A stretch of DNA of 64,000 bases from Escherichia phage Mansfield, in the sequence record MK903282.1. One strand, 5' to 3'. The notes beneath the pieces are model-generated. The model searched no databases. It saw nothing but the letters and a program-made list of their open reading frames with translations, and was not told the origin of the DNA. This document shows, piece by piece, positions 1 through 64,000 of this stretch (position 1 is the first letter of the stretch; every line of letters starts with the position of its first letter). A program made the position numbers and the translations under genes.

Positions 1-175
1 TTCCAGCTTCTCTTCTAAATCGGATTGGCGACGTAAAACCCATGTTAAGTCGCGGTTGCCGACTTCCAATCCATTATAATCGCAAGATGGAACGTCAATT
101 TTGATGCTGCCACCAAAGGCCATTCCGCTGCCTTTAGTATATGCGTGGTGAATAGAATCATTTTTATTTGACATA
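1..175 (-). CDS. hypothetical protein (N-terminal part; ORF runs off the left edge of the window)
   Basis: Minus-strand frame starting ATG at 173-175 (MSNKNDSIHHAYTKGSGMAFGG...) stays open to position 1; absent from ORF track because truncated. Confidence 0.35.
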
Positions 176-247
176 TCATTACCTTTCATGAGGGTGATTA
201 ACTTAAATTATAATAAAGCCGCATAGCGCGGCATTCAAATCGGTTTG

Positions 248-496
248 TTAATTGTAACGATTGGATTCATCAATCGATACCAACTGTGCTGGGTCGCCGG
301 ATACGGTCGAGCCAACGATACCCATCTGCTGAAAGAACTCTGAATAAACTTCCTTCCAGTATTTACGCGCTGCTTTCTGAGCCTGTCCTTTGCGCTTGAA
401 GCTTTTACCTTGAAAGATGAAACGGTCGCTTGCCGCTCGATACTCCACCACACCTTCCAGCCATTGTAAGAATGCTACTGATTCATTCTGATTCAT
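248..496 (-). CDS. hypothetical protein
   Basis: 82-aa ORF in a tightly packed minus-strand gene string; no recognisable motif. Confidence 0.45.
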   Translation of the reverse strand: MNQNESVAFLQWLEGVVEYRAASDRFIFQGKSFKRKGQAQKAARKYWKEVYSEFFQQMGIVGSTVSGDPAQLVSIDESNRYN

Positions 497-503
497 GTTA
501 ACC

Positions 504-899
504 TCAATATTTTAATAAGAAAGCACCCAACCAACTTTCCTCAATCTCGCGCCCAGTAGCCACACGGTCGGTCTTTGCCATGGGTCTGGATTCGCCACAT
601 GGCAATCCGTCTTGTAGTTGTGTACTATTTCCAATTCTCACCATGACCTTTCCATCAGGGGCGATATAAGCGCGACAACCCATGATTTCGAGTCGTTGTA
701 GACACTGGCGAATCGTTTTCAGCCTTTCACCGGACCGGATAGAGCGCGGTCGCGACCGCTGACCGTTCTTATTCACTGTACGCTTAACGACAGGAATCTC
801 ATTGGTGCGTTGCGCTTTCGGTCGGTAGTAGGCTTCTTCTCCAGGAGTTGCGCCTGGCGTCAATTCGCGCTTGAGAGCCTTTTCAATATCGATGATCAT
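504..899 (-). CDS. hypothetical protein, basic (Arg/Lys-rich)
   Basis: 131-aa ORF, same strand and packing as neighbours; no recognisable catalytic motif. Confidence 0.45.
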   Translation of the reverse strand: MIIDIEKALKRELTPGATPGEEAYYRPKAQRTNEIPVVKRTVNKNGQRSRPRSIRSGERLKTIRQCLQRLEIMGCRAYIAPDGKVMVRIGNSTQLQDGLPCGESRPMAKTDRVATGREIEESWLGAFLLKY

Positions 900-902
900 G
901 AT

Positions 903-1001
903 TTATGCCGCTGCAGCGTAAACAATTGCATAAGCAATTCCAAATAGCGCGGCGATGCATACCGTGCCCCAAAGTGCAAAGCGTCGTGACTCTTTATCCA
1001 T
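903..1001 (-). CDS. small hydrophobic protein (32 aa), hypothetical
   Basis: Unlisted short ORF MDKESRRFALWGTVCIAALFGIAYAIVYAAAA filling the gap exactly between two minus-strand genes; single predicted TM helix. Confidence 0.3.
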   Translation of the reverse strand: MDKESRRFALWGTVCIAALFGIAYAIVYAAAA

Positions 1002-1289
1002 TTATTTATCCCCAACGTCCATGAAATTAAACACTAATTTTGCCATGTCATCTTGTGAAACGACACTGTAGTGTTTAGGCAAATTGCTTTCTGACAATAC
1101 CTTCTGGGCTTCTTCTGCCGTCTCAAACAAAGGAATGCACCAATTAACTGCGTCGCCAGAATCATTGCTATCAACTTGTTTCAAGAAAACCAAGCGGTTG
1201 TCTTCAGGATCAATTCCGCAAATCACGTATTTAGGCAATGCTTTTGCTTTTTGGGCCTTATCGATGTCTTCAAATTTCATTTCATTCAC
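1002..1289 (-). CDS. hypothetical protein
   Basis: 95-aa ORF with upstream GAGGTG-like RBS on the minus strand. Confidence 0.45.
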   Translation of the reverse strand: MNEMKFEDIDKAQKAKALPKYVICGIDPEDNRLVFLKQVDSNDSGDAVNWCIPLFETAEEAQKVLSESNLPKHYSVVSQDDMAKLVFNFMDVGDK

Positions 1290-1327
1290 CTCACTTGTTA
1301 ACGTATAATGAGTATAACTTAATAGAG

Positions 1328-1355
1328 CATAAAGTAAAGGCGCTTTTCAGCGCCT
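1328..1355 (-). terminator. putative intrinsic terminator downstream of the tail fiber gene
   Basis: Hairpin AGGCGC-ttttca-GCGCCT followed on the minus strand by UUACUUU. Confidence 0.35.
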
Positions 1356-1363
1356 TGAGTGAA

Positions 1364-3655
1364 TTATTTTGCTGCCTTTAGCGCGGCTATCTCTGCCTTC
1401 AAATCTTCAATTTGCTTATTGAGATACTGCACACAACCCATCAAGTCCATGACGATTGGGTTGTTGTCCACTGAAGGTCGGTCGCGCGTCTTCTCGCCTA
1501 TCTTATTGCCTTCCTCATCAAAAATATCCTCATAAGGCATTTCATGATGCTTGATGTATTGTGGTGCGATCACCTCCGCTTCTTCGGCAATAATCCCGAA
1601 TCTTACGCGCTCTTGCTCGTCATCCTTGTAGACAAAGTTCACTAGACGCTGTGAATTGATTCTGTCCATCGCTTCCTTTGCATCTGCATCAACGATGTCC
1701 CTTTTATATTCAAGACCGGACGTGCCTTGAAGCGCGATTGTTCCAGATGTTGAAGTCGGGAAGTCGAGAGTGATTTCACCAGTACGGTTGCCATCCTTGC
1801 GACGGAAGAATAAACGATAGTAGCGCGTACCGTTGGTGCCCAGCGCGGCTTCAAAAAACATCATACCGCCTACAACCGTGTCAGGGACTGTTCCGCCGCC
1901 GATGTAGTTTGGCTTCATCGAAAGTTGCGGGTACTGCCCATCAATGATTGAAACGCTGCCAGCAAATACTGCGTTTCCTTTGGAAGTTATCATCCCAGGG
2001 GCAGTAAAATCACCTCTTTCGTTAAAGTCATATACCGCTGTCAATCCGCTTGTTCGGTTATACACGTTTAAACGTGCATAATACGTCGCGCCAATCGCTG
2101 CGCGGATACGCCAACTCATTTGCGCTTCTTGAACGCCATTAACGTTGTAGCGTGAAATGATTTCGCCGCCGTCAGCAGTGGTGCCTGGGCCTGGCATAGC
2201 GGAGTCACCAGTGATCACACTCCAAGATGTATTCGCTGCAACAAACCCGCCAGATGCACGAATAACCCAGACGCCTACAAAGCAGTCAGGGCGCACCTTT
2301 GACGAGCGTCCGTAAGCGGCATTCGACCTGCTTGCGCTATAGTTGAATGTTCCGTATCTGGTTTCAGAAGAAGGCGTTGCAATATTTATTGCTTGGTTGT
2401 TTTGTGAAGAAAAAGAGAATGCACCATATCCATTGCCTGTTTGATATGTATACGCGGTGAAAGAGCCTGTTATGTCTGGGGCACCGTTTTCAAACACATC
2501 ACCTGCAGCAGATGATATTCCGCCGTCACCACGTCCGAACAATTCCTTAATTGAACCCGTCTGCACGCCGTTAAAATCAGGTACGCGAAATGTCGTCGTA
2601 CCGTTACCGGAAGAATAACGACCGCGTTTTTTCGAGTCTGCAAGCCAGTCAGCATCAGCAATAGGGGAAAGCATTTGTGCATACGCCCAAAGCTCAGGCC
2701 AGTCTGCACGGTTAAGTAATTGACCGTCCGCTACGACCTCGTACGGTTGGATATATGCACGACTATTTCGTAAGTGGAAGTCCCCAACGCCATAGTTCAT
2801 AACACCGTTCATGTTTGGCCCAACGGTGCCTGTATTTACTAAGTTTTCCACCCAACGCTTTGTCGCGGCATCATAATCGTTGACTGGGTCACCAGCAAGC
2901 GGCGTTGAACCTTGTGGGCGAATGTTTAACCATGCTTGAGCATTCTCTCCAGAGCCTGTGCCGCCCATGGAAGTCGGAACAACGCTCTGATCGGCCACAG
3001 GTCCGAATCCGAATGCATCTTTCATCCCCTGAATTGTGGTTTGGCCTGTTCCACCGTTCGATATTGGGATGATGCTCTGCTCACTGTAGATTGCTTTCCA
3101 AGGACTCCAACCAACAACTGGGTCATGAACTCGAATAAATTGAGAACCATTATTGTTGTATATGGTGTATATTTGTACGCATCCATCAGCGCCATTTGCA
3201 TAATTCTGCTTAACTTCCAGAACACCAGCAATTTGGGCTGGATAGTTTAGAGCAGGTGATGCATTGCTTGATCTGTCTTGATAATAATAACCAAACCAGG
3301 TGCCAGTCAGAGCATTGAGATTTATTCCAGATGGAATAGGCCCGAAATTTCTAACAGTATTGGTCAAAGATGCGGCAGTAGTACGAATTGAAAGTAAATC
3401 ACCAGCCGCCCATGCACGTGCTGCCGTACCTTCTTGTGCACGTTGAACGGTCAGGACGTTTCCAACCACGGCTGTTACTGTGACGATTTCGAATTGGAGG
3501 CCTGTTGCAGCGTCGACGATTGTCGCCACTACACGCTCGTTTGCGCCCAAAGTCGGAAAACCCGACCCTGAGCGAATTGTTATTGTGGTGTCTGAAGTCG
3601 TCGTTGGTTGAGCCAGCGCGACCTCAAAGTTGTTTTTGAATATTAGCCTTGGCAT
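1364..3655 (-). CDS. tail fiber / tail spike protein with C-terminal intramolecular chaperone (peptidase S74-like) domain
   Basis: 763 aa; Gly/Thr/Asn-rich body with repeated GGTG motifs; C-terminal region (LVNFVYKDDEQERVRFGIIAEEAEVIAPQY ... ending in a coiled coil) resembles the auto-cleaving chaperone domain of endosialidases and T5 L-shaped fiber. Confidence 0.7.
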   Translation of the reverse strand: MPRLIFKNNFEVALAQPTTTSDTTITIRSGSGFPTLGANERVVATIVDAATGLQFEIVTVTAVVGNVLTVQRAQEGTAARAWAAGDLLSIRTTAASLTNTVRNFGPIPSGINLNALTGTWFGYYYQDRSSNASPALNYPAQIAGVLEVKQNYANGADGCVQIYTIYNNNGSQFIRVHDPVVGWSPWKAIYSEQSIIPISNGGTGQTTIQGMKDAFGFGPVADQSVVPTSMGGTGSGENAQAWLNIRPQGSTPLAGDPVNDYDAATKRWVENLVNTGTVGPNMNGVMNYGVGDFHLRNSRAYIQPYEVVADGQLLNRADWPELWAYAQMLSPIADADWLADSKKRGRYSSGNGTTTFRVPDFNGVQTGSIKELFGRGDGGISSAAGDVFENGAPDITGSFTAYTYQTGNGYGAFSFSSQNNQAINIATPSSETRYGTFNYSASRSNAAYGRSSKVRPDCFVGVWVIRASGGFVAANTSWSVITGDSAMPGPGTTADGGEIISRYNVNGVQEAQMSWRIRAAIGATYYARLNVYNRTSGLTAVYDFNERGDFTAPGMITSKGNAVFAGSVSIIDGQYPQLSMKPNYIGGGTVPDTVVGGMMFFEAALGTNGTRYYRLFFRRKDGNRTGEITLDFPTSTSGTIALQGTSGLEYKRDIVDADAKEAMDRINSQRLVNFVYKDDEQERVRFGIIAEEAEVIAPQYIKHHEMPYEDIFDEEGNKIGEKTRDRPSVDNNPIVMDLMGCVQYLNKQIEDLKAEIAALKAAK

Positions 3656-3693
3656 TTTACGGTCCTCGTTTTGTCGACAACCGTATTATAACC

Positions 3694-4035
3694 TTAATTT
3701 CTTTTGAGAGGAATATGACGGTTGCTGTCATTATTTGGTTTAATAATGAGCATAAAAACGATTAGAAAGATGATGGCTGATATACTTAATTCAATCAGCG
3801 CGGCTTGAGATATGGATTGATCTTCATGATACTGCTTTTGCATTTCCGCTCTCTTTTGAGCGCAAACTTCAGGCGATATATAATCTCCTTTTGAGTTGCC
3901 ATAATAAATCTCGCCATTCTCAGAAATAAGCCTGCCGCAAATATCCGTATCGGCCTTTGCGCTTGACATCATAATAACGGTGCCGATGATAGCAGCAATT
4001 GTCCAAATTAGCAGTTGTGATAAAGTGTTGTTCAT
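3694..4035 (-). CDS. small membrane protein (N- and C-terminal hydrophobic segments)
   Basis: 113 aa; N-terminal signal/TM segment and C-terminal TM helix; directly downstream of the tail fiber gene. Confidence 0.45.
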   Translation of the reverse strand: MNNTLSQLLIWTIAAIIGTVIMMSSAKADTDICGRLISENGEIYYGNSKGDYISPEVCAQKRAEMQKQYHEDQSISQAALIELSISAIIFLIVFMLIIKPNNDSNRHIPLKRN

Positions 4036-4050
4036 AATAACCTCTTTAAA

Positions 4051-4078
4051 TTACCCTTCCCATGTCGGGAAGGGTGAA
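4051..4078 (-). terminator. stem-loop, possible terminator/attenuator
   Basis: Perfect inverted repeat CCCTTCCC-atgtc-GGGAAGGG; flanked by AT-rich sequence, U-tract weak. Confidence 0.25.
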
Positions 4079-4232
4079 TATTATTTTACGCGAAAGAATA
4101 AGCGCGTGCCACACAGCGAGTCCCAACGGCCCTCACCATCCCATATCGACCCAACACCAGCGGTGATTGGGCCAGCAGAATTGGCGGCATTGGCCCAGGC
4201 GAGTCGTTTCAGTTTCCAACTGCACCAACGAT

Positions 4233-4466
4233 TCACAGTTCACCTCCAGACTGCAAAACAAGTCCCGCATAGAGGATTGCTAGAGCTAAAGGCGCACCAC
4301 TTCCAGCCTCTCTATTCTCTTTGATTTGAAGAGTATCCTTAAGAAATTGCAACTGAACGTTGAATTCATTTTCAATTCCAAGCACTACAGATAATTCTTT
4401 TACAGAATCTGCATATGCCTTGTCTAGAACTTCTTTTGGTAATGTTAAAGTCAATTCACTTGCCAT
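4233..4466 (-). CDS. hypothetical protein
   Basis: ORF track 4233..4496; internal ATG at 4466 preceded by GGAG gives smaller overlap with the upstream gene. Confidence 0.35.
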   Translation of the reverse strand: MASELTLTLPKEVLDKAYADSVKELSVVLGIENEFNVQLQFLKDTLQIKENREAGSGAPLALAILYAGLVLQSGGEL

Positions 4467-4677
4467 TCTCTTTCCACTCCACAAATGTGCTGCCACTTGT
4501 TTCTCTATTTAGCAGGTATCTGCCGCGCATTCCATGAAGGCTGAATTCAACCGTCGATGGATTAGATTTTGAAAGCCACATGGCCTGACCGTCGAACGGT
4601 CCGCCAACGCATGTGTATTTAGCCTTTGGCTCACTCCTTTTGGGTCGCTTTGCCCGCTCTTTGATTGATAGTCTCAT
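4456..4677 (-). CDS. hypothetical protein
   Basis: 73-aa ORF, basic N-terminus; part of minus-strand gene string. Confidence 0.35.
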   Translation of the reverse strand: MRLSIKERAKRPKRSEPKAKYTCVGGPFDGQAMWLSKSNPSTVEFSLHGMRGRYLLNRETSGSTFVEWKENGK

Positions 4678-4892
4678 CAGTCTTCACCTTGAGATTCCAG
4701 ACAAGTAAGAACAAGCCACGTCATCGGAAGAATCAAAACCAGAGAAATAAGGGACCAGATGGACCAGCACAAGATGACAGACTTGAATGTGTGAACGTCG
4801 CCAAACACAGCAGTGAAACAAAATCCCATCACAAAAGCAAGCGTGGTGGAGTGGTTATCAATGGCTTTGATGGCGCGGTCGATGAGTTTCAT
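4677..4892 (-). CDS. small membrane protein (two predicted TM helices)
   Basis: 71 aa with two long hydrophobic segments (LAFVMGFCFTAVFG, ILCWSIWSLISLVLILPMTWLVL). Confidence 0.45.
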   Translation of the reverse strand: MKLIDRAIKAIDNHSTTLAFVMGFCFTAVFGDVHTFKSVILCWSIWSLISLVLILPMTWLVLTCLESQGED

Positions 4893-4981
4893 ATTACCTC
4901 CGGTTTTGAGTTAATATGATTATAACGCAGAGTTTCAGAAAGGCAAACTTTTTGTGAATTTATGCCGTCCATGGCAAATGA

Positions 4982-5212
4982 TTAGTGAGAAGACACGACT
5001 AATGTGCCGCTTCCTTTCGCGAAAATCTCAACACCTGGCGGGATTGTGACCGTGCCAACAACTGCGATGCCGATCAACTTGTCGTCTGCTTTTTCTTCGA
5101 AACAGATCTCTGCGGCACCGCCGCGAACTTGAATAAGTGCGCCTGATACGTTTTCAACAACAGAAAGAACGGAAGTGTAAGATGGAGTGAGTTGAATATT
5201 TACTAGGGCCAT
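4982..5212 (-). CDS. hypothetical protein
   Basis: 76-aa ORF; first gene of the minus-strand left-arm operon. Confidence 0.4.
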   Translation of the reverse strand: MALVNIQLTPSYTSVLSVVENVSGALIQVRGGAAEICFEEKADDKLIGIAVVGTVTIPPGVEIFAKGSGTLVVSSH

Positions 5213-5225
5213 GATTTACTCCTGA

Positions 5226-5253
5226 TAAAAAAATGGCCAGAAAGAATCTGGCC
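5226..5253 (-). terminator. hairpin plus U7 tract (terminator-like or 5' UTR attenuator) in the divergent intergenic region
   Basis: GGCCAG-aaagaat-CTGGCC followed on minus strand by UUUUUUU; lies between a candidate minus-strand promoter (TTGCTT-N17-TAAAAT, about 5296-5324) and the first minus-strand gene. Confidence 0.3.
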
Positions 5254-5330
5254 GAAAAGATCACCCTTTATCCACTACTAAGCTGGAATCACAATTTTAC
5301 TTGATATAGCTGTCTCAAGCAAACTATAAT

Positions 5331-6791
5331 ATGAATAAAATATTAACACATAATTGGAAAGTCATGTACCAGTTGAATCCTGCTTTAAGAGAAGTTTGGA
5401 AGACGAAAGCGCGATACAAAGTAATATACGGCGGTCGTGCATCTTCCAAATCGCATGATGCCGCTGGTTTTGCTATTTATTTGGCGGCAAACTTTAAATT
5501 AAAATTCCTTTGCGTTCGACAATTCCAGAACAAGATTTCTGAATCAGTATATACGCTATTAAAAGATAAGATAGAGATTTCTGATTTTAAAGACGAGTTC
5601 AACTTATTAAAGAACTCTATTGAACACAAAAGAACAAAATCTGAATTCTTATTTTACGGTATCGCACGCAACGTTGACGAAATCAAATCAACAGAAGGCG
5701 TTGATGTTCTTTGGCTTGAAGAAGCGCATGCACTGACTGAAGAACAATGGGACATTATTGAGCCGACCATTCGTAAGGAAGGGTCAGAAATATGGATCAT
5801 ATTTAACCCTGATGAAGAGGCCGATTTCGTCTACCAGAACTTTGTCATGCGACCGCCGAAGAATGCCATCGTTAAGAAGATCAACTGGCAAGACAACCCA
5901 TTTTTGTCACAAACAATGCTGGATGTTATTGCTGGCATGTATGAGCGCGACCCGAAAAAGGCAGAACACGTTTATGGCGGAGTACCGAAGACAGGCGGCG
6001 ACAAGTCGGTCATCAACCGTGCATTCGTCAAGGCCGCGCTAAACCTCCACAAACACCCTACGCTGGGATGGAGCTTGTCAGGGTCTAACCGTATAGGCTT
6101 TGACGTGGCGGACGACGGCGACGACTTAAACGCCACAGCATTTGTCACGGGCAACGTATTGCGCGGCATCAAGACATGGGAAGGTCTGGAAGATGAATTG
6201 CTTAAGTCCGCAAGCGGAGTTTGGAAAGACGCATTGACATTCGGCGCATCAATTACCTATGACGCAATCGGTGTTGGTGCATTTGCTGGTTCAAAATTTG
6301 ATGAGCTTAATGAGTATGCAATCCATGAAAATCCAACATTCCCAAGAATCGAATTTAATGCGTTCAACGCGCAAGGTGCTGTTGATGATCCTGATGATGT
6401 TTTCCTTGAGTTACCACACGTTGAAATACTCAATAAAGACCATTTCGCAAACATAAAAGCGCAAAAATGGACTGAGATTGCCGAACGATTCAGGAAGACA
6501 TATGAATATGCGACAGGGCAAGCCGTATATCCGACCGATGAGTTGATTTCCATCGACACAGACGGCATTCCAGAACTTGGGATTCCTGCTTGGTCTGCGG
6601 AAGAGATTGAGACGTTTCTTTTTGAGATGTCAGCGCCGCGCAAAGATACGTCTGTACTTGGCAAGTTCAAAGTTGAATCGAAAAAAGATATGGCAAAGCG
6701 TGGAGTCAAATCGCCTAACAAAGCGGACGCCGCAATCATGGCATTGATGAAACCAATTGTTGCAGCATCCGGCTTCTTCTCTAACCTTTAA
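5331..6791 (+). CDS. terminase large subunit
   Basis: 486 aa; N-terminal ATPase with Walker A-like YGGRASSKS and LWLEEAH; C-terminal nuclease-like acidic residues; position immediately upstream of portal. True start may be the downstream ATG at 5364. Confidence 0.85.
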   Translation: MNKILTHNWKVMYQLNPALREVWKTKARYKVIYGGRASSKSHDAAGFAIYLAANFKLKFLCVRQFQNKISESVYTLLKDKIEISDFKDEFNLLKNSIEHKRTKSEFLFYGIARNVDEIKSTEGVDVLWLEEAHALTEEQWDIIEPTIRKEGSEIWIIFNPDEEADFVYQNFVMRPPKNAIVKKINWQDNPFLSQTMLDVIAGMYERDPKKAEHVYGGVPKTGGDKSVINRAFVKAALNLHKHPTLGWSLSGSNRIGFDVADDGDDLNATAFVTGNVLRGIKTWEGLEDELLKSASGVWKDALTFGASITYDAIGVGAFAGSKFDELNEYAIHENPTFPRIEFNAFNAQGAVDDPDDVFLELPHVEILNKDHFANIKAQKWTEIAERFRKTYEYATGQAVYPTDELISIDTDGIPELGIPAWSAEEIETFLFEMSAPRKDTSVLGKFKVESKKDMAKRGVKSPNKADAAIMALMKPIVAASGFFSNL

Positions 6792-6794
6792 CAA

Positions 6795-7034
6795 CTAAAG
6801 CATTCCGTGCTGAAGGTCGAGTTTTCTTGCGGCAAATGACCTGGCACGGAATCGCTTACCCGCTCTTACTGCCTGTCGAATTTTCTTTTGCAAACACTTA
6901 CGGTCAAAATCGTTGCGGTCGACGGCTTCGAGTAAATCACGACGCAACGCACCCAGTGTCGACTTTTCGGAGACTTCAACGCCCAGCGCGGCTGCAACGT
7001 CTTTCAAAACATCGAGTTCGGTTAAAGTTCTCAT
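6795..7034 (-). CDS. hypothetical protein
   Basis: 79-aa ORF on the opposite strand between terminase and portal. Confidence 0.4.
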   Translation of the reverse strand: MRTLTELDVLKDVAAALGVEVSEKSTLGALRRDLLEAVDRNDFDRKCLQKKIRQAVRAGKRFRARSFAARKLDLQHGML

Positions 7035-7447
7035 TTGATAATCCCCTTGATGTCTGATTCTGCCATAAAGATTGGAGTGCCGCCGCCAGGAACAATCGAG
7101 CGCGTTACTTTGTCAAAAATATCGTTCTCTTCAACTTGAATACGATAAAATTTATTTTTGGATGAAGATGGGCACAATCCCATAAATTTGCCGATGCCGC
7201 GAACGCATTCATCTTCAAAGTATACTGTTTCACCTTGAATGGATTCGATGTTGTCTACTGGATAGACCTTGCGACCCAACAACCACTCATCTAAAGTCGC
7301 CTGCAAGACGTTTCGCGCATCTAAAATCCACGGGTCAATAGTAGCACCTTCGTATCGCGCAGCAGTAGCCTTTGCCAGTTCTTCATATTCGCATACGTTA
7401 ACGACTTCGCCGTTGTGCAAGACGACAAATACAATTGTTGTGCTCAT
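7031..7447 (-). CDS. hypothetical protein
   Basis: 138-aa ORF with AAAGGAG RBS; opposite strand between terminase and portal. Confidence 0.45.
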   Translation of the reverse strand: MSTTIVFVVLHNGEVVNVCEYEELAKATAARYEGATIDPWILDARNVLQATLDEWLLGRKVYPVDNIESIQGETVYFEDECVRGIGKFMGLCPSSSKNKFYRIQVEENDIFDKVTRSIVPGGGTPIFMAESDIKGIIK

Positions 7448-7542
7448 TTCAATCTCCTTTCGTTTGGTTAACTAAAATATAACTCAAAATGATACAAAAG
7501 CAAAATATTTTATGAACTATTTATGATCACCATACATATCAT

Positions 7543-7571
7543 TTGCTTACAAACACATGAATATTTATAAT
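7543..7571 (+). promoter_or_regulatory. sigma70-like promoter upstream of portal gene
   Basis: TTGCTT-N17-TATAAT read directly from sequence. Confidence 0.4.
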
Positions 7572-7609
7572 ATAGATTGATTCCCTTTCACTGTCAGGTG
7601 GCGTTAACA

Positions 7610-9985
7610 ATGAAAATTCTTGGCATAAAACTCTGGGAGAAGACGCAACCAGAAGCCGAACCAGCGGAGATGCCGCCAGGCGACCCATTGGCACCGTTTG
7701 AACGCCTTGAAAGGCGCGGCAGCGGTCAACGCTGGGAAAAGACTGAAAGCAATCGACCGACCTTTAAAACGGTTGATGACTTCCCTTTATATGAACCTGA
7801 TATTAATGGCGACGGTGTTGCTATCATAAAAGGTCGTTCAGTCGATTCCGCAACAGTATCCAAAAAGGTTATGGATAATGCCTTGAAGAACATCAGTTCA
7901 GAAGGGCAGGTCAACCCATACACAGTCCCTATTCAACTTCAAAACTGGTATTTGTCACAGTCATTCATCGGCTATCAAGCTTGTGCCATCATCGCACAGC
8001 ACTGGCTGGTGAACAAGGCGTGTTCCATGGTAGGCCGCGATGCGGTCCGTAAAGGCTGGGAAGTCAAATCCAGTTCTGAGTCAGAATTATCAGTGCAGGC
8101 CAGCGAACGCCTAAAGCAAATTGATAAAGAATTTAATATCAAAGAGCACTTAGTTGAAGCCGAACGATTCAAAAATATTTTTGGTATCCGCGTCATCATA
8201 TTTGATGTGCGTAGTGATGACCCAGAATACTACAGCAAACCTTTTAACATTGATGGTGTGACAAAGGGGTCTTATAAGGGAATCATTCAGGTTGACCCTT
8301 ATTGGATGATGCCATTTTTGACGTCTGAAAACACCGCCGACCCTGCATCACAGCACTTCTATGATCCAGAATACTGGGTGATCAGTGGACAACGTTATCA
8401 TCGAAGCCACCTGATCATTTTGCGCAACGATGAGCCAGCTGATATTCTCAAGCCGACTTATATTTACGGCGGCATTCCTTTGACTCAGCAGATTTATGAA
8501 CGCATCTATGCCGCTGAGCGTACCGCTAACGAAGCGCCATTGCTGGCGATGTCCAAGCGTACAACCACGCTGCGGACCGACGTTGACAAGGCGATTGCCA
8601 ATGAGAGGTCTTTTGCTGAACGTCTGATGATGTGGATTAAGTACCGCGACAACTATGCAGTCAAAGTGCTTGGTCAAAAAGAAGAGATGGACCAGTTCGA
8701 CATCAACTTGTCAGACTTCGATAGCATCATCATGAACCAGTACCAGCTGGTGGCTGCAATCGCAAAAGTTCCGTCAACCAAACTTCTTGGGACTTCGCCA
8801 AAAGGCTTTAACGCCACTGGTGAATTTGAGATGGTCAGCTATCACGAAGAGTTGGAAACTTGCCAGCAGCATGACCTGACAAAAATTCTCGACCGCCATT
8901 ACAAAATCCTTCTCAAATCAGAAGGGGTGGAAGTCGATGTTAAGGTCGCATGGGAACCAGTTGGCTCACTTACTGCTACTCAACTTGCAGAAATCAACGA
9001 CAAGCGAGCTAACACTGGCAAAACTCTTATTGATGCTGGCGTCATTTCTCCTGATGAAGAGCGCGACCGCATCAAAGACGACAAAAACAGCGGCTACAAC
9101 CGTCTGCCGGAAGACGCAGCAGAAGAAACCCCAGGGATGTCTCCAGAGAATATGGCATTGCTTGGCAAGTCTGCTGGTGAAGTCCTGCAAGGCAAGGCCG
9201 ATATTGAACAGGCGAAAGCTGATGTCGTTAAGATGGGCGGCCAGTTCTATAGCGAAACAGGTATTATGCCAGAAGGTGCCGCGCGTGGTGAGTTGGCGGA
9301 AAACCCTGACAAAGCGCCTGTCGAAATCAACATGGACGATACCGATGATGAATCAAGCCATCAGGTTGATGTCCTAACGCAGTTGAAAGAAGGTCTGGAG
9401 GGTATTGCTGATTATTACCTGAAAGAAGGTCAGGATGTGGATTTTGACCCTCAAAAAGATTCACGGTCGGTACAACCGTCTACCCTTCCAAGCGTCAAAG
9501 GTAATGTCGTTAACTTACGACACAACGTTGGAAAGATGGATGCAGCATCGTTACCTAAGATGAAGTTGCACGGGCTGATTCTTGGGATTGAGAATCCTCG
9601 CAACAGCATCCGTAGAGGGAACAGCCTTGACGGTGAATGGGCAGTCAAGATGCCGCATCACTACGGATTCATCAAGGGCACTAAGGGCGCGGACGGCGAT
9701 GAAGTCGACTGCTTTGTTGGTCCAAATATGAAGTCGCCGAAGGTCTTTATCGTTAACCAGAATGATAATTACTCTGGCGAGTTTGATGAACACAAGTGCA
9801 TGCTTGGATTCGATTCAGCAGAAGAAGCGAAAGAAGCTTATCAAGCATCATTTGGTAACGGGTGGAACGGATTTGACTCAATCCACGAATTGGATGTAAA
9901 CTCGTTCAAGGAGTGGTTGAAGGGTGATTGCTCTCAAGCATACGGAGCACTCAATAATCCTACTAATTCACCGAAGCAAGGTTGA
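7610..9985 (+). CDS. portal protein with C-terminal inorganic pyrophosphatase-like domain
   Basis: ORF track 7577 is a TTG start; ATG at 7610 has AGGTGG RBS 8 nt upstream. About 790 aa, immediately after terminase; acidic linker then C-terminal domain with HYGFIKGT...GADGDEVDCFVG matching family I pyrophosphatase signature. Confidence 0.7.
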   Translation: MKILGIKLWEKTQPEAEPAEMPPGDPLAPFERLERRGSGQRWEKTESNRPTFKTVDDFPLYEPDINGDGVAIIKGRSVDSATVSKKVMDNALKNISSEGQVNPYTVPIQLQNWYLSQSFIGYQACAIIAQHWLVNKACSMVGRDAVRKGWEVKSSSESELSVQASERLKQIDKEFNIKEHLVEAERFKNIFGIRVIIFDVRSDDPEYYSKPFNIDGVTKGSYKGIIQVDPYWMMPFLTSENTADPASQHFYDPEYWVISGQRYHRSHLIILRNDEPADILKPTYIYGGIPLTQQIYERIYAAERTANEAPLLAMSKRTTTLRTDVDKAIANERSFAERLMMWIKYRDNYAVKVLGQKEEMDQFDINLSDFDSIIMNQYQLVAAIAKVPSTKLLGTSPKGFNATGEFEMVSYHEELETCQQHDLTKILDRHYKILLKSEGVEVDVKVAWEPVGSLTATQLAEINDKRANTGKTLIDAGVISPDEERDRIKDDKNSGYNRLPEDAAEETPGMSPENMALLGKSAGEVLQGKADIEQAKADVVKMGGQFYSETGIMPEGAARGELAENPDKAPVEINMDDTDDESSHQVDVLTQLKEGLEGIADYYLKEGQDVDFDPQKDSRSVQPSTLPSVKGNVVNLRHNVGKMDAASLPKMKLHGLILGIENPRNSIRRGNSLDGEWAVKMPHHYGFIKGTKGADGDEVDCFVGPNMKSPKVFIVNQNDNYSGEFDEHKCMLGFDSAEEAKEAYQASFGNGWNGFDSIHELDVNSFKEWLKGDCSQAYGALNNPTNSPKQG

Positions 9986-9986
9986 T

Positions 9987-10838
9987 ATGGCTTTTAAAGC
10001 TTCGAAAAAACGTGAACGCCGCTCACCCGATAGAATCGGGCGCGGCAGTCCGATAATCCCGTCAAACGCTATTGCGATGGCCTACCGTCGTGAGATGAAA
10101 GGTCTTTGCTATGCGATGATTGATGACTATCAAGCAGGCATTTCAGAATGGCTTGATAAGAAGCAGGTGCAGAAGTTTTTTGCGCAAGACTCTGCTGATT
10201 CTACATTCCAGACTCTCATGAAACGGCTGCAGCTGAAATGGGCAAAGGCGTTTGCACGTGTTGGGTCGAAGATTGCCGCTGATTTTATCAAATCGGTCGA
10301 AAAGGGTGCCACTTCTGCTACATTCGCAAGCCTTAAGTCCGCAGGCATAGAAGCGCCAAAGGCCACATATAACAAATTCGTTGAGAACACTCTTAGAACA
10401 AGCGAGACGTTTAACACGACTCTAGTGACTAAGGTCGGCGAGGATATTCACAACAGAGTGTACGAAGCAGTCATGCTTTCGCTGACTTCGCCCGACCCAG
10501 CCCAGCAAGGAACGTCAGGCATTCAGGCGGCGTTGCGAAACGTAAAACACTTCTCTGCAAAGAGGGTCGACTTGATCGCTAAAGACCAGACAAGCAAATT
10601 GTATTGCGTTCTAAGCGATGAAAGGATGCGCCAGAATGGAGTCGAAGAATTTGAGTGGGCGCACTCAGGAGCAGGAAAGGAGCCGCGAATCTCTCATGAA
10701 CACGTCGACGGAATGAGATTCAAACTTGACGACAAGCGACTATGGGAAGTTGACGGCGAATTGAAGTTCAAAAAGGGTGACATCGGTCCTCCTGGATGGG
10801 CAATACACTGCAAGTGCAGAAAAATACCAATCATTTGA
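9987..10838 (+). CDS. head morphogenesis protein (Mu gpF / SPP1 gp7-like minor head protein)
   Basis: Position directly after portal; C-terminal conserved HEHVDG...GWAIHCKCRK region typical of MuF-like proteins; ATG at 9987 abuts portal stop. Confidence 0.65.
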   Translation: MAFKASKKRERRSPDRIGRGSPIIPSNAIAMAYRREMKGLCYAMIDDYQAGISEWLDKKQVQKFFAQDSADSTFQTLMKRLQLKWAKAFARVGSKIAADFIKSVEKGATSATFASLKSAGIEAPKATYNKFVENTLRTSETFNTTLVTKVGEDIHNRVYEAVMLSLTSPDPAQQGTSGIQAALRNVKHFSAKRVDLIAKDQTSKLYCVLSDERMRQNGVEEFEWAHSGAGKEPRISHEHVDGMRFKLDDKRLWEVDGELKFKKGDIGPPGWAIHCKCRKIPII

Positions 10839-10845
10839 GGTCATT

Positions 10846-11766
10846 ATGACGATACCAATCAGCACGTTTCCTCTATCTGGACAAACGCCAGTATTGCCTG
10901 CTGTATATGCTAACGGTTTGGCGATTGTTTCAGATTTTACATCCGACAAAAACCTGATTGTTCCATTGAGTCCGCCATTGGCGTCTGGATACAATTCAGT
11001 TGGTCAATTCTTTATGATCGGTAATGACGGCGATTCTACCAGCAAGCCGAATCTGACACTTTCAGTTCCCAAAATGAACATAACAGACGTGCAGACTGGT
11101 TTAACTGCGTCTACAATCACCATCGCTTTTGGCGAAGCAGTGATTATAGGCATGGAGTCTGGAGGGTCCAAGAATGCTGTCGCCGTTAAGGTAGTCAAAT
11201 CCAGCGGCAATCAATACACGTTACCAGCGGCAACGGCTTCTGTTCTCGGCGGCGTCAAAATAGGAAGTGGCATAAGCGTTGCAGGTGACGGTACAATTAG
11301 CGTGACTCAATACTCGTTACCGATTGCATCAGCATCAACCTTAGGTGGCGTAAAGGTAGGCACGACATTATCAATTGATGGTTCTGGAGTTCTTAATATT
11401 CCGTCAAGCACTGTGCAAAACGCAAGCAATAGTGTAAGCAATCCTCCGACAACTCTGGTGAATCTGGCAACATTAAACCTGCCTGCAGGGAAATGGCTTG
11501 TGACGGCAAGTCAGTTGACTGTCGCGACAGCAGGAATTCAAGCGAATACCGGAATTACAGTCAAATTGTCAACGAGCAATTCAGATATTACTGATGATGC
11601 ATTTACGATGTCAGCTGGCATTCGGGCTGCAGGTCGTTTCGGCGGCAATATTCCAACAAAGATAATTACTCTTGCCGCGCCTGGCAATGTGTATCTAAAC
11701 TATCAATGCACAGATGCGTTGACGTCTACCGTTTACGGACAGATCACCGCAATTAAGTTGAACTAA
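10846..11766 (+). CDS. virion structural protein with internal tandem repeats (fiber-like)
   Basis: ATG at 10846 with GAGGT RBS; repeats ATASVLGGVKIGSGISVAGDGTISVT and ASASTLGGVKVGTTLSIDGSGVLNI. Confidence 0.45.
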   Translation: MTIPISTFPLSGQTPVLPAVYANGLAIVSDFTSDKNLIVPLSPPLASGYNSVGQFFMIGNDGDSTSKPNLTLSVPKMNITDVQTGLTASTITIAFGEAVIIGMESGGSKNAVAVKVVKSSGNQYTLPAATASVLGGVKIGSGISVAGDGTISVTQYSLPIASASTLGGVKVGTTLSIDGSGVLNIPSSTVQNASNSVSNPPTTLVNLATLNLPAGKWLVTASQLTVATAGIQANTGITVKLSTSNSDITDDAFTMSAGIRAAGRFGGNIPTKIITLAAPGNVYLNYQCTDALTSTVYGQITAIKLN

Positions 11767-11776
11767 AGAGGAAGTT

Positions 11777-11914
11777 ATGCAAAAGATTATTCAGTCACGT
11801 TATGTTAAAGTGCGAAATATTAATTGCAACTCTCTGCTTTCTTGGAAATGGGCCGTTTACGATTCGATGCTGATTGGCGTTTTAGTTGCTGGAGTGCTTT
11901 TTAATATTCACTGA
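11777..11914 (+). CDS. small hydrophobic ORF (45 aa), hypothetical
   Basis: Unlisted ORF with AGAGGAAG RBS; C-terminal hydrophobic segment MLIGVLVAGVLF. Confidence 0.25.
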   Translation: MQKIIQSRYVKVRNINCNSLLSWKWAVYDSMLIGVLVAGVLFNIH

Positions 11915-11944
11915 ATCGCCTGGCAATGGATTGCCGCAGGATTT

Positions 11945-12235
11945 TACGCGTATAATGACGTATCATCCGTATCAAGTAAGTATTTGTTTTCAAAAGAATC
12001 TTACGTATGATACGGATGATACGCGTTGCCGCGATACTTTATAGGAATTCAAATAAATTAATTTAAAATTATATATCTAATTTAATTTTATTTTTTTATA
12101 AACTCTTATATATGAAAAGTATCCGTATCATCCGTATCATCCGTAGCACACCAGTGATAGCGCGGCTTATACACCGATACGGATAAAAATACGCCTCATT
12201 TTATCCGTATCATCCGTATCACACTAATTAAGGCG
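11945..12235. repeat. iteron-like repeat region: about 10 copies of 9-mer ATCCGTATC/GATACGGAT in both orientations flanking an AT-rich stretch
   Basis: Read directly: GTATCATCCGTATCA (11960-11974), inverted TGATACGGATGATACGCG (12008-12025), tandem ATCCGTATCATCCGTATCATCCGTAGC (12121-12147), GATACGGAT (about 12176-12184), TTATCCGTATCATCCGTATCACAC (12201-12224); AT-rich block 12040-12120. Confidence 0.6.
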
Positions 12236-12278
12236 CGGCTATATCGGTTGTTATACATATTCAAACCATAATTATTGT

Positions 12279-12307
12279 TTGCCTAAGTTTTTTTCATTAG
12301 ATATAAT
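12279..12307 (+). promoter_or_regulatory. sigma70-like promoter for scaffold/capsid operon
   Basis: TTGCCT-N17-TATAAT upstream of the scaffold gene. Confidence 0.4.
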
Positions 12308-12336
12308 ACACAATACTTATTTGAGGGTGGATGCGA

Positions 12337-13752
12337 ATGCAAACGGCACGCGAAATTGACAAAAATGGATTCTTGACGATTGTGGGTTGTCCCATTTCGT
12401 CATTTGGCATTTTTGATTATTCTGCAGGTCAGGTTGGACTTGATGGTGATCCGAATCGCATCGTAAAAGTTTATCGCCCAGAGTCAGCGGTGAAAGACCC
12501 CGAAGCGATAGATTCATTCAAAAATATCCCTTTCATCGACAATCACGAAATGCTTTCTGGATTCGAAGGTGATGAGGATAACACAGCACCCGAAGAGTAT
12601 GGCGTTGATGGAGTTCTAACTGGCAATGTTTATTATGACAAGCCATGGATGCGCGGCGACCTTAAAGTGTTTAGCCGTCGTCTGAAGAAGGCCATCGACT
12701 CTGGAAAGGTTGACTTGTCTTTGGGCTATGACTGTGAATTCATCATACAGTCTGGAGAGTTTGACGGGCAGCCGTATGAAGTGGTGCAGACAACTCTTCG
12801 CGGCAACCACATTGCTCTCGTGGACGTTGGTCGAGTACCAGGTGCACGGGTGCTGGATGGTCGTTGCTTTGACCATCTTTGTTTGACGACTGTAACACCA
12901 TCCAACGAGGATTTAGACATGCCAAAACCGTTAAAAGGTAAAGCGCGTGATAACGCTGTTGAACAGCTGAAATCACTGATCCCTGCGCTCGAACAATTTC
13001 TGAATGAAGAGAGCACCGAAGCTGCTCATCAGGACGAAGTTGAAGTGAAAGCAGAAGAGAAGGATTCAACCGAAGAACGTGAAGAAGTGATGGTTGATCC
13101 AGAAGTCAAAGCAGAAGCTGAAGAGACTCCAGAAGGTGAAGAGAAGTTTGAAGTTGAAACTGAATCTCACGCTGGCGGCGAGCTTCCGCAACTGATCAGC
13201 CAAATCGAAGCACTTATTGCAAAACTGAAAGGTGGCGCGGTAGGTGATGAAGAAGAAGTTGAAGCCGAAGTCAAAGACGAAGAAGAAGTTGAAGTCAAGG
13301 CTGAAGATGTATCACCTTGCGACAAAGCTGAAGATGTGGTTAGCGGCCTGCAAAACAGCAACGTAAAGGGGGCTTCGGTCGAAAAAGATGACAAACCGAC
13401 AAAAGCGGCGAAAGCGTCGCCAGGTCCAGCAAAAGGGGAACACTCAATGGCATCTGATTCAGCAGTTGCTGCTTTCTACGCTGATTCTGCTCGTAAGAAT
13501 AGCCTCTACCAGCGCCTGTCTAAAGTTGTTGGTGCCTTTGATCATGCAACTATGGACTCCAAGTCCGTAGCGAAATATGGCGCTAAAAAGTTAGGCTTGA
13601 AGTGCGTTGATGGCGCTGAGTTTGACGTTGTGGATAACTATCTGCGCGGCGTTGAACACGGTCAAAAACAGCGTGTAGTCGCAAAACAAAAGGCCGCTGC
13701 GGATTCTGCAGCAACTGACGAAGCATTTGAAGCTTGGTTGAAAGGGGAATAA
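12337..13752 (+). CDS. capsid scaffolding protein (acidic, coiled-coil; N-terminal globular domain of unknown function, possibly protease-like)
   Basis: Glu/Val/Lys-rich low-complexity middle (EVEVKAEEKD..., DEEEVEAEVKDEEEVEVKAED), located between head morphogenesis gene and capsid gene; ATG 12337 better spaced from GAGGGTGG than 12331. Confidence 0.5.
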   Translation: MQTAREIDKNGFLTIVGCPISSFGIFDYSAGQVGLDGDPNRIVKVYRPESAVKDPEAIDSFKNIPFIDNHEMLSGFEGDEDNTAPEEYGVDGVLTGNVYYDKPWMRGDLKVFSRRLKKAIDSGKVDLSLGYDCEFIIQSGEFDGQPYEVVQTTLRGNHIALVDVGRVPGARVLDGRCFDHLCLTTVTPSNEDLDMPKPLKGKARDNAVEQLKSLIPALEQFLNEESTEAAHQDEVEVKAEEKDSTEEREEVMVDPEVKAEAEETPEGEEKFEVETESHAGGELPQLISQIEALIAKLKGGAVGDEEEVEAEVKDEEEVEVKAEDVSPCDKAEDVVSGLQNSNVKGASVEKDDKPTKAAKASPGPAKGEHSMASDSAVAAFYADSARKNSLYQRLSKVVGAFDHATMDSKSVAKYGAKKLGLKCVDGAEFDVVDNYLRGVEHGQKQRVVAKQKAAADSAATDEAFEAWLKGE

Positions 13753-13754
13753 AC

Positions 13755-14372
13755 ATGACTTTCCAAACTAGTGTAGGCCGTCAATATACAACTGGCTTTC
13801 CTGGCGACATCGTTCGCGACGGCCCACAGCGTGGGAAGCCAGGTCGAATCGTTAGCGCCAACGACGGTGCAAACGTAAACGCCATCAGCCGTGTGTTCGG
13901 TTTTAAGGCTGACGTATCTTTAATGGGTACTGGCCAAACCAAAACTTTGGGCGCGCAGGACTTTGAAGTTGAGCTGGGCGGCACCAACTACTACGGCATC
14001 CTCGGTAATAGCAAGCGTTACGCGCTGTATGGCAACTCTACTGGTCCTTTGGGTGCCAGCATGGTTCTGCCTCAATATAGCGAAGGCGAGTTCTATGATA
14101 TGTGCACGGGCCTCGTAGTTGAAGTATTCAACCCAAGCACCAGCCCGCAGACGCTGAACTACGGCGACCTGCTCGCTTATGTACCTAAAGGCATTTCAAG
14201 CGTGAACAACCCGAACAACTTGCCTATTGGTGCAATTATCGCCTATACTGGCTCACTGCCAACTGGCATGGTTGCCATCCCAGGCGGTATTGTGATTGAC
14301 CCGACTGCTATTGCCCTTTCCGGCCCAAGCGTCCAGTCTTCCACTTATACCATTGTACAATTGACTCGTTAA
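13755..14372 (+). CDS. hypothetical head protein
   Basis: ATG 13755 with AAAGGGGA RBS right after scaffold stop; sits between scaffold and capsid genes. Confidence 0.4.
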   Translation: MTFQTSVGRQYTTGFPGDIVRDGPQRGKPGRIVSANDGANVNAISRVFGFKADVSLMGTGQTKTLGAQDFEVELGGTNYYGILGNSKRYALYGNSTGPLGASMVLPQYSEGEFYDMCTGLVVEVFNPSTSPQTLNYGDLLAYVPKGISSVNNPNNLPIGAIIAYTGSLPTGMVAIPGGIVIDPTAIALSGPSVQSSTYTIVQLTR

Positions 14373-14386
14373 TAGGCAGGTGAATA

Positions 14387-15526
14387 ATGACTCGCATTAG
14401 CCAAACACACTCTCGCCTCCCAGCGAGCAAGGTGCGCCCTTTTGATATGCAATCCGTGACCGACGCGGCTGTTTCCCAGCTTGCTCGTATCGGTATTGTG
14501 TTTGATTCCGCGATTGTGCGTGATCAGATTGAGCACTTAAACCGTGCAGGCGCTTTCCGCGTAGGTGACGCCGCGTTTACCGCGCCGCAGACCACGCCAT
14601 CAATCCCGACCCCGCTGCAGTTCCTGCAACAGTGGCTGCCTGGCTTCGTCAAAATCATGACCGCTGCCCGTAAAATTGACGAGCTGGTTGGTATTGACAC
14701 CGTTGGTCAGTGGGAAGATGCAGAAATCGTTCAGGGCATCGTTGAACCAGCTGGCACCGCAGTTGAATATGGTGATTTCACTTCTATTCCTCTGGCAAGC
14801 TGGAACGTGAACTTTGAACGCCGTTCCATCGTTCGCGGTGAAATGGGCATGGCAGTCGGCATGCTGGAAGAAGGCCGCGCGTCTGCGATGCGTCTGAACT
14901 CCGCAGAGACCAAGCGCCAGCAGGCTGCTGTATCTCTGGAAATCATGCGTAACGCAATCGGCTTCTATGGTTGGTACAACGGGAACAACCGCACGTTCGG
15001 CTTCCTGAATGATCCAAACCTGCCAGCGGCGATGACTTCAAACACCACTTCCGGCTGGGCTACTGCGACCTTCCAACAGGTGACTGCAGACATCCGTTTG
15101 ATGGTTCGTCAAATTCGTGTAAACTCTCAGGATCAGATTGATCCAGAGAAGGTTGACATGACTCTGGCGTTGCCGACCAACTCTATTGATTGGCTGTCAA
15201 ACACCACAGACTTCGGTATTTCTGTACGTGACTGGATCACCCAGACTTATCCGAAGATGAAGATCAAATCTGCACCGGAACTCAACGGCGCACTTGGCAG
15301 TGACCCGACTTTCCTGAACGTGGCATATCTGTACGCTGATCACATCGATTCCTCAATTGATGGATCAAGCGATGATGGTTCCGTATTCAGTCAGCTGGTC
15401 CAGACTAAGTTCATGACTCTGGGCGTTGAGAAACGTGCTAAGAGCTACGTTGAAGACTACGCAAACGCAACAGCAGGCGTTCTGCTCAAGCGTCCTTTCG
15501 CAGTCGTCCGTATGACTGGTATCTAA
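14387..15526 (+). CDS. major capsid protein (candidate)
   Basis: 379 aa, AGGTGA RBS, strongly biased codon usage (ctg/ggc/cgt) consistent with high expression, follows scaffold, followed by GC-rich stem-loop. Confidence 0.6.
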
Positions 15527-15553
15527 TTGCTGTGATTACACAGTAAAACACAT

Positions 15554-15579
15554 GGGGCGTGGTCGAAAGGCTTCGCCCC
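15554..15579 (+). terminator. stem-loop after capsid gene (mRNA stabiliser or weak terminator)
   Basis: GGGGCG-N14-CGCCCC; no clear U-tract. Confidence 0.3.
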
Positions 15580-15641
15580 ATATCAATAGACCTCAAGGGC
15601 TGTAGGGGCTTATCTGAGGCTTATATAAATAGGACTACAAA

Positions 15642-16106
15642 ATGCCAAAATACATCGTTTCAACTATGTCTATGTCAGTCAACTACACTTTCTATACGGA
15701 AGTGAAAGAAAACCCGAACGCAAAAGCTGGTTCAGGCGCTCTTCCAAATATTCGAAAACAGATTCTGATCAAGGGCGGCGCTGGTCTTACTTCGGCAACT
15801 TCCGGCTTTGGTGAAATGGCAAAAGGCGCTGATGGTGCACCTTTGTGGACTCCTGAAGGAATCGTCACCGTTGTAAGCGATGCTGATTTTGAACATCTAA
15901 AAGATCATCACGTATTCAAGCAACACCTTGAAAAAGGTCTGGTTAAAGTCGTAAATCACGACATCGTTGGCAATCACAAAGCTGTCGCTAAAGAAGTGCG
16001 CAGCATGTCAGATGACCCGTTCGCACCTATGACGCGTGAGACGGCTGACAAGCGCATCAAGGTTAAATTGAGCGGCGACCAAGAAGATGATTTGTTCCGC
16101 GTTTAA
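15642..16106 (+). CDS. hypothetical structural protein
   Basis: 154-aa ORF in head-neck region. Confidence 0.4.
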   Translation: MPKYIVSTMSMSVNYTFYTEVKENPNAKAGSGALPNIRKQILIKGGAGLTSATSGFGEMAKGADGAPLWTPEGIVTVVSDADFEHLKDHHVFKQHLEKGLVKVVNHDIVGNHKAVAKEVRSMSDDPFAPMTRETADKRIKVKLSGDQEDDLFRV

Positions 16107-16120
16107 ATAAGGTGAATGCC

Positions 16121-16576
16121 ATGTCATTAGATTACGAAAAGTTCAGAATAAAATTTCCACAGTTTGCTGATCAGGTCAAATTCCCTGACACAACGCTTCA
16201 AGTATTCTATGACATGGCATGTGAATTTATTGAATCACAAGACAGTCCTTGTCGTGTTTTAAATGGCAGTAAATTGGAGCTGGCATTGGAATATATGACG
16301 GCTCATCTTTTATGCATATCCGCAGACCAACAGGTGTCTGTGTCTTCTGGCGACGGAGTTGAACAAGGCGGCTTCGTGACTGGTGCGACAATCGGTGACA
16401 TCACCGTGAATAAGGTAGCGCCGCCTGCGAGTGATGGTTGGGAATACTGGCTTTCAAGCACTCCTTATGGTATGGCGCTTTGGGCGCTTCTGCAAGCACT
16501 GGCTGTCGGCGGCTTGTCGTTTGGCGGTCTTCCAGAGCGCGAAGGATTCCGTAAAATTGGTGGGGTATTCTGGTGA
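16121..16576 (+). CDS. head-tail connector / neck protein (candidate)
   Basis: ORF track start 16112 is GTG; ATG 16121 has AAGGTGA RBS; position between capsid and tail genes. Confidence 0.4.
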   Translation: MSLDYEKFRIKFPQFADQVKFPDTTLQVFYDMACEFIESQDSPCRVLNGSKLELALEYMTAHLLCISADQQVSVSSGDGVEQGGFVTGATIGDITVNKVAPPASDGWEYWLSSTPYGMALWALLQALAVGGLSFGGLPEREGFRKIGGVFW

Positions 16577-16959
16577 GGATTCCTGGCGTAAACTTATATC
16601 GAGTTGCGACAAAGGTCATCGGTCGCCAACCGATTCAATATTACATGTACAAGGGGCGTACTCTTGATAAGATGCGCAACTATGTTACCACATATGAAGA
16701 ACCAATCACCCTGCTTGCTTCGGTGCAGGCTGTACTTCGAAATCAATACGTTGAGCTTGGATTAGAGCTTCAAAAGAACTATGTCAAAATTTGGGTAGAC
16801 AAAGACATTGTTGACCTTGACCGTGACGCTTCCGGCGACTATTTTGTGTTTGGTGGGAAAACGTATAAAATGGAAGATGAAACGACATGGTTTGACCAAG
16901 ATGGTTGGACGTCTTGCCTTGCCGTGGAAGTAAAACAAAGCTTTCCAGTGTCTACTTGA
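16573..16959 (+). CDS. neck / head completion protein (candidate)
   Basis: 128-aa ORF, GTG start overlapping upstream stop; gene order. Confidence 0.35.
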   Translation: MRIPGVNLYRVATKVIGRQPIQYYMYKGRTLDKMRNYVTTYEEPITLLASVQAVLRNQYVELGLELQKNYVKIWVDKDIVDLDRDASGDYFVFGGKTYKMEDETTWFDQDGWTSCLAVEVKQSFPVST

Positions 16960-16966
16960 GGTGTAT

Positions 16967-17542
16967 ATGACAGATGTCGACCTGATTGACATGCTGGCAA
17001 CGCGAATTGAAGAAGGTCTGGCGGCGTATAGTCGTGCAGACCTTTCTGCTGTTCCGGTCCAGAAAAAGTATCAACCGACTCAACAGGGTATTCCGACTGG
17101 TGACCAAATTTGGTTTAACCTTTTATTCTCAGTTCCGTTTGGATGGTCAATGAGGAAAAGTGAATTTGTCAATGATGAGTCTCAATTTGTAAACGGAAAA
17201 TTCAAAGATGTTGAAGATCAAATATACGCCACACGTTTTCAAATCAGCGGCTTATTTCCAGAAGTTCCTGGCAATCCAGAAAAGCCTACTGCTAATGACG
17301 TGTTGACTTATTTGGCAAGATTCATAACTCATAAAGCTAATCTGAGAGATTGGTTCAAAAAGCACCAAGCTTCAGTATATCGAATCGACATGAATAATAA
17401 TGAAAAGTTTTATGATGACATGTCTCAATTTGAATCATTCCCTTCTTTTGATTTAGTAATACTTCACAGAAACGCAATTTCAATTGATACTCCTGCAGTG
17501 GCAAGAGCTGTTAATAATGACTTGGGTGACGTTCCGGTGTGA
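16967..17542 (+). CDS. neck / tail completion protein (candidate)
   Basis: ATG 16967 with GAGGTG RBS (track start 16961 is GTG); gene order. Confidence 0.35.
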   Translation: MTDVDLIDMLATRIEEGLAAYSRADLSAVPVQKKYQPTQQGIPTGDQIWFNLLFSVPFGWSMRKSEFVNDESQFVNGKFKDVEDQIYATRFQISGLFPEVPGNPEKPTANDVLTYLARFITHKANLRDWFKKHQASVYRIDMNNNEKFYDDMSQFESFPSFDLVILHRNAISIDTPAVARAVNNDLGDVPV

Positions 17543-17543
17543 T

Positions 17544-18029
17544 ATGACAAAATCAAAAATGATAGAAAAACAGATAAAGGCGCTTCAATCGATGAAGGGT
17601 CTTACTGTCGAGGCAGGATGGTTTGATTCTACCAGATACCCTTCAGAAACTGGTGGAGAAGGAATGTTGGTGTCAGAAGTCGCGCGGCTTAATGAATTTG
17701 GTCACATAGCCGTTTTGAACTTTGGACAAGGGCCAGTCAGGGTAGAAGTTCCACCCAGACCATTCATGAGATATGCCTATGAATTATTCGTTAGTGAGCG
17801 CAGTGAAATAGAGAATAAAATTGCTAAAAAAATTTTTTCCGGTAAAATAGACGCTAGACAGGCATTAGGTCAAATTGGGCTTGCGATGGAAGCAAAGATT
17901 GTCGAATCAATTAAAAACGGACCTTGGCAAAGAAACGCCAGATACACCGTGCGTGTGAAAGGATTCGACAAACCTTTAATTCACAGCAGCCTTATGTGGC
18001 AATCTGTCAACAGCCAAGTCATTAAATAA
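17544..18029 (+). CDS. tail completion / sheath terminator protein (candidate)
   Basis: ATG 17544 immediately after upstream stop; gene order before sheath-like gene. Confidence 0.35.
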   Translation: MTKSKMIEKQIKALQSMKGLTVEAGWFDSTRYPSETGGEGMLVSEVARLNEFGHIAVLNFGQGPVRVEVPPRPFMRYAYELFVSERSEIENKIAKKIFSGKIDARQALGQIGLAMEAKIVESIKNGPWQRNARYTVRVKGFDKPLIHSSLMWQSVNSQVIK

Positions 18030-18041
18030 GAGGACACCGAC

Positions 18042-19580
18042 GTGATCAGTCAATCTCGTTATATTAAAATTGTATCAGGGGTCGGAGCAGGCGCGGCTGT
18101 TGCAGTTCGCAAACTGTCGCTTCGCGTCATGACTTCTAATACAGTTCTGCCGCCAGGCATTGTAGCAGAATTTTCAACTGCTGATGCCGTTGGATCATAT
18201 TTCGGTTTTTCTTCCGAAGAATACAAGCGCGCAGCACTGTATTTTGGATTCATTAGCAAGCAAATCAACTCGCCTGATTCAATCAGCTTCTCGCGTATTG
18301 TTTCAACTGCGATTCCAGCAATGGTAATCGGTGATACTGAGCCTAAAGTGCTTGCTACGTTTCAAGCATTCACTGGCGCTATCTTAAGCATCACTTACGA
18401 TGGCACAGACTACCTGACTGACGCAATTAACCTTTCAGCGGCGACAAGTCTGGCAAATGTTGCTGAACTTCTGGAAACGGCAATCAATACTAAATTCGCA
18501 GCAGAAGGTGGCACATCGGTGCCTGCACTTGCTGATGCAGAAGTGTATTGGAATGCTAACACTCAGCAGTTCACGCTGGAAGCAGCGCCGTCGACCGCTG
18601 GTGCAGGAAATCTGTCTATCAACGTCACAGGCCAACCGACCGACCCGTCTCAAGCATTGGGTTGGACCACCACTGGAACCGTAACTGTTGCAGGCCAGGG
18701 CGTTTCAAGTCCGGTAGAAGCAATCGCAGCATCTGTGGAAATCTCCAACAACTTTGGCTCATTCCTTTTTGCTGGGGCTGACCGAACTCTGGAAGAAATT
18801 ACCGCTGTGGCAGCGTGGACTCATTCGCAGAATAATATGTACATGTATTTATTCTCGACTTCGTTCGCCAATATCGGGTCATACTACACCGCTCTGAAAG
18901 GGTACTCAGGTGTTGGCATGATGATTCGCGCAACTAACCTTGCCAACGATTACATCGACCAAGCGCCTGCTGAAATCCTCGCGGCAACAAACTATAATAC
19001 TGTAAATGCAACTCAAAACTACATGTATTATCAGTTTGACACTCGCAACGTGACTGTTTCAACTGACTCTCGCGCAGATACTGCTGATCAAAACCGTGCC
19101 AACTACATCGGCGCTACTCAGCAGGCCGGACAAACATTGGCGTTCTTCCAGCGCGGTGTATTGATGGGCGGGTCAACTGCAGCAGTCGATATGAACACTT
19201 ATGCCAACGAGATGTGGCTCAAGTCCGCTATTACATCTCAGCTGTTCAGCATGTTCTTGAATCTGGGTCGCGTCCCTGCTAACGAAGAAGGGAAAGCAAC
19301 TGTACAAGCCATGATTCAGGTTGCTGTGGATAACGCAAAAGTAAACGGCACCATCTCTGTTGGCAAGGCGCTGACTGAGATTCAGAAACAATACATCACG
19401 CAAACTTCCGGTGACAACACTGCTTGGCGGCAGGTTGAAACTATCGGTTACTGGCTGACTGTAGATTTTGATACTGAAACCACTTCCGATGGGCGCACCG
19501 AATACTATGCAACATACACGCTAATCTACTCTAAAGATGATGCTGTGCGTCGCGTTGAAGGTCGTGACGTTCTTATCTAA
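18042..19580 (+). CDS. tail sheath-like major tail protein
   Basis: 512 aa, GTG start with AAGAGGA RBS, biased codon usage, followed by hairpin and a 155-aa tube-like gene. Confidence 0.45.
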   Translation: MISQSRYIKIVSGVGAGAAVAVRKLSLRVMTSNTVLPPGIVAEFSTADAVGSYFGFSSEEYKRAALYFGFISKQINSPDSISFSRIVSTAIPAMVIGDTEPKVLATFQAFTGAILSITYDGTDYLTDAINLSAATSLANVAELLETAINTKFAAEGGTSVPALADAEVYWNANTQQFTLEAAPSTAGAGNLSINVTGQPTDPSQALGWTTTGTVTVAGQGVSSPVEAIAASVEISNNFGSFLFAGADRTLEEITAVAAWTHSQNNMYMYLFSTSFANIGSYYTALKGYSGVGMMIRATNLANDYIDQAPAEILAATNYNTVNATQNYMYYQFDTRNVTVSTDSRADTADQNRANYIGATQQAGQTLAFFQRGVLMGGSTAAVDMNTYANEMWLKSAITSQLFSMFLNLGRVPANEEGKATVQAMIQVAVDNAKVNGTISVGKALTEIQKQYITQTSGDNTAWRQVETIGYWLTVDFDTETTSDGRTEYYATYTLIYSKDDAVRRVEGRDVLI

Positions 19581-19586
19581 ATAATT

Positions 19587-19604
19587 GCCGCCGTAACTGG
19601 CGGC
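19587..19604 (+). terminator. stem-loop between sheath-like and tube-like genes
   Basis: GCCGCC-gtaact-GGCGGC; no strong U-tract, likely attenuator or processing site. Confidence 0.3.
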
Positions 19605-19627
19605 CATCTCTCTGAGAGGAATCTGTA

Positions 19628-20095
19628 ATGATTAACGTTTCCGGTTTTGGCGCTTCGATTCGTTTAGTGGCATCAAACACTTTTCCAAATGGTGTAACTC
19701 TTTCTGATTTCGCAGATGATGCTGATCCGATTGACGCGCCTGATCTTCAAATCTCTGAAGCAGCAATGGGATTGAACGGTGACCTGGTAGTCTGGAACCG
19801 TGCCAACCCTCTTGAAGTAGGCGTCAACATCATCCCTACTTCTGAAAGCGATGTGAACTTAGATGTTCTGGCTGCGGCTAACCGTGTAGGCAAGCGCAAG
19901 AACTCTGCGAAAGATGTGATCACCCTTATTCTGACCTATCCTTCTGGCATGGTCATCACATTGAACAAGGGCACTTTGACGACTGGTTCAGTGATTCCTG
20001 GCATCCAGTCTCAGGGTCGTGTAAAAACACGTCAATATCGCTTTAAGTTTGAGAACGTAGTCAAAACTGGCGTGAGCAACCAAGAGATTTTATAA
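19628..20095 (+). CDS. tail tube-like protein
   Basis: 155 aa following the sheath-like gene; clear paralog of the 21046..21543 product. Confidence 0.45.
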   Translation: MINVSGFGASIRLVASNTFPNGVTLSDFADDADPIDAPDLQISEAAMGLNGDLVVWNRANPLEVGVNIIPTSESDVNLDVLAAANRVGKRKNSAKDVITLILTYPSGMVITLNKGTLTTGSVIPGIQSQGRVKTRQYRFKFENVVKTGVSNQEIL

Positions 20096-20424
20096 TGTAT
20101 CAAATACCACTTGACAGCGTACCTAACCAGAATATCAGCTTTAACGTTGACGGTGCTTATTGGCAGCTGCACATATTCGCCGCAATTGATCACATGTGCG
20201 CAGATGTTTACCGCAATGGCGAACTGTTGATTCAGGGGGTGCGTTGTTTTGGTGGTATACCAATGGTGCCTTATAAATATCTCATGATTGGGTACGGCAA
20301 CTTTATTTTTGACAGCGTACCCGATTATGAGAATTTTAACTCTGGCGGCTGTAATTTATATTACATGTCAGAATCTGAGTTGGCTGAATTCCAGAAGACT
20401 GCTGAAGCGGAGTTTGCAATTTGA
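20095..20424 (+). CDS. hypothetical tail-region protein
   Basis: 109-aa ORF, ATGA-type overlap with upstream gene. Confidence 0.4.
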   Translation: MYQIPLDSVPNQNISFNVDGAYWQLHIFAAIDHMCADVYRNGELLIQGVRCFGGIPMVPYKYLMIGYGNFIFDSVPDYENFNSGGCNLYYMSESELAEFQKTAEAEFAI

Positions 20425-20777
20425 CGACTCTAACGATTGAAGTTGATGATAACAACGACCTGTTTCTGCCTGATGGAAGAAATTTGAATATTCTGTCAGG
20501 AGAGAAGGCTATGGTACAAGTCATCAAGGCGGCGCATCAAATGCGACTTGGTGAAGACTTGTACGATGTTGAAAACGGAGTCGATTATTTAGGAACTGTT
20601 TTCAAATCGCCCGTTGATGAAGACGGTGCGAGAAAGTCGATTGCAGATGCTATTCTGAAGAAAGCAGACGTTGCCGGAATCGACTCATTGACTGTCACCA
20701 TCCAAAACGGTATTCTTGGATTCACCGCTGAAGTGGTGACTATTTATGGCGAACGTATAAAGGTGAGTAATCAATAA
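20421..20777 (+). CDS. hypothetical tail-region protein
   Basis: 118-aa ORF; track start is TTG with GGAG upstream; start uncertain. Confidence 0.35.
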   Translation: MTTLTIEVDDNNDLFLPDGRNLNILSGEKAMVQVIKAAHQMRLGEDLYDVENGVDYLGTVFKSPVDEDGARKSIADAILKKADVAGIDSLTVTIQNGILGFTAEVVTIYGERIKVSNQ

Positions 20778-21043
20778 TGGCACAAGTAATTCATTTTGCT
20801 AATGGCGTCATGAAATTTGGCGAAAAATTTGAAGACGCATCGGAATTATTCAACAAGACTTCAAATCCTGTTGCGGAGAAGAAAGAACAGGTCGAAGAGA
20901 AGACATTAGAGTCGAAAGTTGATTTTGATTCAATGAGCGTCTCTGAATTGAAGGCTTATGCAAAGGAACATGAGATTGACATCAAAGGTCTTTCTTATAA
21001 GGATGAAATTATTGCGGCAGTTAAATCTGCATCTGCGGAGTAA
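20777..21043 (+). CDS. small protein with C-terminal helix-extension-helix (SAP/Rho-N-like) motif
   Basis: 88 aa; MSVSELKAYAKEHEIDIKGLSYKDEIIAAV resembles HeH/SAP DNA-binding motif. Confidence 0.4.
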   Translation: MAQVIHFANGVMKFGEKFEDASELFNKTSNPVAEKKEQVEEKTLESKVDFDSMSVSELKAYAKEHEIDIKGLSYKDEIIAAVKSASAE

Positions 21044-21045
21044 AT

Positions 21046-21543
21046 ATGGTCAATATTAGTGGATTTGGCACAAGCATTAGAATTGTCGCTCTTCAATCTT
21101 TTCCTGTTGGGCTGAATATCAGTTCTTTGTCTGATGACCAGGATTCGCTAATTATTGAGGAAGTTGAATCAGTAGGCTATCAACTTACTTATGACGGCGG
21201 CATTTGTATTTACGACAAGGCCGCCGTCGTTCGCGTATCCATTGCGGTGATCCCAAACACTGAAGACGACATAAACCTAAAGCTTTTGCTTTCCGCTCGT
21301 AAAGGCGGATTCAAGTGGCTTCCTATACAGGATGTCACGTCAATGCTTATTACATATCCTGATGGCGGCAGAGTGGCGTTTTCAAACGGAACCATCATCA
21401 GCGGTCCGCTTGGCGACTCCATTGAGCAATCCGGTCGTCGTAAGACAAACAGATACACATTCGTGTTTGCCAGCTACGGCGGCGCACAGAGCACATCGCA
21501 AATTGCAAAAGGCGTGGTGCAGAGCATATTGGGGTCAATTTAA
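21046..21543 (+). CDS. tail tube paralog (tube initiator or second tube-like protein)
   Basis: 165 aa; N-terminus MVNISGFGTSIRIVALQSFPVGLNISSLSDDQD parallels MINVSGFGASIRLVASNTFPNGVTLSDFADDAD of 19628 product. Confidence 0.45.
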   Translation: MVNISGFGTSIRIVALQSFPVGLNISSLSDDQDSLIIEEVESVGYQLTYDGGICIYDKAAVVRVSIAVIPNTEDDINLKLLLSARKGGFKWLPIQDVTSMLITYPDGGRVAFSNGTIISGPLGDSIEQSGRRKTNRYTFVFASYGGAQSTSQIAKGVVQSILGSI

Positions 21544-22076
21544 TGGCTATCGATTTATTGTCATATAGTCTTTCCAACAGAAGCTTCACAATAAGAAGCT
21601 TCAACCTTGGGGAAGTATCAACGCTTGGTTGGGCAATTGTTAACGTTAAAATAAGACTCCAAGCGAAGATATTCAAGAACCAAAGGGAAGATGGAAGCTA
21701 TATTGTCGATGGCAGAGTCAAAATGCCTAGAATATTGACTGTGACTGTAATAGCACAGACAAAAAGCGCATCCGACGCAATCGCAAAGATGTTGCAGAAC
21801 AGGTCCACGATATACACAATAAATTCTCGTGGGCTAATATTTGAACGTATGGTGCTGCAAAATAACAATTTCAGCCAAGATGCTGACAATATAACTTCAC
21901 AACCCATACAACTGGTATTCCACGAGATATTAACACAGCAGGATGTGTCTATTCAAACAGCGCAAGCAGCCGACTCTACTGTCATTGAGCGCGGCATCGC
22001 TTATATAAAAGAAACTACTGCCAGCGTCACTGGCGTTGCAACAAAGGTGATGAATGGCATCAAGGGGATGTTCTGA
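21543..22076 (+). CDS. hypothetical tail protein
   Basis: 177-aa ORF, overlapping start/stop with neighbours. Confidence 0.4.
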   Translation: MAIDLLSYSLSNRSFTIRSFNLGEVSTLGWAIVNVKIRLQAKIFKNQREDGSYIVDGRVKMPRILTVTVIAQTKSASDAIAKMLQNRSTIYTINSRGLIFERMVLQNNNFSQDADNITSQPIQLVFHEILTQQDVSIQTAQAADSTVIERGIAYIKETTASVTGVATKVMNGIKGMF

Positions 22077-22636
22077 TGGACTTTGTTTCGATTCTGCTTT
22101 CTGGTCAATCTCTGACCATAACGAATGAGTCGACAGGGCTTCCTGTCTGGACAAGGCTTTCTCCAGTGTCTGCAGAAATAACATCACCAGCAGAAACTAC
22201 TCAATTTCCACTTGCTGGAACGGCAATGCAGGTGGTGGAAGTATCAAGCACATCCTCAGTAAGCAATTTACAGGCGGCAAAAGTTATTATGCCAGCGCAC
22301 ATGGCGCTAAACGTAATTTGCAATGACCAATCGACTATTGAAAACATAATTAATGCATTCGAAAATGATGAATTTACATTTTCAATAACTTCTCGAAGCA
22401 TAATTGCAAGCAAAATGTCGATGTCTGATGTTGAAATAACTCAGTCAGAAGAAAACCTGAATGGAGTATCAATTGTAATAACATTTGAACAGACGTCATT
22501 TAGTATTCAAGGAAGCTTTGATCCTAAACAGTCCGCAGATGAATCGTCAAATGGCGTGGCTATTAAAGAGCCAGTCAGTTTGACTACAACTGTGAGTTCG
22601 TTATATAATAAAATAAAATCAACAGTAGGAATATAA
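22076..22636 (+). CDS. hypothetical tail protein
   Basis: 186-aa ORF. Confidence 0.4.
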   Translation: MDFVSILLSGQSLTITNESTGLPVWTRLSPVSAEITSPAETTQFPLAGTAMQVVEVSSTSSVSNLQAAKVIMPAHMALNVICNDQSTIENIINAFENDEFTFSITSRSIIASKMSMSDVEITQSEENLNGVSIVITFEQTSFSIQGSFDPKQSADESSNGVAIKEPVSLTTTVSSLYNKIKSTVGI

Positions 22637-22637
22637 A

Positions 22638-23054
22638 ATGAAGATCACCAATAAACAAACTGGTCGTAAAGTAGAAATTAAAATCAGCAAAATGACTGCG
22701 ATGGAAGGTTGGAACATACAACGCCGATTTATCGAATTTGCGATGTCAAAAGACCCTGCCTTTCGTTCAGAATACACAATGGAAGTATTAAACTTTGCAA
22801 AGGTTGAACTTGATGTCGGGCAAGAAATTCCTCTGAGTACTGGCGCACTTATTGACAACCATCTTGGCGACTGGGAAAACTTGAAATTGGTTTTCGAAGC
22901 AGTGTTGATGGAAAACGGAATCAACCCAGAGACTCACGCTGAACGTGAAGGATACTGGGAACAAGCTGGCGGCGAAATGGCTGCAGCGTTTATTGGCGAA
23001 TCGATGCGATTAATCGCGCCATTCCTCAGCGGCGAGACTCCAAACAAGGGGTAA
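22638..23054 (+). CDS. tail assembly chaperone (candidate)
   Basis: 138-aa ORF immediately upstream of tape measure gene. Confidence 0.35.
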   Translation: MKITNKQTGRKVEIKISKMTAMEGWNIQRRFIEFAMSKDPAFRSEYTMEVLNFAKVELDVGQEIPLSTGALIDNHLGDWENLKLVFEAVLMENGINPETHAEREGYWEQAGGEMAAAFIGESMRLIAPFLSGETPNKG

Positions 23055-23057
23055 ACT

Positions 23058-25238
23058 GTGTCTGACTCATTAGAAAAATTTGTTCTTCAATATACGGTGG
23101 ACTTGAAAGAGTCCATCAATCGTCTTGAGCAATTGCAAGATAAGGTTGATCAGACAAACAAAAAGGCAAAGGCTGCTGGTAAAGACTTCACCGGAGCATT
23201 CAAAGATGTGTTTGGTGAGCTGAAGCCTCTCACAGCTGAACTGGGGTCTATTGACGGAATCCTTGCGCGGCTTACTTATCGCTTTGCCGCGCTTGTGCCT
23301 GTTGTCGCAGGATTGGCCGTCGTCGTCAAATCCATTGTTGATGTTCGAAAAGAATATGAAGCGCAAAGGAAGCTGGGATTTGAAGCAGGTCTTTCACCAA
23401 TTGGCGTGGAGCAGCTACAGCGACAATTGAATGAAAGTTCAGGTGGCATTCTTGGTGCGCAGGGGTCAAGGGATTTGATCAGCAAAGCTTCTAATCTCGC
23501 ATTCAACGCATACACCAACCCAGATGTGATGAACAAGGACAACTTGTTACTGAACAAGATGGGCACTAGTCCTTTCAACAGTAACGGCGGCATCAAAGAC
23601 ACAAACCAGCTTCTTGATGAAATTGGCACAAAGCTGAGAAGTGTGAATGAGCAAACCGCTCGTGCTATTGGTGCTCTGGCAGGTTTTACCGCCGATGAAG
23701 TCCGTGCGCTTCGTGAGCGAAATCAATCAGTCAAAGAAAGTACCCGTATAAGCGACGAAGAAACCGCAAAGCTGCAAAGACAGCAGGCCGCGCTTGAAAC
23801 GATACGAAACAGCATGGGCCAAATTCAAGAAGACTGGCGACGCATTGAACTGGTAATCGGTGAGAACGTGATGCCTGCATTCTCGACGCTTGTCAGCAAA
23901 ACCGCCGATACAGTCGAAGGATTCCAGATGATGTTTCAAAGGATGTCTGATGGATGGTCCGAATTTGTCGACAATTTCATTGCTGACTTGAAACACCCGT
24001 TTGATAAACAGGCGGCTGTTAACGAGCGTCACGAGCGTGCCGTTGATAGATGGATCACTCAGATGGCTGACGGCGATGTGAAACGCCAGAGGAATCAGGA
24101 GCAAAACGCGGCTGAACAACGTTCTGCGCAAGCACTTTTCACTCGCGACATCAACCTGTTTTCAAGCGCCGTATCAACCTTTGCTGGTGTCATTGATGAG
24201 CGACAAGCGTGGGCTGCATGGGCTGGTGAAATAGGACGAAGTGCAGGCCAATCCGCCATGCCTGGAACACCAGCACTAAGCACTGGTGCGACCGTAGGCA
24301 ATAACTTGGGGTCAGGCAATCCGACTGCATATGACTCAATCTATGAGGAAGCCTCCAAACGTTATGGAATCCCTGTTGCGATGATGAAGGCCGTCACAGA
24401 AGTCGAATCTGGATTCAACCCCAACGCCGTAAGCGGAGCAGGCGCGACCGGACTGATGCAAATAATGCCTTCCAACTTCAAGGGTCTTGGCATCACAGAC
24501 GGCAACGACCCAAGACAAAACATTATGGGCGGCGCTCAACTTCTCAAGGAATATTTAACTGCTGCCAATGGCGATTGGAATCTTGCTCTGACGATGTATC
24601 ACGGCGGATACGACCGCAGCGGATGGGGTAAGAACACCCGTGCATATCCTGGCAAGGTCATGGCTGCTCTCGACCGACAGGCGAATGGAGAATACGCCAC
24701 AGGAGCGCCGCAAGGTGCACCAGTGACTCCCGTCCTTAGCGGTAGCGGAGCAGAAGCGCCGAAAGGAAGCTATGCACCAGTACAAGGCCAATCCCGCCAA
24801 ACGGTGCAATACAGACAGTTGCAAGAAGCCATCGCGGGATACTTAAACGTGCCAGTTGAGCAGTTGATGCAAGGGCAAGTTAACAAAGGTGATATTGACT
24901 TTGCTCAAACTTACCTTAAACTTGGAACGCAAAGGGATTATATTAAAAACATGCAGCTGGCTTCAACTCCAGGTGTAAGACCGAACATTCAGGCTGAAGC
25001 GATGAAGAATGCTCGTCTTGCGGCATTCCAGCTTGAGGCATTCCAGAAATACGGCGGCGACCTTTCCGCGAATAGTCGACCTGGTGGGCGTGATATCACT
25101 ATGGGTCAGAAAAACGTTGTCATCAACGTCAACGGCGCTCAAGACCCACGCAGCACGGCATTCGAAACAAAACGAGTGCTTGAACAAGATGATATCAACG
25201 ACATAAACAACCTTACTGCTACACCTTTGAAGTGGTGA
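23058..25238 (+). CDS. tail tape measure protein with lytic transglycosylase (SLT) domain
   Basis: 726 aa; N-terminal coiled coil and hydrophobic segment; SLT motif AVTEVESGFNPNAVSGAGATGLMQIMPSNF; GTG start with RBS. Confidence 0.7.
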   Translation: MSDSLEKFVLQYTVDLKESINRLEQLQDKVDQTNKKAKAAGKDFTGAFKDVFGELKPLTAELGSIDGILARLTYRFAALVPVVAGLAVVVKSIVDVRKEYEAQRKLGFEAGLSPIGVEQLQRQLNESSGGILGAQGSRDLISKASNLAFNAYTNPDVMNKDNLLLNKMGTSPFNSNGGIKDTNQLLDEIGTKLRSVNEQTARAIGALAGFTADEVRALRERNQSVKESTRISDEETAKLQRQQAALETIRNSMGQIQEDWRRIELVIGENVMPAFSTLVSKTADTVEGFQMMFQRMSDGWSEFVDNFIADLKHPFDKQAAVNERHERAVDRWITQMADGDVKRQRNQEQNAAEQRSAQALFTRDINLFSSAVSTFAGVIDERQAWAAWAGEIGRSAGQSAMPGTPALSTGATVGNNLGSGNPTAYDSIYEEASKRYGIPVAMMKAVTEVESGFNPNAVSGAGATGLMQIMPSNFKGLGITDGNDPRQNIMGGAQLLKEYLTAANGDWNLALTMYHGGYDRSGWGKNTRAYPGKVMAALDRQANGEYATGAPQGAPVTPVLSGSGAEAPKGSYAPVQGQSRQTVQYRQLQEAIAGYLNVPVEQLMQGQVNKGDIDFAQTYLKLGTQRDYIKNMQLASTPGVRPNIQAEAMKNARLAAFQLEAFQKYGGDLSANSRPGGRDITMGQKNVVINVNGAQDPRSTAFETKRVLEQDDINDINNLTATPLKW

Positions 25239-25242
25239 TAAT

Positions 25243-26115
25243 TTGAAAAAGAGAATCCTTAAAGTCACCTTATCTATGCCGGATGGCACAAGCCAAGTGC
25301 TTGATGAAGGATTGATGCTTAGATGCCGAATCAAAAAGGCAGCACTTTCCGTTCAGAATAAGGCCACGATTGAAGTTGCAGGATTGACAGGTTACTTGAG
25401 AGAGTACCTGCTTTCTAACTTCACGGCATTCAACAAACGTCTGCGCGACCAAGGCCAGCTGGCGGCGAACTACGTCAACGTGACTATTGAAGCTGGATAC
25501 AGAGAGGGGAGCGTAATCAGCAGCAACTTGGTATACAAGGGGCAGGTGACGACGGTGGAGATAACAGCGCCGCCGCCGAATATTGTCATCAGAATTACTT
25601 GCTACACTAACCAAATAAACAGAACGAAGTTCATCACTCAAGCTGCGCCATCCAACCCGACTTTCAAAGAGTTCGTGGAATGGTCTGCAAAGCAAATGGA
25701 CATCGATACTGTTATTTGTGATACGTCGATTAACAATCAGCGCCTTGTGAATCCAGGAAGAACGACATATGTTGCTGCTGCGCTGCTGCTTGAGATCCAG
25801 AACTATCAACGCAACTCCATCGCGGCATACATTGATGACGATACGTTAATTGTTAAGGATAAAGACAAAATTCTAAATCCAGACCAGATTACAATCATTG
25901 AGGAATTTGTCGGAATACCGATGTGGAACGAGTGGGGTGCAGACTTCACTTGTATGTATAACGCAGATTTGAAGCTTGCACAAGGTGTTAAATTCAAATC
26001 AGTCTTAAACCCAAGCTTGAACGACACCACATTTGTCATCATGCAACTTGAATATGATTTAGCGAGTCGTGATGATATATTTACGGTGACGGGCGGCGTT
26101 GCACCATCGGCATAA
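25243..26115 (+). CDS. baseplate/tail hub protein (candidate)
   Basis: 290 aa directly after tape measure; TTG start with GGTGA RBS. Confidence 0.4.
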   Translation: MKKRILKVTLSMPDGTSQVLDEGLMLRCRIKKAALSVQNKATIEVAGLTGYLREYLLSNFTAFNKRLRDQGQLAANYVNVTIEAGYREGSVISSNLVYKGQVTTVEITAPPPNIVIRITCYTNQINRTKFITQAAPSNPTFKEFVEWSAKQMDIDTVICDTSINNQRLVNPGRTTYVAAALLLEIQNYQRNSIAAYIDDDTLIVKDKDKILNPDQITIIEEFVGIPMWNEWGADFTCMYNADLKLAQGVKFKSVLNPSLNDTTFVIMQLEYDLASRDDIFTVTGGVAPSA

Positions 26116-26117
26116 AT

Positions 26118-26639
26118 ATGAGAAAGAATAAAATAATCGACTTGTTTGGCGTAACTTATGAAATTCATCAATTCAGCGCAATAGATGCATTTGAAATGGT
26201 TGATGACATAAGTATATTAACTCCACTTGAATTATTGAGTGAATGTTATGTAATCAAGTATGACGGGTCCAAAGTAAGGCTTAACTCTGAAAAAGTAATT
26301 AGTGAGGAAGTGAAAAGTATTCCTAATCACTTGCCGCCTAATCTCGTGTTGAAAGTATTGATGGAAGCCGTTAAAAAGCACAACTTTGGATTCCTTAGCG
26401 ATTGGAAAAGCACCAAAATTCCAAATAGATTCTTGGCTGATGCACCGACAGTAGAGCCTAATTATCTTGAGCCAATGGTTGCAAGCCTAATAAATAACGG
26501 CCTTGCATCTTTAAAGGAGTTGGAAGAATACTATTCACTGCGTGATGCATTCGCTATGTTTGATGGACTAATAGCAAAATCACTTAATGAAGCATACTCA
26601 AACGAAGCTGCCATTAAAGAATCAAAGTCAAATCGCTAA
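26118..26639 (+). CDS. hypothetical baseplate-region protein
   Basis: 173-aa ORF. Confidence 0.4.
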   Translation: MRKNKIIDLFGVTYEIHQFSAIDAFEMVDDISILTPLELLSECYVIKYDGSKVRLNSEKVISEEVKSIPNHLPPNLVLKVLMEAVKKHNFGFLSDWKSTKIPNRFLADAPTVEPNYLEPMVASLINNGLASLKELEEYYSLRDAFAMFDGLIAKSLNEAYSNEAAIKESKSNR

Positions 26640-26696
26640 AATATTGCTTATAGACTCCTTATAGATTATAATTTGTTGATCAGATATAAGGAGTCT

Positions 26697-27425
26697 ATGA
26701 TGGCAGAAAAGTTAACACAACTTACAAGCCCCAACCAAACTGACAAATCAAGTATGTTTGCCGCGCTGCAGGGAATGCTGGACCGTGGCAAGTATACCAC
26801 TGACGGTATGATTCCTGCGCAAGTAATATCTTATGACCGCAAGAAAAATTTAGCAGTCATAAAACCTGTTATTCATTTCGTAAGTCTTGATGATAAGCCA
26901 GTGGAGCGTCAACCTTTGGTGTCAATTCCTGTATTGGCAATCGGCGGCGGCGGCTTCGTGATCAACTTTCCTTTGAAAGAAGGTGATTTGGGTTGGATAT
27001 TCGCTGGCGACCGCGAGTTGTCGACATTCCTTGAAGAATTGAAGCCGACCGCGCCCACCAATGGCCGTGTAAAAACTTTCGCTGATGGACTGTTCATACC
27101 GGATGTATTCCGAAAATACACCATAAGCGGAGAGGATGCAGGGTCAATGGTAATCCAGTCCCTCAGTGGCGCTGTGAGAATTGCACTAAGTGATGACTCA
27201 ATAAACATTACTGCATCTGCTGGAGTAAACATCAAGACCCCGATAACCACTATCGATCAACAATTGATAGTGAATGGAAAGGCAACATTCAATGGCGGGA
27301 TAGAAGGCAAAGAAGGAACGACGGCAACGCTTCCGACTGGCACAACGGTCGGCGGCATTGATGTATCCACTCACGGGCATATCGGCAACGGGCCTGGAAA
27401 CAGAACTGGGAATATGATAGAATGA
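26697..27425 (+). CDS. baseplate central spike (gpV/gp45-like) protein
   Basis: ATG 26697 with AAGGAG RBS; OB-fold-like N-terminal region, Gly-rich segment, C-terminal GIDVSTHGHIG. Confidence 0.45.
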   Translation: MMAEKLTQLTSPNQTDKSSMFAALQGMLDRGKYTTDGMIPAQVISYDRKKNLAVIKPVIHFVSLDDKPVERQPLVSIPVLAIGGGGFVINFPLKEGDLGWIFAGDRELSTFLEELKPTAPTNGRVKTFADGLFIPDVFRKYTISGEDAGSMVIQSLSGAVRIALSDDSINITASAGVNIKTPITTIDQQLIVNGKATFNGGIEGKEGTTATLPTGTTVGGIDVSTHGHIGNGPGNRTGNMIE

Positions 27426-28693
27426 GTGCACAATATTCTTACATAGTAAGCACTGGTGTAATAACCATCGACACAGCCGATTTACTGGCTGACGTTCAAA
27501 GTGAATGGATTGAGTCATTAGGGGTCGGGCTTGACGTTGATGCCTCGACACCGCAAGGCACGCTAATCGCAACAGAGACGTTGGCAAGAACTTCAGTGAT
27601 GAAGAACAATGCCGAATTGGGAAGTCTCATCAACCCTAACTACTCATATGGAGTATACCTTGATGCAATCGCGGCGCTTCTTGGCATCGAGCGCACAAAG
27701 AATGTAAGCACAATGTTGAAAGGTGTGACTGCAGAGGGAACACCGCTGTTGGAAATTCCTGCTGGAAGTCTTCTCACTGATTCAAATGGCACATACTGGT
27801 ATGTGCTGGAAGACGTTCAAATCACTTCGACTGGCAAGACAAGCAACATGACTCTTGCGTCAAAAGAGTATGGCTCATTTACTGTTGCGCCTGATGAAGA
27901 GTTTACAGTGGTGCAAGGTTATGACGTCATCGGATGGTCAAGAACTTATTCAACGTCTGCAACGACGACCGTTCCAGGAACACAATACATGGGCGACGGA
28001 GCATTAAAGGCCGCTCGTGTTAAGCGTCTTTACCAGCAGGGCATCGCATCGCTTGGTGCCATCCGCGCTCGCGCCATGTCGGTCGACGGTGTAGAATCTG
28101 TGATGGTCGTGGAGAATGACACAGGAGTCCCTGGAACGGTGCGCGGCATTACGTTCTCAACGCCTAACGGTGTTTGGGTATGCGCAAGCGGAACATTTGA
28201 CAAGCAAGTGTTTGCGGAGACGATATTCAAGGCGAAGATGGGCGGTCAACCTTGGGACTTTGGTGCTACTAATCAAGGCAATCCGGTAAACTCTCCTGAT
28301 GGAATCGAAGTGGTTGATTCAGAATCACAGCTTTCTTATTTCGTCAAATTTAACACTGCAGTGATATATGATTTGTATGTTGATATAACCGTTTCAAGAG
28401 GGACGGCGACCGCTGATGCAGAGTCTATTATTGCCGCCGTACTGAATTACGGCAATGGCAATTTTAACGGTGAGCAGGGGTATACAGTAGGACAATCTCA
28501 ATCTTCTTTTGAAATTGCTTCAGCAGTATCCTGCGAATATCCAGGACTTTATATCAAAGATTGCAAAATTGCAGCAGTCAAAAGCGGACAGGCAGCGCCA
28601 ACTTATCCTTCCGATTATGGCAGCGAGTGGGTCGCAAATCCTTGGGATAAGGCCAATACTATGCGCGGCTTCATCAACGTTAAATTTGTGTGA
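27422..28693 (+). CDS. baseplate J-like protein
   Basis: 423 aa; position after spike; size and composition typical of gpJ/gp47 family. Confidence 0.5.
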   Translation: MSAQYSYIVSTGVITIDTADLLADVQSEWIESLGVGLDVDASTPQGTLIATETLARTSVMKNNAELGSLINPNYSYGVYLDAIAALLGIERTKNVSTMLKGVTAEGTPLLEIPAGSLLTDSNGTYWYVLEDVQITSTGKTSNMTLASKEYGSFTVAPDEEFTVVQGYDVIGWSRTYSTSATTTVPGTQYMGDGALKAARVKRLYQQGIASLGAIRARAMSVDGVESVMVVENDTGVPGTVRGITFSTPNGVWVCASGTFDKQVFAETIFKAKMGGQPWDFGATNQGNPVNSPDGIEVVDSESQLSYFVKFNTAVIYDLYVDITVSRGTATADAESIIAAVLNYGNGNFNGEQGYTVGQSQSSFEIASAVSCEYPGLYIKDCKIAAVKSGQAAPTYPSDYGSEWVANPWDKANTMRGFINVKFV

Positions 28694-28699
28694 GGAACT

Positions 28700-31438
28700 A
28701 TGCAAAAGTTTGACACAAACCTGTTGCAAAACCTTAAGTGGATGCAAAACAACGCGCCGAACATCACATCTTTGGTTCAAAAGAAAAGTGACTGGTATGA
28801 GCGATATCAAGATCAGTTTTGGATTGACTGGTACAAGAACATATTCAACATTGATACTTGTGATGCAATGGGCATTTATATTTGGTGTGACATCCTATGC
28901 ATACCAAGGGATTTTGTTGACTTAAGCAACTATGAGCACAACTGGGCGTTTGGACCCACACGCGACAACTTCGAAGGGCCGGACAACATCGGCGGCAACT
29001 TCTTTGGTGCTGGCGGAAAGGTTGTGAAAAACATTGAAGAAGCGCGAATCCTTCTTAAGCTTCGTTATTTGACGCTCACAAGCGATGGCCGCATAGAAAG
29101 CATCAACCGTATGCTTAAGTGGATTTTTAACCGTGGAGAAGCTTGGGATTATTCTTCATCGCGATACGCATACGTGACAGACAATACTCAAGGCGCGGTG
29201 TCTTCTTCTGAATCAACAAACGGTTCATTCCTTCTGTACGACTGGCAGGGGTCAACTGAGATTCAGCACGATTATAAACAAGTTCTTTTGAGTCACGGCA
29301 ACAACGCAGGACTGACCATAAGTGGGGTGGCAGGGACCGTTTCGCGAATGGCACACCCAGACTGGTATTCATGGGGCAACGGGTCCGGCGCTGGTATTGT
29401 CGGCGGTGATACACGCCAATATGGCGGCCCTGACTATTACGGCCAACTGTGCGGTGATTACCCAGGGGAGGCCATCGAGAACTTTGCCAACGCAGTACGG
29501 GTCATCAAAACGGCTTCCAGCGGTGAGCCTGTGTATTCGTTGGCCAATAATCCAAGCGCCCAATCTATTTCGCTTCCTTCTCAGGCTGGCGTCAACGTTT
29601 GCTATAGCTTCTACATAAAAGTGCTTTCTGAAAACGTGGCTTCTGTTTCCGTAACAGAGAACAGTGATGCATCGAGTAATGGAAAGCTTTTCGACCCAGT
29701 GACTGGGCAATTCAACCTTGACCCTTCTTTGAGTTATTTTATCACAGGCAAGTTCGACGGTGTTAGAAGGGAATCAAGCCGTGGTGGCATCAAGGCCATC
29801 GGCGGCGATTGGTACAGAATCTGGATTGTAGAGCAAACTGCAAACGCTACAGCTGGAGTTAAAACAAGCTTTTCAATTGAGTTGAAAGCAACTGCCGCTG
29901 GATCAACACAAACTCGCGAATTGCCTGAAGGGTCTGATGCGCTTCTTTTTGGATACTCCATTTGTGTTTGCGACCCTGTTCAGAATCCTAATGGGCCTGA
30001 GCCTTATTTCTATGGGACTCAAAATCCTCCTGCGGATGGCACGGCAATCTTGTCCGTTACGGCAGGAACGCTCAACAACATCTCTTGCGCAAACGGTCCG
30101 TTGACCACAAGAGATGGCGTGGTAGGTGAATCATTCATGCAGCCTGGTTCATCACTTGCATACTCTGGTTCAATCGGCGGCTATCCGTACCCAGGGAACG
30201 CCACCCTCATTGCAGAGACAGATGGAATCAGACGCTCATGGAACGTTAGCCGATTGGACGGAGTACCGCCGCCGCCGACCGCTGACTATTACATGGAATA
30301 TGTCATCGGGCCTTATTTTGCCAACAACTTGTCTGATAACTTTAAGACGCTAGTTGGCGACAGGAATGAAGGATTCTTGCCAGCAAACGCTGGGATACGT
30401 TGGCAGCTTTACCAAGAAGTTGCAGACCTTTCAGATATTGACTTGACAGTGAGCGACATCACAGACACCCGAATCGGATTTGAAACGGAAGGTGTTGCAT
30501 GGATTAACACTGACGGGATTATCAGAGTTGGCGGCATTAACGAGTGGCCGTTGAACAATTTTAACGGTGTCATAAGACAGCTTGAATCTTTGAAAGGTGT
30601 AAACCAAGTAATCGACGGCGCTCTTGTCAACGACTATTCAATCTCAAAAGCTTCAAGAGATGACTTTGGGCGTGAAATTCCACGTGCTGCAATCACTAAC
30701 TACTGGCGATACACACAGCCGAATGATGGTACATCTTTTGGCAATATCGTCAAGGACGGAGCTAACACGGTCACGGCAACGCCAATCAGCGGTGTTCCCA
30801 ACCAGTTTCCATCATTCAAGCTTTCAGCTACAATAGGGACTGTGCCCGCATCCGGTTATGCACGCGCTGTACTTGCCACTAAATACACTGGCACCCTGAC
30901 TGGGCCTTTGTCGTTTATCGCAATAGTTAAAAACAACACGGTAAACGGTCAAAAACTTTTTGTAACCGTACCGGATGGGATGGGCGGCTATATCCCTAAA
31001 TTCTACAACATAGGCGTAGGTGATTTGCAGCGTATCGAAATTGACCTTGCCGCTGAGATTGTTGCAGGAGCGACTTGGGACGGTTCGACAGGTGGGATCA
31101 GTATTGGTTTGATATCAGGGAAAGACTTGCCGACCGAAGTTGGCACAACTCTTGAACTTGACATTTTAAGCTTGATGCTTGTGTCTGGTGATACGATGAA
31201 TGCGCTTGCGATTTCAACAAGCGAAGATTTTGCAAAGAAAACTGCAACTTCTATATACATCAAAAACCCAGGGTCACTGGCGACTGGAGTTCAATTGATA
31301 GCTTCAAATGGGGATGTTGTAGCGACAGTAAACTTTCCAAGAAGTGCTGCTGGCGGTTATGTTTCAAGCATGAATATAACTGACTTAACTGGTGATTGGG
31401 CATCGACCCTTTTATCAAAAATTAAATACATCGTGTAG
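28700..31438 (+). CDS. large baseplate wedge / proximal tail fiber protein
   Basis: 912 aa, Gly/Thr/Ser/Asn-rich; between baseplate J-like and distal fiber genes. Confidence 0.5.
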   Translation: MQKFDTNLLQNLKWMQNNAPNITSLVQKKSDWYERYQDQFWIDWYKNIFNIDTCDAMGIYIWCDILCIPRDFVDLSNYEHNWAFGPTRDNFEGPDNIGGNFFGAGGKVVKNIEEARILLKLRYLTLTSDGRIESINRMLKWIFNRGEAWDYSSSRYAYVTDNTQGAVSSSESTNGSFLLYDWQGSTEIQHDYKQVLLSHGNNAGLTISGVAGTVSRMAHPDWYSWGNGSGAGIVGGDTRQYGGPDYYGQLCGDYPGEAIENFANAVRVIKTASSGEPVYSLANNPSAQSISLPSQAGVNVCYSFYIKVLSENVASVSVTENSDASSNGKLFDPVTGQFNLDPSLSYFITGKFDGVRRESSRGGIKAIGGDWYRIWIVEQTANATAGVKTSFSIELKATAAGSTQTRELPEGSDALLFGYSICVCDPVQNPNGPEPYFYGTQNPPADGTAILSVTAGTLNNISCANGPLTTRDGVVGESFMQPGSSLAYSGSIGGYPYPGNATLIAETDGIRRSWNVSRLDGVPPPPTADYYMEYVIGPYFANNLSDNFKTLVGDRNEGFLPANAGIRWQLYQEVADLSDIDLTVSDITDTRIGFETEGVAWINTDGIIRVGGINEWPLNNFNGVIRQLESLKGVNQVIDGALVNDYSISKASRDDFGREIPRAAITNYWRYTQPNDGTSFGNIVKDGANTVTATPISGVPNQFPSFKLSATIGTVPASGYARAVLATKYTGTLTGPLSFIAIVKNNTVNGQKLFVTVPDGMGGYIPKFYNIGVGDLQRIEIDLAAEIVAGATWDGSTGGISIGLISGKDLPTEVGTTLELDILSLMLVSGDTMNALAISTSEDFAKKTATSIYIKNPGSLATGVQLIASNGDVVATVNFPRSAAGGYVSSMNITDLTGDWASTLLSKIKYIV

Positions 31439-31448
31439 AGGAACGGCA

Positions 31449-33236
31449 ATGCCAACACTTATTAACAGACCTTTCGCGCAAAGCGGTGATGTATCCGTGG
31501 TGCCGGATGCAAGCCCAAGCGGTTATGTGAACTTCCAGCGCGGCTACACACCTGACTATGCGCTTGCTCTGGAGGCTGGAAACGTCGCCGCGAAAGCTGT
31601 TGAGCGCGAATCGATGAACTGGTTGCTGAATTTGATTACAGACAACCTTATGTTTATTCAAGACCATGGCGCTCAACAATATTTCTCTTCTGACTTGAAG
31701 CCGGATGGATACCCGAAAAATGCCATTGTTGTCAGCAACTCTGGAACGCCTTCAGCGCCTGAGTGGCGCATCTTTCAAAGCGTGGTCGACGGCAACACAA
31801 GCGCCGTACCAGCTAACGGAGAAACGGAATCTTGGCAGGAATTAACACTGCCCAGCGAAGCGCGAAAATACATTCCGATGCCTGCTGGCGGCGATGCGCA
31901 AAACCCGTACTTTGTTCGCGGATTGATTTCAAGCTTTGTGGACTTCGATAATATCACGACTTCCACAACTATCGTCATTCAATCAGATGCAGTCGCCGCT
32001 CTTTGCTCTAACATCCCGAATGCGGTTGGCGCAACAAAGGTTGCAGGTCGACTGCAGGTCTGCGCTTGGCAGGTCGATGCGCAAACGTTTGCCTTGCAGC
32101 AATATACATCAATGAATGGCTATTTGTTTACTCGCTCTTACACTTCTGGTGCTTGGAGTGCTTGGATTCAAAACGCAACCATTCAAGATGTGCAAATCGG
32201 AACGCCAAACCTTGCATCTGGTAAAGGCGCGCAAGATATAATCCTCACCGTTCCAGCAGGGTATTCATGGCCACCTTCTGCGGGTAGCCGTTTAACCATC
32301 GTCAATGATGTGACTACTACCGGACCTGTCACCGTGACCATTGGTGCGAACAAGGTTGCCGTTCTTGGATTCGACGGCGGCGAGTTACCAGCTGGCGCTA
32401 TCGTAGGTTTGTTGCCATTCACCATCATTTATGACGGCACCGTGTGGCGTCTCCTTCAGGCGTTTGGCGCGGCGCAAATCGGCGTTGACGCTACTGAGCC
32501 GCAGCAGTTTGTGACCAAAAGACAGCTTGATGCGCTTGCTGAAAAGTTGATCACCATGGGTGATGTGTTCGAAGTCGGTGAGACTCGATTCCTGACAAAC
32601 GGGACCAACCCAAACACCAAACTGGGTGCTTACGGTCAGGTATGGACACGACTGCCTGATAACATGGTGATTCGCACGTCCGGCACGGCACGGAACGGGC
32701 TTGCAACTGGCGGCGCGGACTCTGTCACCCTTACCGCCGCCATGCTTCCTCTCCACAATCACAGTGTGAACATTACCACACGACAAAGTGGCCCATGGTC
32801 CAATACCACTGGAGACGCAGGCAATCACAATCACACAGGGGATACAAGCCAAAACGGTGCTCACGTGCACGGAATGGACACTGCAGGCAACCACCACCAT
32901 GACAGCAGCTGGGGTGAAGCGAATACACACGATGCGCGGTATGGTGTGTATGATAATACGCGCAACAACTTCGGAAGTCGCAAAGGCGGCGACTGGGATA
33001 ACTACAAATACAACACTTCAACTAATGGCAACCACGTCCACAATATTCAATCTTCTGGGTCACACACCCATGGGTTGAATATAAATTACGCTGGCAATCA
33101 CAGCCACAGTTATACCCTTCCCGCTCACACTCACGATGTGGTCGGTAACACTGGCAATGCAGGGCAGTCGGTGCCAACGGCTGTTGCGACTTTGCCGCGA
33201 TACGTTGTTTTGAATGGCTGGTACAGAAGCGCATAA
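31449..33236 (+). CDS. tail fiber (receptor-binding) protein with histidine-rich HxH repeat tip
   Basis: ATG 31449 with GAGGA RBS; C-terminal run of HxH motifs (NHNHTG, AHVHG, NHHHD, NHVHN, SHTHG, NHSHS, AHTHD) like metal-binding needle tips of T4-type fibers. Confidence 0.6.
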   Translation: MPTLINRPFAQSGDVSVVPDASPSGYVNFQRGYTPDYALALEAGNVAAKAVERESMNWLLNLITDNLMFIQDHGAQQYFSSDLKPDGYPKNAIVVSNSGTPSAPEWRIFQSVVDGNTSAVPANGETESWQELTLPSEARKYIPMPAGGDAQNPYFVRGLISSFVDFDNITTSTTIVIQSDAVAALCSNIPNAVGATKVAGRLQVCAWQVDAQTFALQQYTSMNGYLFTRSYTSGAWSAWIQNATIQDVQIGTPNLASGKGAQDIILTVPAGYSWPPSAGSRLTIVNDVTTTGPVTVTIGANKVAVLGFDGGELPAGAIVGLLPFTIIYDGTVWRLLQAFGAAQIGVDATEPQQFVTKRQLDALAEKLITMGDVFEVGETRFLTNGTNPNTKLGAYGQVWTRLPDNMVIRTSGTARNGLATGGADSVTLTAAMLPLHNHSVNITTRQSGPWSNTTGDAGNHNHTGDTSQNGAHVHGMDTAGNHHHDSSWGEANTHDARYGVYDNTRNNFGSRKGGDWDNYKYNTSTNGNHVHNIQSSGSHTHGLNINYAGNHSHSYTLPAHTHDVVGNTGNAGQSVPTAVATLPRYVVLNGWYRSA

Positions 33237-33244
33237 GGTGATTT

Positions 33245-33889
33245 ATGATTAACGCAAACGTAATATCTAAAGGGACCGGATGCAGCATGGATGTTGCAGA
33301 GAAATGGGTGGACCCTTTCAAGCAGGCTTGTGAGCACTACGGAATCAAAAGCAAGAGTGCCATCGCGGCATTCCTTGCAAACGTAGGAGTAGAAACGGGC
33401 AGCTTGAAGACCTTTGTGGAAAATCTCAACTACTCTGCACAGGGTCTTGCCAATACATGGCCTAGTCGTTACAGCGTCAACGGTCGTGCTGGAAGCGCCC
33501 CGAACTCATTGGCCCTGTCGATTGCCCGTAAACCTGTGGAAATCGCCAATAATACATATGCAAACCGCATGGGAAACGGTTCGGTAGCGTCTGGTGACGG
33601 TTGGAAGTACCGTGGCCGTGGTGCCATTCAGTTGACTGGCAAAGCAAACTATGCGGAATATACGCGTCAATCAGGCTATGATGCATTGAATAACCCCGAC
33701 ATTTTGACTGAGCCGAAATACATCGCTGACAGCGCGGCATGGTTCTTCAAGAATAGTGGTTGTATTCCTCTTGCTGACGCAGGTAATTTTGATTCAACCG
33801 TTAAGCGGATTAACGGGGCCGCGCCGAACGCAGCAAACCACGGTGAGTTGCGAAGAAAGCGTTACAAGGATGCATTAGCAGTTATGTAA
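33245..33889 (+). CDS. endolysin, glycoside hydrolase family 19 (chitinase-like lysozyme)
   Basis: IAAFLANVGVETGSL and YRGRGAIQLTGKANYAEY match GH19 endolysin signature regions. Confidence 0.8.
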   Translation: MINANVISKGTGCSMDVAEKWVDPFKQACEHYGIKSKSAIAAFLANVGVETGSLKTFVENLNYSAQGLANTWPSRYSVNGRAGSAPNSLALSIARKPVEIANNTYANRMGNGSVASGDGWKYRGRGAIQLTGKANYAEYTRQSGYDALNNPDILTEPKYIADSAAWFFKNSGCIPLADAGNFDSTVKRINGAAPNAANHGELRRKRYKDALAVM

Positions 33890-33895
33890 GAAAAA

Positions 33896-33922
33896 GGCCC
33901 ATATGGGCCTTTGTTTATTTTA
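33896..33922. terminator. bidirectional intrinsic terminator between convergent genes
   Basis: GGCCC-atat-GGGCC flanked by A5 upstream and TTTGTTTATTTT downstream. Confidence 0.55.
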
Positions 33923-34145
33923 CGGCTTCAACTTGGACGGGCGGAGCGGAACTTGTATCAATGTCTGGCAAGTCGAAGTAATACCCCGCCATACCAATCA
34001 CACCTACAATCGCGGCCCGTGCCACCTTGTTGCTAATTGACTCCCCAATAAGCTTTACCAACAGGGATAAGATTTGAGACGTCAAAGCCTTTTTCAGCCT
34101 TTTGTTTTCTTCCAAATCTTTCTGCATAACTACCACCCATGTCAA
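33915..34145 (-). CDS. small membrane protein (single TM), possible holin-like or accessory protein
   Basis: 76 aa; hydrophobic segment AAIVGVIGMAGYYF; ATGA overlap with upstream gene. Confidence 0.4.
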   Translation of the reverse strand: MTWVVVMQKDLEENKRLKKALTSQILSLLVKLIGESISNKVARAAIVGVIGMAGYYFDLPDIDTSSAPPVQVEAVK

Positions 34146-34684
34146 CGCACTTCCTGTGTCTTAACATTACCTGAAGCATCTCTCAAGGGCAGTGGATAGT
34201 AGGCCATTTGGTAGTCTGATACGCCTTCAATGTGATAAAACACGATTACGTCTTTGCTGTTGATGAGCATGTTAACGACATCTGATTTATCTTCTGGAGT
34301 GAGTATTAGTGCGCCGCCTGTCCTGCTGTCTACTGCAACAGGGTATGTCTTGTCGACAAGGCCGCTGTCCAATGTATTATACCTGACAACGATTTCAGGG
34401 GCATCAACTTTTGCCATTGACATTCCGAACACAAACGACACGACCTGCCGACCGCGATCATTCATTACGCACATCTTTTCTTTGTCAAATCTTTCTTTTA
34501 TTACGTCGTATTTATTCCAGCAGAACTCAAAGGATTGACCATTGTTGAAATATCTTGTAAGAACTTTTGCACTTCCATTTGGCGGCGTAAACATATTTTC
34601 AGCCGCTGCAGCCTTGGTGAAGAATATAACTGTCAGCATAGCCATGATGATGATCAAAACAATCTTTAATTTGTTCGCTTTCAT
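34142..34684 (-). CDS. secreted/periplasmic protein with N-terminal signal peptide
   Basis: 180 aa; MKANKLKIVLIIIMAMLTVIFFTKAAAAE signal-peptide-like N-terminus; strong AAAAGGTGA RBS. Confidence 0.5.
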   Translation of the reverse strand: MKANKLKIVLIIIMAMLTVIFFTKAAAAENMFTPPNGSAKVLTRYFNNGQSFEFCWNKYDVIKERFDKEKMCVMNDRGRQVVSFVFGMSMAKVDAPEIVVRYNTLDSGLVDKTYPVAVDSRTGGALILTPEDKSDVVNMLINSKDVIVFYHIEGVSDYQMAYYPLPLRDASGNVKTQEVR

Positions 34685-34757
34685 TATAATTCACCTTTTG
34701 ATTATGAATATTAATAGTATAGGCTTAAGGTTTTGAAAGTAAATACGCCGAAAGTAA

Positions 34758-34785
34758 ATAAAAGAAAAGCCGGAAATTTCCGGCT
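34758..34785 (-). terminator. intrinsic terminator downstream of DNA ligase gene
   Basis: AGCCGG-aaattt-CCGGCT followed on minus strand by UUUCUUUU. Confidence 0.45.
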
Positions 34786-34859
34786 TTATGTATACACTGC
34801 ATATTAAATTCTATAAAACGGCGCGATAGATTATACGCAACAATTATTTATCCAGTGTG

Positions 34860-35837
34860 TTAAAAATACTCCATATCGGTAATATCACGGAAGCACTTAT
34901 ACAAGGCAGAGCGCGGCACGTCAACGATGCCAAAGTTAAAGAATTTATATGTCAGATACTTGTTGCGATAATTCTCGCGATTCTCCCAAAGCATTTTTCT
35001 CTCTGCCATAGGCATTGAACCAGCGGAGACGCGGAAAGGAATCATTTCCCCTTTCTCATCAACATATTTTGGATTGACAACTACGAATGAGCCAAGGTAT
35101 CCTTTTGCGACTAAGCCTTCAGCCTCTTTTGAACGCTTAGTGCGACCCAACTCATCAATGAATGCTTCGTTGTTGTTCTCCATCATCTCAACGAAGTCTA
35201 TGATCAGTCCTTCTTCATCGGTCCACGGCTTATCCTTCCACACATCACGTGACTTTGGCGTCGCGCGGCCATGCTTGTATTTGCCCGTCCAAGACTTGCC
35301 ATACAAGCCTTCATAGCCAAGCTGGTCTGCTTCGATTTGCATTGCCGCGTACTGTTCCATATTTTCGATGTTTCGATATTCGAGAGCGCGAAGGAATGGG
35401 CGTCGACCATGGTTGATGAGGTGCTGATTGACTTCAGCAACTCTAGCGCGATAGTTTGCATAACGTTTTTCAAAAGGCAAATCAGGGTCGCTGAAGTCAT
35501 CAAACACCCACCATGTAAAGTTAGTGATTGCATCAGTGTTCATACATGCAGTATAGGCCTGTTGCATGACGTTCTTGTCGTTCGGATTGCCGTCAATTAG
35601 CTCTCCATCAAGTCCGTGAATCAATTCACCCAAGAACAGGAACTCTTTTTTGATTTGAATGTTGCGCAGCGCCATGCCGGAAGTGCCCATTGGCAAGTTG
35701 TCATACGCCATCGCGCGTATGCCATCGACCTTGAAGGATAATCCGCAAGGCAGCGGCACATCTTCACCGCGCTCGATAATTTGCTTACGCTGGCAACCTT
35801 TCATTGGTTTTAATGCTTTGATTTCCCCTGCCATCAC
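34860..35837 (-). CDS. ATP-dependent DNA ligase
   Basis: 325 aa; nucleotidyltransferase motif I KVDGIR (KxDGxR) and downstream ligase-like motifs. Confidence 0.75.
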   Translation of the reverse strand: MMAGEIKALKPMKGCQRKQIIERGEDVPLPCGLSFKVDGIRAMAYDNLPMGTSGMALRNIQIKKEFLFLGELIHGLDGELIDGNPNDKNVMQQAYTACMNTDAITNFTWWVFDDFSDPDLPFEKRYANYRARVAEVNQHLINHGRRPFLRALEYRNIENMEQYAAMQIEADQLGYEGLYGKSWTGKYKHGRATPKSRDVWKDKPWTDEEGLIIDFVEMMENNNEAFIDELGRTKRSKEAEGLVAKGYLGSFVVVNPKYVDEKGEMIPFRVSAGSMPMAERKMLWENRENYRNKYLTYKFFNFGIVDVPRSALYKCFRDITDMEYF

Positions 35838-36427
35838 TCGCGACCCTCATTCATTACTTGTTCCATTGCGTAGGCATAAGCCTGATCAGTCGATTTGATA
35901 AAAGTTCCGTTATACATCACGCCTTTACGGTCCTTGATGTCTTCATAGGCGGCTTGAGCGCAATCAGACAGTCGAAGTCCATAATCATGCGCTACGCCGG
36001 AAAGATAATCGACTGCGGCCATGATGGTGACATCAATATCCATACTCTGATTTTTAGCAATGGCGTCACCAAGCCGTCCGAGAGTCTTTGCTAAGCGAAG
36101 GATAAACGAGTGAGGGTGGGCACCTTTGTCAGCGCAACCGCCGCCGTTGACATCTTCGATTTTTGCACCATTTTGCGCAGCAAGAATAGTTAACACAACA
36201 AGGCAATCGCCGATGTCATCCTTGATTGCGGCTTGTAAATCACAGATGGCCTGCTCTGTATATCCGATTTCAGGGTCAAAGAACACAAGGTCATGGAGTT
36301 GATCAACGTGGTCGGTCAACTCCCCAAACTCGCTAATAAGCTTCGGGTATTGGTCTTTAAGACCGCAACCTTTGATGATGTTACGGTCAGAAGCCCACTG
36401 GCGAATGTTTGCATAAATCTGGTTCAT
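35834..36427 (-). CDS. mazG: MazG-like nucleoside triphosphate pyrophosphohydrolase
   Basis: 197 aa; all-alpha NTP-PPase motifs EFGELTDH and DIGDCLVVL, second degenerate repeat. Confidence 0.55.
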   Translation of the reverse strand: MNQIYANIRQWASDRNIIKGCGLKDQYPKLISEFGELTDHVDQLHDLVFFDPEIGYTEQAICDLQAAIKDDIGDCLVVLTILAAQNGAKIEDVNGGGCADKGAHPHSFILRLAKTLGRLGDAIAKNQSMDIDVTIMAAVDYLSGVAHDYGLRLSDCAQAAYEDIKDRKGVMYNGTFIKSTDQAYAYAMEQVMNEGRE

Positions 36428-36942
36428 TTATTTTCCTTTGATGCGTTGAATTGATCGATTTTAATTTTAGCCTGATTATAAGTATCAATCAAGCTATTAA
36501 CCTTCTCTTTTAATCTGTTTGTTTCTGCGGCGAACTGAACAAGAAATCGGACATCCTCTTCTGATAGTCCACAGTTTCCTTCTGGGATAGAGAGGCGTCC
36601 AGTGGTCGCAGAGTCGGGCACACTCCTGAGTAATTCACGGGAGCAGCTGAGTTGCTCGCGCAACTTGATATTCCCAGACTTGTAACGAGCAATAGTGTCA
36701 TCAGCAACCAGTTGCGCTTCCTGGCGACCCTTCTCATATGCCGATGCCGATTCAACCTGTAAAGATGCAATTTGCTCTTCGAGTGCATTTATCTTGTCCT
36801 TACGCTCATTAAGCGATGTCAGATATTGATTATCCTTGGCCAGTGATGCGTTGGTTTGCTGAAGGTCTTCAACGTATGATCCAGCGGCGAACGCGCCAAC
36901 AAGGGCCAGAATCTTCAGAAGCGGTACAATTCTTTCTATCAT
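36424..36942 (-). CDS. i-spanin (Rz-like) lysis protein
   Basis: 172 aa; N-terminal TM helix LLKILALVGAFAAGSYV followed by long charged coiled coil; contains an embedded lipoprotein ORF in another frame. Confidence 0.5.
   Translation of the reverse strand: MIERIVPLLKILALVGAFAAGSYVEDLQQTNASLAKDNQYLTSLNERKDKINALEEQIASLQVESASAYEKGRQEAQLVADDTIARYKSGNIKLREQLSCSRELLRSVPDSATTGRLSIPEGNCGLSEEDVRFLVQFAAETNRLKEKVNSLIDTYNQAKIKIDQFNASKENK
36510..36737 (-). CDS. o-spanin (Rz1-like outer-membrane lipoprotein), embedded within i-spanin gene
   Basis: Embedded frame MRRVARKRNWLLMTLLLVTSLGISSC with lipobox-like ISSC, Pro-containing mature region; start chosen at internal Met of track ORF 36510..36788. Confidence 0.4.
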   Translation of the reverse strand: MRRVARKRNWLLMTLLLVTSLGISSCASNSAAPVNYSGVCPTLRPLDASLSQKETVDYQKRMSDFLFSSPQKQTD

Positions 36943-36954
36943 GATGCACCAGAT

Positions 36955-36984
36955 AAATAAAAGGCCGCCAATCGGCAGCCTTGT
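36955..36984 (-). terminator. putative terminator between SSB-like gene and spanin genes
   Basis: Imperfect hairpin GGCCGCC-aatc-GGCAGCC followed on minus strand by UUUUAUUUAU. Confidence 0.35.
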
Positions 36985-36999
36985 TGATTTGATTGTCGA

Positions 37000-37860
37000 T
37001 TAAAACTCTTCTGCGTCGGTCGGAGTTTCGTTGACAGGACCAGCAGCACCGCTTGCTTCTTCCTGCTTGCTGCGATCAATGTTAACGTTGCCGCCAACTA
37101 CGTCGTTGTGGAATGCTTTGGCGACTTCATACAGACCTTTGTCCTGCACCAGACCTTCCAGCTCAAACTTCAGGACGGACCAGGTGTTGCCGTCTTTGGA
37201 CTGAGACGCAGTACCCATGCGAACGATGTTCATAAAGGTCGGCGGAGTTTTCAGACCCTGCGGAGTCTGAACTTTCTTCTGTTGCAGCGCGGTCATCAGC
37301 ATGCGAGACGGCTTGATCATGGAAGAAGTCAAAGACAGCATTGCACTACCAAATTCACCAGTTTCTTCGTTCAACAGAATCACGAAGTGGTTGCGTGTAT
37401 CAGCGTAGTAAGGTGATTTCTTCTCGTGCACTTTGCCGTTTTCATCCGGCACAAACACCTTACCGTTGATCTCAACAGCGCGGCCTGTCGCGACTTCTGC
37501 ATCAACGTGCTCTTTGGTGAATTCACCTTTAAAGCCTTTATCGTCGGACTCGCGACCGCCCCAAAGGATGAAGGTGCGTTTGAATGCGCAAGGGATGATC
37601 TGCACGCCTTTCTTGCCGTCATACAACTCACCAGTAACGGTGTTGTACAGCATACCAGCTTTTGCGCCAGGCACGTGTTTTGGATCATCTTCGTCGACCA
37701 TCGGAGACATCTTTTGCAGTACGACGATAAAAGGAATGGCATAAGCGTCGGCATCGGCACCTTCAAAACCAGCGCCAAAATCGGTCATATCGACAAAATC
37801 AGCCATAGCGGACATCTGGGTGTTTTTCACTGCAACTTCGGTAGTTTCTTTCTTAGACAT
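37000..37860 (-). CDS. single-stranded DNA-binding protein (T7 gp2.5-like, candidate)
   Basis: 286 aa; acidic C-terminal tail ending in Phe (TPTDAEEF) as in T7 gp2.5; location within replication module. Confidence 0.4.
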   Translation of the reverse strand: MSKKETTEVAVKNTQMSAMADFVDMTDFGAGFEGADADAYAIPFIVVLQKMSPMVDEDDPKHVPGAKAGMLYNTVTGELYDGKKGVQIIPCAFKRTFILWGGRESDDKGFKGEFTKEHVDAEVATGRAVEINGKVFVPDENGKVHEKKSPYYADTRNHFVILLNEETGEFGSAMLSLTSSMIKPSRMLMTALQQKKVQTPQGLKTPPTFMNIVRMGTASQSKDGNTWSVLKFELEGLVQDKGLYEVAKAFHNDVVGGNVNIDRSKQEEASGAAGPVNETPTDAEEF

Positions 37861-37919
37861 TTGATGTTTTCCTATAGTATCAAGTTTCGTGGCAACCTGA
37901 TTTCAAGATAAAGGTTAAA

Positions 37920-38477
37920 TTACTTTTTGCTTTTAGGCAAGGTTATTTTAGCTTCTTTATACTCAAAGACGCTAATATCTTCACTGACTGGATTACCCGC
38001 TTCCAGCTGTTCTTTTACGAATGACTTCAGTGTAGCAGAATGAACGCCTTGTTTCAATGTGGCTTCAACACCGTCTTCACGCAGTGCGGCAACAATCTCT
38101 TGCGCTTGTTCGATTTCTTCGCGACCGAACTCAGCCGTGACGCTGGACTTGATCAAGCCGCCGTAACCGTTGTTGACAAGCCAATCGAATACCTTCAATT
38201 CATTTTCTTTCTTAATTGAAGCATTAACTTTTGACTCGACCTTGATCTTGGTCTTGTCTTCAAGCTTGATTTCGGACACGCCAAGCTCATCCATAACGCC
38301 AGGAAGCAGAACAGTTTTGATTTCACTGATGCGCTGCTTTTGCATATCAGCTTCATCTTCAAGCTCTGTCAAAGCTTCTTGGCGTTCTGCCAATTCCGAT
38401 ACTAAGCGCGCAAGGCGCTCTTGGATGCTCTCAGGAGCGACCTGCGGCAAATCATCTTCCCAATTAATATTGCTCAT
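37920..38477 (-). CDS. hypothetical protein (coiled-coil, acidic)
   Basis: 185-aa ORF adjacent to SSB-like gene. Confidence 0.4.
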   Translation of the reverse strand: MSNINWEDDLPQVAPESIQERLARLVSELAERQEALTELEDEADMQKQRISEIKTVLLPGVMDELGVSEIKLEDKTKIKVESKVNASIKKENELKVFDWLVNNGYGGLIKSSVTAEFGREEIEQAQEIVAALREDGVEATLKQGVHSATLKSFVKEQLEAGNPVSEDISVFEYKEAKITLPKSKK

Positions 38478-38737
38478 ATTTTACCTTCTTGCATTAGCCC
38501 TTCAACACGGGTCATTTGATAACGTTCAGGTTTCCAAGCCGCCAAAGCCTTCTCAGCGCCTTTTAAAGTTTTATATGCCTTGATGCCAGGCATAATGACG
38601 GTATTCACCCCAGCACCGTTGCCATAATCAAACTCTTTTACAACGCGGAACATGCCGTCAATTTCTTTGACCAAAAGACGTTTGAACGCGATTGCGCCAG
38701 TAGATTCATTTTTGTAACGTTCAAGGATGCGTACCAT
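38474..38737 (-). CDS. hypothetical protein
   Basis: 87-aa ORF. Confidence 0.4.
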   Translation of the reverse strand: MVRILERYKNESTGAIAFKRLLVKEIDGMFRVVKEFDYGNGAGVNTVIMPGIKAYKTLKGAEKALAAWKPERYQMTRVEGLMQEGKI

Positions 38738-38811
38738 TTTGTATTCCTCTATTTCGTTTCGATGAAGTAATTATGACTCATCTTCCGTGACAAGTCAAAT
38801 TATTTTTGATA

Positions 38812-40335
38812 TTAATTCATCTTTTTGCCGTCGAGGATGTGATCAGCAAGCATAGACTTCATACTTAGTGAACGCTGAATTTCTTCGTCGATGGTATCAA
38901 CACCAATAAAATCAACATACAACACGCTTGATTTTGTACCGATGCGGTGATTTCGGTCTTCGGATTGCTTGCGCAACTCGTTGTCGTAGTTGCAAGAATA
39001 ATAAATTGCCAAATCGGCGGCGGTAAGCGTGATGCCGATGCCTGCCGCTGCAGCGTGGCAAACCAAGACTTGCGTTCCACCGTTCTCGACTGTGTTTTTC
39101 TGGAAGTCATCAATCAAGAACTCGCGTTGCTCTTTTGACGTTTCACCGTTGTATACACCAGTGACCACACCTTCGGACTCAAGCCAATCCTTAATCTGGT
39201 TCATCTCTTCCTTAAAGATGGCCCAAACAATGAATTTACGTTCTGGGTCGTCTTCCAACACCCCTTCCACATAATCCTTAAAGGCCGTGAATCGTGGGTT
39301 GTCTTCCATGTAGACCATCTCATCATACACCTTAACAAAGCCGGATGTCACCTGCTTCATCTTAGTGCGCGACGCGATCATCTCAAACTTGACGTTTTCT
39401 TCTTCGCCCTTGTATTCCATCAAATAGTTGTACTCATTCTTGAGTTCATCGTAAACATCGCGTTGTTTAGGCGAAAGCTCAAAGTCGATAAACTTGTACA
39501 CCTTCTCTGGAAGGTCCGGCAAGTATTCCGCTTTTGTCGCACGAAAATAGTGCGGTTCCATCAGCCGGATAAGCTTGTCAAGGTTTTTGTACATCGGTCG
39601 GCCAAACTGGTCTTTGCGCGGCACTTGCGGAATCCCATGGCCATTGCCGCCGATTTTCTTGAGGATGGCTTGCATCTCTGGGTCGTGCGCTTCAAGTAGC
39701 ACAGTGAATTCAGAGTTGAATGCACGGAATGATTTGGTGCCGAGCAATCCTGCTTCAAGAAAGTGATATTGCATGTAAATATCCGCAGGCGAGCGCGGCA
39801 ACGGCGTGCCAGAAAGGATTCGACGGGCCTTTGCCAGCCGTCCCAATTCCACAACCTTGATGGAGCGTTTGGCTGTGTTATTCTTGATGCGCGTTGATTC
39901 GTCGATAATCATCAGGCAGCGGTATTTCTTCAAGACCGACTCAATGTGTTGATAACCGACTGGTGTGTTGACGGTATCAATGTTGAATGAGAAAATGCGT
40001 GCAGGCACTTCACCTTCAGGGTAGTGATCAGCAAACATCTTCTCCCAAAGCGCCTTGCCCTTTTTAGTCTTCATCTTGTCATTGCCGCGCCAGTAGTGCC
40101 CAATCCATTTGATGGAAAGGTGTTCTGGTGCTTCACGACGAATCCAGTTTGAGTGGACACCGTTTGGAGCGATGACGACCATGGCATCGAACGCGCCAGC
40201 GGCGAAGTGCTTTTCAAACTCTGCCAAAGCGGTCCAGGTTTTGCCAAGACCCTGTTCCATGAAATAGGCAAAGTATTTTCTGCGGCCTGCTTTATCAAGC
40301 GCCAGAAGCTGGTGGCGCATCCCTTGTGTTTTCAT
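38812..40335 (-). CDS. SNF2/DEAD-like superfamily 2 helicase
   Basis: 507 aa; motif I EQGLGKTWTA, motif II MIIDESTRIKN, motif VI QSEDRNHRIG. Confidence 0.8.
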   Translation of the reverse strand: MKTQGMRHQLLALDKAGRRKYFAYFMEQGLGKTWTALAEFEKHFAAGAFDAMVVIAPNGVHSNWIRREAPEHLSIKWIGHYWRGNDKMKTKKGKALWEKMFADHYPEGEVPARIFSFNIDTVNTPVGYQHIESVLKKYRCLMIIDESTRIKNNTAKRSIKVVELGRLAKARRILSGTPLPRSPADIYMQYHFLEAGLLGTKSFRAFNSEFTVLLEAHDPEMQAILKKIGGNGHGIPQVPRKDQFGRPMYKNLDKLIRLMEPHYFRATKAEYLPDLPEKVYKFIDFELSPKQRDVYDELKNEYNYLMEYKGEEENVKFEMIASRTKMKQVTSGFVKVYDEMVYMEDNPRFTAFKDYVEGVLEDDPERKFIVWAIFKEEMNQIKDWLESEGVVTGVYNGETSKEQREFLIDDFQKNTVENGGTQVLVCHAAAAGIGITLTAADLAIYYSCNYDNELRKQSEDRNHRIGTKSSVLYVDFIGVDTIDEEIQRSLSMKSMLADHILDGKKMN

Positions 40336-40754
40336 GACAATTCCTCTAAATACTTGATGATGTGATGAATAGTTCCCTTCACGATTATCTCACGTTGAAC
40401 GTCTGCAATATTATAACGCTTTAATTCAATCGAAGGGTGGACTAAATAAAACATCTTCTCAGAATCGACTTTAAGCAAAACAAATGATGGGTATTTCCAA
40501 TCATTCCACGAAGAAAGAAAGCTGCACTGACCTTTCTCAAATGCATTTCTGAAAGGTGCAGTGGTGGCCCTTGCAGGCCACGATTCAAAGAACTTCATTT
40601 CAAGCCAAAAGCCGCGCCCTTTCCGGTTGGTGCCGATTACATCCGGCACGCCATCACCAGTCATCGATTCGATTCGTTGAAGCTTCAATATTGATTCTGA
40701 ATGCTTCTTCAAAGGTACGAATATGTATTTCTGTTCACGGTTATTTGTTGCCAT
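40332..40754 (-). CDS. VRR-NUC (PD-(D/E)xK) nuclease
   Basis: GVPDVIG...WLEMKF matches PD...(D/E)xK core; start moved to internal ATG 40754 (CAGGTG RBS) to avoid overlap with polymerase. Confidence 0.5.
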   Translation of the reverse strand: MATNNREQKYIFVPLKKHSESILKLQRIESMTGDGVPDVIGTNRKGRGFWLEMKFFESWPARATTAPFRNAFEKGQCSFLSSWNDWKYPSFVLLKVDSEKMFYLVHPSIELKRYNIADVQREIIVKGTIHHIIKYLEELS

Positions 40755-43638
40755 CTGGATACACCTGTTTGATAACGTCGACGATGAACATATCAATGCC
40801 TTCAAGCTTGCGCCCTTTCATCAGGAAGAATGCACCGTTCCCAACGTTCTCTGCAATGTATTTCCCGTACTTCTGGAACTTCTCTGGGCGAATCCTGAAA
40901 CGCATTGGCGAATCGGTCGAATCGTCTTTGCACATAAGGTCAATGAACTGAGTTTCAAGCTTGTTTCCATACTGGTCAAACTCTGCGTAGCGGCCATCGG
41001 ACTGAAGACCTTTTTTAAGCTTGCCGTGCTTTGTATAAATGCCGCGCTCAAGACGTTTACGTATGCGTGTCGCTTCGTTCTCGTCAGCCAGCACTTTCTT
41101 GGTCAACTTGCCGATTACTATTGCACGCTCGTCATCGCCGACTTCCTTCATCTGGCGTATTGAAGCACCGGAAGTAACGCCAATCAGATAGGGGTCATTA
41201 TACGCCCAGCCGAACTTTGTGTGCATTTCTGTAAGGTCGCCGTATTTGACTTCAGCATTGGCCAATGCGTCCTTTTGTTTTTGCGTTAAGGTTCCGGCTT
41301 CACGTGCTTCGATGTACTTCATCGCCTTCACCATTCCGTACCCTTTAGCGTTCATGATTCCGCCGATTAGCTTTCCGTTAGCGATGGTCCAGTTCATTGA
41401 AGAGTGGTCAGGGTCGATTGGCACATAATCCACGCCTTCCTTTGCAAGTTCACGTAATATCGCAATCGTCTGGTCTTCGTCCTTGGCAGCGCGTAAGCAA
41501 GCAGCGGCAAATTCCAACGGGTAGTGTCGTTTAAGCCACAAGGTCCAGTAGGTCACGACCGCGTATGATACGGAGTGTGACTTGTTAAAGCCCCATGACC
41601 CGAACGTCGCCATCGCCTGCCAAAGCTTTCTTGCATCCGCTTCCGGTACGCCGTTATTTATTGCGCCTGCAACGAAGTCTTCGCCAAGCTTGTTAAAGTA
41701 TTCCTCACCCTTACGACCTGACATCGCCTTACGCACAGCTGACGTTTTCGCCCAGTCGAATGAACCAATCTCTTTAACCACGGCCATGATTTGCTCTTGG
41801 TAAAGAAACACGCCGTAAGTCTCTTTTAAGTATGGCTCAAGCTGCGGCACATCATACTCAATCGGCGCACGCCCTGCCGCGCGTTCGATGTATTTCTGGG
41901 CCATACCGGATGACAACGGGCCAGGTCGGCCAAGTGCTGTCAGGTTATCGATTTTGTTAAAGTTATCAACGTGCACAAAGTTGGTTACTGAGCGTACAGC
42001 ATCGCCTTCAAACTGAAATATGCCTGACATCTTGTTTTCGTTAAGGATGTCAAGGACGCTTTGATCATTGAGCTTGATTCCGTACAGCGTTTCAGCATCT
42101 ATCACGCCAGTATCAGAAATGATGCCGAGGGTGCGAAGGCCCAACGCATCAAGCTTCAAAAGGTTAAGATATTCGCTGTCAGGCTTATCAATTTGTGCAA
42201 TCCCTTCCGCCGTTACCGTACAGTAATCAGAGATTGGGTCGTTACACACAATGATTCCTGCTGCGTGAACGCCAGTGTGGGAAGGGTGAATCTCAAGGTC
42301 ACCCATGCATCGCGCGGCATCAGGATATTTAGCCACAAACTCTTGGCCCGTGGTCGTTGTTGCAAAGGTATCCTCCAGGCCGTGACCATAACGGGCGTCA
42401 CCGGATGAGTATTCAAGCAATGCGTTTTTAATGTTGGCCGTTTCGTGATAGCCAATGTTAAACTTCTTACCAACCTGAGCCATTACTGAGTTGGCCTTAA
42501 GCGTGTTGATGTTGCCAAGCTTTGCAACGTTCATTTCGCCGTATTTTTCTTTAAGGTAATCAAACACCATATAGCGTTTGGTATCCTCAAAGTCAATATC
42601 AATATCAGGAAGGTCGGCGCGGCTTACGTCGATGAATCGGGCAAAAAGCAGCTTATACGGGATTGGATCAACTTCCGTGATGCCGAGGCAATAACAAACC
42701 AATGAACCAGCCGATGAGCCGCGAGCGGGTCCAACGAGCATTTTTGTTTTTGCGAATCGTACAAGGTCCGCTACCACCAGAAAGTATGAGTCAAAATCTT
42801 TCAGCTGAATCTGGTGAATCTCTTCGTTGAATCGGTCCTCATATTCCTGAGTCCATTCTTTGATGTGACCTGCCTTAAGTCGGTACTCCATCCCCTCACG
42901 AGCAAGCTTTACCATGTCACCAGCAAGGTGGATAATCGGTGCCTTGCGCAGCTTCAGGTCAAGCCCCACAATTCCGTTTGCGATGTCAACTGCATTGGCC
43001 GTTGCTTGATTCAGCTCATCTTCTGTCAGGATTCCTTTAAGCTGTTTGCGCAAGTCTTCCGCGTCAACGATGCAGTGCGGCTTGACCGTGTCGCGAACTT
43101 CCCAAGCATAAGCAAAGTCAACGTGCTCAGGTGAAGGCATGTGGTTGTATCCGGTTAAAACCAGCGGCCTTCCGTTGCTGCGGTGAGCCAATGCCTGGCG
43201 CTTAGCCAAAAGGAACGATGATGGGTTGACGTCTATATAATCGTAGTCCTCTGGTCGCAGCAACTCCACGGCACCGCCACAGAATTTAACGACGCCATCC
43301 AACGCCCCGAACTCTGCACGGGTCAGTCCGCCGCGCTGTGTTGCAAGTGTCGTAGCGTTGTAAAAGGATTTCAGGTCAAGCGCCAATATCCAAGCCTTCG
43401 GTTTGAATCCCTTTTTCGGGTCCGCATCAGGGTCGATGATTGGAATCTCCATGCCGAACATAGGCTTGATATCATTCTTCTGACATTCCTTTTCCCAGCG
43501 AACGTGACCCCATGTATTGTTATCAACTAATGCCGCGACTTCGCAGCCCAACTCTTTGAGCCGTGCTATAATTTCAGGATGCCGTCCATATACTTCTTTG
43601 AACGTGTAACCGCTGCGAACTCTCAATTGTGGAAACAT
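40741..43638 (-). CDS. dnaE: DNA polymerase III alpha subunit (DnaE-type replicative polymerase)
   Basis: 965 aa; N-terminal PHP region, PARGSSAGSLVCYCLGITEVDP and FNKSHSVSYA motifs characteristic of DnaE. Confidence 0.9.
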   Translation of the reverse strand: MFPQLRVRSGYTFKEVYGRHPEIIARLKELGCEVAALVDNNTWGHVRWEKECQKNDIKPMFGMEIPIIDPDADPKKGFKPKAWILALDLKSFYNATTLATQRGGLTRAEFGALDGVVKFCGGAVELLRPEDYDYIDVNPSSFLLAKRQALAHRSNGRPLVLTGYNHMPSPEHVDFAYAWEVRDTVKPHCIVDAEDLRKQLKGILTEDELNQATANAVDIANGIVGLDLKLRKAPIIHLAGDMVKLAREGMEYRLKAGHIKEWTQEYEDRFNEEIHQIQLKDFDSYFLVVADLVRFAKTKMLVGPARGSSAGSLVCYCLGITEVDPIPYKLLFARFIDVSRADLPDIDIDFEDTKRYMVFDYLKEKYGEMNVAKLGNINTLKANSVMAQVGKKFNIGYHETANIKNALLEYSSGDARYGHGLEDTFATTTTGQEFVAKYPDAARCMGDLEIHPSHTGVHAAGIIVCNDPISDYCTVTAEGIAQIDKPDSEYLNLLKLDALGLRTLGIISDTGVIDAETLYGIKLNDQSVLDILNENKMSGIFQFEGDAVRSVTNFVHVDNFNKIDNLTALGRPGPLSSGMAQKYIERAAGRAPIEYDVPQLEPYLKETYGVFLYQEQIMAVVKEIGSFDWAKTSAVRKAMSGRKGEEYFNKLGEDFVAGAINNGVPEADARKLWQAMATFGSWGFNKSHSVSYAVVTYWTLWLKRHYPLEFAAACLRAAKDEDQTIAILRELAKEGVDYVPIDPDHSSMNWTIANGKLIGGIMNAKGYGMVKAMKYIEAREAGTLTQKQKDALANAEVKYGDLTEMHTKFGWAYNDPYLIGVTSGASIRQMKEVGDDERAIVIGKLTKKVLADENEATRIRKRLERGIYTKHGKLKKGLQSDGRYAEFDQYGNKLETQFIDLMCKDDSTDSPMRFRIRPEKFQKYGKYIAENVGNGAFFLMKGRKLEGIDMFIVDVIKQVYPDGNK

Positions 43639-44180
43639 TATTTACTCCAGATGTCATATACGCCAATTTGTTGGCAGACTTTGTGCAGTAATATTACGTC
43701 GTCTAATGCACGGTGTTTCTGTTCATATTTTCCGAAATATAATTCATACAACTCTTGAAGCTTAACTCTTCGGCCAAAAATAGGCAAGGTTTGCTCGACT
43801 GTACAAATGTTTATTTCTGGAAAATTAACATCACCAAGTGTAAGACCTTCGCGCTGTAATGCATAGTCAAGAATGTTTTTATCAAACGCATGGTTGTGCG
43901 CGATAGTTGCATCCGTCTTCTTGAATATTTCTTTTAGCTGCGGAACGAAATGAATAAATGGTGGATTGCACTCAAGGTCTTCGTTGGTTAATCCGGTAAT
44001 CTTCGTGATGATTTCTTCAATCACAATTTCAGGATTAATTATGAACTCGAAGGTTTCAAGAATCTCTTTGCCATCCGTCAACAGGCCTGCAAATTCAATA
44101 GGGCGCGGCTGCATTCCAAGCGGTGCTTTCGGGTGCACGGTTAATCCGGTTGTTTCGAAGTCATAAGGGAGAAATAACAC
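43638..44180 (-). CDS. DnaQ-like 3'-5' proofreading exonuclease (DEDDh)
   Basis: Exo motifs DFETTG, HNHAFD and HRALDD; immediately upstream of and translationally coupled to polymerase. Confidence 0.85.
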   Translation of the reverse strand: MLFLPYDFETTGLTVHPKAPLGMQPRPIEFAGLLTDGKEILETFEFIINPEIVIEEIITKITGLTNEDLECNPPFIHFVPQLKEIFKKTDATIAHNHAFDKNILDYALQREGLTLGDVNFPEINICTVEQTLPIFGRRVKLQELYELYFGKYEQKHRALDDVILLHKVCQQIGVYDIWSK

Positions 44181-44191
44181 ATTGGCCTCCT

Positions 44192-44218
44192 ACAAAAAGG
44201 CCGCCCATTAGGACGGCC
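44192..44218 (-). terminator. intrinsic terminator between metabolic island and replication genes
   Basis: GGCCGCC-N-GGACGGCC hairpin followed on minus strand by UUUUU, then AGGAGG RBS. Confidence 0.45.
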
Positions 44219-44234
44219 ACAGATTCAAGATTCG

Positions 44235-44786
44235 TTATGCAGTGTACGGAGTACCGTCTTGATTCAACCGCACGATGAACTTAAGGTCGACACCAATGAT
44301 TTCACGAGTATCAAAGATCACATAGTTGTAACGACGCTGACCAGCAATATTTGGGTTGGTGTGAGAGTCAGTTACGACTTCCTGCGCAACCTGAATGCCT
44401 TCTTCTTTAAAGAACTTACGCCATTCAGCAAGTTCAGCGGCAGTCACATGCATACCAAGATGGCTGACCTGATTATCGTGCGCATCAAGCATGTCGATGT
44501 TTTCGTTGATCCAGTTGCAACCCATTGTGTAGTCAAGGATTTCAAGCTCAAGAGGCTTACCAGCGCCGCCATCGGTGCCGTTGCCAGCCTGATAGTTGAA
44601 TCGCAAGTCAGCTTCGTTGGTGCAATCGTCGCGACGACCTTTAAATTCGTCATTTTCAAATACGCGACCAGTAGCAACAACATGATCATGGAACCATTCT
44701 GTCAGGCCGATTTTAGCCAGAAAATCCTGTGCACGCTTAGCATCTGGAATTGACAGGGCGATTTGTTCAATTTTAAAGTGTGGCAT
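44235..44786 (-). CDS. VOC/glyoxalase-fold protein (candidate)
   Basis: 183 aa; two beta-alpha-beta-beta-beta-like halves with His/Glu positions paralleling glyoxalase I (HFKIEQIALSIPDAKRAQDFLAKIG..., SHLGMHVTAAELAEWRKFF...). Confidence 0.4.
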   Translation of the reverse strand: MPHFKIEQIALSIPDAKRAQDFLAKIGLTEWFHDHVVATGRVFENDEFKGRRDDCTNEADLRFNYQAGNGTDGGAGKPLELEILDYTMGCNWINENIDMLDAHDNQVSHLGMHVTAAELAEWRKFFKEEGIQVAQEVVTDSHTNPNIAGQRRYNYVIFDTREIIGVDLKFIVRLNQDGTPYTA

Positions 44787-44806
44787 TTTGTTTCCTTAAT
44801 TAAATA

Positions 44807-45022
44807 TTATTGATTAATTACTGTGTTGTCTTCGTCCTGTTGCTTTTCAGGAGCGGGTGTGACAATTTCAAATTTAGGTTTGGGTAATTCACCTTTAGCG
44901 CCTGGGACTTCAACGACAATCTTTTTGTCAGACTCAACAGGATTTGGAACTTCAAATTTGGTTGTGTATCCTAATACAACAAGAAGCACTAAACCGATTA
45001 CCGCTACCCAGGCTTTGTTCAT
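44807..45022 (-). CDS. small membrane-anchored protein
   Basis: 71 aa; N-terminal hydrophobic anchor WVAVIGLVLLVVLGY, Pro/Lys/Glu-rich tail. Confidence 0.4.
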   Translation of the reverse strand: MNKAWVAVIGLVLLVVLGYTTKFEVPNPVESDKKIVVEVPGAKGELPKPKFEIVTPAPEKQQDEDNTVINQ

Positions 45023-45025
45023 GAT

Positions 45026-45709
45026 TTATTTCCCAAATGGAATATCAGTACCAGACATAAAGCGCCATGCGCCCGTAATTAAGATATGGCGAATGAAGTC
45101 AGCAATTACTTGCGGCTCAGTCTCCAATCCATTCATCAACGCCTTTTTCTGGTATTCAGCAGCATACTCAGGAGTCCAGCCGCGAGTCGCACAAACAGCA
45201 TCTTCAATCTGTTTAGACATGCCAGTGCCGCGCAACTTGTTAGGACTAATAGAGAATACCGTAATCCCGTATTTAGGCGTAAGTTCGTGGGCCATCTGCT
45301 TACTGATCATAAGTGCAGCGGCCTTGGAAGCATTATAACACAAGCTGGACGTCATAGGAATATGCGCAGCGTTGGAAACGATATTGATCACAAAACCTTT
45401 GTTGTCGATAAGACTTTTCAGTGCAGCCTGAGTCGTGTTAACGAAAGAGAAGGCGTTGGTATGCATAACGCGGTTAAATTCTTCGTAGTTGACATCTTCA
45501 AACCAGTTGTTGGAGTTGACGCCAGCACAGTTGATCAAGCCTTCCACGTCGTATTGAGAGAGAAGCTCTTTCATTTGTTTCGCGTTACGGATGTCATAAC
45601 CGTTGTCCAAATCAATACCGACGACTTCATGACCGTAAGCACCAAGGGTGTCAAAAATTGATTTACCAAGACCGGAATTGCAGCCAGTTACAACAATTAC
45701 TTTTTTCAT
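45026..45709 (-). CDS. short-chain dehydrogenase/reductase (SDR)
   Basis: 227 aa; cofactor motif VTGCNSGLGKS and catalytic YNASKAA. Confidence 0.8.
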   Translation of the reverse strand: MKKVIVVTGCNSGLGKSIFDTLGAYGHEVVGIDLDNGYDIRNAKQMKELLSQYDVEGLINCAGVNSNNWFEDVNYEEFNRVMHTNAFSFVNTTQAALKSLIDNKGFVINIVSNAAHIPMTSSLCYNASKAAALMISKQMAHELTPKYGITVFSISPNKLRGTGMSKQIEDAVCATRGWTPEYAAEYQKKALMNGLETEPQVIADFIRHILITGAWRFMSGTDIPFGK

Positions 45710-45775
45710 TTATTTATCCTTTTTTGGACTTCGTTTCGATGAGATAAATATAACTCATCGAAACGCACAAGTAAA

Positions 45776-46648
45776 CTATTTATTGAAATTAATATTATGG
45801 GTGTTGACGAGACGTTCACACATGGCGCTGTAAACACCATCATCGTGTATAGAGTCTTCGTGCTTCAGGCCGCTAATTGCGAAGCGTGTAAGCTTGACAA
45901 TCTTAAGCTCGAAAAGGTGCCACATGTGATAGTCTTCCGGCGTTTTCAACGTCACGCCATTAGGGAAAAGTACCTGCATAACCTGACCTACCATCACAGC
46001 GTTATCGCCATATACGGCGTTGCGTTCACGGAAAGTCGCGGCCATCGCATCAAGAATATCGGCGGCGGTTGCCGGAGATTGTTCAATTTCCACAGCCTTA
46101 TTCTCTTCTTGCCCCGTTGCGCTTGGATCAATTGCTAATTGTTGCACCACTTCACCTGCCTTGCAAAGATTAAATGTAAAGGCGATTTTATTTTGTGCCA
46201 TGGAATTATAATCCATAGCTTCCTTACGCATTGCCGCGAGAATGTCTTGTCTGTCATCAAATACGTTGATGATTCGATAATCGCCATGCCGCAACACATA
46301 CTGCAACCACTTTGATTTGATGGTCATTGACGGACGTTTGTCACCATCGTCTCTCATCTTGATGATAAATTCATCGAAAGGAAAAACATTGTCAAGACGT
46401 TCAAAGGTTGCTTGTCTGTATTTTTTTGGTCTTGCCGTCCAATATTCAACCGACTCACCGCGAAGAGTTGCAGACTCTACTGATGATGCGATGTCAGGAT
46501 AGAACTGATCATAACCAATGCCGCTGTGATAATCATCATAGTCTGACAACGGGCCTGCCACCTTGATGCGGTCTAAGCGCCAACGGTCATCAAACAGCGT
46601 TCCGTCAAGGTCGAATGCGTTTAAGATTTGGTGACTTTTAATGCTCAT
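45776..46648 (-). CDS. HAD-superfamily phosphatase (nucleotidase or 3'-phosphatase-like) with extra C-terminal domain
   Basis: HAD motif I FDLDGTLFDD and motif IV VFDDRQD; no kinase P-loop. Confidence 0.55.
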   Translation of the reverse strand: MSIKSHQILNAFDLDGTLFDDRWRLDRIKVAGPLSDYDDYHSGIGYDQFYPDIASSVESATLRGESVEYWTARPKKYRQATFERLDNVFPFDEFIIKMRDDGDKRPSMTIKSKWLQYVLRHGDYRIINVFDDRQDILAAMRKEAMDYNSMAQNKIAFTFNLCKAGEVVQQLAIDPSATGQEENKAVEIEQSPATAADILDAMAATFRERNAVYGDNAVMVGQVMQVLFPNGVTLKTPEDYHMWHLFELKIVKLTRFAISGLKHEDSIHDDGVYSAMCERLVNTHNINFNK

Positions 46649-47448
46649 CCTTTTGACACTCCATCTTTAGCCACTGGATTGTTGGTGATTGGCATTGCAT
46701 TCCAAAACTGGATGCGTAATTCTTCTTGCTGTGCAGTTGTATCCATCCAATCACGATACCAAGGGCAATGGGCTTTGCCATGACGAGGAAACGCGCATTT
46801 ACCCATACCGATGCATTGCGGCTGTAGTAAAGGATTAGCCCACGGGTGCACCTTGAGGACTTCCGCAACCATTGCGCGAAATACTTCTTGATACTCGCCT
46901 TGTGTGCGCGTGCACAAGCGGTTTGACGCCATCTGCTGCAGCGTGCGCAAGTTGAACTTTGCCATGATATGCGTTTGCATATTAGAAGGCAAAACGGCAC
47001 GTGCATCTTGAATCTCTGCGCCAGCCGCGCGAAGTTCTTGGTATAGGGCGTCAATGGTCGCCATTGCATCATCCCACTTCTCTGCCAGTGCAGCAGCCTT
47101 CTCGTCATGGCGAGTCCAGCCCTTTGGATCATCCTCTGGGTAAGTAAATTTGGCAGGACGAATCGCATCAAAAGCAGAAGATTCCTGAGCGCGGCTTGTG
47201 CGTTCTTGATATGCGCCTGTGCGTGTGCGTACCATCTGATGAGTCATATTCTTTGATACATCAGTAATGTCAAAGATATAGTCCACAAAGTCAAAAGGTG
47301 ACTTGATTGTATCAAGCATGTAGCGCCAGTGCTCTTGCTTCTCTGATTCCGTCATTTCAGAGACAGGCTTGCCAGTCATGCGCGTGTTCTTTGTTTCCAG
47401 CAAAAGGTCAAGTGCATCTTGGGTGTATCGAATTAATTCAACTTTCAT
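46645..47448 (-). CDS. thyX: ThyX-like flavin-dependent thymidylate synthase homolog
   Basis: 267 aa; SPFDFVDYIFDITDVSKNMTHQMVRTRTGAYQERTSR aligns with the ThyX RHR-X7-S region but reads RTR; ARAVLPSNMQTHIMAKFNLRTLQQMASNR matches second ThyX conserved block. Confidence 0.7.
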   Translation of the reverse strand: MKVELIRYTQDALDLLLETKNTRMTGKPVSEMTESEKQEHWRYMLDTIKSPFDFVDYIFDITDVSKNMTHQMVRTRTGAYQERTSRAQESSAFDAIRPAKFTYPEDDPKGWTRHDEKAAALAEKWDDAMATIDALYQELRAAGAEIQDARAVLPSNMQTHIMAKFNLRTLQQMASNRLCTRTQGEYQEVFRAMVAEVLKVHPWANPLLQPQCIGMGKCAFPRHGKAHCPWYRDWMDTTAQQEELRIQFWNAMPITNNPVAKDGVSKG

Positions 47449-47461
47449 TTTAATTATCCTA

Positions 47462-47908
47462 TTAACGGTAATTCACTAATTGTTGATCACCAGAGAAGGT
47501 GCAATGATAAACGAATTGTGCGTTGTAAAGCAATTGAAAACTTTTCTTTGGTTCATTATTAGCACTCATCGATGTGAATACTTCTGCACCGGAACGGTTT
47601 TCACCAATCAGATTGATAAAGCCGCCAGTTGAACGAGGTTGAACGAAAGTGAAACGTTGCATCCACGGAGTACGGTTGGCACCTTTCCCTGTGAATCCCT
47701 GAATCTGAATATTCAGACCTTCTTGCTCGTTAACACCGATGTAAGTGGTAATCGTTGCACCAGTTGTCGCTGCGGTCTTACCGTCCATCGCTTCACAATC
47801 GTAAACAGCGATTGAATCGGAAGTACGGACGGCAGCTTCAGTCGCTTCCATATACATGGTGCCGAGAATAGCAGTTGCGGCAAGCGCGATTCCAGTGATT
47901 CGTTTCAT
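47462..47908 (-). CDS. secreted protein with signal peptide
   Basis: 148 aa; MKRITGIALAATAILGTMYMEATEAA signal-peptide-like N-terminus. Confidence 0.45.
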   Translation of the reverse strand: MKRITGIALAATAILGTMYMEATEAAVRTSDSIAVYDCEAMDGKTAATTGATITTYIGVNEQEGLNIQIQGFTGKGANRTPWMQRFTFVQPRSTGGFINLIGENRSGAEVFTSMSANNEPKKSFQLLYNAQFVYHCTFSGDQQLVNYR

Positions 47909-47973
47909 TTTCGTTTCCTCTATGAGTTCTGCTTCAATGATTAAAGTATACGCCCATTGAAGCAGAAAGCAAA

Positions 47974-48969
47974 TTATTTATTAGCAATATAAGCAAATTT
48001 TTGATAGTTATTTGCTTTGATGAGTTTTTCAACTTCAGCAAGGTCATGAGCGACGTCATCAAGCAAAATGTTGCGCCAGGTAGCAAATCGACCGACACTA
48101 AACACATTCAAATCCATAGTCAGCTGCAGGAGTAGGGCGTGTCGCAAGTCCTTCGGAATGTCGACAATCTTGCCATATTTCTGGTCGACCTTTTCAACTT
48201 CTTCAAGAGCAATGTCACTCCATGAGAGGCCAAAGGCTGTCAACACTTCGTCGACTTCTGCGCGCAACTTCATGTCACGGTAACGAGTGATGCCGCCAGC
48301 GGCTTCAACTGCAGCTGCACTTACGCTGACCAAAGGAATAGTTTCAATGATAAGCGTGTCACCAGTGATTGATGCGCGGTAAGTTCTGACGGAGTAGTCA
48401 GGGAAGTAAATCGTCTGATACAACTCGCACTTACGTTTAATCTTAAAGCGATAAACACGAATATTTGCCTTATCAAATGAGAAATCAAGCTTTTGATCAA
48501 TCCCAGCCAGCTTCATCATGACTGGCAGCGGCGACGTGTTGATGATTGGCGTCTCGCTATAGCCGCAAAGAGTATCAACCGGAGTATTAAAGAATATGCG
48601 GTCACCCAGTTTGTCGACAAGCTGATCATAAAAGTCATCAGGTGCAATATAACGCGTTGCAGTTTTAAGCTTCATAATTGAACGGCTGCCAAACTGATTG
48701 GTGACCTTCATGGAATACATATTGGCAAGGTTGATTGGGCAATGGTCGTGGTAGTAGTTGCCGCGAAAATACACAGCCTTGTCAACTGTCACGGCCTTGA
48801 AAGGGATTCCGGTAATACGGCTTACTTCTTCGCCGCGAAAGCGTAGAAGCGCCTTGTGCTGTTGCGCTCGTTCCCCTGCTTCGTACACAATAGAGTTCGG
48901 GAAGTGACACGCTGTGATAAGTCCTGCCAGTCCGCCGCCGATAATCATTACAGGTTGTTTCATGTTCAT
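47974..48969 (-). CDS. FAD/NAD(P)-binding oxidoreductase
   Basis: 331 aa; N-terminal Rossmann dinucleotide-binding motif VMIIGGGLAGLITA. Confidence 0.55.
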   Translation of the reverse strand: MNMKQPVMIIGGGLAGLITACHFPNSIVYEAGERAQQHKALLRFRGEEVSRITGIPFKAVTVDKAVYFRGNYYHDHCPINLANMYSMKVTNQFGSRSIMKLKTATRYIAPDDFYDQLVDKLGDRIFFNTPVDTLCGYSETPIINTSPLPVMMKLAGIDQKLDFSFDKANIRVYRFKIKRKCELYQTIYFPDYSVRTYRASITGDTLIIETIPLVSVSAAAVEAAGGITRYRDMKLRAEVDEVLTAFGLSWSDIALEEVEKVDQKYGKIVDIPKDLRHALLLQLTMDLNVFSVGRFATWRNILLDDVAHDLAEVEKLIKANNYQKFAYIANK

Positions 48970-49102
48970 TTGTCCTTTGTGGGTGATATGAGAAGTATAA
49001 TAGCTAAATTATTTTACAGCAACAAGTCATTTTATTTAGTACAGATGAAAAAAAGACCCACAACAAGTGTGGGTCAATTACCGCTGCATAACCGTCCTAA
49101 GG

Positions 49103-49948
49103 TTATTCCGCTTGATCACCGTCTTCGGCATCTTCGTTGGATTCAACATCGACAAACTCGATGTGACCCATCTCTTCCAGCTTGCTCAGGTAGGAGCGAA
49201 CTGAAGCGCCAAACAGTTGATCTTTAACTTTTTCGCCCAGCTCATCGATAGACTGTGCCACGCCAACTTCGCCTTCTTTGATCGCCGCCAGAACGCGTCC
49301 ACGGGTGGAATGCTCTTGCGGCTGACTCAGGCCATTGCCAGTGTAGATGAAGTGAGTAGCTTTTGCACGACGCTGACCATTGGCCTTTTTGGCAGCCTTA
49401 CGTTCTGCGATGGCTTTGCGACGTTCTTCAGCTTCTTGCTTACGCTGTTCTTTCTGCTGTTCTGCAGCTTCTTTCGCCGCAATCTTAGCAGCTTCACGCT
49501 CTGCCTTGCGTTTCGCTTTGGCTTCTTCTTTGGCCTTCTCTTTTTCGGCCTTCGCTGCAGCACGGGCTTGATCACGCTCTGCTTTCTTAGCAGCAGCTTG
49601 TTCAGCTTTCAGGCGCTTGGCTTCTTCTTTAGCCTTTGCCTTTTCGATTTCTTTCGCTGCTTTAGCGGCTTCACGCTCTGCTTTCTTAGCAGCAGCCTTT
49701 TCTGCACGCTCTTTGGCCTTCTTGGCTGCTTCTTCAGCACGCTTCTGAGCCTTCTCATCAGCAGCCTGCTTGCGTTTCAGGGCAGCTTCTTCACGCTTGG
49801 CTTGTTTTTCCTGCTCACGCTTCTGGCGTTTTTCTTCGGCTTCTTTCTTTTTAGCCAGACGTTTTTCTTCAGCCACGCGACGACGTTCTGCTGCAGCTGC
49901 TTGTTTTTCTTCTTTAGATAATACTTTGATTGCTTCGGCCATGTTCAC
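49103..49948 (-). CDS. charged single-alpha-helix (ER/K-rich) protein with C-terminal globular domain
   Basis: 281 aa; about 200 residues of near-pure K/A/E/R/Q, then a globular segment and acidic tail. Confidence 0.6.
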   Translation of the reverse strand: MNMAEAIKVLSKEEKQAAAAERRRVAEEKRLAKKKEAEEKRQKREQEKQAKREEAALKRKQAADEKAQKRAEEAAKKAKERAEKAAAKKAEREAAKAAKEIEKAKAKEEAKRLKAEQAAAKKAERDQARAAAKAEKEKAKEEAKAKRKAEREAAKIAAKEAAEQQKEQRKQEAEERRKAIAERKAAKKANGQRRAKATHFIYTGNGLSQPQEHSTRGRVLAAIKEGEVGVAQSIDELGEKVKDQLFGASVRSYLSKLEEMGHIEFVDVESNEDAEDGDQAE

Positions 49949-50101
49949 AGTCCTTAAATAAATTAGTTTATTTTATATTCCCCGTTTGGGATAACTTAAT
50001 TATGCCTTCAGTCGCCGCCAGTAGCAACTAAAAACTCTGGCGGCAATGCCACTTTAATTAAACTGATTTTCAGTTTTATTTTTCGTAAATTTACGTCAAC
50101 A

Positions 50102-51286
50102 TTAACGCGCTTTCAAATCACGGTACACGGTCAGATTCTTTTTAGCGCGGGTAATAGCGGTGTACATCATCTTTGCATACGGAACGCCGCGCAGGATTTC
50201 TTCCAACACGCACACATTGTCCCACTCGCTGCCTTGCGATTTGTGCACCGTTATGACATAGCCATAGTCCATGCCTCCAACGGCTCGTTGGGCCTCTTTG
50301 CGCACTTCCTGATCAGTAGAGAAGGAAAGAGGATTTATCTTCACCTTTATATCTTTGCCATCGGTAAGCGAGCGCAAGTTGACATACATGATTTCATTAG
50401 ACTCGTCTTCATCCCTTTCAAAGTCCGGCACTGGCTCATAACTAATAACAATCCCTTGCTCGCCATTACAGAATCCTGGACCGTGTTGGTTGAATGTGCA
50501 AATAACTTTCTCTCCGATTCCTGGCATCGGCGTTATACGTCCGCTCACTTGCCGCAATAATGAATTCCATTTATCTTTGGTGCTATTATATGAGCAAATA
50601 ATTTGATCATCTTCGCCCATGAATTTCTTCAACGCAGTAACGCGCGGCGATTCAGCCAACACCTTGACATCATCGTATTCGCGCGGAGGAAGTCGGTTGC
50701 CCTGTCGCACGAAGAAGGAAGCGCGGATGATGTTGGACTCTTTCCCTTGCCGCATGATTTCGGTTAACAGTACGTCAACGGCATCTTCAGTAAAGTAGGC
50801 GGCGGCTTTTACCGGAGGGACTTGTCCAATGTCGCCTAATGCCAGAACAGGGATGCGGTGATCAAGAAGGCGCTCTGTGTCCCACTCGCCAACCATTGAA
50901 GCTTCATCAAGGACGACAAGATGCGGCCTTTCATCAAGCGTTGACTTCCTTGCAAAGATTGGTTCATTGTCATCGTTAACGCCGCGCACGTTATAGATGA
51001 ACTGGTGAAGGGTCTTAGCGCCACGACACCCTTTCTGCTTCAATCGGCTGGCGGCCTTTCCGGTCGGCGCAATATAAATGGCACCGTACTCACCGACACA
51101 ACGGCGCACAATCTCACGCGCAATAGAGGTTTTACCTGTTCCTGCATAGCCAGCGATGAAAAACACGCGCTTCGTTGTTTTGCCGTCCTGCAATCGCTTG
51201 TACCATGCAACGGCCTTTTCGATGGCGTCAATCTGTTGCGCGTTAAACTGAATCACTGGCTCATCATTAAATTCTGGAATGTTCAT
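50102..51286 (-). CDS. Dda/RecD/Pif1-like superfamily 1 DNA helicase
   Basis: Walker A GYAGTGKTS, Walker B VLDEASMV, motifs LGDIGQ, TVHKSQGSEWD, YTAITRAK. Confidence 0.85.
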   Translation of the reverse strand: MNIPEFNDEPVIQFNAQQIDAIEKAVAWYKRLQDGKTTKRVFFIAGYAGTGKTSIAREIVRRCVGEYGAIYIAPTGKAASRLKQKGCRGAKTLHQFIYNVRGVNDDNEPIFARKSTLDERPHLVVLDEASMVGEWDTERLLDHRIPVLALGDIGQVPPVKAAAYFTEDAVDVLLTEIMRQGKESNIIRASFFVRQGNRLPPREYDDVKVLAESPRVTALKKFMGEDDQIICSYNSTKDKWNSLLRQVSGRITPMPGIGEKVICTFNQHGPGFCNGEQGIVISYEPVPDFERDEDESNEIMYVNLRSLTDGKDIKVKINPLSFSTDQEVRKEAQRAVGGMDYGYVITVHKSQGSEWDNVCVLEEILRGVPYAKMMYTAITRAKKNLTVYRDLKAR

Positions 51287-51612
51287 TATAACTCCACTAC
51301 GCTTTCAAGGTCCAGATATACTGGAATAAAATGGCAATCTTCTTTTCGTTCAAACATCTCACCGTCAACATGACTGAAGAAAACAGTTGTGTTTGGTATC
51401 TTCCACCCTTGCTCGCCGCGCACTAGGTATGCCATGGATTCAACAGGGATGTAAAGCGATACCGGATTTGCGGCAAAGATGAATTTGATTCTGTCTGGTT
51501 GACCAAGGAATCGCATAATTGTAAGACTTGAATTCAGTCTTGTATTAAGGAAGGACTCAACGATGCCGACGTGTGTTGCACGTTCGCGTTGCTTCGTATC
51601 TTTTTCGTTCAT
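51286..51612 (-). CDS. hypothetical protein
   Basis: 108-aa ORF, first gene of minus-strand block; 1-nt overlap with helicase gene. Confidence 0.45.
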   Translation of the reverse strand: MNEKDTKQRERATHVGIVESFLNTRLNSSLTIMRFLGQPDRIKFIFAANPVSLYIPVESMAYLVRGEQGWKIPNTTVFFSHVDGEMFERKEDCHFIPVYLDLESVVEL

Positions 51613-51715
51613 TTCAGGCGACCTTTGTTAGTGCGGAAATATTTTCTGATAGTATAATTGCAGATATAGTATAAAGCAAAGTAAATCGAAATTGTGAACT
51701 AAATGGTAAATATTG

Positions 51716-51743
51716 TTGACTTTGTATCACTCAATATTATACT
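51716..51743 (+). promoter_or_regulatory. sigma70-like promoter for plus-strand early operon
   Basis: TTGACT-N16-TATACT; a mirror TTGCTT-N17-TATACT reads on the minus strand about 51640-51670 (divergent promoters). Confidence 0.4.
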
Positions 51744-51772
51744 GCAGGTATTGATCACCGAAGGAAAGAAAG

Positions 51773-52855
51773 ATGGCTAGTTTAAGAGAAGAAGCAAAAA
51801 TAATCGAAGAGTTTTTGACAGAACTCCAAAGAGGCATTCCAGAAGATGAACGCGTCATGACCGTGTTTGCGCCTGAAGCAACGGTGCAGACCGACGAGCG
51901 CGGCAAAAAGATTAACAGCAGCTTCTGGCCTAAGCCTTGGAAGCTTGGCAAGCCGCTGATGCAACATCAGAACGGTTACGCCTGCATAAGTTCAATGCGT
52001 AAGTCTCCCAACCCAAAGACAGGCGAGATGCGATACTGGCGCACGGAATCGGCTTTCGGTCATGGCATGGCGATGATGGTCGACGACATCGGTCACGGTA
52101 AAGGGTCCAAAGGCGATTTAGATTTAGAGTTCTTTTTCGAGAGTCTGAAGCCAACCGTCATTGTTGAGACTTCACCGAACAACCACCAGCTGTGGTATTT
52201 CTTTAAAGACCCGATTGACCATCTTATCCAGTTCAAAGCATTCCTTGGGTCTTTCGTAAACATGGTACTCAAGAAGGGCGGCGACAACACGATTAAAGAC
52301 GTGACGCGCGTGGGCCGTGTTCCTGGTTGCATCAACAACAAGCGTGTGACTCACGACGGCCCTTACAAATATGTCGATGAGAACGGCGACCCGTTCCGCT
52401 GCCGACTTGTCCATGCAGACTATTCTTTGCGATACACAATCGAAGAGATTTGCCAAGCCTTCGGTTTCCACGTCGTTATGCCGCAAAAGCGTGAAATTCA
52501 AATCGACGTTGACGAATACAAATATGATGCTGTTTGGTATAAAATAGCCCAGCAAATCCTTGCTCGCAATAAGATGGGTGAAGGGTCCGATGGCGATGTT
52601 GTTGAAAACATGTCAGGTAAATGCCGCATCATCTGCCCTTGGGGTGAAGAGCACACCAACGGCGACCCATATGGCGCTTACTTTCGCGGCCCAATCCCTG
52701 GCGCTGAACATGAATTCGTTTTCGGTTGCGCTCACGACTGTCACCGGAAAGGTGAAGGTAAGAAAGGCTGGACAGCTTTTGTTGAAGCAGTAGTCATGCC
52801 TTATATTGAGAATCAACTTGATATGATAAATCGTCGCGCAGGTGGCATAAAATAG
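51773..52855 (+). CDS. primase-polymerase (archaeo-eukaryotic primase-type Prim-Pol) with C-terminal Cys/His cluster
   Basis: AEP-like motifs MMVDDIGH, NHQLWYFF, RVGRVPGCINNK; C-terminal CRIICPWGEEH...CAHDCH zinc-binding-like cluster. Confidence 0.55.
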   Translation: MASLREEAKIIEEFLTELQRGIPEDERVMTVFAPEATVQTDERGKKINSSFWPKPWKLGKPLMQHQNGYACISSMRKSPNPKTGEMRYWRTESAFGHGMAMMVDDIGHGKGSKGDLDLEFFFESLKPTVIVETSPNNHQLWYFFKDPIDHLIQFKAFLGSFVNMVLKKGGDNTIKDVTRVGRVPGCINNKRVTHDGPYKYVDENGDPFRCRLVHADYSLRYTIEEICQAFGFHVVMPQKREIQIDVDEYKYDAVWYKIAQQILARNKMGEGSDGDVVENMSGKCRIICPWGEEHTNGDPYGAYFRGPIPGAEHEFVFGCAHDCHRKGEGKKGWTAFVEAVVMPYIENQLDMINRRAGGIK

Positions 52856-52913
52856 TTTGCTTTTATTTTTCTAGCAACTATAATCATTTTATGAACTGAA
52901 GCAGAGGTGATTT

Positions 52914-53060
52914 ATGAAAAGCGAAGAATTGAATATCGAGCTTGAAGGTCTGTTAAAGTCGTTAGAACCTAAGCCCGTAGAGCTTCCCACCCTTGAAGGT
53001 GTCATGGCTCACCACCAATCGGCTGCGGCCAAACACTACTATGAATTTATTAAGGAATAA
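52914..53060 (+). CDS. small hypothetical protein (48 aa)
   Basis: Unlisted ORF with GAGGTGA RBS and preceding TTGCTT-N16-TATAAT promoter (52857-52884). Confidence 0.35.
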   Translation: MKSEELNIELEGLLKSLEPKPVELPTLEGVMAHHQSAAAKHYYEFIKE

Positions 53061-53062
53061 AA

Positions 53063-53353
53063 ATGAACGAACCAAAAATGATGACTCCTGAAGAAGCACA
53101 AAAACTTCGCGTGGAAAACGAGCTGAAGCTTGTAAATGAAATTCTTCCTCTGTTTAAAGGCTATGCGGTTGAAGAAGTCGTTGGCGCAATCCTTAATGTG
53201 TCGACTCACGTGGCGATGAATCTGAATGCAGAGCGTTTCAATACTTTGCTGACGATCAACAACTTTACTGTCAGTGCAACATTTACAGTTGAGCCAGTAA
53301 ATTTTGAAGAAGCTGCAGCCGCAATTCAACAACAGCGAGATCAAGAGGTGTAG
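53063..53353 (+). CDS. hypothetical protein
   Basis: 96-aa ORF with AAGGAA RBS. Confidence 0.45.
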   Translation: MNEPKMMTPEEAQKLRVENELKLVNEILPLFKGYAVEEVVGAILNVSTHVAMNLNAERFNTLLTINNFTVSATFTVEPVNFEEAAAAIQQQRDQEV

Positions 53354-53354
53354 C

Positions 53355-53618
53355 ATGGGCGCTTTCCGCAACGAGTTCATTTGGAACGTCACAAGCAGTC
53401 TTTCGACTTGTCCTAACTGTGCGAGCGATGTGATCAAGGTGCGGCAGCATCGCAACGCAGAGGAAGGTGCCTGGGAGGACGGCGACCTTGTAGAGTGCCA
53501 GTGCTGCTCTCACGAAGGCGTGGTGGAGCTTTACGCAGGAGAAGGTTGTCCACCAGCAGAACGTTCAGCACGCGTTGAATGGGATGCGACAGACTCCATC
53601 GGTGATCCTCAACAGTAA
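53355..53618 (+). CDS. hypothetical zinc-ribbon protein
   Basis: Start at ATG 53355 (AGAGGTG RBS); CPNC ... CQCC cysteine pairs. Confidence 0.4.
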   Translation: MGAFRNEFIWNVTSSLSTCPNCASDVIKVRQHRNAEEGAWEDGDLVECQCCSHEGVVELYAGEGCPPAERSARVEWDATDSIGDPQQ

Positions 53619-53636
53619 ATTTAGGTATAGATACAT

Positions 53637-53741
53637 ATGAAAGCCGTAAAGAAATACACATTAATCATTTCCCTTGTTATCATCCTGGGGCTATTATATG
53701 TATTGGATATGGCATATTATTTGGCAGGGGTGAGTAAATGA
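53637..53741 (+). CDS. small membrane peptide (34 aa)
   Basis: Unlisted ORF MKAVKKYTLIISLVIILGLLYVLDMAYYLAGVSK; stop overlaps ATG of next gene (ATGA). Confidence 0.3.
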   Translation: MKAVKKYTLIISLVIILGLLYVLDMAYYLAGVSK

Positions 53742-54028
53742 ATATTGTAATTCTTTATGGTGAGAATATCAGCGATGACGACATCGAAGTTGCCGTTGAT
53801 GTTTACGGTATCGATGAGGTGAAACGTGTTGAAGAAATTAATGGCTCAAATCTTAATGAGATTGCCAAAGAAGCTGGTTGCCCTTCGGAAGAGATTCTGG
53901 TGGTTACTAACGATGACCTGTCTTCTATGGATTGTTTGCGCCGCATCTTCACCGATTGCCAATACCTTCATTCTGTTCAGTCAGTAAACAAATTGAGAAA
54001 GGCATACGCTGACCAATTTCCTTGCTGA
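53738..54028 (+). CDS. hypothetical protein
   Basis: 96-aa acidic ORF. Confidence 0.45.
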   Translation: MNIVILYGENISDDDIEVAVDVYGIDEVKRVEEINGSNLNEIAKEAGCPSEEILVVTNDDLSSMDCLRRIFTDCQYLHSVQSVNKLRKAYADQFPC

Positions 54029-54080
54029 TAGTTCACCAGTTATATTGCTTTAAACTGAGTTTTACTATATTAATATACAA

Positions 54081-54104
54081 CGCCAGATTTCTGGCGTTTA
54101 TTTA
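54081..54104 (+). terminator. intrinsic terminator
   Basis: CGCCAG-attt-CTGGCG followed by TTTATTT. Confidence 0.5.
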
Positions 54105-54164
54105 CCGCACCCTGAAAGGATATATCCATGCAACAATATAACAAAGCCGTATCAGGAGGATTAA

Positions 54165-55835
54165 ATGTCAATTGAACATGACAATCTTCCAGAGGATACA
54201 GGTGATGAATTTGGTGCAATCTTTGACGAAATTCAAGACGCTGGTGTTTCAGAAGAAATGCAAGCGGCAGAGCAGCAAGGCACCAGAGCTAAAATCAGCC
54301 TACAGCACAAGGCTGTTGAGAAAGATGCAGAGCGCATGGAATGCTACGGTGAAGAAGACTTGGTTGAAAGGGCACGTTTGCTCGCCTCACTTCAGGTAAT
54401 CAAGTTCCCTCACTACAAACCGACGAAAGATGATTTTGTTCTTCAGGCGGACCGGACGAGTGACATGAACCGTTATGCGGTTTTCGACGCGTTGTTTGAT
54501 AAGGGAAGTGGCGTTGTTCCATTCCCTCACAAAGATACTTTTCGTGGACGCTTAGTCGACCATCGCGGCGAAACTTTCACCGACCGGACGTTGGAAGTTA
54601 CAGAGATAGTTGCCGCTGTCGATGCAGCAGGACTGTCCAACCCAAACTCACGTCAGGTCGCTCAATCCTATAAGGAATGGGCCATGCGTTATCAGCGCGA
54701 CGACCTGATGGACTTCTTCTACAAGAAGCTGCCTGAATGGGACGGTACTGCGCGCATTGAGAAATACCTTATCGAGCTATTCCGACCGTTCGATACAGAG
54801 TTAAACCGACAAATCGGTGTGTATTTTTGGCTATCGCTCTATAACCGCCTGACCAACCCTGGCTGTCAAGCGCCAATCTCCATCGCGCTCATCGGCGGCC
54901 AGAACGCAGGGAAGAGTTATTTTAGCAAGCTGCTTTGCGAAGCTATTATGAACGACCGCCACGCAACACCGATTCCGTTGAACTTGGCCGCGCAGAACTT
55001 CAACCCGTTCTTGCGAGCTATTACGGGTCGCTCAATTATCGCGAACGTTGGCGAGATGACAGGCTTTAAAAAGGCTGACATCGAAAACATGAAAGCATTC
55101 CTGACTAAGACGGAAGATGACCTGGACTTCAAATTTGAGGACACGCAGGTTAAACCACGCCAGTGGATTGCTATCATGGACGGCAACGAATACGCAGGCA
55201 TGCAGCGTGACGACACGGGCAACCGTCGTGTATACCCTATATTTGTTGGCCAACTCGCTGACAAGGACGGGCAACCGAACTGGTCTAAAGACTTCCAAGC
55301 TGACCTTTCCACTTTGAAAGAAGACGTTTGGCAGCTGATGGCTGAGTGCGCTGCTTGGATGGAGAAGCACGGCGAAGCAGGTTACAATGCCTTTGTTGGT
55401 GAAACGTCTCGCATGCTTACTGAGTTCAGTAAGAACGAAATGGAACGCGCTCGCGGCGTTATCCGTGATGAGATGGTCGACAACGACCTTGTTGAAGTCG
55501 TCATCACCGCGCCTTATGACCGACATCACAGCGGACGCTGGCACATCACCAGTGGTGCAATCGCTATGGGATTCAGAGCTAAGTGCGGCAAGTCGCCTTT
55601 CTCACGTACCCTTGCGCCGCACATGTCGAAGCTTGGATTTGAGCCTGCGACCTATCGCAACCAGCGCGGTTACTTTACGCCGCTGATTAAGAATGAAGCA
55701 GGGGAATACATTTCTGACCTGATGACTATTTTGGCGTATCTTATCCGCGACGAATCTGACCCTGAAGATATTGAATTCTTGAAGAAGGTTATTGAGCGCA
55801 AACGTTCTTTAGGAAGAGATAAGGATGAATTCTGA
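54165..55835 (+). CDS. VirE-like P-loop NTPase (primase-associated SF3 helicase-like protein)
   Basis: 556 aa; Walker A IALIGGQNAGKSYF, Walker B-like QWIAIMDGNE; architecture typical of phage/plasmid VirE/primase C-terminal domain proteins. Confidence 0.6.
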   Translation: MSIEHDNLPEDTGDEFGAIFDEIQDAGVSEEMQAAEQQGTRAKISLQHKAVEKDAERMECYGEEDLVERARLLASLQVIKFPHYKPTKDDFVLQADRTSDMNRYAVFDALFDKGSGVVPFPHKDTFRGRLVDHRGETFTDRTLEVTEIVAAVDAAGLSNPNSRQVAQSYKEWAMRYQRDDLMDFFYKKLPEWDGTARIEKYLIELFRPFDTELNRQIGVYFWLSLYNRLTNPGCQAPISIALIGGQNAGKSYFSKLLCEAIMNDRHATPIPLNLAAQNFNPFLRAITGRSIIANVGEMTGFKKADIENMKAFLTKTEDDLDFKFEDTQVKPRQWIAIMDGNEYAGMQRDDTGNRRVYPIFVGQLADKDGQPNWSKDFQADLSTLKEDVWQLMAECAAWMEKHGEAGYNAFVGETSRMLTEFSKNEMERARGVIRDEMVDNDLVEVVITAPYDRHHSGRWHITSGAIAMGFRAKCGKSPFSRTLAPHMSKLGFEPATYRNQRGYFTPLIKNEAGEYISDLMTILAYLIRDESDPEDIEFLKKVIERKRSLGRDKDEF

Positions 55836-56482
55836 TGAATAAAGCAATCAACATCGCTAAATTCTTTCAACATCTCGGTGAACTGAACAAAGAGAGTGAC
55901 GTTCACGGAGAAGAAATGAACCGGATGATTTCAACCGTGTTGCGTGGTTTTGGTTACGATAAAGACTCCATCACCTGTAAACGCACGAAGCTTGTCGATG
56001 AGACATACCTTTACTACGTTGAATTGCGCGTAGGGAAAGATTTGATGATCATCGACCCTAAATTGGAAGGGGCGCACTGTTTTGGCGCTCACCCTCGTGC
56101 AAGTGAATTCAAGGGGCGCGGTCGTAACCGACTCCAGAAGCTTGATGATGCAGGCGACTTGAACATCTCGATGTTCCTCAAAGAGTTCCTTGCTTTGCCG
56201 AAGGTTGCGTCTTCAACGGGTCGTGATGACCTTTGCAAGATTGGATTCAGAACTAAAGATTTGCGCAATGCGCTACGCAAGAAGGGATTTGTGCCTTCTT
56301 ATGATAACGTCGCCGCGCTGATGGCTTCCATGGAGGAAGCTGAAGCAATGGACAAGGTGCGCGGCTATTTCCTGAATACAGGCTGCACAATGTATGAGTG
56401 GCACACCAAAGGATTGACGGTCGCCGACTTCATCTATTCATTAGAGCAGAAGTATGTACGCAATATGCAGGCCACAGGATAA
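55835..56482 (+). CDS. hypothetical protein
   Basis: 215-aa ORF, ATGA overlap with upstream gene. Confidence 0.45.
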   Translation: MNKAINIAKFFQHLGELNKESDVHGEEMNRMISTVLRGFGYDKDSITCKRTKLVDETYLYYVELRVGKDLMIIDPKLEGAHCFGAHPRASEFKGRGRNRLQKLDDAGDLNISMFLKEFLALPKVASSTGRDDLCKIGFRTKDLRNALRKKGFVPSYDNVAALMASMEEAEAMDKVRGYFLNTGCTMYEWHTKGLTVADFIYSLEQKYVRNMQATG

Positions 56483-56521
56483 TTATCATCAAAATATTTG
56501 CTTTTCTGAAGAGGTGATATT

Positions 56522-56746
56522 ATGATTAATTTAGACAGGATTGAGTTAGCACTTAGTACCTTAATCAAATATTACCAGTTTGCTTTTAAGGCCAGTTTGT
56601 TCGGCTTGTTCAATCCTCATCAAGCAGCAAAGGCGCGAAGCAATGCAAACCGCCTGCGTTGTACTGGTATAGTCATCCACGACCGGATATTGACAGAGGG
56701 TAGATCCAGCCATGAATACACAAGGGAGAATAACAAATCAGCGTAG
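56522..56746 (+). CDS. hypothetical protein
   Basis: 74-aa ORF with strong GAGGTG RBS; coding status of the 56700-56920 region is ambiguous. Confidence 0.35.
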   Translation: MINLDRIELALSTLIKYYQFAFKASLFGLFNPHQAAKARSNANRLRCTGIVIHDRILTEGRSSHEYTRENNKSA

Positions 56747-56917
56747 GGCTTTACAAGTCCTCGTCCACTACCTGACACGCCTTTATCCAACGGCGCACGA
56801 GCAGAATCCATCAACGGGTCACCTGTTTAAGCGCCGTAACCTTTCGTTGAAAACATTCGCTTTAATCCAATACGACCGCTACCTGGACGGGCGCTACAGC
56901 GGCCCGAAGGACTCACT

Positions 56918-57196
56918 ATGATTACTACATACAAAATATTCTTTGTCAAGTGCACATCATCGATTGATGACCAGTTTACTGCTGGAAAGAATTATCCCGT
57001 GATTTCTGAGTCAAAACTAGATATAATCTTGAATGATCATGAAATCTATGAGCCAATGCCAGCGACTGCGTTTGATGTTATCGGTCACGTTCGGATTAAG
57101 ACGAATGTTGAAACGATGCATGACCCGTTGTTCAAGAAGCAAATTAAGAATGCCATGCAAGACTTTTGCGCGGCAATGTTTAAATACTATAAGTGA
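56918..57196 (+). CDS. hypothetical protein
   Basis: 92-aa ORF. Confidence 0.4.
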   Translation: MITTYKIFFVKCTSSIDDQFTAGKNYPVISESKLDIILNDHEIYEPMPATAFDVIGHVRIKTNVETMHDPLFKKQIKNAMQDFCAAMFKYYK

Positions 57197-57203
57197 GTTG
57201 AAG

Positions 57204-57425
57204 ATGAGCAAGAAAACTCTTAAGGCTGGCGACCGTATCCGTTGGGTGTCAGGACAGAATATGCGCGCAGGCACCATCCTTGAGTTGGATGAATACCTTA
57301 CCGATTCGCGCGGTCGCAATCATTACCGCGTTCGAATCGATACGGTAAAAGAAGATGACAAGTCACTGGTTGGTGAAGTGGTCATCGTTACTCCACGTCA
57401 AATTAAGGCGGCTTGTGAAGCGTGA
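57204..57425 (+). CDS. hypothetical protein
   Basis: Internal ATG of track ORF 57033..57425, avoids overlap with upstream gene. Confidence 0.35.
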   Translation: MSKKTLKAGDRIRWVSGQNMRAGTILELDEYLTDSRGRNHYRVRIDTVKEDDKSLVGEVVIVTPRQIKAACEA

Positions 57426-57579
57426 ATAAATTTCAATTTAGCGATAATAAAATCAGTAAGGCAGATGCAATCAAGCAGCTTCGCCGCGTACTTGAAGCCA
57501 GCGGCCATACGAAAGAGCGTTCACGCGTCCTAGCCAAAGAACATTATAAACGTTTTGTGTCACAAATCAGAGGTTAATT

Positions 57580-58074
57580 ATGATCATCCATCGCCCTTTA
57601 ATGTTAAAGAAAGAAGAGTGTGAAGAAATCTTACACGCATTGAGACGTGCAGAAGCAGATGTTAACCTTCGTGTAAGGGTAAGAGACTTCATCATGAAGG
57701 AGTTTGAAAGTGATGATGTTGACTATGCCATTGATGAATTGCTGAAGCGCAACGTCAAGGGTGCAACAATACCTATTTACCATCAATCTCGTTGCGTACA
57801 AGTTCCTATCAAGACTTATGTTGATAAAAAGCCGCGCCTTAAGCCTGTTCCGGCTGATAAAATAGAAGTCGGTGATGTTATCGTCTGCGTCTATTACGGC
57901 AGTCAGATTTTCAATGCTGTTGTAGTAAGACGATACAGCATAAACGGATGCCAATACATGGAAGTGACAAACGCAAAGAAAGAACCTGGCAGCTTGAACG
58001 TGGCTTATGCATTAAGGGAATTCAGCAGCCCTTCTTGCACTCTTTATAAGGTACTCGACCATGGCTCATGTTAA
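57580..58074 (+). CDS. hypothetical protein
   Basis: 164-aa ORF. Confidence 0.45.
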   Translation: MIIHRPLMLKKEECEEILHALRRAEADVNLRVRVRDFIMKEFESDDVDYAIDELLKRNVKGATIPIYHQSRCVQVPIKTYVDKKPRLKPVPADKIEVGDVIVCVYYGSQIFNAVVVRRYSINGCQYMEVTNAKKEPGSLNVAYALREFSSPSCTLYKVLDHGSC

Positions 58075-58408
58075 AGACGAAGTGTTGTTTGGCGCAGAGA
58101 TTAAGAAGCGTGTCAGAGAAATGGCAGGAGAAGAAAGAATGAAACCGCTGCGAAAAGGCTTTGATCACATCAATGGCGTATCCGGCACGAAGGAGATGGG
58201 CGTGTTGGTAAAAGACATTCGCGTTGGCGATGTCATGGTCATCGACCGACAAGCGCGAGTCGTTATCCAGGTGCAACCGAACGATGATGAAGGATGTGTC
58301 CTATTGAAGCTGAAGAAACTTTCATCCAGCCCAGCAAAGGCCGTCATCAAGAAGGTATGGCCCGAAGGATTACGCAAACTCATCCGTAGACCCGTGGAGA
58401 ATTTGTAA
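58061..58408 (+). CDS. hypothetical protein
   Basis: 115-aa ORF. Confidence 0.45.
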   Translation: MAHVKDEVLFGAEIKKRVREMAGEERMKPLRKGFDHINGVSGTKEMGVLVKDIRVGDVMVIDRQARVVIQVQPNDDEGCVLLKLKKLSSSPAKAVIKKVWPEGLRKLIRRPVENL

Positions 58409-58644
58409 TGGAAGATTATATCAACGCTATGTATATGGCATTCTATGTCGTGCAACTTCCGAATGGCGCGGTATTCTATGGCGAGTATACCTTTGACGTT
58501 CAATATGACGTTTCAGAGCGTACAGTGTTAACAAGGGAGTTGATTGCGGACCTTAAGGACGACATCAAACGCGTCGCGCGACAGCAGTTCAATTTGGATG
58601 ACACAGTCATCGTTCGAATTACCGGAATAACAGAGGTGCAGTAA
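58408..58644 (+). CDS. hypothetical protein
   Basis: 78-aa ORF. Confidence 0.45.
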   Translation: MEDYINAMYMAFYVVQLPNGAVFYGEYTFDVQYDVSERTVLTRELIADLKDDIKRVARQQFNLDDTVIVRITGITEVQ

Positions 58645-58973
58645 TGACCCGTGATCAGATACTCGCCGCGCATGAGCGTGAGAAGGTTAAAGAGATTTGT
58701 AAAAGGCACAGATCATTTGCCGATTCTTACGCCTTCTTAAAGTCCTGTATCAAGCAAAATGCAAGGATGGACAATACTGTATTGACATTCAACCTTTTGT
58801 CTAACGGAGCAAAGCTTGATGCAATATGCGGCTGCAGAATTGCCAGCATGACGTTTGAGCGATGTGCTCACAAAGACTCTTTCTTCTATCAATTCTCCCA
58901 CCGGACGGGTGATACAAAGATAACAAGGACAAGGCACGAGATAGAGATTGACTTACTCCACTATGTAAAATGA
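58644..58973 (+). CDS. hypothetical protein
   Basis: 109-aa ORF. Confidence 0.45.
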   Translation: MTRDQILAAHEREKVKEICKRHRSFADSYAFLKSCIKQNARMDNTVLTFNLLSNGAKLDAICGCRIASMTFERCAHKDSFFYQFSHRTGDTKITRTRHEIEIDLLHYVK

Positions 58974-58997
58974 ATATCAAAAAGGTGAGCTAAATGC

Positions 58998-59026
58998 TTG
59001 CCTTTTATTTTATCAATACTTATACT
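58998..59026 (+). promoter_or_regulatory. conserved early promoter-like element, copy 1
   Basis: TTGCCT-N17-TATACT inside a block (AAAAAGGTGAGCTAAATGCTTGCCTTTT) that is repeated at 60241. Confidence 0.4.
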
Positions 59027-59058
59027 CTTTTCATCAAGACTAACAAGCGAGGTGAATT

Positions 59059-59376
59059 ATGATTTACTTAGGCATTGACCAGGAACAAGACGAGCGGTTA
59101 GGAAGCGTGTTAAACGTAGACTTAAACACAGCTGTACACATCAGGCCTTGGCCAGAGGCGCATCCCGACGTAGTTGTACCCGTTGCGCCTTGGACGCGTT
59201 ACGTTGCCATTGACAATGATGGCCTTGTCCATTGCTACTCAGAAAAGCCGACATACTTCGAAAAGTATCACCAATGGCTTATGACTGGTTGGGCAAAGGT
59301 GCGATGCTGCGGCGAAGTCGGTCTGGAAGGCTGGAGCTTCGAGGCTAGTGAATCGTGTGTCGAGGTGCAATTATGA
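59059..59376 (+). CDS. hypothetical protein
   Basis: 105-aa ORF with GAGGTG RBS. Confidence 0.45.
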   Translation: MIYLGIDQEQDERLGSVLNVDLNTAVHIRPWPEAHPDVVVPVAPWTRYVAIDNDGLVHCYSEKPTYFEKYHQWLMTGWAKVRCCGEVGLEGWSFEASESCVEVQL

Positions 59377-59591
59377 ATGCCACGCTGGGTAAGCTGTCTT
59401 TCAACAAGCGCAATGAGCTGCGCATGGTGTCTCGTTTTCAGTTTTTATTGAATGCTATGTCAAGCGTTGCCATAACAATGCTTCGCGCTGATTGCCCTGC
59501 TGAAAAGCGTGAGACTTTATTCAAACGTCACCAACAATTAAGAAATGCTGCTTATAAACTGCAGCAATATGCTATGGAGTATGCAAAATGA
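59373..59591 (+). CDS. hypothetical protein
   Basis: ATG 59373 with GAGGTG RBS (track start 59355 is GTG). Confidence 0.4.
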   Translation: MNATLGKLSFNKRNELRMVSRFQFLLNAMSSVAITMLRADCPAEKRETLFKRHQQLRNAAYKLQQYAMEYAK

Positions 59592-59980
59592 GAATGAAAC
59601 GTTGTCCTTATTGCCACGATGTGATGCATCTTCCACACGAAGATTTTGTGCAGCACATGACTAATTGTGATAAGAATCCTAAGAGCGAAAGCCAGCTTGA
59701 AGAAAGGATGTTTCTGGTGTCATTCAAGTATTCAGCTTATGACGTGCAACTGGCTTATGGCGCGAGCGGCGCACCAAGTGCTATCAACTGCCCAACAACA
59801 TTGAGAAGTGACATCGACTCGATGCAGCTTGCGGCTTGGATTAACGTTAAGGAAGGCATCACGCCGCACTTTATCGCGCGCATCCAATCCCAGATTCTAC
59901 AAATCAAGCGCGAATACAACCGTGACATCACTGAAGTGAAGGTGCTGTCCATAACGCCGATGAACAAGGAGTTACCGTGA
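59588..59980 (+). CDS. hypothetical zinc-finger protein
   Basis: N-terminal CPYCHDVMHLPHEDFVQHMTNC Cys/His cluster. Confidence 0.45.
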   Translation: MRMKRCPYCHDVMHLPHEDFVQHMTNCDKNPKSESQLEERMFLVSFKYSAYDVQLAYGASGAPSAINCPTTLRSDIDSMQLAAWINVKEGITPHFIARIQSQILQIKREYNRDITEVKVLSITPMNKELP

Positions 59981-60237
59981 ACAAGGGTCCGATGACTAAG
60001 CTGGCCGTTGCCGCACGGAAGCTTCGACAAGCCGTTAATGGGTCGCGGCCCGTGGTGTTAACACTAGACGATGCAAAGGCACTGGTAGAACTACTCGACG
60101 AGCACAACCGACGCAAGAATCTGGAGAACACATTACGCTGGCGCGTCACTCCAGCCGGACGGGAAAGCGAGAAGAAAGCTTACTTGCGACGTAAGCTAAG
60201 GTCAGTCGGCCTACACGAAGAGGCGAAGAAGATTTGA
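59977..60237 (+). CDS. hypothetical protein
   Basis: GTG start with AAGGAG RBS 7 nt upstream. Confidence 0.45.
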   Translation: MNKGPMTKLAVAARKLRQAVNGSRPVVLTLDDAKALVELLDEHNRRKNLENTLRWRVTPAGRESEKKAYLRRKLRSVGLHEEAKKI

Positions 60238-60259
60238 TTCAAAAAGGTGAGCTAAATGC

Positions 60260-60287
60260 TTGCCTTTTTATTTGCCTGTATTATACT
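60260..60287 (+). promoter_or_regulatory. conserved early promoter-like element, copy 2
   Basis: TTGCCT-N16-TATACT within repeated block AAAAAGGTGAGCTAAATGCTTGCCTTTTT. Confidence 0.4.
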
Positions 60288-60315
60288 TAGTTCATCAAGC
60301 AAAGGAGATTTGATT

Positions 60316-60621
60316 ATGAGTTATGACGAAAGGTTTGGCAGAAGCGGATTGTTTCACGATTGCGTTTGGATGGACAGCCAGGATGTCGTCTGCGTAGCAT
60401 TGAATGAATCTTACAACGGCGTGTTCAAGCCGTTCAAAATCGGGGAGACATACGAATTGTTTCACGGCTGGTTGACGCGTCGCAACAACTTGCCTGACGT
60501 GGAGGTGTGGTGGATAGAATACAAGGGTCAGGCTCATCGGTGCAAGGTTGTAGAGATGCACGGCGTCAAATACTATCAATCGATCATCAGCGGCTTTGTT
60601 TTTAAAGAGGGTGAGCTATGA
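60316..60621 (+). CDS. hypothetical protein
   Basis: ATG 60316 with AAGGAG RBS; track ORF 60256 begins inside the repeated element. Confidence 0.45.
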   Translation: MSYDERFGRSGLFHDCVWMDSQDVVCVALNESYNGVFKPFKIGETYELFHGWLTRRNNLPDVEVWWIEYKGQAHRCKVVEMHGVKYYQSIISGFVFKEGEL

Positions 60622-60920
60622 GTACAGAAGCGATGAAGAAAAAGATTTTGAACGCTTTGCAAGAAGCCGTGAACTGTGGTGCCATTAAAGAGTTTAACGA
60701 GGCGCAAGTCAGCGGAGAAAATGCAATAGGATTTAGTAATAATCAAGGCGGCATCGCGGCAATCCTTTTGTTAAATAACACCGATGATAAGTTTATACTT
60801 TACGTCGGAGGGTATGAGCTTATTGTTGATGATTTATTCATCACTTGTGCCGATGGACTTAATCCTATGTTAACATTTGAACGTTGCGGCATCCGTGTTG
60901 CAACATTTGGAGGTAAGTGA
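60618..60920 (+). CDS. hypothetical protein
   Basis: 100-aa ORF. Confidence 0.45.
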   Translation: MSTEAMKKKILNALQEAVNCGAIKEFNEAQVSGENAIGFSNNQGGIAAILLLNNTDDKFILYVGGYELIVDDLFITCADGLNPMLTFERCGIRVATFGGK

Positions 60921-60925
60921 ATATT

Positions 60926-61162
60926 ATGACATCCAACCTTAAAGCCCGTTTATTATTCATCAAGCCGCATGTGCCGTATAAGATTAGCAAGCGCACCTGG
61001 CTCAACATTTACAACCGCAGCGGCGACCGTTGCTTGTACAAGGCAAAGCGACGCAAGAAGGTATATTTAAAAGCGGTGATGTCACAGCCCGTCGATGCCT
61101 TTAACATCGGCGAAAATGAATTGTCAATCGGCTATCAAATTGAACTCGGAGCAAAGAAATGA
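60926..61162 (+). CDS. hypothetical protein (basic)
   Basis: ATG 60926 (track start 60917 is GTG). Confidence 0.4.
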   Translation: MTSNLKARLLFIKPHVPYKISKRTWLNIYNRSGDRCLYKAKRRKKVYLKAVMSQPVDAFNIGENELSIGYQIELGAKK

Positions 61163-61485
61163 AAATCGAACAACTAGAAGCAGTACTGGAAATGGCTGTA
61201 AAGGCTGGAGCAATTAAAAGCTGTCGCCGCGAGAAGTCCGATGATGCTGCGCACTTTTGTCGAAACTTCTATATCGTCGGCAACCTTAACGACCGCTACA
61301 CCATCGAGTGGTATACTAACATGATGACCCTTAAGTCGCGCACCATGGAGCTTTGGTGCGATGACGTTTGTCTTTCTCATAGCCACCCGTGCTACGACGT
61401 TGCGCTTGGATTCTTTTACAAAAGCAACCAGCCAATCGCCCACATCGGAGAGAAGTACGACCACTTGAAGGAGAAGGTTGAATAA
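61159..61485 (+). CDS. hypothetical protein
   Basis: 108-aa ORF. Confidence 0.45.
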   Translation: MKIEQLEAVLEMAVKAGAIKSCRREKSDDAAHFCRNFYIVGNLNDRYTIEWYTNMMTLKSRTMELWCDDVCLSHSHPCYDVALGFFYKSNQPIAHIGEKYDHLKEKVE

Positions 61486-61826
61486 TGGAAGAGCAAGAAG
61501 GTCGTGAGCTAACGTTCGACGAACAAATGAAAGAGCTTCAGCGCACATCGCCGCTGCGCGGTAAGATTGTTGACATCGAGGCGAGCGAATCCAATCTCAC
61601 CCAGTGGCGGCTCAAGTGCACCAGCACAAGCAAGGATATGTTAAGCTTCAAAGTCGGTCATACTTATTTGCTTTATGAGGCAAAAGGACTTATTATTGAT
61701 GGAAGGCAAATTGTCTTCACCGTCGTCAACGGCATGCGTTGGTTCGTGAAGCGTGATGTCGAGGGCCGTGACATGTTTGTCGCAGGCTTTCCAGAAACAA
61801 GATTCCAATTGGAGAAGGTTAAATGA
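61485..61826 (+). CDS. hypothetical protein
   Basis: 113-aa ORF with AAGGAGAAGG RBS. Confidence 0.45.
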   Translation: MEEQEGRELTFDEQMKELQRTSPLRGKIVDIEASESNLTQWRLKCTSTSKDMLSFKVGHTYLLYEAKGLIIDGRQIVFTVVNGMRWFVKRDVEGRDMFVAGFPETRFQLEKVK

Positions 61827-62155
61827 AATTGAAATGGTACGTGGACCCTGAGCCAACAGGCCAATACAGGTCATTCCAACGTCGCGGCTGGCCGACTTGT
61901 TACAGCGGCAATCCCGATAAAGAAGATTGCGAGCTGCTTGCCGCCATCGTAAGCCTCGACCATCACGGCTATGAAGGCCACTACGCGAGAGCAACCAACC
62001 TTCGGCTCAAGGTGCGCATCCATTTCAAGGTCGCAGGCGAGGACCGCACCGGACTCTCCAAGGAAGAGTTCAGCAGCATCGCCGACGCAAAGGCGTGGCT
62101 CAAGGCTTTCTATAAGAACAACCCTAAATTCTATCCAACTAAGGATGCATCATGA
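61823..62155 (+). CDS. hypothetical protein
   Basis: 110-aa ORF. Confidence 0.45.
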   Translation: MKLKWYVDPEPTGQYRSFQRRGWPTCYSGNPDKEDCELLAAIVSLDHHGYEGHYARATNLRLKVRIHFKVAGEDRTGLSKEEFSSIADAKAWLKAFYKNNPKFYPTKDAS

Positions 62156-62646
62156 CTAATAAAACTCAGCGCATCAAGTTCGAAGGCAAAGAATACAAAA
62201 TAGACGTTCGTGCAAGATTCATTGCGCGCGATTCCAATGGCAGCATTTGGTTGTATGAGTCAAAACCTGTATGGGAAGAGCGGCGCGGCCAGTGGTTGTA
62301 CGAGACTTGTGGTTCGGTTTGGTGCGAGCGCATCGACCAAGTGAAGACGTTGAAAAAGAACCGACCAGCATCACGAGATTCTCTGCAAGAAGTCGAATCA
62401 ATCAAAATCCAAGACCCAGCAACGTCGACCGATAAACAATACGCAGTCGGGCAACGTGACATCGAGCAACTCGACGAGGGTGGCTATTATACGCGCCACA
62501 TCTATGCCATGACTCATGAAGGACTTTACAGCAAGTCAGACATCGCCGCTGAACTGGCTCACCGTGACTTGCAAATTGACATGTTGCGTCTTGCGCTTGA
62601 GAAACAGACGCAAATCGCTATTGAAATTTTGGAGAAGTTAGAATGA
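62152..62646 (+). CDS. hypothetical protein
   Basis: 164-aa ORF. Confidence 0.45.
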   Translation: MTNKTQRIKFEGKEYKIDVRARFIARDSNGSIWLYESKPVWEERRGQWLYETCGSVWCERIDQVKTLKKNRPASRDSLQEVESIKIQDPATSTDKQYAVGQRDIEQLDEGGYYTRHIYAMTHEGLYSKSDIAAELAHRDLQIDMLRLALEKQTQIAIEILEKLE

Positions 62647-63071
62647 TACAACGTTACGATGTTGATTATTGCACGCAGCACGCTTGCACTTGCGAAGTTG
62701 TAAAGGATAATGAAGGCGAGTATGTTGAATATGAGGACTATGCCGCGCTGGAAGCGAAATATAGTGAAGCGCAACGAGAGTTGGTTGCATTACGCTCACA
62801 GGTCCGTGATGCGTCGGCGCTCGTTAAGCAGTTACATGATGTTGTTGCTACTATAGGCGTGGGCGCTGATGCTTGCGAAAAGCAGGATGAAGCGTGGACT
62901 GTGTGGGAGTCTAACGCAACCAATCCCGTCCCAGCACAAATGGTCATGTATAAGTTGCGCGACGGCTATGAATCAAAAGCGCCTGTCATCTCGAACGAGT
63001 TGCGATGGGAGATGATGGGAATGCCACACGGAACAGACATCGTTGCTTATCGGGTCGTTAAGGAGGGGTGA
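62643..63071 (+). CDS. hypothetical protein
   Basis: 142-aa ORF. Confidence 0.45.
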   Translation: MIQRYDVDYCTQHACTCEVVKDNEGEYVEYEDYAALEAKYSEAQRELVALRSQVRDASALVKQLHDVVATIGVGADACEKQDEAWTVWESNATNPVPAQMVMYKLRDGYESKAPVISNELRWEMMGMPHGTDIVAYRVVKEG

Positions 63072-63520
63072 TGGGTAAACGGCTTATCGCCGCTGGTTGG
63101 GCCATACCGAAGTGGGGCCATCGTGCGCATTACTTTGACGAAGGAGAAGTGCAAAGCCTTTGCGGTCGCGCAACATATTTCGGTGATGAGCGCGTCAGCG
63201 GCGATTATATCGACTCGCTTTTAGGTAAAGGTGATTGCAAGAAGTGCCAGAATATATTAAGGGATATTCTCACGCAAAAAGGATTGCTTGAGCTTGATGA
63301 ATCGGAAGAAGTAATTGAACTTAAGCTTGAAGCAAATTACCTTATTTATACGTTCAAGAACTATTACGCAACTAATATGCGCTCAAAAATGAGCGAGGAA
63401 GTAATAGAAAAGGTGTTCACCTACAATCCGCTAAGGATGAATAAAACTAAATTGAAGAAGTTTAATATAATGTTAAGGAAAGAATTTAAAAGGCTAGGAG
63501 TGAAGAATTTTATATTTTAA
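63071..63520 (+). CDS. hypothetical protein
   Basis: ATG 63071 with AGGAGG RBS (track start 63068 is GTG). Confidence 0.45.
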   Translation: MGKRLIAAGWAIPKWGHRAHYFDEGEVQSLCGRATYFGDERVSGDYIDSLLGKGDCKKCQNILRDILTQKGLLELDESEEVIELKLEANYLIYTFKNYYATNMRSKMSEEVIEKVFTYNPLRMNKTKLKKFNIMLRKEFKRLGVKNFIF

Positions 63521-63538
63521 CTTTGACTAATGTTAAGA

Positions 63539-63561
63539 GGGCCGATTGGCCCTTTTGTTTG
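63539..63561 (+). terminator. intrinsic terminator ending the early operon
   Basis: GGGCC-gatt-GGCCC followed by TTTTGTTTG. Confidence 0.55.
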
Positions 63562-63800
63562 TCCGTGTGGTGTGAGTCTTTATTATTGGATAAAGCGATT
63601 GATTTGTGTAAATCTATTAGAGGATTGTGGGAAGTGAGTATTGTGACGTGAATTTTGCGTCTTGAATATGTGTGCGAATCTGGAAGATTATCGTACTGTG
63701 GTGCTGTTGGATTGGAGAGGGAATCACTAGGAATTGGAGCGTGTACCGTGGTGTGTGGTCCTGTGTGGTGCGCCGTCTATGGGATTGCCGCTTGAAATTA
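63562..63800. other. noncoding block with strong G+T strand skew
   Basis: About 240 nt with almost no C-rich stretch on the plus strand; repeated GTGTGG / GGATTG / GGAATTGG words; no ORF. Confidence 0.5.
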
Positions 63801-63839
63801 AAAAGGAGATATAGTTAGCTGGCTAACCTTACGCATAGA

Positions 63840-63980
63840 ATTTAAACGTATAATGACGTAAGATTTGGACCTATCCGTAGTTCACTCCACACACTTCTAT
63901 GGTGCGCCGCGACTGGGTTCAGTGGTACATCTTACGGATGATACGGATGATACGCGTCGCCGCTATACTTTATACAACTT
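63840..63980. repeat. second copy of the repeat module found at 11945-12050
   Basis: ACGTATAATGACGTA (63844-63858) and CTTACGGATGATACGGATGATACGCGTCGCCGCTATACTTTATA (63930-63973) match the same two blocks at 11946-11960 and 12000-12043 with few mismatches. Confidence 0.55.
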
Positions 63981-64000
63981 TGAAAAAAACAATTAACTCC

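Follow-up and report, generated by a model that had tools for sequence, protein, structure and literature searches.

A candidate pac-like site of opposed iterons and an AT-rich core at the terminal-repeat boundary of a Wifcevirus-like Escherichia coli phage, with a paralogue ahead of the head protease gene

The window analysed here, a single stretch of 64,000 nucleotides, comes from a Wifcevirus-like E. coli myophage with up to 96% identity to WFH, ECML-117, FEC19 and other related records, and its last part, 63540-64000, is the left half of a noncoding control region of about 840 nt that reaches from a rightward operon of small genes to the gene for the small terminase (TerS). The operon, whose last ORF lies at 63068-63520, is closed on the plus strand by an intrinsic terminator at 63534-63561, in which the hairpin GGGCCGATTGGCCC (-15.2 kcal/mol, z = -3.8) is followed by a T-run; the same terminator is annotated as such in WFH, the closest relative, and is kept in eight type-1 genomes, changes being found only in the loop. 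Beyond it lies a G+T-rich spacer (63562-63800, plus strand) of 239 nt, composed of A50 C27 G79 T83 and therefore 68% G+T, and the 200-nt windows at 63551 and 63601 have the highest G+T content of the whole 64 kb (0.68, against a mean of 0.50 and a standard deviation of 0.038). The extreme G+T bias after the terminator that a preliminary description of this DNA had reported is thus the maximum for the window, and the terminator, the G+T block, the boxes and the 44-bp block of that description were all found where it had placed them. Within the small-gene operon there is also a 35-nt direct repeat, TCAAAAAGGTGAGCTAAATGCTTGCCTTTT(T)ATTT, whose copies at 58977-59011 and 60239-60273 are 94% identical and 1.26 kb apart.

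The conserved part of the locus, which we call module B, begins on the plus strand with the ACGTATAATGACGTA box at 63846-63860, which recurs with one mismatch at 11948-11962. A sigma-70 scan gave no properly spaced -35 element for this box, the best -35-like words lying 14 nt before TATAAT in both copies rather than at a hexamer spacing of 16-18 nt, and the TATACT further downstream is likewise unsupported as a standard promoter. A single iteron core on the minus strand follows at 63872-63879 (TACGGATA on that strand, TATCCGTA on the plus strand), and after it, on the plus strand, come the GCGCCGCGACTGGG word (63904-63917), which precedes the iterons, and the tandem 9-bp iterons TACGGATGA TACGGATGA TACG (63933-63954), which form the left arm of the module. 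The element GCCGCTATACTTTATA (63959-63974, plus strand), common to both modules described here, places a -10-like TATACT 15 nt past the iterons, though it is not kept in every Wifcevirus lineage. The last 26 positions (63975-64000, plus strand) are the left part of an AT-rich core and end in the terminal box AATTAACTCC (63991-64000), the next base being the left end of the virion DNA. When the module is extended with the WFH sequence past 64000, the core measures 91 nt with 82% A+T, and iterons are found in opposite orientations on either side of it.

In the window, exact copies of the iteron are confined to this module and to a second one, module A, near 12 kb: the 9-mer GATGATACG occurs seven times, always in one of the two modules, where about 0.5 copies would be expected, and 12 of the 17 copies of the core TACGGAT lie there as well. 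A scan of IMG/VR for the iteron pair returned mostly chance matches, plus four Wifcevirus genomes. In LBL3 and in each of the four Wifcevirus lineages the iteron pair is preceded by the word GCCGCGCC(T)GG, and the GCGCCGCGACTGGG word is akin to a heptamer found in excess throughout the genome.

The window holds other repeats as well. The heptamer GCGCGGC/GCCGCGC is present in 36 plus-strand and 25 minus-strand copies (at 1381, 1843, 3798, 6986, 12160, 12233 and 17682, for example) against about seven per strand expected under an order-2 model, and it forms part of each of the three most frequent 8-mers of the window. GCGCGGCT has 15 copies on the plus strand and three on the minus strand, independent of gene orientation, and tandem-like repeats with a 33/99-nt period occupy 49389-49738 within the leftward ORF 49103-49948.

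Module A (11946-12260, plus strand) is a paralogue of module B and lies ahead of the head protease gene. It comprises the box (11948-11962, plus strand), iterons on the minus strand (11959-11976) and on the plus strand (12002-12023), the block shared with module B (12028-12043, plus strand), an AT-rich core of 75 nt with 91% A+T (12044-12118), minus-strand iterons (12121-12145), a single plus-strand iteron (12176-12184) and further minus-strand iterons (12203-12220). Next come a sigma-70-like promoter, TTGCCT-17-TATAAT (12279-12307, plus strand), and, directly after it, the head maturation protease gene (12331-13752); GAAG-rich, acidic tandem-like repeats are found at 13033-13305 in this head protease/scaffold gene.

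The 44-bp block at 63931-63974 recurs at 12000-12043 with three mismatches, within an ungapped repeat of 66 nt at 83% identity, which confirms the recurrence at 11946-12043, 52 kb away, that had been described. Extending the sequence past 64000, for which we used WFH, showed the similarity to be longer than first noted, the two modules aligning over about 330 nt in a shared order: the CGTATAATGA box, the tandem iterons on the plus strand, GCCGC-ATACTTTATA, the AT-rich core, minus-strand iterons together with another plus-strand iteron, and a GCGGCTA word. At 100-200 nt past that word both modules have a sigma-70-like promoter and then a gene, the promoter ahead of the TerS gene reading TTGAAT-17-TATAAT directly from the WFH sequence; each module lies 100-300 nt upstream of a sigma-70-like late-gene promoter. 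Of the two, module A has the larger number of iterons and the stronger conservation; it has no known terminus, and the AACTCC terminal box is missing from the position equivalent to that in module B. The 10-mer CGTATAATGA itself occurs four times in the window against 0.12 expected, at 11949-11958 and 63847-63856 (both plus strand) in the modules, at 1302-1311 (plus strand) and at 41195-41204 (minus strand). The further box that had been noted at 1302-1316 is therefore real but comes without the rest of the module. This copy lies between leftward genes, on the strand opposite to them, and the one at 41195 lies inside the large leftward ORF 40741-43638, neither having any further similarity to the modules.

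The preliminary description had regarded the sequence as cut off at the window edge; the edge is real, but it is not arbitrary, since base 64000 aligns with the base immediately before the right-hand copy of the direct terminal repeat (DTR) of WFH. Exact DTRs are present in four related deposits, at 3701 bp in WFH, 3784 bp in WFC, 3533 bp in Ro157lw and 3899 bp in SP13. Their left boundary, AATTAACTCC|ATTTT, is identical in WFH, WFC and Ro157lw and differs in SP13 by one extra A, and the right boundary, GGGTCTTT|T(T)GGTGCG, is common to three of the four, the deposited right boundary of WFC differing by 83 nt. Because the lengths of the repeats differ, yet three of four share the right boundary, we consider the ends of the DTR to be set by sequence and not by headful measurement. 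With the boundary placed from the relatives' deposits, the window appears to stop at the left physical end of the genome, at which the source record was probably opened, hence the position of the edge. The terminus is thus placed from deposits of relatives and published predictions, rather than from the phage's own reads.

The terminal repeat of the wifceviruses is already known. For Mansfield a repeat of 3,673 bp was predicted by PhageTerm on sequencing reads, and the record was opened at the repeat boundary (PMC6753283); the termini of Ro157lw are likewise a PhageTerm prediction on sequencing reads (PMC6454146), and the paper on WFH and WFC gives about 3.7 kb, the method being unstated (PMC6563267). 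How such long repeats are generated has been described as unknown (PMC6454146, citing Casjens and Gilcrease). At its other end, the DTR of WFH is G+T-rich over the final 100 nt or so, and the right boundary lies within a noncoding region of 600 nt (seen at 3500-3880) that has repeats of its own, namely AATCATTnGCTTTC (three copies), TGTAACG (two copies) and AAATTTGCAGTACAC (two copies).

The first gene past the left boundary, which in the relatives starts at +361 from it and so lies outside the window, matches the small terminase of the Pbunavirus E217 in a search of PDB sequences (7UXE_A, E = 9e-33) and is 39% identical to gp73 of LBL3. The E217 TerS is itself already known, and its gene lies about 58 kb from that of TerL (PMC9611059). 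In WFH the gene is annotated at 202-834, from an ATG at +202; this codon is ATA in all other aligned genomes, and the similarity to the E217 protein sets in close to the start at 361. Pfam gave no match for any protein encoded in the repeat or in the neighbourhood, and PHROGs returned only families of unknown function.

Each of the 28 related records has both modules in the corresponding positions. Across these Wifcevirus records module A keeps 94-99% identity and its core is invariant; exactly one 9-nt unit of it is missing from Bas101. Upstream of the boundary the sequences of 17 Wifcevirus genomes fall into four mutually unalignable lineages, and through all 17 of them CGGATGATACGGAT and AAAA..AATTAACTCC are invariant, the repeat side being kept in all. 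Among eight close relatives only four of 200 columns vary in module B, as compared with 30 of 220 in flanking coding sequence and 51 of 239 in the G+T block.

A layout of two sites, one before a TerS homologue and one before the head protease, is found in Wifcevirus, in LBL3 (Pbunavirus) and in the Burkholderia phage BcepF1, each with an iteron of its own. In LBL3 the iteron GTAATTTGG is confined to 11596-11926, upstream of the head protease, and to 57803-58137, between a terminator and the TerS homologue; it is accompanied by a G+T-rich block, the GCCGCGCC word and an AT-rich stretch, and TATACTTT follows the tandem iterons as it does in the window. The iteron of BcepF1, TAACTAAG, forms two clusters only, before the protease and before the TerS homologue. 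The latter was found by tblastn at 20088-20525 on the minus strand (E = 7e-24), opposite several small annotated hypothetical genes, and the deposited annotation at this place is probably wrong, since the homologue lies on the opposite strand. The layout is not universal among relatives, because in the Xanthomonas phage XcP1 the position of module A is occupied by a terminator and a promoter alone. In Pbunavirus JG024 the putative pac site at 59,376 (PMC10913387) falls inside the equivalent of module B, and in SCUT-S1 a pac site has been predicted in an AT-rich region. The pbunaviruses, for their part, are reported to package by the headful mechanism and to be circularly permuted (PMC12345254, PMC10913387). 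In the papers that could be searched, we found nothing on an iteron module at the boundary, on a paralogue of it ahead of the head genes, or on a two-site layout kept in three genera with iterons specific to each lineage.

We propose that module B is a pac-like site of end formation and packaging initiation combined with a control region, of which the last 155 nt of the window would be the left arm, and give this reading a probability of roughly 0.6. It rests chiefly on the position of the left DTR boundary within the AT-rich core: a genome end adjoins the element in WFH, WFC, Ro157lw and SP13, the site lies beside the small-terminase gene in the relatives, and conserved, repeated motifs flank the presumed cut. 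Of the functions suggested in the preliminary description, packaging is thereby favoured for module B, where the DTR boundary of four deposits, the adjoining TerS gene and the pac equivalent of JG024 coincide. On this proposal, the opposed TACGGATGA iterons around the AT-rich core would bring in a sequence-specific protein of the phage, either TerS or a partner protein, which would position the terminase to nick or cut after AATTAACTCC, and the DTR would be duplicated as in T7-type phages, since both repeat boundaries are defined by sequence. Module A, lacking the terminal box, might bind the same protein but stay uncut, and could either co-regulate the genes for the head protease, scaffold and capsid with that for TerS or pair with the packaging site. 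The binding of a protein, its identity, the chemistry of cleavage and the roles of module A and of the G+T block are what we infer from the comparison of sequences.

The strongest competitor is that a transcription regulator of the phage uses the iterons as its operators, the terminus merely lying close to them. A regulatory function, which had also been suggested earlier, is plausible for either copy, since a sigma-70-like promoter and a late gene follow each of them. The full account, however, requires more than this: it holds that one lineage-specific DNA-binding protein switches the promoters of TerS and of the head protease, scaffold and capsid genes together, and that the terminase recognises only AATTAACTCC and the AT-rich site, or something else altogether. 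We regard the operator account as possible but the less probable of the two, and would say the same of each of these further postulates. It draws on the position of the sites ahead of one and the same pair of late genes in all three genera, with iterons peculiar to each lineage, as is typical of the co-evolution of regulators and operators, and on the gene-proximal sigma-70-like promoters that follow both modules. The tandem iterons of LBL3 lie within predicted sigma-70 promoters, a -10-like TATACT is found at a fixed 15 nt past the iterons in several units, and phage 14-1 has promoters that depend on phage factors. Module A, with its greater number of iterons, its still better conservation and no known end, is at least as compatible with an operator as with a terminase site, and a review reports the TerS of E217 to be without appreciable DNA binding in vitro (PMC9611059). 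Against this, no regulator was found among the proteins of the repeat and the neighbourhood in the Pfam and PHROGs searches, convergent arrays of iterons around an invariant AT-rich core would be unusual for a simple operator, and the -10-like element past the iterons is not conserved across the Wifcevirus lineages. An operator also leaves the cut site at the centre of one copy unexplained.

That the modules are replication origins we consider unlikely. An initiator would then bind the iterons on either side of an AT-rich element at which the DNA unwinds, transcription perhaps providing the priming as in T7 or T4, and the left genome end would be made at or near one of the modules, an added step that we think equally unlikely. 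Both modules do have iterons with an adjacent AT-rich element, in both orientations around a core of 75-91 nt with 82-91% A+T, and promoter-like elements adjoin the core; the origins of T7 and T4 combine a promoter with an AT-rich element, and the authors of the SCUT-S1 work speculated that the AT-rich pac region is an origin. No initiator gene was recognised among the neighbours, however, and the cumulative GC and AT skews track only the orientation of the genes and give no signal of an origin. In LBL3, the strand skew flanking the module is opposite in sign to that expected of a bidirectional origin. Unwinding, moreover, calls for AT-richness and not for the exact invariance seen in module A. 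Nothing specific was thus found in favour of an origin, which had been among the functions first put forward.

Far less probable still is the presence at 63560-63850 of a structured noncoding RNA or of genes for small proteins, as a long noncoding stretch after a terminator might suggest and as the many GGA words in it, or the three tiny CDS that the automated annotations of kaset and Bas101 place there, might be taken to support. There was no Rfam match, either for the whole window at the gathering score or for the locus at E<=10, and the G+T block combines neither a covariance match nor a stable fold with conserved sequence: its minimum free energies (z = +0.16 for the plus and -0.91 for the minus strand) are no better than those of shuffled sequences. 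No other part of the locus is so variable, and the variable columns of the block, with 1-nt, frameshifting indels among eight close relatives, argue that it is not coding. At the same position three other Wifcevirus lineages carry unrelated sequence, which cannot be aligned with it but is equally G+T-rich, so that composition is conserved here and sequence is not. We accordingly rejected the short ORFs in the block as genes, and the structured RNA proposed in the preliminary description fares no better, given its lack of an Rfam match, its fold and its fast evolution with indels.

Other explanations of the G+T block are candidates. A leftward transcript of the region would be G-poor and C+A-rich and might load Rho, insulating the operon upstream; the G+T-rich strands ending 3' beside a terminase cut may favour the loading of RecA; or the block may be a mutational footprint. 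E. coli Chi (GCTGGTGG) as its cause finds no support in the window, where only two copies per strand are present, about as many as expected. A G+T-rich block also lies at the equivalent position in LBL3 and, more briefly, in BcepF1. In the LBL3 genome, 57651-57900 holds the most G+T-rich and 58351-58600 the most C+A-rich 200-nt windows, and these extremes flank the iteron and AT-rich module upstream of the TerS gene.

The idea that the repeat arose in assembly or merely copies the terminal repeat, a scenario that had been named as fatal to the first description, has a negligible chance of being correct even though the window end abuts a genuine terminal repeat, for the copies are both internal, 52 kb apart and only some 83-93% alike (83% over 66 nt) where near-identical copies at the ends of the molecule would be looked for, module A is situated some 12 kb past the terminal repeat, and both copies are in place in the 28 related records, which come from independent laboratories.

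If module B is indeed the packaging site, the combination of iterons, AT-rich core and terminal box beside TerS provides a candidate cis element for long DTRs, and sister genera that differ in having fixed ends or headful packaging but have a common module architecture make the question of long DTRs experimentally approachable. Phages of Wifcevirus and Pbunavirus are in therapeutic use or under consideration for it, and to reboot such phages synthetically one must know their ends. A wider generalisation, which we think rather doubtful, is that of a two-site system across Lindbergviridae-like myophages, in which one rapidly co-evolving DNA-binding protein, possibly TerS, would bind identical, lineage-specific iterons in both the packaging site and the head-gene control region, with the G+T and C+A flanks serving as Chi-like or RecA-loading tracts. 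Were it true, the protein would couple capsid production to packaging, physically or through regulation; the strands with 3' ends at the cut would be G+T-rich by virtue of the flanks (G+T, joined in Pbunavirus by C+A); and the comparison of Wifcevirus, with its fixed repeat of 3.7 kb, and the headful Pbunavirus would show what converts a headful packager into one with long DTRs.

Among well-studied systems, the pac sites of P1 and SPP1 (pacL-pacC-pacR in the latter) have short repeated motifs that flank the cleavage region, AT-rich or bent DNA, and a location in or next to the small-terminase gene. Module B resembles them in the repeats that flank the presumed cut and in its place beside the TerS gene. 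It differs in that P1 and SPP1 are headful and permuted whereas here there are fixed ends and a terminal repeat of 3.5-3.9 kb, in its 9-bp tandem iterons of unrelated sequence and in the presence of a second full module before the head protease gene. The concatemer junction of T7 and T3 has a terminal repeat with short repeat arrays, replication promoters and AT-rich regions nearby. As in those phages, the terminal repeat of the wifceviruses is non-permuted and defined by sequence, repeat arrays and promoter or AT-rich elements lie just outside it, and the repeat must be duplicated during packaging; unlike theirs, it is about 20 times longer, and the terminase is that of a myovirus and of a different lineage. 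No RNA polymerase is known from PB1-type phages. A further likeness is to E217 and JG024, in the homologous TerS (E = 9e-33), in the wide separation of the genes for TerS and TerL and in the pac position within an equivalent iteron and AT-rich module, although the pbunaviruses are headful and permuted with the iteron GTAATTTGG and the phage examined here has the iteron TACGGATGA and fixed ends. Finally, in the two-site model for gp16 of T4, the small terminase pairs pac-like sequences in genes 16 and 19. That model offers a precedent for a sequence recognised by a terminase at two places, the small-terminase gene and the structural genes, but the sites of T4 are single, 24 bp long, intragenic and about 3 kb apart, while those described here are intergenic modules of 300 bp that lie about 16 kb apart across the terminal repeat.
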